Assembly (NCBI GenBank): GCA_014905635.1
Contig: CM026547.1
Location: forward strand, 1,860,001 to 1,924,000
Reading direction: 5' to 3'
Source of the DNA: Scenedesmus sp. PABB004
Taxonomy: Eukaryota
DNA length: 64,000 nucleotides
A program made the position numbers and the translations under genes. The notes under the pieces were generated by a model. The model saw only the letters and a program-made list of their open reading frames with translations. It had not been told where the DNA came from and made no database searches. Of this stretch, positions 1 to 64,000 are shown piece after piece. How positions within the stretch are numbered: position 1 is the stretch's first letter; every line of letters begins with the position of its first letter.

Positions 1-152
1 GCGCGCGGGCGGGCGCCGGCCAGCGGCCGCCGGCCGCACCCCGCGCGCTCCACCACCCTCAAAATCCCGACGCCCGCGTCGGCCCCGCGCTCACCCCCAC
101 CCCACGCGTCGCGCCGCGCCGCGCCGCCGCTCAGTTGACGGGGCGCCGCCGC

Positions 153-2297
153 TCAGTTGACGCGCACGACGGGCAGCTGCAGGAACGGCGCCAGCGCGGG
201 CTCGGGCGCGACCGCGCAGAGCGCGTCGCGGTCGGCGAGCAGCGGGCAGGCGCCCTCAACCAGGCCCGCGAGGCGCGCGTGGCCGCCAGCAAACTCCTGC
301 AGCCAGGCGCGCGAGATCGCGGGACACGCGCCGACCGAGAGCACCGCGAGGTTGGCCAGCGGCGCGAGCAGCGCGAGCCCGCCGCGCGTGAGTGAGTAGC
401 CGCTGCGCAGCGAGAGCTGCTGCAGCGCGGTCTGGCTGCCGCTGATGTGGCGCATCACCGCGTCGGTCACAGAGTCAATGCCCTGTGGAGGGGAGGGGCG
501 GGCGAGGCGAGGGCGGGGTGGGAGGGGCGAGCGGGGCGAGCGAGGAGCGCGGGGCGTCCGGCGGCAGCGGCAGCGGCAGGGGGGGGGGGGGGGGGCAGGC
601 GGCAGCGGGCGCGGGGCAGGGCGCGCTGCCGCCGCCGCGCCGCCTCGCCGCGCGCGCCGCGCCGGCGCGCCTGCACGTGCAGCGAGCGCAGGCGCAGCAG
701 CGGGAAGAGCAGGGCGAGGCCCTTGTTGGCGAAGCCGCCGCCAAAGGAGAGGTGCTCGAGCTTCTGCAGGCCGCGCGGGTTGGCGCGCGGGCGCACGAGG
801 TTGAAGCTGCCCGCCGAGAGCACGCGCAGCTCGGGGCAGGCCGCGACCGCGGCGAGGCCCTCGTCGTCCAGCTCCCACTTGCTGCCCAGGTCGAGCGCCG
901 ACAGGCGCGGCAGCGCCGCGAGCGCCGACAGGCCGGCGTTGGTCGCGAGCGTGCCCTTGAGGCTGAGCTGAGAGAGCGAGGGGATGGCCGCCAGCGCGAC
1001 GAGCGCCTCGTCGGTCACGCACCTGCGCGGCCGCACGGCGGGGCGCGCGCGCGGGCGGCGGGGTCGGGCGGGTCGGCCGGTGCGCGCCGGGCCGCCGCAG
1101 GCACCGCCGCCGCAGGCCCCCTGCCGCAGCACGCGCGGCGCCACGCGGCTGCGCCGCGCCGCACCGGCAGCCGGTGAGGTTGAGCGTGCGGAGGTTGGTC
1201 AGCCCCGCGAGCGCGGCGAGGCCGCGCGGGCCCACGTCGGTGTGGGAGAGGTCGAGGCTCTCCAGGCCCGCCAGCGCCGCGAGCGTGGGGAACGCGGCGT
1301 CGCTGACCCAGCGGCAGCGGCTGAGGCCGAGCACCCTGAGGCTGCGCGCGAGGCCGACGAGGCCGCACAGCCCCAGGTCGTCGACGGTGATGATGTCGCT
1401 GTCGGGGTCGCCCAGGTCGAGCTCCTGCGAGCAGCGCGGTTGGAGACGAAGCAGGCGGCGGCGCGGGCGGGCGAGAGCAGGCGCGGTGGGAGCGGGTGGA
1501 AGGGCAGAGGGGGGAGGGGGGCAGGCGGGGCAGGCGGGGGGGCGTGTGCGGAGGGCGCGGCGCGCGGCGCGGTCCGCGGCCGCCCGCACCTCGAGGCAGG
1601 GGAACGCCGCGATGCCGCGGAGGGAGCCGTGGTCGGTCCAGCGCGAGGGCGCGAGCTTGCGCAGCTTGGGGCACGCGGCCGCGAGCCAGCCGAGCAGGCG
1701 CGCGGTGACGTGGTGGCACTCCTTGAGGTCCACCTCGGCCAGCGCGGCGAGCCAGGCGGGCGAGGCGGACAGGAAGGCCATGAGCCGCTCGTCGGTGACC
1801 GGCTCGTCGTCGCTGTCAAACGCCTTGAGCGCGCGCGCGGCGGGGAACGGCGCGCCGAGCGTCGCGCCGTCCGGCGCGGCCGCGAGCGCGGCGCCGGGCA
1901 CCGACACGGTGCGCACGCTCTGGTTGGTCTGCTGGCGCTGCCGCGGCGACGTCAGCCTGCGCGCGCGACGCGGCGCCCGGGCGCGGGCGGGCGTGGGCGC
2001 GCGCCGCTGCTGCGGCACCGCCGGCGGCGAGTCGCCGGCGCGCGCGCGCGTGGCGCCCCTGCACGCGCCGCCGCCGCGTGCGCGGAGGGCCACGCCCGCC
2101 GCCGCCGCCGCGGCCGCCACCGCCGCCGGTGCGCACCTGAAGACCTTCTTGTCGGCGGCGCCGAGCCGCGGCAGCAGGTGCGCGAGCACGACCGCGTCGG
2201 GCAGCGTGTCGAGCCGCGGCCCCGCCGCGGCGGCGTCCTGGCACGGCGCCATGCAGGCCGCCTTGCAGGCACAGGCAGCAGGGGCGCAGGAGGCCAT
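153..2297 (-). CDS. F-box/leucine-rich repeat protein (multi-exon)
   Basis: N-terminal F-box-like LDTLPDAVVLAHLLPRL, followed by cysteine-containing/RNI-type LRRs (LAEVDLKECHHVT, LRVLGLSRCRWVSD, LESLDLSHTDVG, LSQLSLKGTLATNAGL, LQQLSLRSGYSLT) spread over frames separated by introns. Confidence 0.8.
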   Translation of the reverse strand: MASCAPAACACKAACMAPCQDAAAAGPRLDTLPDAVVLAHLLPRLGAADKKVFRCAPAAVAAAAAAAGVALRARGGGACRGATRARAGDSPPAVPQQRRAPTPARARAPRRARRLTSPRQRQQTNQSVRTVSVPGAALAAAPDGATLGAPFPAARALKAFDSDDEPVTDERLMAFLSASPAWLAALAEVDLKECHHVTARLLGWLAAACPKLRKLAPSRWTDHGSLRGIAAFPCLEVRAAADRAARRALRTRPPACPACPPPPSALPPAPTAPALARPRRRLLRLQPRCSQELDLGDPDSDIITVDDLGLCGLVGLARSLRVLGLSRCRWVSDAAFPTLAALAGLESLDLSHTDVGPRGLAALAGLTNLRTLNLTGCRCGAAQPRGAARAAAGGLRRRCLRRPGAHRPTRPTPPPARAPRRAAAQVRDRRGARRAGGHPLALSAQPQGHARDQRRPVGARGAAAPVGARPGQQVGAGRRGPRRGRGLPRAARALGGQLQPRAPARQPARPAEARAPLLWRRLRQQGPRPALPAAAPALAARAGAPARRARRGGAAAAARPAPRPLPPAPPPPPCRCRCRRTPRAPRSPRSPLPPRPRLARPSPPQGIDSVTDAVMRHISGSQTALQQLSLRSGYSLTRGGLALLAPLANLAVLSVGACPAISRAWLQEFAGGHARLAGLVEGACPLLADRDALCAVAPEPALAPFLQLPVVRVN

Positions 2298-2908
2298 CGC
2301 TGGGGGTTGGCTGCTCCGACCGACCTAACGCCCGCCGACGCCCGAGAGGCGGCCTGGCGGCCCTGCGGCGGCCGACAGCGACGCATGAGAGGCCGCGGAC
2401 GCCGGGGCCGGGCGCGCCGCGGCTGCGGTGCGCCAGCGGCGCGGCGCACGGACGCCCTGCCCCGCTCGGCCGCCCCGCCCGCGCGCTGGCGCGTCCGCGG
2501 CCGGCGCAGGCATCTGCTGAGCGCTTGTGCACCGCGGACGCACACCTGGGCGCGCCGGGGCGTCGTAATTCGCGCAGATGCACGCGCGCAAGGGGTGACC
2601 CTTCGCGCCCCACGCGCGCCGGGCAGCCTGACGGGACGAGGGTGACGCAGGGTGACGCAGTGAGCGGGACGCCGGCGGCGAGCTGAGCTCCAACCTGCGC
2701 CCCAGAGCCCTGCGGCGCCGCCGCCGGCGCCCCGCGGACGCGGCCGCCCGCGCGCACGGCGCGGCGGCGGCGCCATCGCGCCCGCCCTCGTGCCGCCCGG
2801 GGCAGCAGCTGCCACCACGCTCCACCGCACGCGCTGCCGGCGCCGCGCGAGTTTGGCGGGCGAGTTGACCGGCGAACGCGGCCGCCACGGCGGGAAGCGC
2901 AGGCTGCC

Positions 2909-5900
2909 ATGGAGCCGCGCCTGGCGGCCTGCGTGGGCGCGTACGCGCGCGCGGGGCAGCACCACCGCGTGGCGGCGGCCTGCGGCGCCGCGCTGGCCCG
3001 CGGCGGCGGCGCGCCGGCGCAGCTCTGGCGCGCCGTCGGCCTGCTCGGCGGCGGCGCGATGCCAGAGGTGCGTGAGGCAGGGAGCCCGGCCCGGCCGGCC
3101 CAGCCGGCGCCGCGCGGCACACCGGCGATGGCTGCCGCCAGCCACGGCCTGCCCGCTGATGCTGCCGCGGCGGCCACGGGCGCGCGCCCAGTCCGCCTGC
3201 CGCTGACGCCGCCCCGCGGCGCCGGCGGCGCGCACAGGCGATGCGGGAGCTGTACGCCGTGCAGTCGCACCCCGAGGTCGGCCTGGCGGCGACGGCGGCG
3301 CTGCTGGCGGTGCACGGCGCGGCGCGCAGCGTGGACCGCTGCGCGGTGGCGACGCTCTCCGCCGCGCTCGAGGCCGGCGAGCGCGGCGCGGCCGGGCCAG
3401 CGGCGCTGCACCTCGGCGCCTTCCTGCTCTTCAGCCACGCCTTTGAGCGCGCGCGGCGCGTGCTGGAGCGCGCGCTGCAGCGCCCCGAGGCCGCGCCCGA
3501 CCGCGCCGCCGCGGCGCGCTGCGCGACGCTGCTGGGCCACGTGCTGCTCGAGGCACACGGCCACGAGGCCGCGGAGCTGCGCGACGCGGGCGACGTGGCG
3601 CGCGCGCTGCAGCTCTTTGACGGCGTGCTGCGCGACGACCCGGACGACCTGGAGGTGCGCGCGCGGGAGGGCCGCGCGCGGCCGCCGCCGGCGGCGCACA
3701 CAGCCGGGTGGGTGTGTGTGTGTGTGGGGGGGGGGGGGGTCGCGGCCGCCGCCCGACACAACGCCCCCCCCCCCCCCCCGCACGCGCGCGCCGCCAGGCG
3801 CTGCTGGGCAAGGCGGCGGCGCTGGAGGCGGGCGGCGAGGCGCGCGCCGCGTGGGAGCTGTTGTCCGAGGCGTCCGTGCGGCTGCCCTGGGCGGTGCCCG
3901 CGCTCGAAGAGCTCGCGCGGCTCACGCTCGCGCAGCAGGACTGGGAGGGCCTGGCCGAGGTCGCCGCGCGCCTGCGCGGCGCGGAGCCGGGCAACCTCGC
4001 GGCCGCGACGTACTGCGCCCTCACCGCGCTGCTCGTCGACGGCGACGCAAAGGCCGCCGCCCGCCAGCTCGGCGAGGCCGCGGCCGCGCTGCAGCAGGCG
4101 GCGCCGCGCAACGCGACGCTGATGCTGCAGCTGGTGCGGCGCCGCGGGCGGCGCCGCGCGGCCGCCCCGGCGCTGCGCTTGCCCGACGCGCACGCACGCC
4201 TGGGCTCACGGCCGGCGCCGCGCCGCAGGCCGCCCCGTTTGCGCGGCTGGCCGGCGGCGACGCGGGCATGCTGGCAGTCACGCTGGGCCTCGCGGAGCGC
4301 GCGCTGCAGCTGCAGCCGGACAGCGTGGACGCGGTGTGTGGCGCGGCCCCAGCCCCCCTGACCAAGCTGGCGGGCTGGCGCCCCCCGCTGAAGCCGCGCC
4401 CACGCTGACCCCGGCCGCGCTCGCTCCCCGCGCGGCGCAGGCGGTCGAGGTGGGCGCGCAGCAGCTGCTGCTGGACCAGCCCGCCGCGGCGGCGGAGCGG
4501 TACGAGGCCGCGCTCAAGCTGGACGAGCTCAGCATGCCGGCCGCGCTGGGGCTCGTCGAGGCGCTCCTGGCGACGGACCGGCTGGACGAGGCGGCGGCGC
4601 AGCTGGAGTTCCTGCCAGAGCTGCTCGCCGCCAGCCGGGCGGCAGGCGCGCTGAGCGGCGGTGGCGGCGGCGGCGGCGCGGCGGGCGCCGGCAGCGTGGA
4701 GCTGGGCTTCGCGGCGTCGCGCTGGCGCGCCGCGCTCGTGGCCGGCGGCGGCGGCGCCGCGCGGCGCGGCGCGCGCGCCAGCGGCGACGGCGGCGGCGGC
4801 GACGGGCTGCAGCTGGTGGCGGGCGTCGCGAGCGAGGCGGAGCGCGCGCAGCGCGACGAGCCGCTGCTGGCGTACCTGCGCGGCATGCTGGCGTGGAAGC
4901 GGGGCGAGGGTGAGGGGCTGGCGCAGCTGGTGCGTTTCATGGAGCTGCAGCTCGACGCGGTGAAGGAGCTGCCGGCCGAGCTGCCCATGTTTGCTGCGCT
5001 GCACGCGAGCCGGCTGCTGGGCACGCTCCGCGTCCTGCTGTCCGCCGCGGGCGGCGACCCGCGGCAGGCGTGCGACCCGCCGTCGCCCATGCTGGCGGGG
5101 TGCATCAGGCACGCGCGCACGCCGGGCGCTGCCTGGCCGCGCGCACGCTGGGCGCTGCCGAACCACGCACGCCCACGCTCCGCCGCCGCGCCGCCAGGGT
5201 GCTGGAGATGCTCGGCCGCTTCACGCTCGCGCACCCCGAGGCGCAGCTGCTCACCGCGCGCGCGCTCTACCTCAACGGCGCGCTGGACGCCGCGGCGCGC
5301 GTGGCGGCCGGCCTGCTGCGCCGCAGCCCCGACTCGGCGCAGGCGGCGCTGCTGGTCGTGAGCGTGCACGTCGCGCAGGGCCGGCCGGGCGAGGCGGTCG
5401 CCGCGCTGGAGGCGGCGGTGGCGGCAAACTTTGGCATCCGCGACGCGCCGCTGTACCACGTGGTGCACGCGCAGGCGCTGCTCGCCGGCGGGCGCCTGGA
5501 GGAGGCCAAGCGGGTGCGCAGCGCGCGGGCGCGCAGGCGCGGCGGCGAGGCGTGGGGGTACAGGGGGCGCGGCGGCGCCGACCTTCTCACGCGCGCGGGC
5601 GCGCGGGCGGCGCAGGTGCTCGAGGGCGCCATGGCGCTGCCCGGCGTGTGCAGCGCGGCGTCGCCGGAGCAGGCGGCGCGGCTGGCGCGGCGCGGCTGCC
5701 TGCCGAGCCTGCACGAGCGCGCGACCGTGTTCCTGCTGCTCGCGGAGGTCGTGGGCCGGCTCAGCCCCGGCGGGCGCGAGGCGCCGGAGGCGAGGAAGGT
5801 GTGCGCTGCAACGCGCGCGCTGCACCCCGTTGGCCGCAGAGAGGCCGCGCGCCGCGCGCGCCGCTCACGCCGCTCCGCCGCGCGCAGTACCTTGCCGAGG

Positions 5901-8673
5901 CGGTGCGCGAGTTTGAGGGCACGCGCGAGGAGGCGCGCGTGATGGTCGCCGACTGCGAGGCCGCGATCGCGGGCGGCGACGTCGGCGGCGCGCTCGCGCG
6001 GCTGCGGCGCGTGCCGGCGTCGAGCCCGCACTACGCGCGCGCGCGCGTCGCCATGGCGGGCATACACCTGTCCCACCGCCGGGATCGCGCCGCCTATGTG
6101 CGGTGCTTCCTCGACCTCGTGGTGCGCTTGCCGGCGCTGGCGAGGGCGGGGGCGCGGGCTGATGGGAGGCCGGCCAGCTGCCCCGCCCGGCTGGGCGGCG
6201 AGCTGCCCGGGCTGGGCGCGCCCGAGCGCGCCGCGCGCCCGCCCGCCCGCCCGCAGGAGCGCACGCCCGACTACGACTCACACTGCCGCCTGGCTGAGGC
6301 CTTCCTGGCGATCCAGGAGCCCGACAAGGCGGCGCGCGCGTACGAGGTCCGCGCGTGTTGCGCGCGCGCGCGCGCGCGCACGGCGCCGCCGACGTGCGCC
6401 TCTGCCCGCGCCGCGGCCCCGACCTCCCTCCCTCCCACCGCCCCCGCCCGCGCCGCGCCGCGCGCCAGTCGGCGCTGGCGCTGCGGCCGAAGGACGCCGA
6501 GCTCGCGGCCAAGGTGGCGGCGGCGCTGACCGCGGCGCACGACTACGGCCGCGCGGTTGACTACTACAACCGGGCCATCCGTAACGACCCCGCGCAGCTG
6601 GGCCTGCAGCACGGCCTCGCGCGCCTGCTGCTGCGCCTGGGCGACACGCGCGCCGCGACCGCGCTGCTGGAAAAGTGCCTCGACGCGCACAAGGGCCGCA
6701 ACGCGGCAGGCGCCGGGCTCGACGCCCTCGCGCTGGACGTCGACACGTGCGTGCATGCGTGTGTGTGTGGGGGGGGGGGCTTGGCTGGCGCTCGGCTGGC
6801 GCAGCTTGACCCGCCACGCGCGCGCGCGGCGCAGATGGCTGCTGCTGGCCAAGCTGCGGCAGCAGTCGGGCGACGCCGAGGGCTTTGTGGCGGCGCAGGA
6901 GCAGGCGCTGGAGCTGCAGCGCGCGCTGCTCGACGGCCTGCGCGGCGGGGGCGGGCCCGGGGCGGCGGCGGCTGGCGACGGCGGCGGCGGCGTCGGCCAC
7001 GGCAGGGAGGGCGCCGCGCCGCCCGCCCCCGGCGCGCCGGCAGCGGGGCTGCTGGGCGGCGGCCTGGCGGCGGCGGTCGGCAGCCTGGGCGGCGCCAGGG
7101 CCAAGGCCGCGGCGATCTGCTTCGACCTCGCCGAGCACCACCGCAAGCAGCGCGCCTTTGAGCGCGCGGCCGACGCGTACGCGGCGTGCCTGGCGCAGCA
7201 CGACAAGCACGCCGCCGCGCGGCTCGCGCTCGCGCGGCTCGCGCTCGCTGGCGGCCGCGTCGAGGAGTGCCAGGCGCACGCCGCCGCGCTGCTGGCGGAG
7301 CAGCCGGACAACGAGGACGCGGCGCTGATGCTCGCCGAGCTCATGGAGCACCAGGACAACACCGACGCCGCGGTCTTCTACTTCAGCCAGCTCCTCGAGC
7401 GCCGTCCGGGCCACCACGCCGCGCTCGCGCAGCTCCTGGGGCTGCTGCGCCGCGCGGGGCGGCTGGCGGACGCGCCAAAGTTCATCGCCGCCGCGGAGGC
7501 CGCGGCAGGCGGCGCAGGCTCCGCGGCGGCCGCGCCGGGCGACGACCGCGGCAGCGGCGACGCGGCGGGGCTGTCGTACTGCCGGGGCCTGCTGGCGCGC
7601 TACGGGGGCAACCCGCGCGACGCGCTGCGCCACCTCAACGCGGCGCGGCGCGACGCGCGCTGGTCGGGCCCCGCGCTGCTGGGCATGGCCGAGACCTACT
7701 TGAACCCGGACGCCCTCGACGCGGCCTGGGCGGAGCCGGCCGCCGCCGCCGACGGCGACGGCGGCGCCGGCGGCGCCGCGCCGGGCGCTGACGCGGCGGA
7801 GGGCGCGGCCGCGGCGGCGCAGCTGCTGCAGCAGCTGCGGCCGGCCGACATGGAGGGCAGCCGCTACAAGGCGCGGCGCCGGGCGCCGCGCGCCCTCGGG
7901 CCTCGGGCGCGCCGGCGCCCGCCTCACGCCGCGCGCCGCGTGCGCCGCGCCGCGCGCCCGGCCGCCGCATGCAGGTGCTGTCGGCGAACGTCGCGATGGC
8001 ACAGAGCAAGGGGCGCGGCGACGTCGAGGCGGCGGTGGCCTCGCTGCTGGACCTGGCGTCCGCCGACGCCAACGACGTCCCCGTGCTGCTCGCGCTCGCG
8101 CATGGCTTCATGCTGCTAAAGCAGCCGGCCAAGGCGCGCAGCCAGCTCAAGGTGCGCGCGGCGAGCGGGCACGGGGGGGGGGGGGGGCGGCGGCCGCCGC
8201 GGCGGCAGGCGGCACTGCGGGCGATCCCGCCGCCCCCGCCGCCGCGCGCGTCTGTGCGCTCGCAGCGCGTGAGCAAGCTTCCCTACAGGCCGGACGAGGG
8301 CGAGCAGTTTGAGCGCGCCTGGCTCGCGCTCGCGGACGTGCACGTGTCGGGCGGCGCGCTCGACGCCGCGCAGGAGCTCGCGCGGCGCTGCCTGCGCTAC
8401 AACAAGTCCTGCGCGCGCGCCTGGGAGCTGCTCGGCGCGGTCGCGGAGCGCGAGGCGGCGCACGCCGACGCGGCGGGTCACTACGAGCGCGCGTGGCGCC
8501 TCGGCGGCGCGGCCGCGTGCGGCGTCGGCTACAAGCTCGCGGTCAGCCACCTCAGGGCGGGGCGCCTCGTCGACGCGGCGGACGTCGCGGCGGCGGTGCT
8601 GCGGGCCGACCCCGCGTTCCCCCGCATCCGAGCGGACGTGCTCGACAAGGCGCGCGCGGGGCTGCGCCCCTGA
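2909..8673 (+). CDS. IFT139: Intraflagellar transport protein 139 / TPR protein 21B (about 13 exons)
   Basis: TPR-rich throughout. C-terminus YNKSCARAWELLG...GYKLAVSHLRAGRLVDA...FPRIRADVLDKARAGLRP matches the TTC21B/IFT139 C-terminal signature as recalled; internal NEDAALMLAELM and FYFSQLLERRPGHHAALAQL motifs. Confidence 0.9.
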
Positions 8674-9019
8674 CACGGTCGTGTGGCAAAACCCCGGGCC
8701 GGCGCCGCGCTCGCGGATTGGCTGTGGACGAGCAGCCATCGCGCCCAGAGCGCGCTCCGCGCCACCGCCAGCGGCGCACGCGATCCCGGCGCCGACACGC
8801 AGCAGCGGCCGGCGGCAGCAGCAGCGGCGGCCGCCGCTCGCCTCCATGCGCGCGGGCGGTCCCGGCAGCCCCGCCGGTGATTAGCCTACTCGGCCGCGCC
8901 GACACTCGGTTGCTCTGCAGCGCCGCGGCGGCAGCGGCAGGCCGCGAGCTTGGAGCCGCCGCCGCCGCTGCTGCCGCTGCTGCTGCTGTGGGCAGCAGCG
9001 CAGCTGTGCGACCGCCGCG

Positions 9020-12000
9020 ATGATGATGCGCTCGTTCTCCGCGGGCGGCGCGCGCCGGACGGGCCACCTGGCGTCCATCGAGCGCGCCCGCGAGCTGAGC
9101 CGCGAGGTCTCGAGCGGCGCCGTCACGGGTGCGGCCGCGCCGCCGCAGCGCGCGGCGGCCCCGCGGCGCACGTCGGACACGCTGCGCAGCACGCGGCGCC
9201 GCGCCGGCCTGCGGGACCAAGCTCCGGCGCTGCCCCAGCTGCTCCCGCCCCGCGGGCGCAGCCAGACCGCCGCCCGCCCGCTGCGCGCGCGCTTCAGAGG
9301 AGGGCACGCTGCTCGAGTACGAGGCGCTCGTGTCGCGCCTGGTGCCGCCCCAGATCCGGATCGACCAGGAGGCGTATGACGACGCGACGCTCCTGGTCCT
9401 CGACTCTGTCAACCGGCCGGGCACGCTGGTCGAAGTTGTGCAGTGCCTGACGGAGCTGGGCCTGAACGTGAAGCGCGCCCGCATCTCCAGCGACGGCGGC
9501 TGGTTCGTCGACGAGGTGCGGCGCCGAACCAGCTGGGCCGGCGGGCGCGCGGCGGCCGGCGGCGGCGGGCGCGCGGCGGCCTGCCGGCCGACCGCCCCCG
9601 CCCCCGCGCGGCCCCGCCCCCACCCCTCCCGCAGTTCCTCGTAAGCGAGACGCCGCGGGGGCGCGTGACCGACCCCAAGAAGCTCGACGCCATCAAGTCC
9701 GTGCTTGCCCTGCCTGGCGACACAGGTGCGCGGCGGCGGCGGCGGCGGCGCGGCCGCGCAGGCGCGCGCCCGCGCGGGCCCGCGACGCCCCTCCCGCCGC
9801 CGCGGCGCCGCGCGCGCGCAGGCGAGCCGGCGGAGCTGAACACCGTGTTCCAGGTCGCCGGGCCGGAGACGCCGGGCCTGCTCGCGGAGCTCGCGGAGCT
9901 GCTGGCGCACAACGGGCTGCAGATCCGCTCGGTGTGCGCGTGGACATTCAACCGCCGCGCCGCCGCAGTCATCGGCGTGACGGAGCGCGGCGCGCCCTGC
10001 GGCGACAGCGTCAAGCTGCAGCGCCTGCGCTCCATGCTGCGCGACCTCATCCGCGGCGACGCCGCGGTCTCGGTCGAGCAGGCGCGGCGCGGCGGGGGGC
10101 GCGCCGCCCGCGCCGCGAGCGCAGGCGCGCCGGGGCCGAGCGCCGCGCGCTGCCCGCCCGGCCGCGCAGGTGGACGGCCCCGTGCACCACGAGCGCCGCC
10201 TCCACCAGCTGCTGCTTGCTGACGAGATGCGCTCGTGGCGGCAGCTCACGCGCCTGCAGCGCCAGCACAGCCTGCCCTTCCCGCAGCCCGAGCACACGCC
10301 GCCGCCGGGCGCCGCCGGGCGCGACGCCGACGCCGAGCCCGACCAGCGCACGCCCCAGACCCCGCAGACCTGGAAGCGCCAGATGCTGCCGCCGTGCTGG
10401 ACCATCGACCAGCGCAGCGGCCGGCCCGCGCGGCGCGAGGAGCAGGCGCTCGGCGCGGCCACGGCGCCGCCCCCAGCCGGCGGCGGCGGCGCCGGCCCGG
10501 CCGGCGCCGCGGCAGGCGCGCCGACGACGCCGCGGGGCAGTGCGCTGCCGCTGCTGCCGCCGGGCGCGCTGACGGCGGGCGCGGGGCCGGGCGCCGGCGG
10601 CGGCGCGGCGCAGCAGGCGTCGGTCGACAAGCTGATCGCGCTGCTGCAGCCCAACGCGCCGGCGGGCGACGCCGGGCGGGCGCGGGGGAGCCGGCGCAGC
10701 GGGCGGCGCGGCCGCGGCAGCAGCGCGGGCCGGCGGTGCTGCGGACCGTGACCGAGTCGCAGGCCAGCCTGCTGGCGGCAGGCGGCGGCGGCGGCGGCGG
10801 CGGCGGCGACGATGATGCTGGCGCAGCCGGCCTGCCGCCGCGCCCGCCCGGCCTGGCGCTGCCCGCGTCCGCATCGGCGCCGAGCAGCCCCACGGCCGCA
10901 CACGCGGGCGGCGGCGGCGCCGGCAGCCTCGCAGGCGGCCGCGGCGGCCTGGCCGCCGCCGGCCTCGGCCTCAGCCCGCGCGCGCCGCCGGCCGTCGACC
11001 TCGCGGGCGCCGCCAGCATGCCGCCGCCGGCGAGCGCTGGCGTGGGGGGCCTGTTCAACCTCGCCGAGCAGCACTCGGCGTCGCCCGCGCGCGGCGGCGC
11101 CGTGCCGGGCGCTGGCGGGGGCTCGTCGACGCGCCGGACGTGCACATCCAGCACGCCAGCACCGGCAACTACTGGCTCGTCACCATCAAGTGCAGGGACC
11201 GCAGCAAGGCGCGTGGGGCCGCGGGGCGCTCCTGCGTGTGCGCCGCCGCCCGGCGGACGGGCGGCTGACGCTCGCGGCCGCGCGCGTGCGCGCCGCCCGC
11301 GCCGCGCGGCGCAGCTGTTCTTTGACTCGGTCTGCACGATCTGCGACCTGCGCTTCGACGTCATCCACGCCACCATCGGTGCGGGCCGGGGAGCGGGGGT
11401 TTTGAGGCACTGCCTGCGGCGCCCGCGGCGCACGCTGCCGCGACGCGCGCCGCCGCCGCGACGCGTGCGCCGCCGCCGCGGCGCGCCTGCAGACGGCGAG
11501 CCCGGCGGCATGGCGAGCCAGCTGTTCTACATCCGGCCGCGCTTCGGCGAGTCGACGTGGGACGCGGGCCGCGCCGCGGTGCTGCAGGCGATGCTGGTCT
11601 CGTCGACGCAGCGCCGCTTCCCGCCCGGGCTGCGCGTGCACATCTACTCCGGCTCCACCGGGTGCCTGCAGGGCCTGCTCTCCGCGTTGCGCCAGCACCG
11701 CCTCACCATCACGCGGTGCGCAGAGGGGGGGGGGGGGGGATTCGCGCGGCAGGCAGCGCACGACAGCGAGCGGGCCGCCCGCCGCCCGCCCAGGTGCAAG
11801 GTGCGCGCGTTCGAGGCGTCGTCCCACACCTTTGCGCTCCTCCGCGCGGACACCGGCGAGCTGCCGTCAAAGGAGCTCGTGGCGGCGGCGTGCACGGTGC
11901 GCGCGCCGCGGCGGCACGCCCCGCGCGCCACGCCGTGCGCCACGCCGTGCGCCACGGGCGGCCCGCGCCCACGCCCACGCCCACGCCGCCTCGCCGCCTG

Positions 12001-12413
12001 CACACCTTGCGCGCCCCCGCGCGCAGCGCGCCGGCGGCGAGCTGGTCGACGCGCCGCTGGACGTCGACAACCCGTGCGTGGCGAGCGTGCTGCGCTCGCT
12101 CGACGCGCGGTGCCGGTTTGCGTTCAGCTTCACGCAGCGCGCGCCCGCGCGCCGCGGCCCCGCGCCCGGCGGCGACGGCGGCGGCGGCGGCGGCGGCCGC
12201 CACCTGCGCGGCTGGGCGGGCGGCGCGCCGGCGGGCGAGCAGGGCGCCGCCGTGCGCGGCGGGCTGCCCCTGCACGTGCGGCGCGTGATGCACGTCCAGC
12301 CGGCCACCGGCGCGGCGGCGGCAGCGCCGCTGCGGGCCGCGCTCGCGCGCGGCGTGGCGGCGCCCGCGCCCGCCACCAGCAGCTACAACAGCGAGCAGGC
12401 GCCCTCCTTCTGA
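9020..12413 (+). CDS. ACR: ACT domain repeat (ACR) protein, plant-type
   Basis: LLEYEALVSRLVPPQIRID...DSVNRPGTLVEVVQCLTELGLNVKRARISSDGGWFVDEF, HHERRLHQLL and CRDRSK|LFFDSVCTICDLRFDVIHATI are plant ACR motifs. Apparent frameshifts near 9295, 10690 and 11120. Confidence 0.85.
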
Positions 12414-12944
12414 GGGCTTGCAGGCGTTCAACTGCAGGATGATTTTCGAGATTGCGGGGATTGCAGGCGCCAAAGCGAGCGGGCGGTTGACGCGGTTGCG
12501 TCAACCGGCTTTGCGCTTTGAACCGCGCGGCGATGACGGTGCGAGCTGCGCGTGCCAGCGGCGCCCCGAGCTGCCCCACAACGGCCTGGGGCGCAGGCAG
12601 CGCTTGCCGCCCCCGCAGCGAGCGCGCCGCCGCCGCCGCCTGCGCAGCGAGCGCGCCGCTGCTGTCGCTGCAGCCCCCTTTTTTGCCGGAACAGCCCCGC
12701 AGACAGCCTCGCAGCGCGCTGTGTGGAAAGATCGCCGGGCCGGGAGTGCATCTCGGAGGCGCCGAGCGCGGCCGTGGGCGGAGCAGGCGTCGGAGCGCGC
12801 CCATCACCGGTGGCGCCTGCTGCGAACGCCCGCGCCCCGGTGGCGTCGCGCGCCCGCCTGGGTCGTCGCATGACCTGATTTCGCAGCCTCCGGACGCCCG
12901 GCTGACCCGGCGCGGGGCCGCTCTGCGCGCGCAGCAGCAGCAGC

Positions 12945-15900
12945 ATGGCGCCCAAGGGCAAGGCCAAGGCCCGGGGCGAGGAGCTCGAGGCCGCCGAGGC
13001 GCGGGCGCTGCTGGAGAAGCTGGACGCTGGCGAGGAGCTGCCGCTGCGTGCGCTGGCCAAGGTGTTCCGCCTCGGCGCGCCGTGCGCGCCGTCGTGCGGG
13101 ACGAAGGGCAGCAAGGGCGCCAAGGACAACCCGGAGTGCTTCTGCGCGCTCGTGCCCGCGGAGGGCAGCTTCCGCAAGAAGGGCCTGTGGCAGAAGGAGC
13201 CCGTGCTCGGCGCGCTGGGCGCCGACCCGGCCAACGAGAGGCGCGCGGTGCGCGCGCTGCGCCGCGGCGGGCGCGCGCGGGCGCCGCCGCGCGCCCCGCC
13301 GCCGCGACGCCCACGCGCCGCCGCGACGCCCACGCGCCGCCGCCGCCGCCGCGCGCGCGCAGTCCCCCGACACGCCCGCGGGGCTGCGCAACCTGGGCAA
13401 CACGTGCTACGTCAACGCGGCGCTGCAGTTCCTCGCGGCCATCCCTAACTTCCGCCGCGCGCTCTACGTGCTCGAGGACGGCATCGCCGGCCAGGACATC
13501 ATCCGACAGCTGCGGTGCGGCACGCCGCCCGCGCGCGCGCGCCCCCCGCGGCGCCCCGCGGCGCGGCGCCCCGCGGCCGGCCACCTGAGCCCGCCGCCGC
13601 GCACGCCGCGCGCGCCGCGCGCGCTGCGCGCGCTGTGCGTGCGCGCAGGGAGCTGTTTGTGGAGCTCCGCTTCGGCCCGCGCCGCTACGTCGACCCCGAG
13701 CCCTTTGCCAACAGCCTGCAGCTCAACCACGCCGTCCAGCAGGACGGCCAGGAGTTCCTCAAGCTCCTGCTCACCAAGCTCGAGGCGGTCTTCGCGGCGT
13801 CGCAGCAGCAGGCGCGCGCAGCGGGCGGGCGCGCGGCCGCCGACGGCCCGCGCCGCGCGCGCGTGCGCGCGCCGCCGCCGCCGACGGCCTTGCCCGCGGC
13901 CCGCCGCGCCGCGCGCGGTGTCTGCCGCCGCGGCGCAGGACGTCGCGAGCGTGGTGCAGCGCCTGTTCCGCGGTCACTTCAGCTACGTGACGACCTGCCG
14001 CTCCTGCGGCCGCGCGAGCGAGGGCAGCCGGCGGCAGGTGGAGTACTACGAGCTGCCGCTGCAGGTGCAGGGCATGCCGTCGCTGCAGCACAGCCTGGTG
14101 AGGCGGCGCGGCGCGGCGCGACGGGCGGCGCGCGGGCGGCCCCGTGCAGGCCGGCAGCGGGCGCGCGCGCCGCCACCCGCCCCGCCGCATGACGCCCCGG
14201 CGCGCGGCGCGGGGCCCCCAGGTCGCGGCGCTGAGCCCCGACGAGCTGGTGGGGGACAACCAGTACTTTTGCGAGTCCTGCGGCACCAAGTGCGACGCGG
14301 AGCGCCAGATGGCGCTGCGCAGCCTGCCCCGCTACCTCTGCCTCTCGCTGCAGCGCTTTGTGTTTGACCTCGCGGTGCGGCACACACACGGGGGCCCCAC
14401 GCAGCGGGGCCCGGCGGCCAGCTGGCTGCGCTGCGCGCTGTGCTCGCGCGCGCGCCCGGCCCACGCCCGCGCGCCGCCGCTGCTGCTGCGCAGACGTGCG
14501 ACAAGAAGAAGGCCATGGACAAGCTCACCATCCCCACCACCCTCGACGTCGCGGGCCTGCTCGCCAGCGCGGGCGGCGCGGCGGCCGAGCACGCGCCGCT
14601 GCGCCCCGGCAGCCCCGGCGCGGAGTACGAGCTCGCCGCGGTGCTCATACACAAGGGCAGCAGCGCCAGCCACGGACACTACGGTGCGCCGCGCCGCGGC
14701 CGCTTGGGGGCGCGCAGCGCAGCGCTGTGGCATGCGCCGCGCGGCGGCGTGCGGCGCTGAGCTTCTTTTGGCTGCCCGTGCCGCCGCCTGACCCGCGCCG
14801 TGCCGCGGCCTCGCAGTCGCGCACATCCGCATGCCTGAGAGCGGCACGTGGTGGCGCTTTGACGACGAGTCCGCCGAGGAGATGGGCCCCGCGCCGACGA
14901 GCCACCCTGGCGACCACGGCACGACCGCCGCGGTGCAGGCCGCCGCCGGCAGCGGCGGCGGCGCGGGCGACGACGGCGGCAAGGCCGCGGGCGGCGCCAA
15001 GAAGCGCGGCCGCGGCGGGGGCGCCGCGGGCGCCGCCGCCAAGCGCGGCAGGGGCGCCCGCGGCGGCGCCAAGGCCGCGCGCGGCAGGGCACGCGGCAAG
15101 GCCAAGGCGGCGGCCAGCTCGGACGAGGAGGAGGAGGCGGCCGCGGGCGCCGGCGGCAGCGAGTATGACGAGGACGCAGCGATGGCCGCGGCGCTCGCGG
15201 CAAGCCGCTGCGACGCCGGCGACAGCGAGATGGCCGAGGCGGTGCGGCGGTCGCTGGAGACGGCGCAGCAGCCGCCCGGGGCCGCCGCCGCCGCGGGCGA
15301 GAGCGAGGAGCCCGAGGAGGGCGGCGGCCGGCGCAAGCGCAAGGCCGCCGCGGCCGCGGCGCCCGACGCAGCCGCCGCCAAGAAGCCCGCGCGCGGCAAG
15401 GGCGGCGCCAAGGCCGCGGCGGCGGCGGCGGCGGCGCCAGCGGGCGACGCGCCGGGCAGCGCGCAGCCGGCCGAGGACGGTCAGGTGCGGCGAGGCGCCC
15501 GCGCGGGGCGCTGCGCGCCGCTGCCGCGGCGCCGCGTCCGCCCGCGCCCGCCCTGCTGGCCTGGCCGCACGCGCGTGCACGCCCACGCCGCCCGCGCGCG
15601 CGCTGCGTGTCGCCGGTGGGCAGGCCGAGGTCGTGTCGGGCAACGCCTACTTTGTGGTGTACCGCCAGCGCGGCGAGGGACCGGGCGCCGCGGGCGCCAG
15701 CACGGCGGCCGCCAGCACGGCGCCGGCCAGCACGGCGGCCGCCGGCACGGCGGCCGACGGCGCGGTGACCGCCGGCGCGGAGGAGCCCGCGGCGGGCGCG
15801 CTGCCGCCGCGCCTGCGCGCGCAGCTCGAGGGCCTGCCCGCGGGCGTGGTGGCGCGCGTGGAGGCGCTGCACGCGCAGTACGCCCAGGCGTGCGCGAGCC

Positions 15901-16055
15901 ACCAGCAGATGCGGCAGGAGGCGCTCGCGCGCGTCAAGCAGCGCCAGGAGGTGCGGCGCCGGCGGCTGGCCGGCCTCGGCACCCGCGCCGCGAGCGGGGT
16001 GCGTGGCTTGGGGTCCCCGTGACGCGCCGTCGCCGCCTGCCTGCCTCTCTCTCTC

Positions 16056-16109
<54 letters not shown>

Positions 16110-19100
16110 CGCCGCAGGAGGTGACGGCCGTGTCGCAGCTGCTGCGCTGCAGCGACGAGGCGGACGCTGGGCACTTCCTGCCGGCGGCGTGGCTGGACGC
16201 GTGGGCCAACAGCGACGCGAGCCCCGGCCCCGTGGACAACGCCCCCCTGCTGTGCCCGCACCACCGGCTCAGCCCGGACAAGCCCGCCAGCCTGCTCAAG
16301 CGCGTCAGCAGCGCCGCGTGGGACGCGCTCGTGGTGCGCCGCCGGGCGGCTGCGCGCCGTGCCCCCCCCTCGCCGGCGGCGCCCGCCACCGATGGCCTTG
16401 ATCACCGCCCGCCGCCGCCGGTGGCCGCCGCCCGCGCCCGCAGGCCGCGCACGCGGGTGGGCCGAGCATGTCGCTGCGCGACGCCTGCCCCCTGTGCCTG
16501 CGCGCCGCGCTCGCGGGCCTGGTGGGGCAGGACACGCTCGCGGAGCTGCGCGAGCAAGCGGTGGCCAGCCTCATGTCAGACGAGGGCGGCGGCGTGTTCC
16601 TCCGCGACGTTGGCGACGGCATCGCGCCGGCGGGTCACTACGTCTCTAAGACCTGGCTCGCCGGCTTCCGCACGCGCCGCGGCACCGGCGGCGCCAACCT
16701 GCAGGCGCCCACCGCGAGTGCGCACGCCGCGCAGCCGCGCAGCCGCGCCGCCCGCCGCCCGCGCGCGCCGCGCCGTGCTGACGCGATGCCCGCCGCCCCG
16801 CCCGCGCGCCGCCCAGGCATCGCCTGCTGCCACGGCCTGCTGGCGCCCGAGTCGCGCTCCAACAGCGCCAAGCGCGTGGTGGTGTCGGAGGCCACCTGGG
16901 GCCTGCTGCGCCGCGTGTGGGCGCTGTCGGTGCAGCGCGAGGTCGCGGCGCGGCGGGCCAAGGCAGCGCGCACGGCCGCGGCGGCGGCGGCGGCGGCCGG
17001 CGCCGAGGCTGTGCCCGACGCCGACGACGGTGCGCGGCCGCGGCGCGGCGCGCGCACCGTCCGCGCGGCGCGGCCCGCCCTGCCCGCACGCCGAGCGCCC
17101 CGCCTCCCGGGCGCGGGGCCGCGCCTCCCGCTTCACGCGCCGGCGCCGCGCCGCGCCGCGCCGCGCCGCGCCGCGCGCAGACGGCGTGACGATCGTTGAG
17201 GAGCGCGGCGGCGGCGGCGACGTGAGGATCGTGGGCAGCGCCAGCCCCAGCCCGCCCGCCAAGGCCGGGCGCCCGCCCCGCTCGGAGCCGGGCAGCGACG
17301 CCGGCGACGGCGACGTGCAGCTGCTGGACGACGGCGGCGCGCCCGCGGCGAGCGAGCGCGCGAGCGTGGGCGCCGGCGAGCGCGCGAGCACGCCGTCGGG
17401 CGCGGCGGGCGCGGCGGCCGCCGCCGCGGCGTCGGCGTGGCAGCTCGCGCTGCCGCTGGACGGCAGCGTTGAGCTGAGCGAGGCCGCGCTGCTCGAGGCG
17501 CTGCCGTCGTTCCACTCGGTGCACGCGGCCGAGTGCGAGGCGTGCGCGGCGAGCCTGCAGGAGGCGGCCGCGGGGCACCAGGAGGCGCGCGCCGCGGTGG
17601 AGGTGCAGCGCGCCGCGCTGGGCAAGCTGCTGTCGAGCAGCGTGCAGGAGAGCCTCGAGCCAGGGGCGCCATACTACCTGGTGCCTAAGTGAGGAGGGCA
17701 GGCCGCCGCCGCGGGGGGCCGGAGGCCGGGCGGGGCCCAGGGCGGGTCGGGCTGGCAGCACAGCACCCGCCCGCCGCGCGCGCCGCGCCGCGACGCGCGG
17801 GGGCGGCGACTGACTCGCGCCCCTGCCCCCCCCCCCCCCCCACACACACTGCGCGCGCGCCGCGCGCTGCCGCGCCGCAGCGACTGGCTCGCCACCTGGC
17901 GCACCCACCTGGCGGCGGTCGGCAGCAAAAAGGCAGCGGCCACCGCGCCGCCGCCGGCGCCGCCGCCGCTGCCGGACGCGGTGCGGCCGCTGCTGTGCAG
18001 CTGCCACCCCGAGGCGCCCGGCGTGGCGGTGCCGCTGCCCAGCATCGTCAACAAGCGGGGGCGCTTCGCGCAGGCGGACCAGCAGGGCGACGCGCTGCGC
18101 CTCGTCAGCGCGCACGACTGGCAGGCGCTGCTGCTGCACCACAGCGGCCTCGACCCCGGCCCCGACGCCGCGCCCGCGCCCGCGCCGGCGGGCGCGGCCA
18201 GCCCCGGCGCCGGCGGCCGGCGCGGCAGCCGGCCGCGCAACGCGGCGCCGGCGAGCGCGGAGCAGGCAGAGGCGGCGGCGGTGCTGGCGCAGCGCATCGC
18301 GTCGCTCGCCGACCTGGAGCCCAGCTTCCGAGGCATACGCGCCGTGCTGCGCGTGGAGCAGCCGCAGCCCAACGGCGCCGCCCCGCCCGCCGCGCGGCAG
18401 GCGTCGCCCGCGGCCGGCGCGGCGCGCTCGCCGTCGCCGCGCAAGGGCGGCGCGCACGCGGCGCTGGCGGCGGCCCAGGCAGCGCTGTCAGAGGTGCGCG
18501 CGGGGCGGGGGCTGCCTGTGTGTGCATGTGTGTGTGTGTTGGGGGGGGGGGGGGGGCGGCACGCAGGCGCTCGCGGGCGGCGCACGCCGCTGCCGGCTGA
18601 AGCACCCTCCCCCCCCCCCGTCGCGTGCCACGCAGGACGACCCGGCGGGCCTGGCGGCGGCGGCGGCCAACCCCGCGGACGAGGACTGGCGGCCAGATGA
18701 CGCGGACGGCGAGGCGCGGCCCGCCAAGGCGCAGGCCGGGCGCGCGCACGGCGCCGGCCGGCACAGAGCCAGCAGCGGCGCTGACGACGGCGGCGGCAGC
18801 GGGCCCGCGGGCGCGGTGTCGGCGGCGTCGGCGCTGCGCGGCTGGCTGGTGACGGACCCAGGTGCGCCGCGCGGCGTCGCGCGGCGCCGCGCGGCGCGGC
18901 CGTCTCCGCGTGCCGTGGCCGGGGCGTTGCTCACTGCGCGACCGCGCCCCACCGCGCCCCCGCCCGCCCCTGCTCCGCCCCGCCCCGCCGCCGCGCCGCC
19001 GCCCGCCGCCCCGCCGCCCCGCCGCCCCGCCGCCGCCGCCCCGCCGCCCCGCCGCCCGCGCCGCGCAGCGCCGTGCGAGCAGCACCTCGCCGCGGACGCC

Positions 19101-19832
19101 GCGTCGCGCCGCGCGGCGCTGCTCAGCTACGAGGGCGCGGAGGTCATGGCGGAGCTGGTGGAGCACGACGGCGCCGCGCAGCCAGGCGCCGCCGGCGGCG
19201 GTGCGCGCCGCCGGCCAGCGCGCGCAGCATGGCGCCGCGGGGCGGCGGCCCCCGCTGTGCCCCCACGCCGCGCCGCCGCCGCCGCCCGTGCCGCGCCGCC
19301 GCCGCGCGCAGCCGAGCGCAAGAGCCGGCGCGCGCGCAAGAACCGGCAGCCGCTGCGCGTGTCGTGCGGCGACACGCTCGCGGCGCTGCGCCTGCGCGTG
19401 TACGAGGCGCTCGGCGTGCACCCGCGCAACCAGCGCATCTTCCTGCGCGGCGCCGTGCTGGGCGGCGACGAGGCCGCGACGCTCGCGGCCCTCGAGGTTT
19501 ACCCCGACGACGAGCTGCGCGTGGTCAACACGCGCGAGGTGGACAACGACGACGTGTCGAGCCTCTTTGACGGCGTCGCGGGCGCGCGCAAGGGTGCGGC
19601 CGCGGCGCGCCGGCCGGCGCGGCACGGCGCGCCCGCGGCGGCCGCGCGCGGCGCGCTCACGTGCCTGCGCCCGCGCCCGCGCCGCGCAGGGAAGCGGCGC
19701 GAGGTGGAGACGGGGTTCCGGGACACCGCGCTCACGTCGGCGCCCGCGGCGGCGGCGCCAAAGCAGGAGGAGGAGGAGGAGGAGGGCCCGTTGCCGAAGC
19801 AGGACGAGGAGGGCGCAGCGGCGGCGGAGTGA
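12945..19832 (+). CDS. UBP26: Ubiquitin-specific protease 26 / USP48-like (USP domain, DUSP-like repeats, C-terminal ubiquitin-like domain)
   Basis: DNPECFC N-terminal motif; Cys box GLRNLGNTCYVNAALQ; QQDGQEF; His box HKGSSASHGHY; WWRFDD; LLCPHHRL DUSP-like segments; C-terminal UBL ending in ETGFRDTAL. Confidence 0.9.
16045..16105. repeat. (CT)n microsatellite inside a UBP26 intron
   Basis: About 30 CT units with one CA interruption, just upstream of the intron acceptor. Confidence 0.95.
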
Positions 19833-20325
19833 GGCCGGCGGGCGGGCGACCGTGCGGCTGCGGCTGCAGTCGGGCATAGCAGTTGCGCGCGGGCGAGGCT
19901 GGCGGGCCGCTCGCGGAGAGTTGGCGGCGCCCCGCGGCAAAGCTGGTGGGCAGGCTGGCCGGCGAGAGCCGACAGCTGCTGCTGACCCGCCGACGCGCCG
20001 GGGCGCACGCGCGTGGCGGTTCGGGGCGTTGGCGCCGGCCCCGCGCCTGCGGCGGCCGTGGTAAGGCCCCTGGGGCGCGGTCAATCGCCCCCGCGCGCGC
20101 TTTCGCTGTGTGCCCGCCGCCCGCCCCTTGCGCCCGGCCAGGCGTTGCAAATTGCAAGCTCGAGCACCCGCGGTGACGCGCGCGGCGTGGCGACGCGGCG
20201 CGGAGGAGCGGCGTTTCAAGGGCCCAGCTGTCGGCGGCTCCCCGGCTCGCGCCGGGGCCGCCCCGCCGGCGCGCCAGCGGCGATGCCGTTGCGCAGGATG
20301 GCCGCCGTCGCTGGGAGACGCCTCC
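19827..20325 (+). repeat. Inverted repeat 1, left arm (UBP26 stop codon plus 3' flank)
   Basis: Reverse complement of 22967-23466, with only scattered mismatches or small indels. Confidence 0.95.
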
Positions 20326-21908
20326 CTGAAGGCGGTCGGCGTTTCAAGAGCTCGTGTTACCACGGCCGGCGGCCAGCCCGCGGAGCGTCCCCTGGGCATG
20401 AGCTGTTGCAACACAGCAGCAGCGGCACGCTGCTGGTGGGATTGGGATGCACCGCCCGTTCCTTCACCACACCCACCGGGCTCAGCGCGCCGCGGCCGAG
20501 GCGGCGCCGTTCTTTGTGTTGCCCCCGGCGAGCGCGTCGTGCGGGGACGCACTTAATGAGCACCGCCCGGCGGTGAGATGCAGGCCACGCCCCGGGGTGA
20601 GGACAGCCGGCGGTCAGCGCGTTGCCGGCGCTCGCTCGCGGGCCCCCCAAGGTCGAATCAGCAGCCGCGGAACCCCCAAAGGTCAGATCGGTGGCGGTAC
20701 GGTTAGGTGTACAGAGCGAAATAAACGCGTGCAGGGCCCCCCCCCGTGCGCGGCTGCGTGTTGCAGCAGTCGGCCGCCGCCGGGCGGCGCCCCGCCCGCG
20801 TGAATGGGGCGCACGCGGGGCGCGTGTGCCACCGGCGTCGCTGGAGCGGCGGCGGAGCGACCAACAACCGACAACCCAACGACCCAAGGGCATCCAGAGA
20901 GCTCCCCTCCCCGTCCATGTGTGCGTCGTCCATCCTGCGGTCAGGAGCGTCGCCGTCAGCCGTGGTCGGCGAGCACGGCCTAGTTTAGTAGTCTGGGTGA
21001 GGGGCGTCCTTCGCAGCGCGCCGGCGCACGCCGCGCGCCGCCGCACGGGGGCGGCGCGCGGCGCGGCGGTCCACCCGTGCAGCGCGCAGCTGCAGGTCAG
21101 GGTCGGGCGCGACCGTCAAGGGTCAGGCCGGGGCGGCCGCGCGCGGGGCAGGGGGCATCGCGGCGCCCGGGCCCGCGGCGGCCGCCGGCGCGCAGGGCTC
21201 GGCCCAAAAACAGGCATGCATTAGCATCATCAGCGACGGCAGCGTGCGCGCCAGCTCATCAGCTGCGGTGGCGGCAGTGAAGGAGGAGGGCGGAGCCGCG
21301 CCGAGGCGGGGCCCGCCCCGGGTGCAGCAGGCGTGCCATCGAGCCACCACCAAGGCCCGCGCGGGCGACAGTGCGGTGTGGTGTGTGGCTGCCTCGGCGG
21401 CGCGCGCGCCCAGCGGCGCGCCGAGCCGAGCCAGGGAAGAGGATGCAGGTCCCGCAGCGCGCCGCCGCAAAGCAAAGGGGCGGCCAGCCACGCGCACGGG
21501 CGGGGCGCGCGCTGACGCCCTGAAATGCTGCGCACACGACACGACACGCACCAAGAGCCAAGGCCTAGGGCAGGTGCCTGCGGCACCGCAAAGGGCCGCG
21601 GGCCTGCAAATACGTGTAGCAGGCTCGTCGCTCCGCAGCGCGCGCGGCGCGGGCGGCGGCGGCGCGGGCGCGCCAGCCGCCCCCGTCGCTCCCCTCCCCG
21701 CGCCGGCTAGCAGGTTGGCAGAAATGCGTCAGGTCAGAGTCGTCGCGCAAAACTGGCGGCGCGCAACACACCTCCTGTGTTTGCGCGGCCGCGGTCACGC
21801 GCTGCGGTAAGGTAGTGGTGGTACAACAGACCCCTCCCCCCTCCAGCCCCGTCAGCAAGGCCTGCTGCGCTCTCGCTCCGTCAAGCCCTTGCGCCGCGGG
21901 GCGCGCAG

Positions 21909-22661
21909 CTACCGCGCCTCCAGCGCCGTCAGCCACGCGCGCGCCGCCTGCAGCTCGGCGGCGCTGGCCGGCGCGAGGCCCGGCAGCGCGCGCGCCGCGG
22001 CACGGGCGGGGCCGGCGCAGCCGCCGCGCGGCGGCGCGGCGCCGCCCTCCGCGGGCGGCGGCAGCACCGAGCACTTGCGCGGCGCGCCGGGCACCTGCCC
22101 GCCCGCGCTCGCCAGCGCGGGCGTGGCCGCCGGCGGTCGCGGAGGCGGCTGCGGCTGCGGCTGCGGGTCGGGCTCGCACAGGCCGCTGCCCGCCGCCGCG
22201 AACATGACGGCCCAGCTGCGCCTGCTGCTGCTGCTGGCCGGCGGCGCGCGCTCCTCGGCGCCGCCTGCGGCCCAGGCGGGCGGCGGCGGGCCCACGCGGC
22301 TGCCGCTGTCCGCGAGCAGCGCCGACGCGAGGCTGCGCGCGACGCCGCGCTGCGCCGGCGGCGCCTCGCGCGCGCCCGCGGCGGGCGCGCCCGCGCCCGC
22401 CAGCAGCATGACGGCGCCGTCGTGCGTGGGCGAGCGCAGGAGCAGCTCGCTGGGCGGGCGCGCCTGGCCCGGGTGGGCGCGCGGGGGCGGGGAGAGGCAG
22501 GGCGAGGCGCCCAGGTCGCCGCTGTCGCCGCCGCAGTCGCCCACGTCCTGCTCGGGCGCCTCGCAGACGCCTCCGCAGGGGCTGGCGGCGCCGGGGGCGC
22601 CGGGCCAGAGCAGCCGGCGCTTGGCGCCCAGGCCCGCGATGCCCGCGCCGGAGCGCTTCAT
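21909..22661 (-). CDS. Hypothetical low-complexity protein enclosed by inverted repeat 1 (possibly truncated)
   Basis: ATG-initiated ORF MKRSGAGIAGLGAKRRLLWPG...ELQAARAWLTALEAR with coding-like codon usage and no recognisable domain. Confidence 0.45.
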   Translation of the reverse strand: MKRSGAGIAGLGAKRRLLWPGAPGAASPCGGVCEAPEQDVGDCGGDSGDLGASPCLSPPPRAHPGQARPPSELLLRSPTHDGAVMLLAGAGAPAAGAREAPPAQRGVARSLASALLADSGSRVGPPPPAWAAGGAEERAPPASSSSRRSWAVMFAAAGSGLCEPDPQPQPQPPPRPPAATPALASAGGQVPGAPRKCSVLPPPAEGGAAPPRGGCAGPARAAARALPGLAPASAAELQAARAWLTALEAR

Positions 22662-22966
22662 GCCGCCCCGACGCGCAGCGCCGACGCGAGGGAGGCCTGC
22701 TAATGCGATGCGCCGGCTCTCCGCGGCGGCGTGGCGCCTGTGGCGGCCGGGGCGGGCGGGCGCGCGACAGCGCCGCGCTCGGCGACACGCGCACGGGCCC
22801 GAGCAGGATGGCCCACCGCGCACAGCCGCCCCCGCGCGCGCCGCACCTGCTCGGTGAGTGCGCATGGGCTATCCGCAGCGTCACAGCAGCGATCGGAGCG
22901 TCGAGCGGCTGGTCTGGCGCAGCGTTGGTGTGCAGGTCGCGCCGCGGATCGCCTAGCTGGCGGCCT

Positions 22967-23466
22967 GGAGGCATCTCCCAGCGACGGCGGCCATCCTGCG
23001 CAACGGCATCGCCGCTGGCGCGCCGGCGGGGCGGCCCCGGCGCGAGCCGGGGAGCCGCCGACAGCTGGGCCCTTGAAACGCCGCTCCTCCGCGCCGCGTC
23101 GCCACGCCGCGCGCGTCACCGCGGGTGCTCGAGCTTGCAATTTGCAACGCCTGGCCGGGCGCACGGGGCGGGCGGAGCCGCGCAGCGAAAGCGCGCGCGG
23201 GGGCGATTGACCGCGCCCCAGGGGCCTTACCACGGCCGCCGCAGGCGCGGGGCCGGCGCCAACGCCCCGGACCGCCACGCGCGTGCGCCCCGGCGCGTCG
23301 GCGGGTCAGCAGCAGCTGTCGGCTCTCGCCGGCCAGCCTGCCGCCACCAGCGTTGCCGCGGGGCGCCGCCAACTCTCCGCGAGCGGCCCGCCAGCCTCGC
23401 CCGCGCGCAACTGCTACGCCCGACTGCAGCCGCAGCCGCACGGTCGCCCGCCCGCCCGCCTCACTC
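22967..23466 (-). repeat. Inverted repeat 1, right arm
   Basis: Reverse complement of 19827-20325. Confidence 0.95.
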
Positions 23467-23511
23467 GGCGTGTCGGAGTGAGCGAGAGCCTCGCCGCCGC
23501 GCGGCCCGAGG

Positions 23512-23516
23512 TTACA
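23512..23516 (-). terminator. Candidate chlorophyte polyadenylation signal TGTAA for the PPR-cyclin gene
   Basis: ttaca on the + strand, about 510 nt downstream of the minus-strand stop at 24026; TGTAA is the established Chlamydomonas-type signal. Confidence 0.4.
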
Positions 23517-24025
23517 CAGTCGTCGTCAAGTGCAGTGACCGGGCCAGCGCAGCACTGCGGCAGCTGCCCATCATGGAACAGCAGTCAAGCCAAGCCAAGC
23601 CAAGCGCACACAAGAGAAGAGAGCAGCGGGCGGCCAACGTGCCCGATCAGTAGTTGGCCGCGCCGCGCGCAACGCTGTGGTGCCGCAGCCGCAGCCGCAG
23701 CCGCGGCGCGCCATCACTGCAAACCCCCTGCACAACAGGGACCGCGCCCAGCCAGAGCGTTGAAGAGCAGCGCATCGGCTGCAGCAAAAAGCGCAGCCCG
23801 CGCCGCCTCCGTCAGCGAGGCGGCGCGGTCAAGAGCGCGAGTGACTAGAGGAGGCCCGCGTGACGCCCCAATGGCACGGTCCGACGCCCACGTCCCCCCC
23901 CCCTCGGCGCCTGCAGCGTGGCGCATAAAAGCCGGCGCTCGCAGGGGCGCCCGCCCGCGGACACCCAGTGCCTCCTGACTAACAACCCGCCACGCCCACG
24001 AGCAGCCCGCGCCGCGCCGCGCCGC

Positions 24026-27000
24026 TCAGCTGGCGGCAGCCGCGGGCACGGGCACGGGCGCGGGCGTGGCCTCGGCCGCGCCCGCCGCCGCGGCCTCGCC
24101 GGCGGCCGGGTGCATGTCGGCCGCGCTGACCGGCGCAGCCGGCGCCGAGGTCACCTCCACCGCCGCCGCTGCCGCCCCCCCGCCGCCGCCGCCGCCGCGG
24201 GGGGCGCGGGCTGCGCGGGGGCCAGCCCCACGACCGCGGCAGGCGCGGCCAGCACATCGGCCGCCGCGTGCGGGGCGTTGACAGCGGGCGCAGCGGGCGC
24301 CGCCGCGGCCGGGGTGGGCGCCGCCGCGGCCTGCTGGGGCGCCGGCGCGGGCTGCTGGGCTCCCGCCGCCGCGGGCTGCTGGGCTCCCGCCGCCGGCGGC
24401 TGCTGGGGCGCCGCGGCGGGCGCTGCCGGCGGCGCGTCGGCGCCGATGAGGGGGCGCACCTGCTCCAGCACGAGCCCCAGGTCGCCGACGGTGGGGTCGT
24501 AGATGCCCGTGAGCTGCACCAGCGCGGCGGGCCAGAGCGGGACGAGGCCGCGGCGCGCGCGGAGGCAGTAGAGGATGGCCATCGCCACGAGGCTGGGCTG
24601 CACGCGGAACATGGCCGGGCTGACCGCGACGGCGTAGAGCATGGCGTGGAGGTCCTCCGCGACCTGCGCCGCCGCGCGCGGCTCCTGGTGCTGCCCGCCG
24701 AGGCGCTCGAGCAGGACCTGGCACACGCGCAGCGCCGACACCGCCGACGCGTCGCTCGCGAGCACGAGGTGGATGTTCTGCTCACTGCTGAGGATCGACT
24801 CCGCGCTGCACCCCGTGTTGAGCGAGACGACGTCGTAGCCAGGGATGGCGCCCGGCAGCTCCGCGGCGGGCTGCCGCGCGGCGATCATGAGGCAGCCCAC
24901 GAGCATGAGCCGCCACATCGCGCCGCCGCTCGCGCCGAGCGGCGGGCTCGCGCCCGCCATGAGCAGGCGCTGCAGCAGCTCCCACGCGTCGTAGCACGTC
25001 TCCGGCTGGAAGCGGAACACGCTGCCGTAGTGCAGCGCGAGGTCGAGCAGCTGCGCGCGCGTGCTCGGGCCCAGCGGGTCGTGCTGCGGGCGCGGGCGCG
25101 GCGGGCGGGCGGGCGGGCGGCGCACGGCGTCGGGCGCGGGCGCGCGGGCGCAGGCGCGCGGGCGCGGGCACGGGCGCCGCCGCGAGCGCGGCGCGGCGCG
25201 GCGCTCACCATGTTGGGCTGGACCTGCTTGTGGTACCCGCGCAGCTGCTCGTACGTGCGCACGTAGCTGAGCGCGTCGGTGCAGCTCTTGTCCAGGGCCA
25301 CGTCCTCCGCGACGAGCTGCTCCACCGACAGCCGCTTCACGCTGCGCGGCAGGCGGCGGCGAGCGGCGGCAAAGGGGCGTGAGGCTGGCGCGCTCGCGCC
25401 AGGGGGCGGCGGCGGCGGCCGCCCTGCCCAGCACCGCGCGCGCGCGCGCGCGCGCGCGCGCCGCCGCCGCGCCGCGCACCTGTTGGCGTGCACCAGGAAC
25501 GACAGCGCCGCGAACGACGGCGAGCGCAGCCACGTGACGAGCTCGCTGCTGGCCGCCTCGAGCTGCGTCGTCGCGTCGACGAGGCGCACGGTGAAGGGGC
25601 TGCCGTGCCCCGCCAGCAGCGTGCTCACGGCGTCGCAGATGGTCGCGCTGGGCTGCTCGATGCGGCTGGCCTTGCCCTTCTGCAGCGCAAACACGACGCG
25701 CTCGCGCAGCAGGCTCGTCGCGTCGTGCCCGATCTTGTGCCGCACGTCGCACAGCCAGCGCAGCAGCGTCACGATCGCCGCGCCGCACGTGAAGACCACG
25801 CAGCTGTGCTGGTGCACCGCGGGGTCGCCCTTGTTCTGGTTGTAGATCCTGCGCGCGCGCGGCGCGGGCGCGCCGGCATGTGGGCCGCCGGTCCGCGCCG
25901 CGCAGCCGCGCGCGGCAGGGCCGCGCCGCGCCCGCGCGCGCGGCCGCCGCAGCCGCCGCCGCCGCCGCCGCGGTGCGCCGCGCGCCTGAAGTGCCCGCTG
26001 CGGTTGGCGAGCGACCAGATCTGCGTCGCGCGCATTTGCACGGGCAGCACGCCGCTGCTCCAGCAGACCTCGAGCAGCGCGTTGTACACGACGCTGTCGG
26101 GGTGGCACCCGCTGGCGGGCATGTGCCCAAACGCCTGCAGCGCCTCGCGCCACTGGTGGCCGCGCTGGTACGCGGTGATGAGGGCGCTGAAGGTGATGCC
26201 GTCGGGGCGGCAGCCCTGCGACAGCATCTGGTTGAAGCACTCCTTGGCCTTCTCCCAGTGACCGCCTGCGCGCGGCGGCGCGGCGGCGGCGCGCGGCGGC
26301 GCGCGTGGGCGGCGCGCCGGCGCGCCCTGCGGGCCGCCCCGCGCCTGCTGGTGCCGCCTGGCGGCGCGCGCGCGCCGGCCGACGCGCGCGCCCGGCCGCG
26401 CGCACCGTGGCTGCACGCGGCGATGAGGCTGTTGTAGGTGACCACGTTTGGCATGCAGCCCTCCTTGTGCATGCGCTCAAACAGCTGCAGCGCGAGCTCG
26501 CACCGCCCGCCCTTCTCGCACGCGCTGATGAGGGACGAGTAGGTGATCACGTTGCGCTCGCAGCCCTTCTGCACCATGTCTGCGCGGCGCGGCGTGCGAG
26601 GTCGGCGGCGCGGCGCGGCGCGGCCGGCGGCGGCCGCCGTCCCACGCCGGCGCCGGCGCCGGCGGCGTTGCCGCGGAGGGCGCGCGCGCGCACCCGCAAA
26701 GATGTCCATCGCCTTCTCCACCAGGCCCTGCTTGCCGTACGCGCTGATGAGGGCGGTGTAGGTCGTCGCGCTCGCCTTGACGCCCGCGGCGACCATGCGC
26801 TCGTAGATCTTGAGCCCCTGCTCCGGCTTGCCGCTCTTGTTGCACGCCGTGATGATCGTGTTGTACGTGCGCACCTCGGGCTGGATGCCCTGCGACGCGA
26901 CGCGGCGCGCGCAGCGCGGCGGCGGCGGCGGCGGCGGCGCGCGCGGGCGCGTCGGGCGCCGCGCGCGCGCGCGCGGGCGCCGCGCCGCCCGGCCCCCCGG

Positions 27001-27973
27001 GGCGGCCGGCCGTCGCGCGCCGCACCTCCTCCTCGAGCTTGTCGAGCAGCTTGATCGCCTCCTGCCACTGCCCGGTCTTGACGTAGAGGTCGATGAGAGT
27101 GTTGTAGGTCACGAGGTTTGGCGTGCAGCCCTCCTGGATCATCTGCGCGTACACCTGCTGCACGAGCCCGACCTCGTTGCACTTGATGCACACGTTCATG
27201 AGCGCGCTGTAGGTGTGCACGTTGCAGGTGATGCCGCGCGCGCGCATCTCGGCCATCAGGTCGAGCGCGCGCTGGAGCTGCTGGCTCGCGCTGCAGACGG
27301 CGATCGCGGTGGTGTAGGTGTAGATGTCGAGCAGGTGCGTGTACTCGGGGCTGCTCTGGCGGCGCAGGAAGTCGAAGAGCTCCACGCTGCGCTTGAAGAG
27401 CCCCGCGCGGCCGAGCTCCTTCATGAGCGCGGCGAGCGCGGAGGAGTCGAGGTGCTGCAGCGCCGGCCCGACGACCGCCGCCGCGTCGTGGTGCGGCGGC
27501 AGGCCCGCGATCATCTCCAGCAGGCTCTCCACGCTGTGCGCCGCCGGCCCGGGCATGTGCTGGGGCGGGCCGAGGTAGGAGTAGTCGCTGCGCCCGGTGA
27601 GGCCGGCGCTCGCGTCGCCCGGGCCCATGCTGCCGAGGCCGCCGCTCGCGTACATGCGCCGGAACGAGGCCGCCGAGCCGGAGGGCATGGAGCCCCGGGA
27701 CCCGTCGATGGCGTAGAGGATGGACGACGAGGAGCCGTATTCGGGGCCGGGCACGCCCCCGTGGTGGTCCCCGGCCACCAGGCCGCCCACCAGCGGGTGC
27801 TGCCCGCCGCCCTGGGCGCCCGGGAGGCCGAACAGCAGCCCCTCCTGCGCCGGCGGGAAGCCGAGCATGTGGTGCTCGAAGCCGTGGGAGCTCCCGGGCT
27901 GCCCCGGCGCCTTGGAGCGCCCGCCGCCCATGTGCTGCTCCGGAGCGCCCCAGCCGCTCATCCCGGGAAGCAT
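24026..27973 (-). CDS. PPR protein with SmR-like and C-terminal cyclin-like domains (PPR-cyclin)
   Basis: Tandem P-type PPR motifs (DIYTYTTAIAVC, NVHTYSALMNVCIK, PNLVTYNTLIDLY, RTYNTIITACNK, NVITYSSLISACEK, PDGITFSALITAY). SmR-like FTCGAAIVTLLRWL segment. Cyclin-box-like RAQLLDLALHYGSVFRFQPETCYDAWELLQRLL. The 3' end assumes a frameshift near 24170 (alternative stop at 24151). Confidence 0.8.
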
Positions 27974-28358
27974 CGCGACGCGCGCGCGGCGCCGCGCGCC
28001 GCGGCAGCTGGAGTGGGCAGCTGCTCCTCCGCGCCCTCGCAGGCGGAGCTGCTCGGCTGGCCGACGGGGCTGGCCGACGGGGCTGCGAGGGGCTGGCGGT
28101 GCGCGCGCGGGCGGGCGCAGAAGGCACGCGCGGCGGCGGCGGCGGGTGGGTTCGCCCGCGGTTTCGTAGCAAGAGTGACTCGCGCACGCGGGCGCCGAAG
28201 TGCTGCCGGCGGCCCGCAGCGCAGTCGCAGGTTTGACGCTGTCCCGGCCCCAGACCCTGCTGCCCCTCCGCAGCCGCCGCCGCGGCCGCGCGGCCGCCGC
28301 CGCCGTCCCGCCCCCGCGCCGCCGCCGCCCGCGCCGCACGCCGTGCCGCGCCGCCGCG

Positions 28359-28975
28359 TCAGCTCATCTTCTCCTGGATCTGGCGGTGCACGTGGCAGAG
28401 GAACTCGACGTAGCTCATGCCCGCGGTGCTCTTGTCCTCGACCAGCAGGTTAACAAAGAGCGGGTAGTGGGGGTCGCCCTTCTTGGCCACGCGCAGCCGC
28501 ATGAACGCGCAGCGCTGCAGCCGCACCGCGTTGACCAGCTCAAACAGCAGCCGGCTGCGCGGCGCGTCGCGCGCCGCCAGCGGCAGCGGCTGCGGCGTGC
28601 GCAGCAGCGCGTCGACGCCGGGCAGGCCAAACAGGTCCTGCGGCGGCGCGGCGCGGCGCGGCGCGGCGCGCGGCCGTCGGTTGCGGCGGCGGCGGCGCCG
28701 CGGCCGCGCCCGTGGCCGCTCTGCCTGGCCCTTGCCGCGCGCCGCGCGCGCACCTGCACCACGCCGTCGTCCGCCTCCTGGTCCACGTACAGCAGCAGGT
28801 CGGCGCCGTTGTCGAGCAGGTACAGCCCGCCGCTGTCCAGCACCTCGCTGCTCAGCACGAGCGGCTCCGGCAGCGCGCCGCCGGGCGGCATCGCGCCAGA
28901 CTTCTGCGCGGCGCGTGCGCGCGAGCGCGCGGGGCGGCCGCGGGCGCGTGAGCGAGCTCGGGGAGAGGGGAGGGC

Positions 28976-29012
<37 letters not shown>

Positions 29013-32000
29013 GCGCCCGCCGGCGCACCAGCAGCTGGTGCACAGCGAAGAGGCGTGGGTGCAGCAGGCCCATCAGGCGACCGCAGCTCGCCGACGCGGC
29101 GGCCGAGAGCCACAGCGCGCGCTCGTCGGGCCGCACGTCGGGGCGCAGGATGGGGCACTTGTGCAGCGCCAGGCAGTAGAGCGGCAGCAGCTTCAGCGCC
29201 TCGGGCAGGATGAGCTGCACCTGCGCACCGGGCGGGCACGCCGCGGCGGCGCGGCGGCGCTCGGGCGCGGCGCTCGGGCGCGGCGCCCCGGTGCGCGCGC
29301 GGCGCGGGCGCGCGGGCGCGGGTGCGGGTGGCGCGCGCGCGCGCGCGGCCGCCGCCCCACCGTGCTGCTGCTGGTCGCGCAGTACTTGCGGTACGCGCTG
29401 AGCGTGGAGGTGATGCGCGCGAGGATGGCGTCCTTGGCGCCCGCGCCCGTGCCGCCGGGCAGGCCCGCCGCGACGGCGCGCGTGAGGCCCGCGAGCTGCG
29501 CGTCCAGGTCGGCGCCCTTGAACACGGCGCCCATCTGGTCCGACACGGGCAGCCCGAGCGTGCTGATGCGCACGCGGCGCGCGCCGTCGGTGGTGGTGTA
29601 GAGCAGCGCGCACTGCAGGTACACCTGCTCAGGCGGGGGGCGCGGCGGGCGGCGGCGCGGCGCGGCGGCAGGGACGGGTCGGGCGCCGGCGCGCACGCGA
29701 GTGCGGCCGCGGCCGCGCCGCGCGTGCTGCCGAGAGCGCCGCCCGCCGCCCGCCGCGCATGCGCGGTGCGCGTCGGCGCGCCTCGCTATTGGGCGCGAGC
29801 TTCTCCACGACCGCGAGGCGCGCGTGCAGGGCCTTGTCGCAGTCGACCGCGGGGAGGTAGATGTCGGTGGGGCTGTTGGGCGGCTTGTAGAACGACCCGC
29901 TGTAGCCCTCCACGTCCAGCCCCGCGCTGCAGCGCACGCGCAGGATGGCCTCCAGGCCCTGCGCGCGGCGGCGTCGGGCCGCGCGCGGGCTCGCACACGC
30001 GCTGGCTCGCGCGCCGCCGCGCGGGTGCCCGCGCTGCGCTCCTGCCCGCGCGCTGCGCGCTGCGCGCTGCGCGCTGCGCGCTGCGCGCCTGCGGCCGCAC
30101 GACGTTCCACTTGAGGTCGTTGAGCAGCTGGTCCTGGTCCATGAGGGGCGTGAAGGGCAGGTAGTGGTACAGGCTGCCGCCTGTGCACTGGCACAGGCTG
30201 CTCAGCGTCGCGACGTCCATGTAGCTCTGCGCCAGCAGGAACAGGTCGATGCACACCTGCGGCGCGGAGCGGGAGCGGGCGCGGCACGCGTGTGTGCGGG
30301 CCGGGCGGGCCGCGCGGGCGCGTGCGCTCAGGGCCGGCGGCCAGCGGCCGGCACGGGGCGCACGTTGAAGTCTGCCGCCTGCGCCGCGAGGGTGAGGTAC
30401 GTGGCGTCGCCGGGCAGGAGGTTCATCTGCTTCTCGCGGTCGCTCGGCGCGCCGGGGCCGTCGCGCAGCTTGAGCGCCTTGGTGCCCGAGTTGGGCAGCG
30501 CGCTCAGGAAGGCGTGGACCTTGCCGCCCGTGGGCTTCAGCAGCTCCACGCACGCCTGCGGCGGGCCGGCGCGCGCGTCGGCGGGCGCGGCGGCGGCGCG
30601 GCGGCGCGGGCCGGCGCGGCCGCGGGCGCCCGCCGCCGCCGCACCTCGATCGCCGCCGCGCCGCAGCTCTCCGGCCCCGCGCTGCCCGCAAACATGGCGG
30701 GGATGCTCGCGAGCAGCTCGGCGAGCTGCTCGCGGCACTCGGAGAGGCGCGCGAGCAGCTGGCTGGGCATGGGCGCGTAGACCTCGGCCGTGTCGGGCAT
30801 GACCAGCATCTGCGGCATCGCCTGGCCCTTGGACACGTTGTAAAAGTGGACGCTCGAGTCAAACGTCACCACGCCGACCATCGTGCCGTCACCGCCTGCG
30901 CGCCGCGGCGGCGACGCGGCGGTGAGCGACCCGGTCGGCGGCCCCGCGCGGCCGCCAGCCCGACCCGCCGCGCGCGCAGCCCCGCGCCGCCCTGGCCCGC
31001 GCGGCGCGGCAGCGGCGGCGGAGCCTCACCCTGCAGCGAGTCGAGCACCTGCTCGATGCACTGGCACGTCGCGGCGGTCGCGCCGCTCGCGACCGCGGCG
31101 TGGCCGACGTCGATGAGGAACACGTGCGTCACGGGCATGGGCGGGCGCACGCAGTACTCGCGCGTCGCCGCGACCTCGTACGTGCCGCGGCACAGCTCCG
31201 CGCGCTCGTACGTGTCGCGCCGCCTGCGGGGGGCAAGGGGCGCGCGCGCGCGCGCGTGAGGCGCCACGCCGCGCCGCGCCGCGCCGCGCCGTCTGTGCCG
31301 CCGCCGCCGCCGCCGCCTGGCGCCTGGCGCTCCCGCGCCCGCCGGCGCCCCCTGCCGGCGGCTGCGCCCCGCGCGCCGGCTACCCCCCACCTGTTGTCGG
31401 GGCCGAGGTAGTTGAAGTAGAGCTCTGGGCAGGGGTTTGCGTGGCCGCAGAAGTTGCAGACGTACGTCTTGCCGCCGTCGGCCCAGCGCATGAAGGCGTT
31501 CATGTATGCCTTGCACCGCCCGCACCGCACCGGGCCCAGCTCGCCCAGGTCGACGACCTGCGCCGGCCGCGCAGGCGCCGCGCGGCCGGCGCGGGGCGGA
31601 CACCGTCGGCGGCGCGCGGGCGGGGGCGGCGGCCGAGCGGAGGCGGCGGCGGGGCGAGGCCCCATGCACGCGCGCGGTGTCGCCGCACCGCGACGGGGTC
31701 GTCCTCCGGGTCGGGCAGCGCGAGCGGCTGCACCGCGAGGCCAAAGGCCATGCCGCTGTTGTTCAGCATGTCGGGCGTCGCCGGCACCGTGTTGAGCGTG
31801 CAGCGCAGCAGCCGCGGGCTCGCGTTGCCCGCGTCGCGCACCACAAAGCGGCTCGTCGAGGGCGGCGGGTTGGCGTGGCACCCACCCTGCCGCGTCTCAA
31901 ACACCTGCGCCAAGGCGGAGGGCGCGTCAGCGGCGCGGGGCGCGACAACCGCGGCGCCGCCGTCGCCGCCACCACGCGCGTGCGCGGTGCGGCTGCGCTC

Positions 32001-34152
32001 ACCATGACCTCCTGGCTGTTGTTCACGACGGGCCGGGGGATCTGGTTGGGGTCGATCCGTGCCGCCATGGACTGCCGCCCCGGCGCGGCCCCGGGCATGC
32101 CGCCGGGCATGCCCCGGGCGCGCCGGGCATGCCGCCCGGCGGCGGCGGGCCGTACCCGGGGGGCCCGCCATGCCCGGCGGGCCGTGCATGGGCGGCCGCA
32201 TGCCGGGCGGCATGCCGCCCGGCGGCGGCGGGCCCGGCATGCCCGGTGGGCCCGGCATGCCCGGTGGGCCCGGCATGCCTGGCGCGCCGGGGCCCGGCAT
32301 TGCGCCCCCCGGCGGCGGCGGCGGCCCGCCAAAGCCCGGCGGCCCCGGCGGGCCGCCAAAGCCCGGCCCAGGCACGCCGCCGCTGGGAGGGCCGCCTGCG
32401 GGCGGGGCGGGGCGTGCGCGTGCGGCAGCAGCAGCGTGAGCTCATGGCACGGCGCGGCGGCGGCAGGCGCCGCGGCCGCTGCCTGCGGCCTGCGGCGCGC
32501 GCTGCGGCGCGGCGCCGAGCGCGGCGCACCTGGCATGCCCGGCGCCGCCGGCCGCGCCATGCCGGGGGGCCCCGGCGGCATGAAGCCAGGCATCGGCGGC
32601 CGCACGCCGCCCGGCATGCCCGGCGGCCCGCCCAGCGCCGGCGGCGGCGCGCCCGGCATGGCGCCCGGGGGGCCCGGGGGGCCGCCGGGCGCCATCGGGC
32701 GAGGCGCGCCCAGCGGCGCCATGCCCGGGGCTGCTGCTGGCGCCTGGTACTGCGGCGGCTGCTGCGGCTGCTGCGACTGCTGCTGCGGCTGCTGCGGGAA
32801 GCCGCCCGAGGCCGGGCCGGCCACGCCCGGCGGCCCGTTGGCCAGCGGCGCGCCCGGCGGCCGCGGCGCGCCGGGCATGCCTGCTGCGGGCGCGCGGCAG
32901 GCGGCCGAGAGGGCGCACGGCGCGTCAGGCAGCGCGCAGCCGGCCGGGCCGCGGCGCTGCGCCCGCTGCTGCCCGCCAAGGCACGCCGCGCGCCCGCACC
33001 TGCTGGCGGCCGCATGCCCGGCGCGCCCGCGGAGTAGGGCCCAGCCCCAGGCATGCCGCCGGGCGGCGGCGGCGGGCCGCCGAGGGCGCCGCCGGACGCG
33101 GGCCCCCGCGGGAAGCCGCCCGGCCCCGGCGGGCCCGCTGCCGGGAAGCCGCCTGCGGCAGCAAGGCAGGGGGTCGGTGCAGTGCCGGCTCGCGCGCAGG
33201 GGCGCCTGATGCTGCCTGCCCTGCCGCCCCGAGCTCCCAGCGCCAGCCGCAGCGCCGCACCTGGCACTGGCCCGCCCGACGGCGGGCCCATCGGCCGCGG
33301 CGCGCCCGGCGGCGCTCCCGGCGGCGCGCCCAGCGGAGCGCCGAACGAGCCCGGCGGCCGGGGCGGCGCCATGCCCGCCGGCGGCGGCGGCGGCCCGCCC
33401 AGGCCGGCCTGCGCGCGGCGGCCGCGGCGGCGGCGTCAGCCGCGGCGTCAGGCACGGCGGGCGCGGCCCATACGCGCATTGCGCCCTGGCGGCGCTCTGC
33501 TGCTCGCGCCGCGCCTCACCGGCGGGCCGGGCGGGCCCCCGAGCGACATCTGCTGCATGCCCGCCGCGGCCTGCGGCGCGCCGTAGCCGGCGGGGCCGAA
33601 GCCCGGGCCCGGCGGCCCGGGCGGCCGCATCATGCCGCCGCTGGGCGGCCCGTTGGCCATGGGCGGCGCGCCCGGCGGCTGCATGCCGAACTGGCCCGGC
33701 GGAGGCCCTGCGCGCGCGGGAGCAGCGGCGGCGGCGGGCGTCGGGCGCGCGCGGCACCCGGGGGCCCAGGCGAGGTCTGCCGCCGGCGGTGTGCTGCCAC
33801 TACGTGCGGGTGCGGCGGCGTGGTGCAGCGGCGGCTGGCTTCGGCGTCTGGGCGCCAGGGCGGCCCAGATGGCCCGCTGCAACCGCCAGCATTTCCGGCG
33901 CCTGGGCGCCGCTCGCTGCCTGGCGCCACGCTCACGGGCCAGGACTGCCGTCGCTGACGCCGCCCGGCGCACGCCCGCGCGCCGGCAGGCGCTGTGCTGC
34001 CCGCACGCCGCCCGGCCGGTGGCTGCTGCGCCGCGCTGTCCCCCCCACGCGCGTCAGCCGTGCGTGCCCCCCGTCTCCTAGGCGCGGGGCGCCGTCGTCC
34101 ATGCCCCCGCCGCCCCCACGCGCAGCGTCGACGGCTCACCGGGCTGCTGCAT
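28359..34152 (-). CDS. SEC24: COPII coat protein Sec24 (Sec24C/CEF-like) with long Pro/Gly-rich N-terminus
   Basis: RIDPNQIPRP; DAGNASPRLLRCT; zinc finger RCGRCKAYMN...CNFC; vWA VTFDSSVHFYN; QLILPEALKLLPLY; C-terminal YVEFLCHVHRQIQEKMS. Start inferred from a 13-nt first exon ATGCAGCAGCCCG|gtgag that splices in phase to GPPPGQF. Confidence 0.9.
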
Positions 34153-34612
34153 CCTCCCCCGCGCCCTGGCTCCTTGTGGTCGACCGCTGGCCCCGCTACG
34201 CCAGCATGACGCGCCAGACCAGGCTCAGCTCTGATCGCAGGAGCAGGGCAGGGCACTCTCCTGGCGGTGGTTGGGCGCGCCGCTGATCAAGCTGCCCTGC
34301 TGCGTGCAAAACGGCCGCGGGCGGTCGCAGGGCTCGCGTGGACATGGCCCAGCGCCGGCCTCGGGCGACGGTGAACCCCGGCACGCGGCGCGCCGTGACG
34401 ACGGCGCCGCCGTCGCGGCGGCGGCGGTCCGTGGAAAACCGCGCTCGTCTGCTGCTGCTGCACGCTATGGCGGCAGCCCGCACGCCCTGCTTCCCAATTG
34501 TGCGTGCAGCGTCACGGGCGTCGAGAGCCGCCAGGAGAGACCTCCGCGCGCCGCCGCACCGCGCCGCCGCACCGCGCCACCGCACGCCCGCTGCTCGCGC
34601 CAGCCGTCCCCG

Positions 34613-35314
34613 ATGGCGCTACAGTCGGCGCTCTACGCGCCCTACGACATCAGCGGCCAAACCGCGCTCGTCACAGGCGCGCAGCGGCGCGCACGCGGCG
34701 GCGGCGGCGCACGTGGCAGCGGCGCACGCAGCGGCGGAGCACGCAGCGGCGGAGCACGCAGCGACAGCGGCGGCAGCGGCACAGAGCTCGCAGCGCCACG
34801 CGCTGCTGCCGCCGCCGCCGCCGCGCAGGCGCGAGCAGCGGCTTTGGCGAGGCGCTCGCGTGGCGGCTGGCGGAGGCAGGCGCCAAGGTCATCATCGCCG
34901 CGCGCCGCCGCGACCGGCTCGACGCGCTCGCCGCCGCGCTGCGCGGCGCCTACCCCGGCGCAGCGGTGCACGTGGTACAGCTCGACATGCGTGACCTGCC
35001 CGCCGTCGCCGCGCTGCCGGGCGAGCTGCCAGTCGAGTTCCAGCAGGCACGGCGCTGCGCACGCTCGCCCACGCGCTGGCCCACGCGCTGGCCCACGCGC
35101 TGGCCCCGCCGCCGCGCCGTCGCGGCGCCAGGTGGACATCCTGGTGAACAACGCAGGCCTCGCGCTTGGCGTCTCAGACGTGCACAGCCACGACATCGAG
35201 GCGCGCTGCGCGGGCGGCGGCGCCGCGCCGCGGCGCGGCGGGGGCGCCGGGCAGCGAGCGGCGGCCGGGCGCGAGCGCGAGCGCCGCGCGCGCTGCTTGG
35301 TTGAGTGGCCCATG

Positions 35315-35348
<34 letters not shown>

Positions 35349-36046
35349 TGCCGCCGCCGCCGCCGCCGCGCCGGCGCCGTGCAGGACGCGGTGACGATGA
35401 TGGAGACCAACTACCTCAGCGTCGTGTGCCTCACGCGGGCGCTCGTTGGCGGCATGGTGTCGCGGGGGCGGGGGCACGTGGTCAACATCTCCTCCATTGC
35501 CGGCCGCGAGGCCTACGCCGGCGGCGCGCTCTACTGCGCGTCCAAGCACGCGCTGGTGCGGCACGCGGCGCGGCCGACCCGCCGCACGCGCGCCGGCCCC
35601 GCGCGCACGGGGCCGCGCTCACCTGCCACTGCGCGCGTGCAGGACGCGTTCACGACGGCGACGCGGCACGACCTCGTGGGCACGCCGGTCCGCGTGACGA
35701 GCGTCGCGCCGGGCGCGGCCAAGACCGAGTTCAGCGTCGTGCGGTTCAAGGGCGACGTCGCCGCCGCGGACGCGGTCTACGCCGGCTTTGACCCCCTGAC
35801 CGCGCCCGACATCGCCGACAACGTGATGTACGCGCTCACGCGGTGCGTGGCCGCGCGGCGGCGGGCGGGCGGGCGGGCGCGCTCGGGGCTGACGCCGCGG
35901 CGGGGGCGCGGGGCGGCGACAGACCCTGACGCCGCCGCGGGGGCGCGGGCCTGGCCAGGCCGCCGCACGTGCAGGTCGCGGACATGCTGGTCTACGCCAA
36001 CAACCAATCCAGCGCAAAGGGGATCGCGCGCGTCAAGGCGGGCTAG
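34613..36046 (+). CDS. Short-chain dehydrogenase/reductase, NADP-dependent 3-hydroxy-acid dehydrogenase (YdfG-like)
   Basis: TGASSGFG Rossmann motif, [28 protein letters not shown] and catalytic YCASK; 5 introns. Confidence 0.9.
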
Positions 36047-36364
36047 CGCGTCAACGCGGGGTGCGCGGCGCGGAGGGCGGCGCGCAGCAGCGGAGCGGGC
36101 ACTCGGCGCCGGTGACACGCGCATCTTGCGGAAAATGCGCGACCGGCGCACCCTCATGGCTGATCGTGCCTGCCAGAGCTGACTGGACCCTGAGGCGGTC
36201 CCGGCATCAGCCTGGGCTCCAGCCTCGCTACGGCCCGCGCGCCCGCCCACATCGCTCCCGTTGCGGCCGCCAATCTCAAGGTAATCTCTCGATCGCCACA
36301 CGAGCACGCCGCGCCCCTGCGCGCCGAACGCCCACCGGTGCACTCGCGACTCTCGCGCTCCGCA

Positions 36365-37956
36365 ATGGCCGCGCGTGCGGCTCTCGCCGTCGCCGTGGCC
36401 TGTCTGGCCGCCTCTCTGGCGCCCGGCGCTCACGCGCAGCTCGGCGTCCTTGGCTGCGTGGCGGCCCGGCCGCCGGCCGCCGTGCAGCAGCTGAGCCTGG
36501 TGCCGAACAACGCTGGAACCTCGATACGCGTGAACTGGAGGGAGCCGTCGGGATCGGTGAGGGACGGCGCGGTCAAGGCGGCGCACCGCGCAGCACGGGC
36601 GGGCGCGGGCGGCTCACCGGCGGCGCGCTGCTCCCGTCCCCGCACCCGCGCGCCCGACAGTGCGTGAGCTACTTCACCGTCAGCGTCACCGAGGTGGCCG
36701 CGGGCCGCTCGTTCGGCGGGCTACCGTCCCAGACGCGCGCGTACTCGCTCGTCGTCAACGGCCTGCGCCCAGGCATCGAGTACATGTGCGACGCGCGGCG
36801 CAGCACAGCGCGGCGCGGCGCGGCGCGGCCAGCAGGCGCGGCCAGCAGGCGCGGCCAGCAGGCAGGCGCGCGACGCGCGGCGCTGGGAGTGGGGGCGCGC
36901 GAGGGGTCGCCGCCGCCCGCGCGCCACCCCCGCAGGGTCTCCGTGACGGCGGTGAACGAGCGCGGCGCGGGCCCCTCAGAGCGCCAAACCATCAAGCCCA
37001 TGGCCGTCAACAAGTGCAGCCGCGTGCCGCCGGCGGTCAAGAACCTCGTCGCGCAGCCGGTCGACGGCAAGACGCTGGAGGTGTCGTGGGCGCCGGGGGA
37101 GCGCGAGTGTTACGAGGCGGCGCAGGTCCTGGCCTACGAGGCGCGCACCAACACGCTCGTCCACCGCGCGTCGGTGGCGGACGTGTATGACCGCATCCCC
37201 GGCCTCAGTGAGCGCGGCGCCGCTGCCGCGGCGGCGCCGCGGCGCCCAGCCGCCAGGCCAGCGCCGCCGCCAGCGGGCGGCCGCCTCCGCCGGCCGCATC
37301 GCTGACCGCCCCCCGCGCCCGCGCCCGCGGCAGAGCCCCGCACGGCATATCGCATCGAGGTTACCCCGCAGGTGGGCAACAGGGTGGGCCCCGCCTCGTC
37401 CGTGAGCGCCTCCACGGTCTGCTCGGGCGAGGCGCCCGGCAGCGCTACGGGCATGGCCGTGCAGGCGACCAGCCCGCCCGGCACCCTGGTGCTCACGGCG
37501 ACCGGCGTCAGCAACGACGCATGCGTCGACCTCTGGGAGGTGCGCCCGCTGCGCCGCGGCCGACCGAATGCCGCGGCCGACCCGCACGCCGCGGCCGACC
37601 CGCACGCCGCAGCCGACCCCCACGCCGCGGCCGACGCGCCCGCCGCGGCCGACCCGCACGCCGCGGCCGACGCGCCCGCCGCGGCCGACGCGCCCGCCGC
37701 GCCGCTGGCCGCCCGTCGCCGCCGCCCGCAGGTGCAGGTTCGCGGCAACGGCCGCGGCCCGACGTTCAAGGTGGAGCCCAGCGACGCCGCAACCGGCGCA
37801 GTGCGCTTTGTGTTCAGCGGGGCGGCCAACCAGCAATACACGTTTGCTGCGACCGCCATCGGCTACGGCGGCGCGCGCGGCATCACCAGCAACATCGGCC
37901 CCGTGCGCGCCGACGGCCGCACCGTGATGGAGGCCGCGCCCCGCGCCGCGCCCTAG
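36365..37956 (+). CDS. Secreted fibronectin type III repeat protein
   Basis: Signal-peptide-like MAARAALAVAVACLAASLAPGAHA. FN3 patterns TSIRVNWREP...VNGLRPGIEY|VSVTAVNERGAGPS and TLEVSWAP...IPGL..RHIASRL/YRIEVTP; third degenerate repeat ends in YTFAATAIGYGG. Confidence 0.75.
37570..37700. repeat. 18-bp minisatellite (gccgcggccgacccgcac, about 7 copies) in an intron of the FN3 gene
   Basis: Directly visible tandem units between the gtgcgc donor and the cgcag acceptor. Confidence 0.85.
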
Positions 37957-38070
37957 GGCGCGCCGCGCGGGTTGACCGCACTTGATCGGCAGCAGGTCGG
38001 AGCAGTGCCGGTATCGGTCTGGCGTGATGGAAAAGAGCCGGGGGGTAAAAGTCGCTGGCTGTGCGTGCCG

Positions 38071-38586
38071 GCCGCGCGGCGCGCGCCCGCCGCCGTTGGT
38101 CCCACGCGGCGCCGCCGAGGCGCCCCCCGCGCCCGGCGGGGCTGGGACGGCCGCGCCCGTGCGCGGCACGCGAGCCGCGCGGGCTGTCGGCGGCTCGCTG
38201 GCGCTCGGGCGCGCGCGCGGCACGGCGGCAGCAGGCGGGCGGGCGGAAGTGCCGCGGAGCGGGTGACCAAGACCGCGCTCCCGCTTCCGCGCGCAGCCTG
38301 CGCGCTGCCGTGCGCTCGCGGCCGCCGCCAGCCGCATTCTCCCGACCCGCGCCGCACCTGCGAGCTCGCCAGGCGGCCGTGCGACACCCGCGCCAGGCGG
38401 CCCTCACGCCGAGAGCCAGAAGTACCGCGCAGGGAGCGCTGCATTCGGTTGCGGCCCAGCGACCTCTAGCCAAAACGTGGGAGCGCCTGAATTTGTGCGG
38501 GCCGGCCCCCATCTCTGCGCGGCTGCGCTGGGAGGCCTCGCATCTCTGGACGAGCATCGCCCGGTCATGCCCGCGGCCCTGGGCCC
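38071..38586 (+). repeat. Inverted repeat 2, left arm (upstream region plus first 20 nt of the EF-hand gene CDS)
   Basis: Reverse complement of 40741-41256 with scattered mismatches. Confidence 0.95.
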
Positions 38587-40099
38587 GCTGCAGTGGCCGC
38601 CGAGCCACCGGCAGCTCTTCGCCGCAGATGTCGGCGCGAACGTCAGCTGGCTGGAGCCGCTCTGGGGCTGGGGCGGCGGCGGCGGCAAGGACGGCGCCAG
38701 CAAGCCCGCGCGCCCCCGGCCGCGTCGCAGCGCCAGCGAGCCGGCGCACTCGCCCGACAGCGCCACGGACGCCGCGCTGAGCGGCGCGCCGGCGGCGCCG
38801 ACGCCGACGCTGGCGGAGCGCGCGGCGGCGCTCGAGAGGCGCAACCGGTGCGGCGGCGGCGCCGCCGCCTGCGCGGCAGGCCTCGGGCTCGCGCTGCGGC
38901 CTTGCGCGGCCGCACCGCCGCGCCGACGCCGCCGCCCGCCGCGGCCGCAGGGCGCTCGAGAAGCGCGTCCGGGCGCTGGCCGAGGAGAACGACGCGCTGC
39001 GCCACGACATGGCGGCCTGCGGGCCGCCGCGCGCGATTGACGCCGCCGACGCGCGCGCCGCACCCGGCCGAGCGGGCGGCTGTGGCGGTGAAGCTCCGCG
39101 GGAGCAGCGCGCCGCTCCCTGCCTCGTGCTGGACATCGTCGCCAGCAGCCAGAAGCAGCTGCAGCGCGCCGGGCCGCCGCCGCCGCGCGCGGGCGCGGCG
39201 GAGCGCCCCGACGCGGCCGCGCGCGCCTCGCCCGAGCGCGGCGCGAGCTGCGAGGCGGCGCCGGGCGCCGCCGCGGCCGCCCGCTCGGCGGCCGCGGCGG
39301 AGGCGGCGGCGGCGGCGGCGACCATCGCGTCGCTGCAGCGCGAGGTGTGCCAGCTGGGCCGCGTGCGCCGCCTGCTGGAGAGCGACGCCGCCGAGCTGAC
39401 CGCCGCGCTGCGCGAGAGCGAGCGCGCGCGGCGCGAGGCGGCCGCGCGCTACGCGTTTGTGGTGCTCGACAGCGACGGCGACGGCTACGTGAGCGCGGGC
39501 CAGGCGGCGGGCTACGAGCTGTTTGCTCACTACGCCCCGTGCGTGCTCGCGGCCGCGTTTGGGCGGTGGCGCTGGGCCAGCGGCTTCCCCGGCTACCTGA
39601 CCATGGAAGACTTCCTCAGGCACGGCGCGAGGCAGGGGGGGGGGGCGGTGGAGGGGGCAGCGGGGCCCCGCGCGCGCGTGCCGCGCCCCGCACGCGCGCC
39701 GCTCGCCGCCGACGCGCCGCCGCCGCGGCGCCGCGGGGTCCCCGCAGGTTTGTGGAGTTTGCGGAGGACCGCAGCACGCGCGCGGCGCAGCGGTTCTGGT
39801 TCTCCGTGCTCGACGCCGACGGCGACGGCCGGCTGGGCTGGAACGACTGCCGCGAGGCGTACGACGCGGTGGACGCGCGCGGCGCGGCGTTTGTGGTGCC
39901 CTTTGCCGACCTCATGGCGCAGCTGGCCGACATGGTCCCGCGGCGCCCCGGCGCGCCGCCCGCCGCCGGCTTCACCGCCGCGGAGCTCTGGGCGAGCAAG
40001 CTCGGCGCGGGCGTGCTGGGGCTGCTGACCAACCACCGCAACATGCTGCTGCAGCGCTCCACGGCCGAGTGGAGCCGCGGCGCCGAGTTCCCGCTCTGA
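38567..40099 (+). CDS. Coiled-coil plus EF-hand protein resembling the C-terminal part of PP2A B'' regulatory subunits
   Basis: EF-hand loops LDSDGDGYVS and LDADGDGRLG; LTMEDFLR|FVEFAEDRSTRAAQRFWFSVLD resembles the B'' EED...YWF..LD.DGDG motif; 2 introns. Confidence 0.7.
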
Positions 40100-40715
40100 G
40101 CCCGCCGCCGCGCCGAGCGCGGCGCGGCGGCGGACGCGGCGCGTCGTCGTTGGCGTTTGATTGTTGTTGTTGCCTGCCGCACGCGCAGCGGCGCCGGTCG
40201 TGTGGTTGCACACAACCGCGCCGGCGCCCAGCGCTGCACCCGTGCGCGTCAAGTCGCCCAGCACTGCACCCGTTGGCCGCGCGTCGGCGCAGCGACGCGC
40301 GCCTCCCCTAACGCTCAGACCCCCTCCTGACGCCGTGCGCACGGCCGCTGAGCGCGGCCGGCCGGCGTCGCATGGCGTGCGGCGCGCACGACGACCGCGC
40401 GGCGCGCGGCCCGACGCCGTCCTCGCGTCCACCTAGCCATGGGGGCAAGCCGGTTGTGGTCGTCGGTGTACAACGTTAGCGTGTTTGTACAAACAAGAAA
40501 AGGACGCCTGATCGACGCCTCGAGTTTTGTGGATCGACGTTTCATCAGTGGCGGCCGGGGGCGGCCGCCGCAGCGGGGGGGGGGGGGGGCTGTCTCAATC
40601 GGGCAGGCGCCCGAGCGCAGACGCGTCGGCCAAGTAACCGAGTGTCGCACGGCGCCGTCGCTCCTGCCAAGACGGATTGCAAATCGCCCTGCGCAGTACT
40701 TCTGGCTCTCGGCGG

Positions 40716-40740
40716 CCTGAACCTTAAACCCTAAACCCTA
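40716..40740 (-). repeat. Short interstitial telomeric tract (TAGGG TTTAGGG TTTAAGG TTCAGG on the minus strand)
   Basis: cctgaaccttaaaccctaaacccta, an AT-rich island of plant-type TTTAGGG units directly abutting the inverted repeat 2 right arm. Confidence 0.75.
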
Positions 40741-41256
40741 GGGCCCAGGGCCGCAAGCATGACCGGGCGATGCTCGGCCAGAGATGCGAGGCCTCCCAGC
40801 GCAGCCGCGCCGAGATGGGGGCCGGCCCGCACAAATTCAGGCGCTCCCACGTTTTGGCTAGCGATCGCTGGGCCGCAACCGAATGCAGCGCTCCCTGCGC
40901 GGTACTTCTGGCTCTCGGCGTGAGGGCCGCCTGGCGTGGGTGTCGCACGGCCGCCTGGCGCGCTCGCAGGTGCGGCGCGGGTCGGGAGAATGCGGCTGGC
41001 GGCGGCCGCGAGCGCACGGCAGCGCGCAGGCTGCGCGCGGCAGCGGGAGCGCGGTCTTGGTCACCCGCTCCGCAGCACTTCCGCCCGACCGCCTGCTGCC
41101 GCCGTGCCGCGCGCGCGCCCGAGCGCCAGCGAGCCGCCGACAGCCCGCGCGGCTCGCGTGCCGCGCACGGGCGCGGCCGTCCCAGCCCCGCCGGGCGCGG
41201 GGGGCGCCTCGGCGCCGCCGCGTGGGACCAACGGCGGCGGGCGCGCGCCGCGCGGC
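40741..41256 (-). repeat. Inverted repeat 2, right arm (lies in the DEG8 3' flank)
   Basis: Reverse complement of 38071-38586. Confidence 0.95.
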
Positions 41257-41291
41257 GCCCCATCCCTGCTGCGCCCGCGCCCGCCGGCGCG

Positions 41292-43396
41292 TCACTTCTC
41301 CGCCTGCAGCGTGACGTTGACGTCCAGCCGCTGCTGCCCGCCGCCGTCGGCCGTGCGCAGCACGCCGAGGCGCGCCGTCACGCCGATGGCGTAGCTCTCC
41401 AGTGCGTTGGCCAGGTCACCCGCATTGAGCAGGGGCCGGCCGTCGATGCTGACGACGACGTCCCCCGCGATGACGCCGCCCAGGCCGCGCCGCGTCGGCA
41501 GCAGCCCCGCCGCCGCCGCCGCGCCGCCCGGCTCCACGCCCGCGAGCAGCGCGCCGCTGCTGACCTTGAGCTTCTGCGCGACGCTGTCGGACGAGAGCTG
41601 CGGCGGCGGGGCCGGGCGCGGCCGCGGCGGGCTGAGCGCGGCGCGCCGCGCCGAGCGCGGCGCGCCGAGCACGGGGCGCGCGCGCGCGCGCGCCGCGTGC
41701 CTGCACGCCCAGGCTCGGCCGCGCGACGCGTCCGGTGGCGATGAGCTGCGGCACCACGCGCGCGACGACGCCGACGGGGATGGCAAAGCCCACGCCCGCG
41801 CTGACGCCGGTGGGCGTGAAGATGGCGGTGTTGATCCCGATGAGCCGCCCCGCGCTGTCCAGCAGGGGGCCGCCGCTGTTGCCCGGGTTGATCGCCGCGT
41901 CGACCTGGATGCCGCCGGGGATGGTCGACCCGAGCTGGCTGACGATGTCGCGGTTGAGCCCGCTGATCACGCCTGCGCGGCGCGGTGTCGCGCGCGGCGC
42001 CGGCGGCCGGCGGCCGCGGTCGCGCGCGGCGGCGTCAGCCGCCGGGGCCGTGGCGCGCGGGGGCGCGGCGCGGGCCCGCGGGCGCACGGCGGTGGCGCAC
42101 GCCTGCCTGTGGTCAGCGTCTGCGAGAAGCCAAACGGGTTGCCGATCGCCACGCACAGCTGGCCGACCCTCAAGTCGCTGCTACCCAGCGTCAGCGGCCG
42201 CAGCTGGTCCCTTGGGGCGCTGATCTTCAGGACGGCCAGGTCTGCGCGCACGGCGGGCGGCGGCGGCGGCGTCGGGCGGCGGCGGCGTGGGGCAGCGGCG
42301 GCGGCAGCGCGCCAGCGGCGGCGGCGCGCGGTCCAGCGGCGGCGGCGCGCGGCGCGCGGGGCGCGCAGCATGCAGCTGCGACCGCGCGCGCGCGCGCGCG
42401 CTCACCGCGGGCGCGGTCCGCGCCCACCAGCACGGCGTCAAACGTCGTCTGCGCGCCGCCGGGCGGCTGCAGCGTCACGAGCGCGACGCGCTTGCCGATC
42501 GCGGGGCTGGGCTGGGCGCTGCTGAGCCCCGGCGCCGCGCCAAACTTGGCGAGCGCGCTGCCGAGGACGTGGTAGTTGGTCACCACCTGGCGGGAGGGAG
42601 GGGCGGCGGAGGGCGCGCGGGCAGAGGGCACGCGGGCTGAGCACGGCAGGCGCGCTGAGCACGGCAGGCGGCGCGGCGGGCGGCGCGGTGGGCGGCGCGG
42701 CGGGCGGCACGACGGGCCGCCCCGCCCCCGCGTGCCGCGTGCCGCGGGCGCGCGCACGTGGCCGGCGTCGTCCCACACGATGCCGGTGCCGTTGCCCTCG
42801 GGCACGTCCGCCTCGGCCAGCGCGCCCGCGCGGCCCACGAGGGTGACGTCAAAGACGTTTGCCACGCTCGGGGCGGCCGACTCGAAAATCCTGGCGCGGG
42901 CGGCACGCGGCGTTGGGGGAGAGAGGGGCGTCACCCGGGGTGAACAAGCGCCGACCGGCGCGCGGCGTTGCGTGCGCGCGCGGGCCTGCTGCGGCGCCGG
43001 GCGCGGCGCGCGGCGAGCGGGGGCGCACCGTATGATGCTGGCCTCGCGGTCAGACAGCGGGCCGGCGGGCGCGATCGCGGGCGTCGCCTCCTCCAGCGTG
43101 ACCGCCGCCGCGCCGCGCTCGCCGCCGGGCACCAGGCGCGCCGCCGCGAGCGCTGCCGCGGCGGCGGTGGCGCCCGCGAGCAGCGCGCGCCGCCGTGGCG
43201 CCGCCGCAGCCGCTGCCGCTCCCGCCGGCCCTGCCTGGTCGGTGACCGACGCCTCGCGGTCTGCCGAGGCCACTGCTCTGGCGCCGCCCCGGACACGCCG
43301 CTGCGGCCCGCGGCGCGGCGCTGCGCCGCTGTTGCTGCAGCTGCTGCGCGCTGGCTGCTGGCGCGCGCCCGGCGCCTGCTGGCGCGCGATCATCAT
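41292..43396 (-). CDS. DEG8: Thylakoid-lumen Deg/HtrA serine protease with PDZ domain
   Basis: Bipartite transit peptide with twin-Arg [17 protein letters not shown]...[23 protein letters not shown] and [10 protein letters not shown] catalytic-triad motifs; C-terminal [12 protein letters not shown]. Confidence 0.88.
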
Positions 43397-44684
43397 CCAG
43401 CCGCGGGGTCACGTCGCGCCAAACAATGCAGGGCGCCTGCTGCGGGGCGGGCGCGGCGGCGGCGGTCGAGCGCCGCGGCGGCGGTCGCAGGCGCGGGCCT
43501 CCTGCTGAGGGACGCAATGGCAAAGCTGGGCAGCGTTGCTGACGGCGACGGCGCGCGCGCGTGGGACGTCGATCGCAGGGGCCCTTACCGCGTCGACTAA
43601 GCCCTCGCCCCACCGCTAAAACCCCGAGAACCGCCGCAAACACCATGAGCAGTGCCGCCCCCGATCCCGGACACCAACGTGAGGCGGCGCGCACCGGGAG
43701 CGCCGCGGGCGGCGCACGCGCTCGCGCGCGCCGGCCGTTCTCGCGCCGAGCGCGCGCGCGCGCGTGCGGCGCGCACGCGGCGCCCCCCGCCGCGCGCCGC
43801 GCGCCGGGCTCAAAGCCCGGCTGAGTTGCTTGGGGCAGTGCTGACCAGCAGGTCGGTGTTGTCGTCCTCCGCGCCAGTGATGGGTGGTCCGTGGTTTGAG
43901 CATTGCGCCGCCGCATGCACACACACGCACGCGCCGCGCCGCGGGGCCGCGCGGTGACGCGCTGGCCCCGCGCGGGCGTTGCAACTCGGAGCCGCACGCG
44001 CGCACGCGTCGTCTCGTGCACACACACTAGCTGGCCTACCGCCTAGGAGCCCCCCCCCCCATGAAATCTGGGCTGCGCAGTCCCGCCGGCGAGCGAGCCA
44101 GCGGTCGCCGAAGAATTCCGCCACCCACGCACAAGGCAAAGTCCCTCAAGCGGTGGCGCGGCACGGCGAGCAGCCGGGCGCCCGCCGCGGGCTCACACCG
44201 AGCCCCAGGTCGTCGCCCGGGGTGGCGTAGAGTGCGTGTGTGCGTGTGTGTGGGCGCTGGATCAGGAGTCGTGCCTGACAGGACAAGCCGTTATTGAGCC
44301 ACACGACACAGCAGGCGTCTCAGCCTGGCCGCAGCTCGCACCCGCACACGCGCGCGCGCCGTGCTATGATGGCCGAAAGCGCACGAGCAGCGGTGGTGGG
44401 TGTCTGGGCGCGGCCGCGTCAACCATGGTGGGAGGCAGAGGGGCCCTGGAGCCCCAGGGGCTCGGCAGCGTCCGCGACAGGCGTCTGGAACTCAGGCTAG
44501 GGCGTGCCGGAACGCATCTAGAGGAGGCAGGCAGAGCCTGCGGCGGCGGCGGCGGCGGGCCGTGAGGGCGGGCCGTGCTGCACACGACCGCGCCCGCCTG
44601 CTCCTGGTGAGCGCAGAGGCAGCCCGCCGGCCGCCGCGCACCGAGGTGCCCGCCAGCTGGGAGTTCAGCCGCCTCGGTCGGCAG

Positions 44685-47600
44685 TCACGCGCCGTCCCTC
44701 GCGCTGCCGTTGTCCGCCTCGCGCCAGGCGGCGTCTGCCCGCCCCGACGCGTGCCCGGCGTCGTCGATGGGCTGCGGGCAACACACGCAGGCAGGGGGTC
44801 AGAGGCGCGAGGTCGCACGCGCGGCGCAGCGCGCCAGCGGCCGCCCGCGCCCCGGCCAGCGCCGCCCGCGCGCACCTGCCGGCCCCTGCCCGGCGGGCCC
44901 GCCTTGGAAGCCTGCGCACGCGTGCTGGTGTGCGCGCGCTGGCGCTGGCGGGTCGTCTGGATGGCCGCCAGCACCATGTCGGCTGCGCCGCCGCGGCTGC
45001 GGCCCGCAGCAGCCATGTGCGACGCCGCGGCGGGCGAGGTGCCGCTGGCGTCCGCGTCGGGCGCGTCAGCGGGGTGCACTGCGGGCGCGAGCGGGCGCGG
45101 GCGGACGCAGCGGCGGGTCGGCCGGCGGCCGGCGGCCGCCCCACGCGCGCACACAGCACACACAACGCAGACACGACGCGCAACTAGAGAAGCAACAGAC
45201 CTTCAACATCGCCGCCAGAGTCTGACCTGCCAGGGCCGCCCGTGGCCTGCTTGCGCAGTTGTCCAATCACACTCGAAAAGAGGCTGCCAGAGCCGCCGGG
45301 GCGCCTCGAGGGCGCGCCGCCCGCCGCGTCGCCGCCCGCGCCGCCGTTGGTCAGGTCGGGCTCACGGCCGTCCGGCGCCGCGCCGGCGTCCGCGTCGCGG
45401 CCCCAGAAGTTGCCGCTGTCCTGCTGCAGCGGCGGCTCGGGCAGCGAGCCCGCGCGCGCGGGGCCGGTGCCCAGCGCCGCCATGACCGCCGCCTGGGTCT
45501 CCTCTGCACTGGGCAGCGCGCCGCCTGCGCGGCCGGGCCGCTTTGCGCCCCCGGCCTTGGCGCCGCGCGCGCCGCTGGCCGGCCCGCTGGCTGCGTTGAG
45601 GCCCTGAACCGCCGCCAGCACCGCTGCGGCGGCCGAGGCCGACTCGCGCGGCTGAGGCTGGCTCCACTCGTCCGACACCTGCCGGCGCGGGGGCTCGGGG
45701 GCGATGGGCTCGGGCTGGTGCGCCCAGCCGAGCGCCGCGGCGTCGTGCGGCTCGCGCGCGCGCTCGAGCGGCGCGGCGCTGCGCCGGGGCGCGTGGCCCT
45801 CCTCGGGCGCCGCGCCGCCCTCGCCGAGCAGCTGCTGCTGCTGCCAGGTCAGGGGCTTGGGCTCCGCCGCGTGGCCGTCGCCGCCGCCCCTGCCCGGCCA
45901 GCCGCGCGGCTCGGGCGGGCTGCGGCCGCCGAGCTCGCCGTGCTGCGGCTCGTGGCGCCGCGCGCTCGAGCCAGGCGCCGGCGCGGGGTGCGGCCGCGCG
46001 CCGGCGGCCAGGCCGCGCATGCCGCGCGGGCGCAGGCTGACCTCCTCATCGCCGCCCTCCTCCATGCTGGCGCGATGGCCGAGCAGGCCGGCGGGGCGCA
46101 GCGCGCCGCCCTCCCACGCGCCGCCGCCGGGCGGGCCGTGGCCGTGGCCGTGGCGCTCCGGGGCGTGCAGCGGGGGCCACTCGTCGCCGTGCGGGCGCTC
46201 GCCGGCGCGCGGCCGGGGGGCGCCCCAGCCCTCGTGGTCGCCGGACGGCTGCCGCGCGGGCGGCGGAGGAGGGCCGCGGCCGCCCCAGCCCTCGTGGTCG
46301 ACGGACGGCTGCCGCGCGGGCGGGGGAGGAGGGCCGCGGCCGCCCCAGCCCTCGTGGTCGCCGGACGGCTGCCGCGCGGGCGGGGGAGGAGGGCCGCGGC
46401 CGCCCCAGCCCTCGTGGTCGCCGGACGGCTGCCGCGCGGGCGGGGGAGGAGGGCCGCGGCCGCCCCAGCCCTCGTGCGGGTGCGGCCCGTGCGGCTCGCC
46501 CCAGCCGCCCTCGTGGTGGCGGCGCTCGCCGGGCGGCGGCGCGCCCCAGCCGTCGCGCTGCGCGCCGGGGCCGTGCGCCACGTGGGGCTCGAAGCCCGGC
46601 GGCACGCGCGGACGCGCCTGCCCTGGCGGCGCCGGGTGGTGCGGTGGCGCGCCCGGCGGCGGCGGCGGGGGGCGGCGGCGGGGGCGGCGGCGGCGGGGGT
46701 GGCGGCGGCGGCCCGTGCCGGCTCGCCGCCGCCTCGAAGAAGCGCCGCAGGTTGGCGCGGCCCTCTTGCTCCTCAGACTCGCGCCGCCCGGCGTCCTCGG
46801 GCCCTGGCGCGTGCCGCGCCGGCGGCCAGCCGCCGCTGTCCCTGCCATCGCGGGGCTCGTCCGCGCCGCTGCTGCTGCGCCGGCCCTCGTACGGCCGGCC
46901 GTGCGGCGCCTGCTCCTCGCGCCGCCAGCCCATCTGCGCGCCGCTGCTGGTGCGCGCAGGCGGGTAGCCGTGCGGCGGGCTGGCGGGCCGCTCGCGTGAG
47001 TGCGGCGGCTGATAGGCGCCCGAGCCCCCCGCGTGCGCCAGCCCGCCGCCAGGCGGCGGCGGCGGCGGGGGAGGCGGCGGCGGCGGCGGCGGCGGGGCGG
47101 CGGCGGCACCGCCGGGTGGGCGCCGCTGCCGCCGCCGCTGCCGCGTGGCGCCGCACGCCAGCTGCCCTCGGCCGGGCGCTCGCTGGACGTGCGCCGCAGG
47201 CTCGGCGGCACGTACTTGGCCGGCTGCTTGTCGCTGCTGCCGCCGCCGCCCGCGTCGCCGCCGCCGTCCGCGTCGCCGCCGCCGGCGTCGCCGTCCCAGA
47301 CGCCGGGCGGCGGGCGCTGCGGCTCCAGCAGCGCGTCGTCGTCGGGCAGCGCCGCCGCGGCGCGCTTGGGGCTGCCGCTGGCGTCCAGAAAGTCAAAGAG
47401 GTCTGAGGGCAGCATCGAGAACGCGGCCTCGTCGTCGCCGTCGCCCTCGCCGGCGCCCGCAGCCGGCGGCGGCGGCGGCGCGTCGCCGGGCTTGGCTGCG
47501 CCCGCGTCGCCGGGCTTGCCCGCTGCGAGCTGCTGCAGCCACACGTGCTGCGGCTGCTGCGGCGCCTGCTGCTGCGCCTGCTGCTGCGCCTGCTGCGCCT

Positions 47601-48056
47601 GCTGCTGCGCCTGCTGCTGCGCCTGCTGCTGCGCCGCCGCCGCCGCCGCCTGCTGGGGCTGCTGCGCGCCGGCGGCGTGCTGGCTGTCCTGCTGCTCCTT
47701 CAGGCCCAGCATCTGCTTCAGGAACGCGAGCTTCTGCTCGGCGCTCAGCCCGCTGCCCTGCAGCTCGGGCATGAGCGCAGACAGCAGCGCCTCCTCCTGC
47801 GCCGCCGCCGCGCTCAGCGCCTTGCCGCCGCCGCCGCCCGCCGCGCCGCCGGGCTGCTCCACCACCGCCTTGGGGTCGACGAGCTGCATGCCAAACGGGT
47901 TGAACTCACGCGCACCGCCGTCACCGGCCGGCGGGCCACCGTCCGCAGGCGCGGCTGGCGGCGCCGCCGTGGCGCCGCCGCCGGCCGCCAGCCCCGCGAG
48001 CGCGGTCAGGCCGGCCAGGCCCGTGGCGCCCTGCGACGCGGGAGCCGCCGCGCCGG

Positions 48057-48101
<45 letters not shown>

Positions 48102-48422
48102 GCTGCTGCTGCTGCTGGAGCTGCTGCAGCAGGCGCAGGCGCTGCTCGTCCCCGGTCCCAGGGAGGCCGCCCTTGCCCACCGCCGCAGACGCCTGCTGCG
48201 CCGCCTGCTGTGCCTGCAGCGCGCTGCGCTGCTGCGCCTGCTGCGCCTGCAGGTGCTGCAGCAGCAGCTGCTGCTGCTGCGCCGCCTGCTGCTGCTGCTG
48301 GGCGAGCGCGGCGTGCTGCTGCTGCTGCTGCACCAGCGCCTGCTGCTGCTGCAGGCGCGCCAGCTGCTCGCGCAGCCCCTGCTGCTGCTGGGCGAGCGCG
48401 GCCTGCTGGTGCTGCGCGAGGA

Positions 48423-48469
<47 letters not shown>

Positions 48470-50546
48470 ACGAGGAGCTTCTGCTGTGCCTGCGCGGCCA
48501 TGAGCTTCTGCTGCTGAGCCGCCATGAGCTGCTTCTGCTGCTGCGCCAGCATCAGCTGCTGCGCCTGCGCGAGCATGAGCTGCTGCTGCGCCTGCGCCTG
48601 CGCCTGCGCCTGCGCCGCCACCGGGGCCGCGCCCAGCGGCAGGCCCGGCAGCCGCGCCGCGCCGGGCGCCACGCCGCCCAGCTGGCCCTGCATCTGCAGG
48701 CGCTGGGCCTGCAGCTGCGCCTGCAGCGAGCGCTGCTGCTGCTGAAGGAAGTCGACTGCGCGCTGGCCCTGCAGCAGCATGGGGCCGCCCGGGCCGTTGA
48801 CAGTGACCTGCGGCGGGCCGGGCACTGGCGACGCCGCGGGCGCGCCCCCTCGGCGGCCGTCGCCGCCGTCGCCGTCGCCGCCGTCGCCGCCGTCGCCGCC
48901 GCCGCCCCGCCAGCAGGCTGCGGGCTGGGCTGCGGGCCGGGCTCGCGCGGGCCCTCGCCCGCCGCCTTGGCCACATCCTCGACCAGCTCGTGTAGCAGAC
49001 CGCCGATCACGGCGGCGGGGTCCTCCTCCAGGGCGGCGTCACCTGGGGGCGCAGCGCGCGGGCGGCGTGGGCAGGGGGCGCGCCCGCCGGTGGCGGCGCT
49101 CCGCTGCGCGCGCGAGCGGACCGCGGCCACAGCCCTCACCTGGGGCGTGGGGCGTCCCCGCGGCGGCCGCATCGCGCGGCGTCTCGGGCGCCCCGAGCAG
49201 CTGGTCCGCGCCCTTGGCCATCCCCAGCAGCGACGACCGCGCCACAGGGCTGGCGGCCGAGGCGTCGCCGGGCGCGCTGCTGCGCCGCGCGACGCCCGCC
49301 GCGCCGGCGGCCGCCTGCATCGCGAGCTGCTGCAGGTTGGAGTAGCTGCTCGCCGACAGCGGCGCAGGGGCGGGCCCTGGCGGGGCGTGCCGCCGAGGCT
49401 GGTGGTGGCGCTCGCGCTCGCCGCCGGCAGCTGCAGCGCCGACAGGCCCGCGAGCGGGCTGGGCCCCGAGGCGGGGCCCGACGCCGTCAGGGCCGCGAGG
49501 TGCTCCAGGCGCTGCTGCACGTGCGCCGCCGCCACATCGGGGACCTGCCCCGGCGCGCCCGGCAGCTGCTGCAGGCGCTGCTGCACCGCCTCGGCGCCGG
49601 GGTACTGCTTGGCCTGCGCGACGACCGCGCACGGCCCAAACTGGGGCTTGCGGCCGGCAGCCGCCGCGAGCTGCAGCTGCTGCAGCTGGCGCTCCACGGT
49701 CTGCTGGCCCAGGCGCATGTCGCCCGCCGCCAGGCTGGCCGCGGCGTTCACCCCCTGCACCTGCACCTGCGCCGCCGCTGGCGCGCCGGCCGGTGCGGGC
49801 TGCAGCACCACCTGCCCCGGCTGCGGCGCCGGCTGCAGCAGCACGCCACCCGCTGCCGCGGGCACCTGCTGCAGCACGAGCGGCTGCGCCTGCGGCGCGC
49901 CGCCGGCGACGGGCTGCAGCACCAGCGGCTGCGCCTGCGGCGCGGCGGGCGCCGGCACGCGCGCCACCGGCTGCATCGCCGGCTGCATCGCCGGCTGCAT
50001 CGGGGGCACCTGCATCGCCTGCTGCGGTGCGGGCTGCGGCACCACCAGCACCGGCCGCACGCCCTGCGCCGGCACGGGCTGCTGGCCCGCGGCCAGCATG
50101 GGCCCGACCTGCTGCGCCCCCAGCTGCGGCCCGCCCAGGCGCACGGCCTGCGGCTGCAGCGCCGCCACGGGCACGCCGGGCTGCCCCGGCAGCGCGGCGG
50201 GGCGCAGCGCCGCCGCCGCCGGCGCCTGGGCCACCGACAACGGCGTGTACTTGGCACCCTGGGCGGTCGAGGCGATGAGCGCGGTCAGGGGCTTGAAGAA
50301 GGGGGCCGGGATGGCGTCGCGCGGCACCGCCGCGCTCGCGGCGGTGAGGCCGACGACGGGCAGGTCGCCGGGGAGGCGGCCCGTCGTGTACCACTGCCAC
50401 ATGTTGGCGGCGGTGAAGGGGCCCTGCAGGGCGCCATGGTGGTCCTTGTAGATCCACAGCGGCCGCGCCGCCGCGTTCGCGAGCTCGCCGCCGGTGAGCA
50501 GCAGCAGCGCCGCGCCCTCCGCGGGCGTCTTGGGCGCCGCGAGCAT
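44685..50546 (-). CDS. Large GYF-domain protein with polyQ tracts and GW/WG-rich repeat region
   Basis: N-terminal GYF domain WIYKDHHGALQGPFTAANMWQWYTTGRLPGDLPV; Gln-rich middle (CTG tracts 47545-48750); repeated EGWGGRGPPPPPARQPSGDH. The 3' end is uncertain (45184 if unspliced, 44685 if two further introns). Several frame changes. Confidence 0.7.
46221..46476. repeat. 60-bp coding tandem repeat (about 4.3 copies) encoding GWGGRGPPPPPARQPSGDHE
   Basis: Near-identical units start at 46221, 46281, 46341, 46401 and 46461. Confidence 0.95.
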
Positions 50547-51006
50547 CGCCGGTCACGCAGACGCGGCTGGATGGTCAGGCAAGGGGGATTGGGGCATGGG
50601 GCGCGGCTGCCCGCGGCGGGGCGGGCGCTCTAGCGAGGAGGCGAGGTGGGTGATGATCGCAGCGAGGGAGGAGCGCCTGCGGGCGGCGTGAGAGGCGCAG
50701 CGGCCCGGCGGTGTGAGAGGCGTCGTCGCTCGGGCGCGTGGGCGAGCTGCGGGGCCGGGGCGGGCCTCCGCAGCGCGGGCCGGGGCAGTGAGGCCGCTGC
50801 CGAGCCTCCGCCCCGCCCAGAGGCCTGCCCGCGACGCTGCCACGCCAAGCCGCGTCCATAGGGCGCCCGCGCTTCCAGCGCGGCTGGCACAGCGCCGCGT
50901 GCCCCGCTCGCAGCGCTGGCGCGTGGTGCTGCCATGCCGGGCGCCCCCCGCGCGCGCCGGGGCCCACCTGCCGCGCCCGGCCGGGTGCAGGCGCACGCGG
51001 ATTCGG

Positions 51007-51294
51007 GCGTCTATGTGGGCTGGAGTCTAAGCCGATCGGCGCGGGCTCGGCGGCGAGGCGGTCGTCCTGACGCGTGGCGCTAGGCCCCGTGGCGCGCAGC
51101 TGCACCGCCTGCTCCGGGCTCGCTCGCGACGCCGTGCTCTGGCGCTCAGCGCGGCGCGCCGGGGTTTCACTGCAGCAGGGCCGCAACACGAGCGCGGGGT
51201 TGGGTTCAGCTGCTGCCTCGGCTCCGGTGCCGCCGCACGAGACCCCCGCGCGGCGGGCGCGGCAGGAGGGGGCAGCCCGCGCGCTGCTGGCGCC
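51007..51294 (+). repeat. Inverted repeat 3, left arm
   Basis: Reverse complement of 51923-52208; one substitution and a 2-bp indel noticed. Confidence 0.95.
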
Positions 51295-51922
51295 AGCGCG
51301 CCGCCGCGCCGCAGCGCCGCCGCCGCCGCGCGACCGAGCGCCCCCGCCCGCCACGCCGCGCCGCTCGCGTGGGCAACGGACCCAGGTGCTCACGGCATCA
51401 GGGAATCGCTCAACGTGAGGCGCCGGGGCCGGCGGGCGCCGCCGCGGTGGCGGTGCCCTGGCGGTGCTGGGCGTGCTGCGGCCGCCGTCCGCGTCTTGCC
51501 CTGCCCGGGCGCTGGGCTGGCCAGGCAGGAGTGGCTCCGGCGACCCGGCACGGCGCGGCCTCGGCGCGGGTGCAGCGCGTGCGGCAGGTGTTCGACGACG
51601 CGCAGCGGCGTCAGCTGGGGGCCGCACCGCACGCAGCCGGCGCGCACGGGCACCGCAAAGCAGGCGCGGGTGGAGCTCGCGCTCGCCCGCAGCGCGGTGC
51701 GCGCGGCGGCGGCGGCGGATCGCGAGGGTGCGCTGCGGGCTGAGCTGACGTGCTGTGCGCGCGGACGCCCATGCGCTGCGCGAGATGGCGGAGCGCGAGG
51801 CTGGCGGTGGCGCTGGGTGCCGCGCAGGCACCCGCATCGTCGCAGACTGCCAGCACAGCCGCAGCTGCGCGGGGTGCGTCGAGCAGTTTGGCAAGGTTTG
51901 AGGGGCGCCGACAGGCAGCCTG

Positions 51923-52208
51923 GGCGCCAGCAGCGCGCGGGCTGCCCTCCTGCCGCGCCCGCCGCGCGGGGGTCTCGTGCGGCGGCACCGGAGCCGAGGC
52001 AGCAGCTGAACCCAACCCCGCGCTCGTGTTGCGGCCCTGCTGCAGTGAAACCCCGGCGCGCCGCGCTGAGCGCCAGAGCACGGCGTCGCGAGCGAGCCCG
52101 GAGCAGGCGGTGCAGCTGCGCGCCACGGGGCCTAGCGCCACCCGTCAGGACGACCGCCTCGCCGCCGAGCCCGCGCCGATCGGCTTAGACTCCAGCCCAC
52201 ATAGACGC
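51923..52208 (-). repeat. Inverted repeat 3, right arm
   Basis: Reverse complement of 51007-51294. Confidence 0.95.
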
Positions 52209-52701
52209 TCGCGTCCGCCTGCGCCGCGCGCGCCGGCGGCAGGGCGCGGCGGGGGGCTTTGCGCGCCCGCACAACGCGAGCGCCCCCGCTCCCTTCAACG
52301 CCCCCACCGCCGCTCGCTCGCTTGTCGCCTCCAGCCCACCGTGCCAGCGATACCTGTGCGTCCGGCCGACAGCGAGTGTGTGGCTGGCGCTGCCGTCGTC
52401 GTGCAGCGGCGCGCTTGGGGCAGCCCAGCGCCGCGTGACAGGCGCGTCGCTCGCGGAGCAGCGCGGGCGTTGCGTTGCGGCCTGCTCGAGGCCTGGCGGC
52501 GGCCCGCGCCCGCCGCTGCTGCGCCGCGCGGCGCTCCGCCCGTCCGGCGCTACGGGGCCCGCCGCCGCAGCAGCAGCTGCTGGCAGCGGCAGCAGAGGCT
52601 GTGGGGCGCGGCGGGGCCCGCCCGGTGCTACGGGCCCCGCCGACGCCGTCGCGGCAGGTGCTGGCGCCAGCGGCGGCGGAGCTGCGGGCGCGCTGCGCGC
52701 G

Positions 52702-55700
52702 ATGGCCTTTGCACCGCCGCCGTGGAAGTGCGTGCCCGGCACCGCCTTCACGGTGGACGCCTTCCGCTTCCCCGCGCCCTGGGTGCGGGCCTACTTCCTC
52801 ACGCACGCCCACTCAGGTCCGGGGTGCGCCGCGCTGCGGGCGCGCGGCAGCCAGCCTGGCAGCGGCGCAGCGCGTCGGCGGCGCGCAGCGCGGCGCGCGC
52901 CGACAGCCGCCGCGCCGCCGCAGACCACTACACGGGCCTGAGCGAGTCGTGGAGCGGCGGCGCGCCCATCTACTGCAGCGGCGTTACCGCCGCGCTGGTG
53001 GAGCAGCTCGCGCAGGTGCCGCCCGCGCTGCTGCGCCCGCTCGCGCTCGACGTGCGGCACAGCGTCGAGGGCGTGGGCGTGACGCTGGTGGACGCCAACC
53101 ACTGCCCAGGCGCGGTGCAGCTGGTCTTTGAGCTGCCCGACGGCCGGCGCTTCATCCACAGCGGCGACATGCGCTTTGACGGCGCCGCTATGACGGCGCA
53201 CCCCGCCCTCGCGGCCGCGCGCGCCGCGGGCGTGGACGGGCTCTTCCTGGACACCACCTACGCGCACCCGCGGCACACTTTTCCCAGCCAGGCGTGGCAA
53301 CCGCGGCGGCGGCGCGGCGCGGCGGCGGCGGCGCGACGCGTGGCGCGTGGCGCGGGGCGCGGGGCCGACGCGGGGCGGCCCACCCCGCCCCGCCCCGCCC
53401 CGTGCGCAGGCCGAGGTCGTGGCGTGGGTCGCAGCCCGCATCGCGGCGATGCTGCAGGAGGACGCCGAGGCGGCCGCGCAGGCGCATGCGGCTGGCAGCA
53501 GCAGCGGCGGCGGCGGCGGCGGCTCGCCGCCGCCTCGCTTCCGGCGGCTGTACCTCATCCAGACGTACGTGATCGGCAAGGAGCGCCTGCTGCTCGCCGT
53601 CGCGGCGCGCACGGGGCGGAAGATCGTCGTCACGGGCCGCAAGCTCCAAGTCCTGCGGTGCGGCGCGGCGCGGCGCGCGGGGGCGGCGCCGCGCCGCGCA
53701 GCGCAGCGCCGCCCACGCGCCGCCCCCTACGCGCCGCCCCGCCCACGCGCCGCCCGGCCCACGCACGCGCAGGCTGACGGGCCTGAGCGCCGAGCAGCTC
53801 GCCTGCTTCACCACCGACACGTCGGCGTCGCCGCTGCACGTGACCGGCTGGGGCGTGCTGGGCGACAGCTGGCCCTTCTTCCGGCCCAACTTTTCCAACC
53901 TCGAGGAGGCGCGCGCGCAGAACGGCGCGGAGGAGGTGCGCGGCCGGCCAGCCGGCCAGCCAGCCGCGCGCGCGCGCGCGCGGTGCTGGTTGCGCCGCCC
54001 TGACGACGCTGCTGGCTGCGCCGCCGCCGCCAGGTCGTCGGCTTCTGCCCGACCGGCTGGTCCTGGGCCATCAAGAAGGCCGCCGAGACGGGCGGCTTCC
54101 CGGTGCACTCCAAGGGCGCCGCGAGCGTGGTGCAGGTGCCCTACAGCGAGCACAGCTCGTTCGACGAGCTGCGCGAGTACGTGCGCTGGCTGCGCCCCAA
54201 GCAGGTGCGCGGGCCGTGCCGCGCTGTGGCGCTCAGCGGCCCGGGCGCGCGCTGCGTGACACGCCGCACCGTGCCGCGCCCCAGGTCATCCCAACCGTCG
54301 GCGCGGACGACAAGGCGCGCACCGCGATGCTGGCGCACTTCCGGGGACTGCTGGACGACAGGGCCAACAAGGCAGCCTTCCTGGCGCGCATGACCGCCGC
54401 AGCGGCGGCCGCGCCGGCCGCGCACCAGGCGCCGGCGCCGGGCGCGGCCGGCGCGCTGGGCGGCACGGGCGAGCCGGCCCCTGCTGATGATGCGCAGGCG
54501 GGTGAGGCGGGCGGCGCGAGCGAGCCCGCCGCCATGGAGGAGGCGCCGGCGGCAGCAGCCGCTGGCGGCGGCGACGGCGGCAGCGGCGGTGCCAGCGGCG
54601 CCGATGCTGGCCTGGAGCTGCTGCTGGCAGTGGTGGGCGGAGCTGACAGCGGGCTCACGCGCGCGGCCGCGCAGCAGCTGCTGGCGGCGTCCGGCGGCGA
54701 CGTCAACGCTGCTGCGGGAGCCTTCCTGGACCGCGCGGCGGCATCGCCCAGCTCCGCCGCCCGGGGCGGCAGCAGCAGGCCGGCGCAGCAGCAGAAGGCG
54801 CAGAAGGTGCAGAAGCGCGCCAGCGGCGGCAGCGGCGGCGGCGGCACGGCTCAGAAGCAGCGCAAGTCCGCGGCCTCGCCGGTTGCTGGGCAAGCAGCCA
54901 TCACCGCGTTCTTCGCCAAGCAGCCGCCGAGGCAGGCGCAGCAGGCGCAGCAGGCGCAGCAGGCGCAGCAGGCGCAGCAGGCGCAGCAGGCGCAGCAGGC
55001 GCAGCAGGCGCAGCAGGCGCAGCAGGCGCAGCAGGCGCAGCAGGCGCAGCAGGCGCAGCAGGCGCAGCAGGCGCAGCAGGAGCAGAGGGGCGACGAGGCG
55101 GCAGCGCAGGAGCAGGTAGAGCAGACAGAGCAGCGGGAGCAGCAGCAGGAGCGGCAGCAGGAGCGGCAGCAGCAGGAGCAGGGCGGGCAGAAGTCGCAGG
55201 AGCGGCAGGACGGGGACAGCAGCTTGGGCGGCGTCACGCCGCCCCCGGGCGGCCCGCTGGGCAGCCCAAGGCCCGCCGAGCGCGAGCGACCCGCTGGCGC
55301 GGCCGACGCGCCGGCAGGGCCGGAGGGCGTGGAGGGGCAGGCGGCCGCGGCGCCGGCCACGCAGCCTGCGGGGCGCGGCGGGCGGCTGATCGGCGCCGCC
55401 TCGGCCGGCAGCGCCGAGGTGTCGGCGGCGCTGCGCGAGGCGCCGCTGCTGCCGATAGTGCGCTTTAACCCGCTGAAGCACGCGGTCTGGGCGCCCGGCG
55501 CGCCGGCGCCGTACCTCGCGCTCGCGCTCACGCTGGCGGCGGTCGACGGCACGACCAAGCGCCTGCAGATGTCGGCCGCGCTCACAAACTGCTTCCGCAG
55601 CATCGCGTTGCTCGCGCCGCACGACCTCGCGGCCGCCGCGTTCCTCGTCACGGGTGCGCCGCGCGCGCGCGCCGGCCCGCGCGCCGCGCCACCTCACGCG

Positions 55701-58700
55701 CCGCCCCACGCGCCGCCTCACGCGCCCCCTCACGCGCGCGCACGCCCACGACGCGCCGCTGCCGCGCCGGCGCGGGTCAGGCAAGGTCGCGCCCGAGTAC
55801 GAGGGCGTGGAGCTGAGCGTGGGGGGCGCGACCGTCGCGGCGGCGGTGCGCGAGGCCACGGGCACGAGCCGCGCCGCGCTGGCGGCGCTCTACAACGAGA
55901 CCGGCGACCTCGGCGACGCCGCGCAGGCCTGCCGGCGGCGCCAGGCGTCGCTGCTGCCGCCGCCGCCGCTGACGATACGCGGCGTGTACGACGCGCTGCG
56001 CGCGCTCGCGGCGCAGTCGGGCGCGGGCGCGGCGGGGCGGCGGCAGGCGCTCGTGGTGCGGCTGCTGCGGTCCGCGCGCGACCCCGAGGCAAAGTACCTC
56101 GTGCGCACGCTCGTCTCCAACCTGCGCGTCGGCGCGGGCTGGCGCAGCGTGCTCGGCCCGCTCGCCAAGGCGGCGCTGCTGCACCGCCGCATGCTCGCCG
56201 CGGCGGGGCTGCTGCACGCCGGCGCCGACGCCGGCGCCGGCGACGACGTCGCGGCGCGCGCCGCCGCCGCCGCGGAGCACGCAACGGCGTCGGCGGCGCG
56301 CGTGAGCAAGGCGGAGCTGGACGCCGCGGCGGCGGCGGCGGCGGCGGCCTTCCACGTCGCGCCCGACCTCGGTCTCATCGTGCGCACACTGCTGGAGGGC
56401 GGGCCCGAGGCGCTCGGCGGCATCCGGCTGACGTGCGGCGTGCCCGTGAAGCCCATGCTTGCCCGGCCCTGCACCAGCGTGCCTCACGCGTTTGCGCAGC
56501 TCGCAGCCACCGCCGCCGGCGGCGGCGCGCCGCGGGGGCGCGCTGCCAAGCCGGGCGGCGCGGCGCGGCGCGGCGGGGCGCCTGCGGCGCCGGCCGCGGC
56601 CGTCAGCGACGGCGAGGACGCGGCGGCGGGGGCCGAGGTGGAGGCGGGCGAGGAGGAGGCGGAGGAGGCCACCACGGAGCTCGAGGAGGCCACCACCGAG
56701 GGCGCGGACGACGACGCGGCGCCCGCGCTGGCCGCCGCGGCCGCGGCCGGCCCCGGGGCGCGGGCCCGGTGGCCGTGCTGGCAGAGGTCAAGTATGACGG
56801 CATGCGCCTGCAGGTCCACGTGCGGGCCGATCGCACGGTGCGCGCGCCGCGCCCCGCCGCCGCGCGCGCTGCGCCGCGCCTCGCCAGCCAACCGCGGCGG
56901 CCTGCCGTGCGCCGCGATTCGCGCCGCCGCCGCCGCCGGCGCTGCGTGGGCGGGCCGTGCGCGAGCCGCCCCCGCCGCGGGCCGCGCCCCAGGTGCGGAT
57001 GTTCACCCGCAACTCCGAGGACCGCAGCGCCGCGCACCCCGACGTGGCGGCGGCCGTGCTCGACGCCGTCGACCCCGCCGCGCTGCCGCTGGTGATCGAC
57101 GCCGAGCTGCTGGGCGTCGACCGCGCCGACGGCAACCGCCTGCGCGCCTTCCAGGAGCTGGCAACGCGCCCGCGCCCCAGCGGCGCCGCCGAGCAGGAGC
57201 CGCAGCCGGGGTCCAAGCGCCGCGGCGCCGCGGCGGGCGGCGCGCCGGCGGGCAGGCAGTCGAAGCAGCAGCGCCTGGTGCTGGCGCCGGCCACGCCGGC
57301 GGCGAGCCAGCCGGCAGGCGAGCCTGGCGAGGGCCGGGCGGAGCCGGGCGGCAGCCAGCCGGGCGGCAGCCAGCCGGGCGGCAGCCAGCCGGGCGGCGGT
57401 CAGCCGCCGGCGGGCGGGCAGGCGGGCGGGCGGCAGGTCGACGTCTGCCTGTTTGCGTTTGACGCGCTGCAGGTCGGTGGCACCGACCTCATGGCCGCCA
57501 GCCTCAGGGAGCGCCGCGCCGCGCTGGCGCGCGCGCTGCCACGGCTGCGGCCAGGGTTCGTCGCGCTGGCGCAGAGCGTCGAGGTCCCCGTCTCGCCCGC
57601 CGACGCCGCGGCGTCGGCGGAGCCGGCCGACCCGGCTGCGGCAGCCGCGGCTCCGCCGGCCGCGGACGCGGCCGGCAGCAGCGGCGCGGCGCCCGAGCTG
57701 GCCGCGCCGGAGGAGGGCGGCAACGACGGCGGCGGCGGCGGCGCGGCGGGGCGGGTGATGGACTTTTTCTTCGCCGCCCTCGCCGGCGGCGGGGAGGGGC
57801 TCATGCTCAAGCTGCTCGACGGCCCGGGTGCGGCGCCGCGCTGCCGCTGCCGCGCCGCGCCGGCCGCCGCGGCGCGAGCGCCCCGAGAGCGCGCGCGCCA
57901 GAGCGCGCCCCACCGCCGCCGGCGCTGCGCCGCGCGGCTCCCAGGCTCCACCTACCAGCCCTCCAAGCGCAGCCAGAGCTGGGTGAAGCTCAAGCGCGAC
58001 TACCTCGAGGGCTGTGCCGACAGCTTTGACCTCGTGCCCATCGGTCAGCGGCGGGCTGCCGCCGCCGCCGCCGCAGCGCGAGGCCGGGGCGGGGCGGGGC
58101 GCCGGCCACGCGCGCGCGCGCGCCGCCCGGCGCGGCGGGCCGAGCGCGCGCCGCTGCTGCCGCCGCAGGCGCGTGGCGCGGCGTGGGGCGCAAGGTGCGC
58201 TGGTTCTCGCCCCTCCTCATGGCCGTGTGGGACCCGGAGAGCGAGACGTTCCAGAGCCTGTGCAAGGCGCGCGCGCGTGTTTGTGAACGGGGGGGGGGGG
58301 GGCGGCTGCGCCGCCGCCCCCTCGCTGCGCCGTGCCCGCCGCCGCGCGCCGCTGCCCACCACCGCTGCCCCCCCCCCCCCACACACACACCCACATGCGC
58401 TGCCCCCCCCCCACACACCCACCCACACACCCACACCCACACCCACACCCACACACCCACGCACGCGCTGCCCCGCCCCCCCCCGTCAGGTGATGAGCGG
58501 CATGTCTGACGACTTTTACGCCGCCGCGACGGCCCGCCTCGCCGCCAGCGTCATCCCCGCGCCAAAGCCCTACTTCCGCACCGCAGAGTGCCCAGACTTC
58601 TGGCTCGAGCCCACCGAGGCGCGCAGGGCGGCGCGCCGGCCTGGGGGCCGGCCGGCCGTGCCCGCGTGAGGTGCGCCGCGCGAGACGCGCCGGCGACCGC

Positions 58701-59039
58701 CGCGGTCGCCGCCGCGCGCCGCGCCGCGCCGCAGGTTTGGGAGGTGCGCGGCGCTGAGCTGTCCATCTCGCCGATGCACCGCACGGCGGCGGGGCGGCTG
58801 CACCCCGAGCGCGGCCTGGGGCTGCGCTTCCCTCGGTGCGCGGCGCGCGCCGGCCCGCGCCCGGGCCCAGTCCTGCTGGCGCGCGGCGCGGCCCGCGCGG
58901 CGGCTCAGCCTCTGCCCGCGTCCCCCCCTGTGCGCGGCGCAGCTTCCTGCGGCTGCGCCCCGACAAGCGCGTGGAGGAGGCCTCCGGGCCGGACCTGGCG
59001 GAGGCGCTCTACCGCGCGCAGGCGCGGCGCGTGCACTGA
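52702..59039 (+). CDS. LIG6: DNA ligase 6-type fusion: SNM1/beta-CASP nuclease plus ATP-dependent DNA ligase
   Basis: Nuclease motifs THAHS|DHY, DANHCPG, HSGDMR, FLDTTY, YVIGKER, PTGW and VPYSEHSS. Ligase motifs PVKPMLA, EVKYDGMR, FAFDAL, EGLMLK, WVKLKRDY and LRFPR|FLRLRPDK. True start may lie further upstream; frameshift near 56755. Confidence 0.88.
54933..55078. repeat. Perfect 9-bp coding tandem repeat (caggcgcag, about 16 copies; QAQ) in the LIG6 linker
   Basis: Directly visible. Confidence 0.95.
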
Positions 59040-59827
59040 CCAAGCCCCCACCTAGGGGCGGCGCGAGCGCGAGCGGCGGGGCTGGAGAGCTGCTGCGGTT
59101 GAGTTGGCGTCCGAACGTCGGCGGCCTGTCACCTTGACCGTTGGGAGCGACTCCCGCGATCGCCCGCGCCCGGCGCCCCCGCTCGGCGCGCCAGCACGCG
59201 CATCGCGGCACACACCAGGGCCGCCCTCGCGCGCGCCCACAGCCAGCAGGAGCATCGCCGACCCGTCAGGAAGCAGCGCCGACTGGCGCGCGTGACACGC
59301 GGCGACGCAACACCCCCCGTTCAGCAGGGCAGACAGGTACAGTCAATGAAGTTGTGTGATGTGCTGGTGCGCAGTGTCAGCTGCTTCTCAATCGTGCGAA
59401 GCACGATCCTCCAATCTCACACAGCATGCAGCGCGCCCGTGACCAATTCGACGGTCCAACTCTCGTCGGTGGGCAGCCGGACCAGCGATGGCCAGCCCCC
59501 GAGACGGACAAGACCACGTGCCGCGGCGACCGCACGCGCCGTGGGGGCACCCGAGACCAACGCAAATACTCGAGCGCCTGCTGCTCGCGCAGCGCCCAGG
59601 GATCAAGTCGCGCGCGGCCAACAACCATGCCCACACGCTGTGCTGCCCAGCCGCGTGCAAATGGGACGAGCAATGTGCACACAGAGCCGTTAGATCCTCC
59701 GGCGCGCTTCATCACAGGCAGGCAGTGACGTCATGTGCAGGCGCAAACCACACAGTCGCCGTCCAGGCCCCGCCAGGCGGCGCCCTGCGTCCCGCCCCCG
59801 ACCCCGTGCAGCCGCGGCGGAGGGGGG

Positions 59828-61871
59828 TCATTCCCCCAGCCCCGACCCCCTGACCACCCAGTACACATTCTGCGCGACTGCGCGGGCGCCGCGGCAGGCG
59901 GCGGGGCCTCGGTCCACGCGCGCACGCGGCGACGCGCAGCACAGCGCGGCGGCGGCGGCGGCGCGGGCGCGCGCAGGCGGCCCCGGCCCGCGGGCGCGGG
60001 CGCGGCGGCGGCGGCGGCGCGGGCTCACTCTGGCAGACGTTGATGAGGTAGGGGTAGCTGCCCACCGCCATGCGCGCAATCTGCTCGTGGTCAAACCTGC
60101 GGCGCGGCGCGGCGCGGGGTCGGCGCGCGGCGGGCGCCGGCCGGCCCCTCGCGCCGCGCCGCCGCGCGCACTGCTGGCCCCGCGCACGCCGGCCCCCCGC
60201 GCTCTCGCTCACATGTTTATGACTGGGAACGTGAGCTCGTGGCTGAGCTGGGACATGCGGTTGAAGAGGCCCTCCATGCGGGCCAGCAGGCCGAGCACCG
60301 CCTCGGCCGCCTCCAGCCCGAGCACGCCCACGACGCCGAGGTCCTGCCACGGCTGCACGTGGCCCGGCTCCGAGCTCGCGGGCTCGGGCGAGGCGCTGGC
60401 GCCGGGCCCGCTGCTGACGCCCGGGCTGCCCGGCGTGCCGCGCCCGCTGCTGCTCGGCGCGCCGCCGCTGCTGGGGACCTCGGCGCCGGCCAGCACGTCA
60501 CGCACCTGCTGCGCGAGCGCCTGCGTCTCCTCGTAAAGCGGCTTGATCTGCGGCGGCGGGCCGGCAGCGGCGCGGCTCTCTGGGCCGCGCGGGGCAGGGC
60601 CCCCACGCCGCGCCGCCCGCGGGCGCTGCTGGCGCTGCTAGCGGCTGCGGCGCCGCCGGCGCGCCTTGGCGGCGTAGCGCTCGTAGGCGACGCTGACCTC
60701 GTCCATCTGCTCGCCCCGCAGCGCCATGCCCTCCATCACGCCCCGCCAGTACCGCGGCGGCACGGTCGCGGGCTGGCCCGTGTCTGCGGCGGCGGGGTCA
60801 GGGGGCGTGTGGGCCAGGGCCGAGGCCGGACGGCTGGGCGCGCGGGCGGCGTGCGGGCGCCGGGCGTGCAGGCGGCGGCGCGCAGGCGGCGGCGGCGCGC
60901 GCACCAATGTTGTAGTTGCAGAGCCGCTGTATGGACTTGAACGACACCATGCTCAGCAGCATGATCGCGCGAAGGTACGCGTCCACCACCTCGGCGAGGC
61001 TGCTGCCAGCGGCCGCCGGCGCCGCCGCGCCGCCCGCCGCGCTGCCCCCCGCGCCGCCCGCCGCGCTGCCTGCCGCGCCGCCCGCCGCGCCGCCCACCGC
61101 CGCGGCCGCCGCCGGCGCGGCCCCCGGCGGCGCGGCGCGCTGCAGGTGTGCGCTCATGGCGAGGGTGAGGTCTCTGAACGTCGCCATGTGCGCGGCGGGC
61201 GTCGCGGCGCGCACGGCGCTGACCTCCTCGCGCGTGATGCCGCCGAGGACGCGGCCCGTGTACGACTCGCCGCCCCCCGGCGCGCCGTGCGCGCCCACGC
61301 CGTTGAGCAGGCCGTAGACGGCGAGATCCTGCGAGAGGACCTCGACGAGCTCGCGGCACGGCCCGCCGCCCTGCGCCAGCTCCAGCTCTGCGGCGGCGGC
61401 CATCGCCGAAAAGTGGAGGTTCTCGCCGAGCGTCGACACGCAGCGGAACAGCACCTCCTCGCGCCTGCGCGGCAGCAGGTGGAGGAGGGGCGACGGTGAG
61501 CGGCGGGCAGCAGGTGGAGGAGGGGCGGCGGTGAGCGGCGGGCAGCAGGTGGAGGAGGGGCGGCGGTGAGCGGCGGGCCGCGGCCGCCACGGAGAGCAGC
61601 AGCGGCGTCACTGGCCGCAGCCAGTGACGCCGCCGCCGGGCCTGGCCCCGGCGCGCCAGCGGTCCAGCATGGCCAGGCGGTGCGGCCAGCGCGCTGGGAG
61701 CGGCCGGAGGAGGCCGGCGTGCGCGGGCGGCGGCGGCGCATTCCCGCACTTGCGCAAGGAGCCATTTCGCGAGCGCAGCTGGTTCAGCAGCTGTTGCTGA
61801 GCGTCGAGCTGTGCGTTCAGCTCGTGGATTTTGCGGGGGTAGTAGCGCTTGATGGCCCGGGTGGGCGGCAT
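59828..61871 (-). CDS. Hypothetical protein with N-terminal basic/coiled-coil (bZIP-like) segment
   Basis: MPPTRAIKRYYPRKIHELNAQLDAQQQLLNQLRSRNGSLRK heptads; spliceable exons through FDHEQIARMAVGSYPYLINVCQ|IAQNVYWVVRGSGLGE stop. Confidence 0.6.
61471..61577. repeat. 35-bp tandem repeat (3 copies) at the 3' end of a minus-strand intron
   Basis: ggcagcaggtggaggaggggcg(a/g)cggtgagcggcg units at 61471, 61506 and 61541. Confidence 0.9.
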
Positions 61872-62105
61872 CGCCGCCGCTACAGCGTTCAGCGCTTGCC
61901 GCGCGCGCGGCGCCCCCTTTTCAGGGTCCCCAGGGTGTGTACAGGCGGCCCAGGCCACAGCACGCTGCGGGCTTTCGCGCGGCCGTGGCGGCGGCCAGGG
62001 TTTGCAGCGGCCGACACCCGTCGCGCGCCGCGACGTCCCGGCCCACTCAGCGGCCGGCACAACGCGGCCCCCTCCCCTGCCCTCTTTGCTCCCCATGCTC
62101 CCTGT

Positions 62106-62900
62106 TCAAAACGTGGACGAGTTCCAGCCAAAGTCCGACCGCGCAACGTCCACAAACTGCGGCGGCCGCGGCCCGCGCGCGCGCGTCATCCAGGCCACAC
62201 GCCGCGCGCCGGCCCGGCGCGCCGCGCGCACCTTGATGTACACTCGGCTGGGGTCGACCTTGAGCTTGCTCTTCAGCACGTCGCAGATTGCCGCCGAAAT
62301 CTGCGCCCCGCGTGGGCGCCGGCTCGGGGCACGCGCGCGGCCGCGCCGCCGCGCCGCCGCGCCGCCCAGCGCGCGCCTGCTTGTTCTTGTCGCCGCCGAT
62401 GGCGCCGATGCTGATGAGCTCAGCGTACGCACACGGCGCCTCGTTTCCGGAGTAGCACATGGGCTTGTCCGTGGTGAGGCTGACCATCACCCACTGCTCC
62501 GGCTTGCCCACCGCCGCCGCGACCGCCTGGCGCGGGCGGCGCCGGCGGCGGGGGGCAGCCGTGAGCAGGGCGCCCGATCCCGCACGCTGGGCGCCGCGCC
62601 GACGCACGCACGCGCATACCGCTGCCCGCGTGCGTCGGCGCGGCGCCCAGCTCTGACGGGACGGCCGCCCCCCGCGGCCGCACCTGACTCAGCGCCTTCA
62701 GGCCGTCACTGGCGTCCACTCCATTGCCCGGGACTGCGATGCCGCGTCCGGGTGGAGCGCCGGGTGCGGCGCGCAGCAGCGGCCGCTGGCAGCGGCACCG
62801 CCGCCCGCGGCCGCGAGCCTGGGCCTGCAGATGGGCGCGTTGCGGTATCACAGCGGTTGCAGCGCCGCGCACCGTTGGTGATGACGTTCAGCGTGGGCAT
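62106..62900 (-). CDS. MIF: Macrophage migration inhibitory factor / D-dopachrome tautomerase-like protein (5 exons)
   Basis: MPTLNVITN with catalytic Pro1; GKPEQWVMV; ELISIGAIG; SRVYIK|FVDVARSDFGWNSSTF. Confidence 0.93.
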
Positions 62901-63414
62901 GGCGGCGACGGCCGGCTGCTGCAGATGCGCTGCGTGCGCGTGCGGGCTTGAGGCGCGTGATGGGCTGCGGCGGAGAGCGGCCGGCAGCAGCTTTGGGCAG
63001 CGCGGTCACACCGAACCAGCGGCGACGCGACCGTGCGCTTGGGCGCGCGCTCGCACAACCGCGGCGGCGCCGCCCGCCGTGTCAATCGAGCCGGTTCAGT
63101 CGCGGACAAAGAAGGAAAACGGATCACGCGCGCGGCCCACGCCCCAGGCCACACAAGGAGCCACGCCGACGCGCGGCGCTCGACCAACACAGGCGCAACT
63201 CGCTGGCACGCTAAGTGTGGGCGCGGCCGGCGGCCCCGCGCGAGGCGGGCGCCTGCGCCGGCGTGCGTTGGGCGGGACCGGCGCGGCGCCAAAGCCCCCC
63301 TCCTCCCGCCCCCCTCGCCGTCCCCGACGACAACGGACTCAACGCCCCGCCACGCCGCCGCGCGGCGGCGCGGCGGCCCACGCGCGGCGGCCCACGCGCC
63401 GCGCGGCGCGCCGC

Positions 63415-64000
63415 TCAGAGCTTGCTGGGCGCGGGCGGGAGGCCGACGTAGGAGACGAGGACGGTGATGTCGTCCATCTTGCCGCCCAGGTAGACGTAGC
63501 CCGCCTGGATGGCCGCGTAGCTGAACGGCGAGTGGTACTTGGCGTCGGACGCGCGCATGCGCGCATACCTGGCGCGCGCGCACGGGCGCGGCGCGGCGCG
63601 GCACGCGTGAGCGCGCAGCGCGTGGCTGCTGCGGCCGCCGCGGCGGCGGGCGGCCGCGCACCTGCAGAGCACTTGCGCGGCGGTCGTCGCGGTCTCGCCC
63701 TTGTCGCGGCACTTGCTCGCGATGGTCGCCGCCTCCTCGGCAAAGATGTTGTCCCACAGGCCGTCGCTGCCGGTGACGATGATGTCGCCCGGCTGCAGCG
63801 CCAGGTCAAAGCGCTGCGGCACGGGCGGCGGCGGCGGCGGCGGCGCGGCGTCGGCAGCGTCGGCGCGGCGCCCCGCCGGCCGCCGGCAGCGCGCTGTGGC
63901 GCCGCCGCGCGCGCTGCTGCGCCCGCGCCGGCGCCCGCTGCGCGCGCCGCACCATGGCGGCCTGCGGCTGGTCGCTCATCGAGTCTGCGGAGCCGAGCTG
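63415..64000 (-). CDS. PP2C phosphatase, PTC7/clade K type (3' part; gene continues beyond the window)
   Basis: GDIIVTGSDGLWDN, SPFSYAA and GGKMDDITVLVS motifs. Confidence 0.88.

What the first reader, a model, noticed from the sequence alone, without database searches (positions are those of the whole stretch)
38071..41256. Single-gene inversion flanked by a 516-bp inverted duplication (staggered-break signature)
Seen: 38071-38586 and 40741-41256 are reverse complements and bracket the EF-hand gene. The left copy is that gene's upstream region plus its first 20 coding nt. The right copy starts 35 bp after the DEG8 stop, reads in the DEG8 sense, and ends in a dead ATG fragment. Inference: the ancestral order was DEG8 -> spacer -> EF-hand on one strand, and the EF-hand gene was flipped by staggered breaks that duplicated the shared spacer. 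Both the DEG8 3' end and the EF-hand promoter would then survive. Staggered-break inversions leaving inverted duplications are established in Drosophila; I know of no description at single-gene scale in algae.
Basis: partly seen in the sequence, partly recalled or inferred. Interest (0 to 1): 0.75.

Follow-up and report, generated by a model that had tools for sequence, protein, structure and literature searches.

The report
DNA-repair scar around one algal gene
Two opposite-facing copies of a 516-base stretch flank one gene in a green alga; they are the scar of a repaired chromosome break, a known kind of rearrangement, and whether the gene between them was actually flipped is likely but unproven.

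Summary
In detail: 38071-38586 and 40741-41256 are 516-nt inverted copies with 12 substitutions and no gaps, and these are the only two full copies in the 40-Mb genome. So this is a double-strand-break repair scar, not a transposon end or an assembly palindrome. It is not isolated: the window holds two more such pairs, and 7 lie within 150 kb of satellite/retroelement blocks (putative centromeres) against 0 in 364 kb elsewhere (p 0.016; 0.07 without this window). The claimed inversion is unproven. An inverted copy-and-paste with no flip (the commonest human 'inversion' class, <1 kb within 5 kb) gives the same sequence, and no relative or spanning read was found. A sister pair's junctions favour a true inversion; two interleaved pairs on C3 cannot both be one-step inversions. 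Odds: inversion with duplication 0.55, copy-and-paste 0.35. It is a known class, and the scan noted the same class in a red alga (unchecked notes).

The parts
38071..38586 (+). Left arm: upstream region of the EF-hand gene plus its first 20 coding nt
   Evidence: non-coding on the codon track; bridged into the CDS by a 343-nt contig of run X1
40741..41256 (-). Right arm: inverted copy, 97.7% identical, with a dead ATG fragment, in the 3' flank of the Deg protease gene
38567..40099 (+). EF-hand protein gene, exons 38567-38847, 38951-39619, 39748-40099 (433 aa; start and GC donor of intron 2 inferred)
40720..40740 (-). 21-nt telomere-type filler abutting the right arm; the G-rich strand runs 5'->3' away from the arm end
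   Evidence: same repeat at contig ends; only 2 internal 15-mers on C1; 11 seeds in 881 kb
40687..40719 (-). 28-nt patch (27/28) copied from arm positions 38407-38434, preceded by 5 nt that also occur just upstream of its source
   Evidence: the 18-mer occurs 3 times in the genome, all here; p 0.0003, floor of 3000 nulls
40642..40653 (-). Second, 12-nt patch matching arm 38376-38387 (weaker; its segment was not significant alone)
41292..41597 (-). Last exon and stop of the Deg-type protease gene (PDZ domain); stop 35 nt from the right arm
37733..37956 (+). Last exon and stop of the upstream gene (fibronectin-III label only from the precomputed Pfam of P0001); stop 114 nt before the left arm
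   Evidence: own Pfam scan found nothing
19824..23469 (.). Sister pair 19824-20325 / 22967-23469 (97.2%); the upstream gene's stop lies inside the left arm; two 12-nt templated patches at 20337-20368
50964..52256 (.). Sister pair 50964-51294 / 51923-52256 (94.9%) between divergent GYF-domain and DRMBL/ligase-domain genes; no gene between the arms

Best explanation
The EF-hand gene once lay downstream of the Deg protease gene on the minus strand, separated by one spacer of about 530 nt. Repair of chromosome breaks (a staggered break plus a blunt one, or an equivalent two-step template switch) flipped the 2.2-kb gene and copied the spacer. One copy stayed as the protease gene's 3' flank and the other went with the gene as its promoter. 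The free 3' end at the inner right junction was extended before joining: about three telomere units, then short pieces recopied from the arm. Such events survive in a compact genome mainly when the copied piece is a spacer, and they accumulate beside the centromere. The copies are now decaying scars. Shown: the copies, their uniqueness, the filler, the local cluster. Inferred: the flip, the break geometry, telomerase as source of the repeat, the survival filter, and the centromere assignment.
For: Two-copy unique arms. Filler of telomere repeat (chance of abutting one of 4 junctions about 0.0005, of 28 junctions 0.003) plus a locally templated 28-mer. The arm spans almost exactly protease stop to EF-hand start. 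The sister pair at 19824 has an old outer-left junction (stop codon inside the arm) and a new inner-left junction (two patches, 0 of 3000 nulls as good), the pattern expected of a true inversion. Five of six spacer-type arms show no coding signal and the sixth little, against 12.5% of random 500-nt windows. Arm sizes of 330-870 nt fit Drosophila breakpoint duplications (median 321 bp, 46 bp to 1.9 kb; 12 of 18 one-sided; PMC1885836 passages).
Against: No outgroup or read shows the ancestral order. Both outer junctions of this pair lack filler. No canonical TGTAA signal lies in the arm in the protease sense. The 1845-kb pair has weak patches at both ends of its right copy (p 0.04, 0.015), which leans to copy-and-paste. 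The two interleaved C3 pairs cannot both be one-step inversions. The sister pair's old junction rests on 9 nt, and its outer fold-back is p 0.03 among 20 tests. Telomere-like tracts also occur in apparent introns (6 in 19 kb of C2), so the repeat may be captured rather than made by telomerase.
Confidence: 0.55

Rival explanations
The EF-hand gene never moved.
For: Needs one break only and gives the same sequence and the same filler position. In humans 54% of 229 validated 'inversion' sites were inverted duplications, nearly all <1 kb inserted within 5 kb (PMC4617611 passage), the size regime of all 7 pairs here. Nearby direct, partly coding duplications exist (C1:1945558, 1953802). The C3 interleaved pairs need at least one such event or a later flip.
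Against: A random donor would often be coding, yet the inverted arms are spacers. The sister pair at 19824 shows the inversion pattern. No filler or target duplication was found at the outer right junction.
Confidence: 0.35
2. A live invertible segment: recombination between the arms flips the gene, so both orientations coexist. A later flip would also convert either origin into the other's junction pattern.
For: 516 nt at 97.7% with a longest identical run of 126 nt could recombine. Both orientations would keep a promoter and ATG copy in front of the gene (sequence).
Against: The 12 differences are spread evenly, with no homogenised tract. No recombinase or specific site was seen among the Pfam hits for 72 window ORFs.
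Confidence: 0.04
3. Termini of a transposon (Pack-MULE/foldback type) that captured the gene.
For: Long inverted arms around one gene.
Against: Only two full copies in the genome. Each of 12 of 13 local arms tested has no further copy in 851 kb sampled; the exception lies in the retroelement block. No target-site duplication is visible at the outer ends. The arm ends inside a host reading frame.
Confidence: 0.03
4. Assembly artefact (chimeric or fold-back reads).
For: No read spanning both arms could be laid.
Against: The arms differ by 12 substitutions and no indels; the junction carries a structured filler; the contig is telomere-to-telomere; a contig of an independent run bridges the left inner junction and matches the left arm at 6 internal diagnostic sites.
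Confidence: 0.03

Closest known systems
Inversions with inverted breakpoint duplications, staggered-break model (Ranz et al. 2007, PMC1885836; passages read)
   Same: Unique, non-repetitive DNA duplicated in inverted orientation at both ends; one-sided duplication; size in range; decaying copy.
   Different: There the inversions are interspecies and polarised with outgroups. Here the segment is one 2.2-kb gene, polarity is unproven, and the junction has telomere and templated filler ('filler' has 0 occurrences in that text).
Proximal inverted duplications ('Inverted Dup') of the 1000 Genomes SV map (PMC4617611; passages) and dupINV/INVdup/iDUP classes (PMC5338099; passages)
   Same: A copy <1 kb within 5 kb in opposite orientation, not retrotransposed; dupINV has the same topology as the inversion reading.
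   Different: Human classes are assigned against a reference allele; no second allele was available here.
Interstitial telomeric sequences inserted at repaired breaks (PMC2246262, abstract and outline; PMC8537989, listing only)
   Same: A short telomere-repeat tract at a break junction, G-rich strand leaving the 3' end.
   Different: Vertebrate cases are shown against empty orthologous sites. Here no empty site was found, the tract is 21 nt with one variant unit, and no second genomic source for the adjacent filler was found.
Chlorophyte retroelement centromeres (PMC8226300; passages and section 12) and rearrangement-rich pericentromeres (Arabidopsis, PMC11096106; passages)
   Same: One LINE cluster per chromosome; Copia as in Chromochloris; rearrangements abundant in and near centromeres.
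   Different: Here the block adds a 172-bp satellite; CENH3 binding and Zepp membership were not tested; the events are kb-scale in gene-dense DNA 50-140 kb away.
Dualen LINE long target-site duplications in Chlamydomonas (PMC9977147; passages)
   Same: An algal precedent for nicks hundreds of bases apart (median 900 bp duplications) and for de novo telomere addition at breaks.
   Different: Those are direct repeats around a LINE; no LINE sequence was found at this pair's junctions.

Membership tests
Staggered-break inversion with inverted duplication | Inverted copies at both ends of a segment | tested here: met
Staggered-break inversion with inverted duplication | Duplicated DNA is otherwise unique, not a repeat family | tested here: met
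Staggered-break inversion with inverted duplication | Segment inverted relative to an outgroup that has one copy | tested here: inconclusive
   No informative relative or read:
Staggered-break inversion with inverted duplication | New junctions split between the copies (inner of one, outer of the other) | tested here: inconclusive
   Inner right is new; outer junctions p 0.44 and 0.12; the sister pair at 19824 fits
Staggered-break inversion with inverted duplication | Break geometry (paired nicks filled in) rather than template switch | not testable with these tools
   The end products are the same
Proximal inverted duplication without inversion | Copy <1 kb, within 5 kb, opposite strand, not retrotransposed | tested here: met
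Proximal inverted duplication without inversion | Intervening DNA collinear with the ancestral allele | tested here: inconclusive
   No ancestral allele found
Interstitial telomeric insertion at a break | The genome's own telomere unit exactly at a junction, more than chance | tested here: met
Interstitial telomeric insertion at a break | Empty orthologous site; telomerase-RNA-derived flank | tested here: inconclusive
   No ortholog; the flank 18-mer occurs only here; the 17-mer matches elsewhere only as 7 one-mismatch telomere-type tracts
Transposon terminal inverted repeats | Multi-copy family with target-site duplication | tested here: not met
Pericentromeric location | Beside the chromosome's satellite and retroelement cluster | tested here: met
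   172-bp array at C1:1986619-2012272; both C1 RT hits and a Copia lie there; 85 kb from the right arm
Pericentromeric location | CENH3 binding or crossover suppression | not testable with these tools
   No chromatin or cross data
Mating-type rearranged domain | MID (RWP-RK) gene in the region | tested here: not met
   0 of 4 RWP-RK hits are on C1; a plus-type allele is not excluded

The most novel reading that the evidence does not exclude
Gene-dense flanks of centromeres in this alga form a belt where single genes are repeatedly flipped by a repair route that duplicates the whole intergenic spacer, splits promoter and terminator roles between the copies, and sometimes lets telomerase extend the broken end before rejoining. 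Gene orientation there would then turn over within the species without gene loss, and spacer-sized inverted pairs would mark centromere flanks in compact algal genomes.
Probability: 0.25. Interest if true: 0.55.

Novelty: new member of a known kind. Interest (0 to 1): 0.33.

Why it matters
As a single locus it is an ordinary rearrangement scar, useful as a clean example of end-joining with telomere and templated filler. If the cluster holds genome-wide, it would make two questions directly testable in strains of one species: how small inversions arise in green algae, where they are known to break synteny (PMC8226300 passage), and whether low-recombination centromere flanks let them fix. It also warns that 'inverted duplication means inversion' is unsafe without an outgroup, and that the public gene model here probably fuses three genes across the left arm.

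Tried and rejected
Synteny: no EF-hand relative confirmed in metagenome contigs (346 pattern matches, 0 confirmed); 0 matches for a 21-nt 3'-flank pattern; locus tags could not be paired, since the protease search gave 4 hits and none from T. obliquus and the FN3 region gave 0 of 4972 candidates. Reads: 1 run listed, share 0.12, no RNA holder listed; laid on a one-arm stretch it gave no joints and no cover at either informative junction, so both-orientation and expression questions stay open. Non-coding RNA: 0 Rfam matches in 37800-41400. The filler as an older long duplicate: the alignment score (72) was below the null median (81). Filler from telomerase RNA or another locus: not found. LINE pieces at this pair's junctions: none. 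Poly(A)-signal polarity: TGTAA too rare to decide (97 in 851 kb). Fold-back test: 1 of 20 junctions at p<0.05. Mating-type locus: no RWP-RK on C1. The C10 satellite flanks were not sampled. Literature for this structure in green algae or near their centromeres: 1 irrelevant hit; 0; none relevant by title among 15 listed of 68; supplements were not read. Own-genome scan notes: none.

Full report
Observation. The arms are as described: 38071-38586 and 40741-41256, 516 nt, 12 substitutions, no gaps. A search of the 40-Mb own genome G000 gave 19 matches, of which 2 are full length and 17 are short GC-rich matches at 70-79% (the tool calls such counts lower bounds). The left arm runs 20 nt into a 433-aa three-exon model whose last exon is 61-72% identical to 8 other proteins, among them Tetradesmus obliquus EF-hand proteins that carry no FN3 or SDR domain. 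The host is therefore a Scenedesmaceae-like green alga (inference). The right arm ends 35 nt behind the stop of a trypsin+PDZ protease gene. Its ATG frame ends after 9 codons.

Reading off the inner end of the right arm on the minus strand, 21 nt of TTTAGGG-type repeat follow at once (40720-40740). This is the repeat at the ends of C1, C2 and C3; on the 4.85-Mb C1 the 15-mer occurs internally at only 2 places, one of them here. With 11 such seeds in 881 kb sampled, the chance of one abutting one of the four junctions is about 0.0005, or 0.003 over 28 junctions (the test was framed after seeing the tract). Next comes a 28-nt copy (27/28) of arm positions 38407-38434, whose 18-mer exists 3 times in the genome, all at this locus; 0 of 3000 random flanks scored as well. 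A weaker 12-nt patch follows; its segment was not significant alone. Locally templated patches at a junction are the mark of end-joining with synthesis (established knowledge, recalled for polymerase theta; templated and telomeric insertions at yeast breaks in PMC11724301, passages). Against telomerase as the source: similar tracts occur in what look like introns, 6 in 19 kb of C2.

The pair is one of a cluster. The window has two more pairs. I sampled 881 kb, about 2% of the genome. Spacer-type inverted pairs lie at C1:1845003, 1879824, 1898071 (this one), 1910964, 1927506 and C3:859403, 865200, with arms of 331-872 nt, 94-99% identity and 0.6-5.6 kb between them. All are 50-140 kb from a block of 172-bp satellite with LINE elements (on C1 also Copia). 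Both C1 reverse-transcriptase hits are in that block, which resembles described chlorophyte centromeres (PMC8226300, passages). Count: 7 in 456 kb within 150 kb of a block, 0 in 364 kb farther away, p 0.016; without the ascertained window 4 against 0, p 0.07. Rows dropped before this count: matches within or bounding the blocks, a whole-gene inverted duplication near the block (C1:2028072-2038572), one far from it (C1:2209620-2219598), and two old 81-82% matches on C4. An earlier count that kept the near whole-gene pair and added the far one gave p 0.03, or 0.11 without the window. All seven lie on one side of their block, and the centromeres of control contigs C2, C4 and C13 are unknown. The clustering is suggestive, not established.

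Was the gene inverted? Two histories give this sequence. (a) Inversion with duplication: the new junctions are the outer left and inner right. (b) Inverted copy-and-paste into the protease 3' flank: the new junctions are the inner right and outer right. The inner left junction is old on both (coding continuity; a 343-nt contig of run X1 bridges it with 5 differences and matches the left arm at 6 internal diagnostic sites), and the inner right is new on both. The outer junctions show no filler (p 0.44, 0.12). No relative settled it. For (a): the sister pair at window 19824 keeps the upstream gene's stop inside its left arm and has two templated patches at that arm's inner end (0 of 3000 nulls), so one copy has one old and one new junction; and five of six arms tracked are non-coding against 12.5% of random windows, while two direct duplications are coding. 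For (b): 54% of 229 validated human 'inversion' sites were inverted duplications, nearly all under 1 kb and within 5 kb (PMC4617611, passage); the 1845-kb pair leans weakly that way; and the two C3 pairs interleave, so undoing either as an inversion turns the other into a direct repeat, and at least one needs a copy-and-paste or a later flip (inference). The 1927-kb pair is symmetric: an ATG at the outer end of each arm opens a flanking gene, and both histories rebuild an intact start. A later flip between arms would turn one pattern into the other. I put (a) at 0.55 and (b) at 0.35.

Comparison with what is known. Under (a) it works like the Drosophila cases, where 17 of 29 inversions carry inverted duplications of median 321 bp (PMC1885836, passages), and like human dupINV (PMC5338099, passages); membership is open because the outgroup test was inconclusive. 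Under (b) it is the common proximal inverted duplication. In Chlamydomonas, long nick spacing (Dualen, median 900 bp), end-joined inversions and telomere healing are reported (PMC9977147, passages), and small inversions are the usual intrachromosomal change. Rearrangements are abundant near Arabidopsis centromeres (PMC11096106, passages). My searches found no paper on this structure in green algae (open-access library only, supplements unread). Scan notes describe the same class three times in Cyanidioschyzon merolae (unchecked), so 'first in algae' should not be claimed.

Verdict. A real, young repair scar: arm divergence is 2.3%, against 1.5% for the one wild contig, so it may be polymorphic. 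It is of a known kind, with an unusually legible junction and a possible pericentromeric cluster. Interest 0.33; 0.55 if the belt and the telomerase step are confirmed (probability 0.25).

Noticed in passing
window 19824-20325 / 22967-23469: Second inverted pair; the stop of the upstream gene (UCH Pfam hits further upstream) sits in the arm, two 12-nt templated patches at the inner left junction, and a TGTAA signal of the convergent PPR gene lies 43 nt outside the right arm. Best local case for a true single-gene inversion.
   Followed up: yes
window 50964-51294 / 51923-52256: Third inverted pair between divergent genes; the 628 nt between the arms have no coding signal but read in part like a decayed coding fragment.
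   Followed up: partly
L021:3506-6372 (G000:C1:1927506-1930372): 872-nt inverted pair whose outer ends each supply the ATG of a different flanking gene, so one gene appears to have gained a copied promoter and start codon in frame; a 9-nt AT-rich stretch is in the left copy only.
   Followed up: partly
G000:C1:1986619-2022767; C3:917794-952174; end of C31; C10:124-131 kb: 171/172-bp satellite arrays mixed with LINE elements (on C1 also Copia with 356-bp direct repeats); likely centromeres. The C1 unit matches the C10 array at only 83-88% and did not pick up the C3 or C31 arrays, so the satellites seem chromosome-specific.
   Followed up: partly
G000:C3:859403-867109 (L120, L105): Two interleaved inverted pairs (749 nt, 97.7%; 535 nt, 99.3%) joined by a short microhomology; they cannot both be one-step inversions.
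   Followed up: partly
P0001 against window 34400-40099: The public 986-aa model fuses an SDR gene, the FN3-domain gene and the EF-hand gene across the left arm; the T. obliquus homologues stand alone, so it is probably an annotation artefact.
   Followed up: partly
L020:4190-9620 (G000:C1:1854-1860 kb): Two interleaved direct duplications (495 and 559 nt), a 203-bp tandem array and short tracts resembling the LINE 3' end; probably a transposon-derived block.
   Followed up: no
window 38043; G000:C1:1854197, 1854216, 1858246: The 7-mer GGGTAAA occurs 10 times in 851 kb, 4 of them within 70 nt upstream of duplication junctions; post hoc and perhaps only two independent cases.
   Followed up: partly
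L083-L084 (G000:C2:1248-1263 kb): Dense telomere-like tracts (16 nine-mers in 19 kb), apparently in the introns of one large gene, G-rich near donors and C-rich near acceptors.
   Followed up: no
G000:C1:2028072-2038572 and 2209620-2219598: Whole-gene inverted duplications; the first (a RING-like gene by eye) has a copy with an internal deletion.
   Followed up: partly
window 38463-38465 against the right arm: Two adjacent differences make a perfect 10-nt palindrome in the right arm, as a template-switch mutation would.
   Followed up: no
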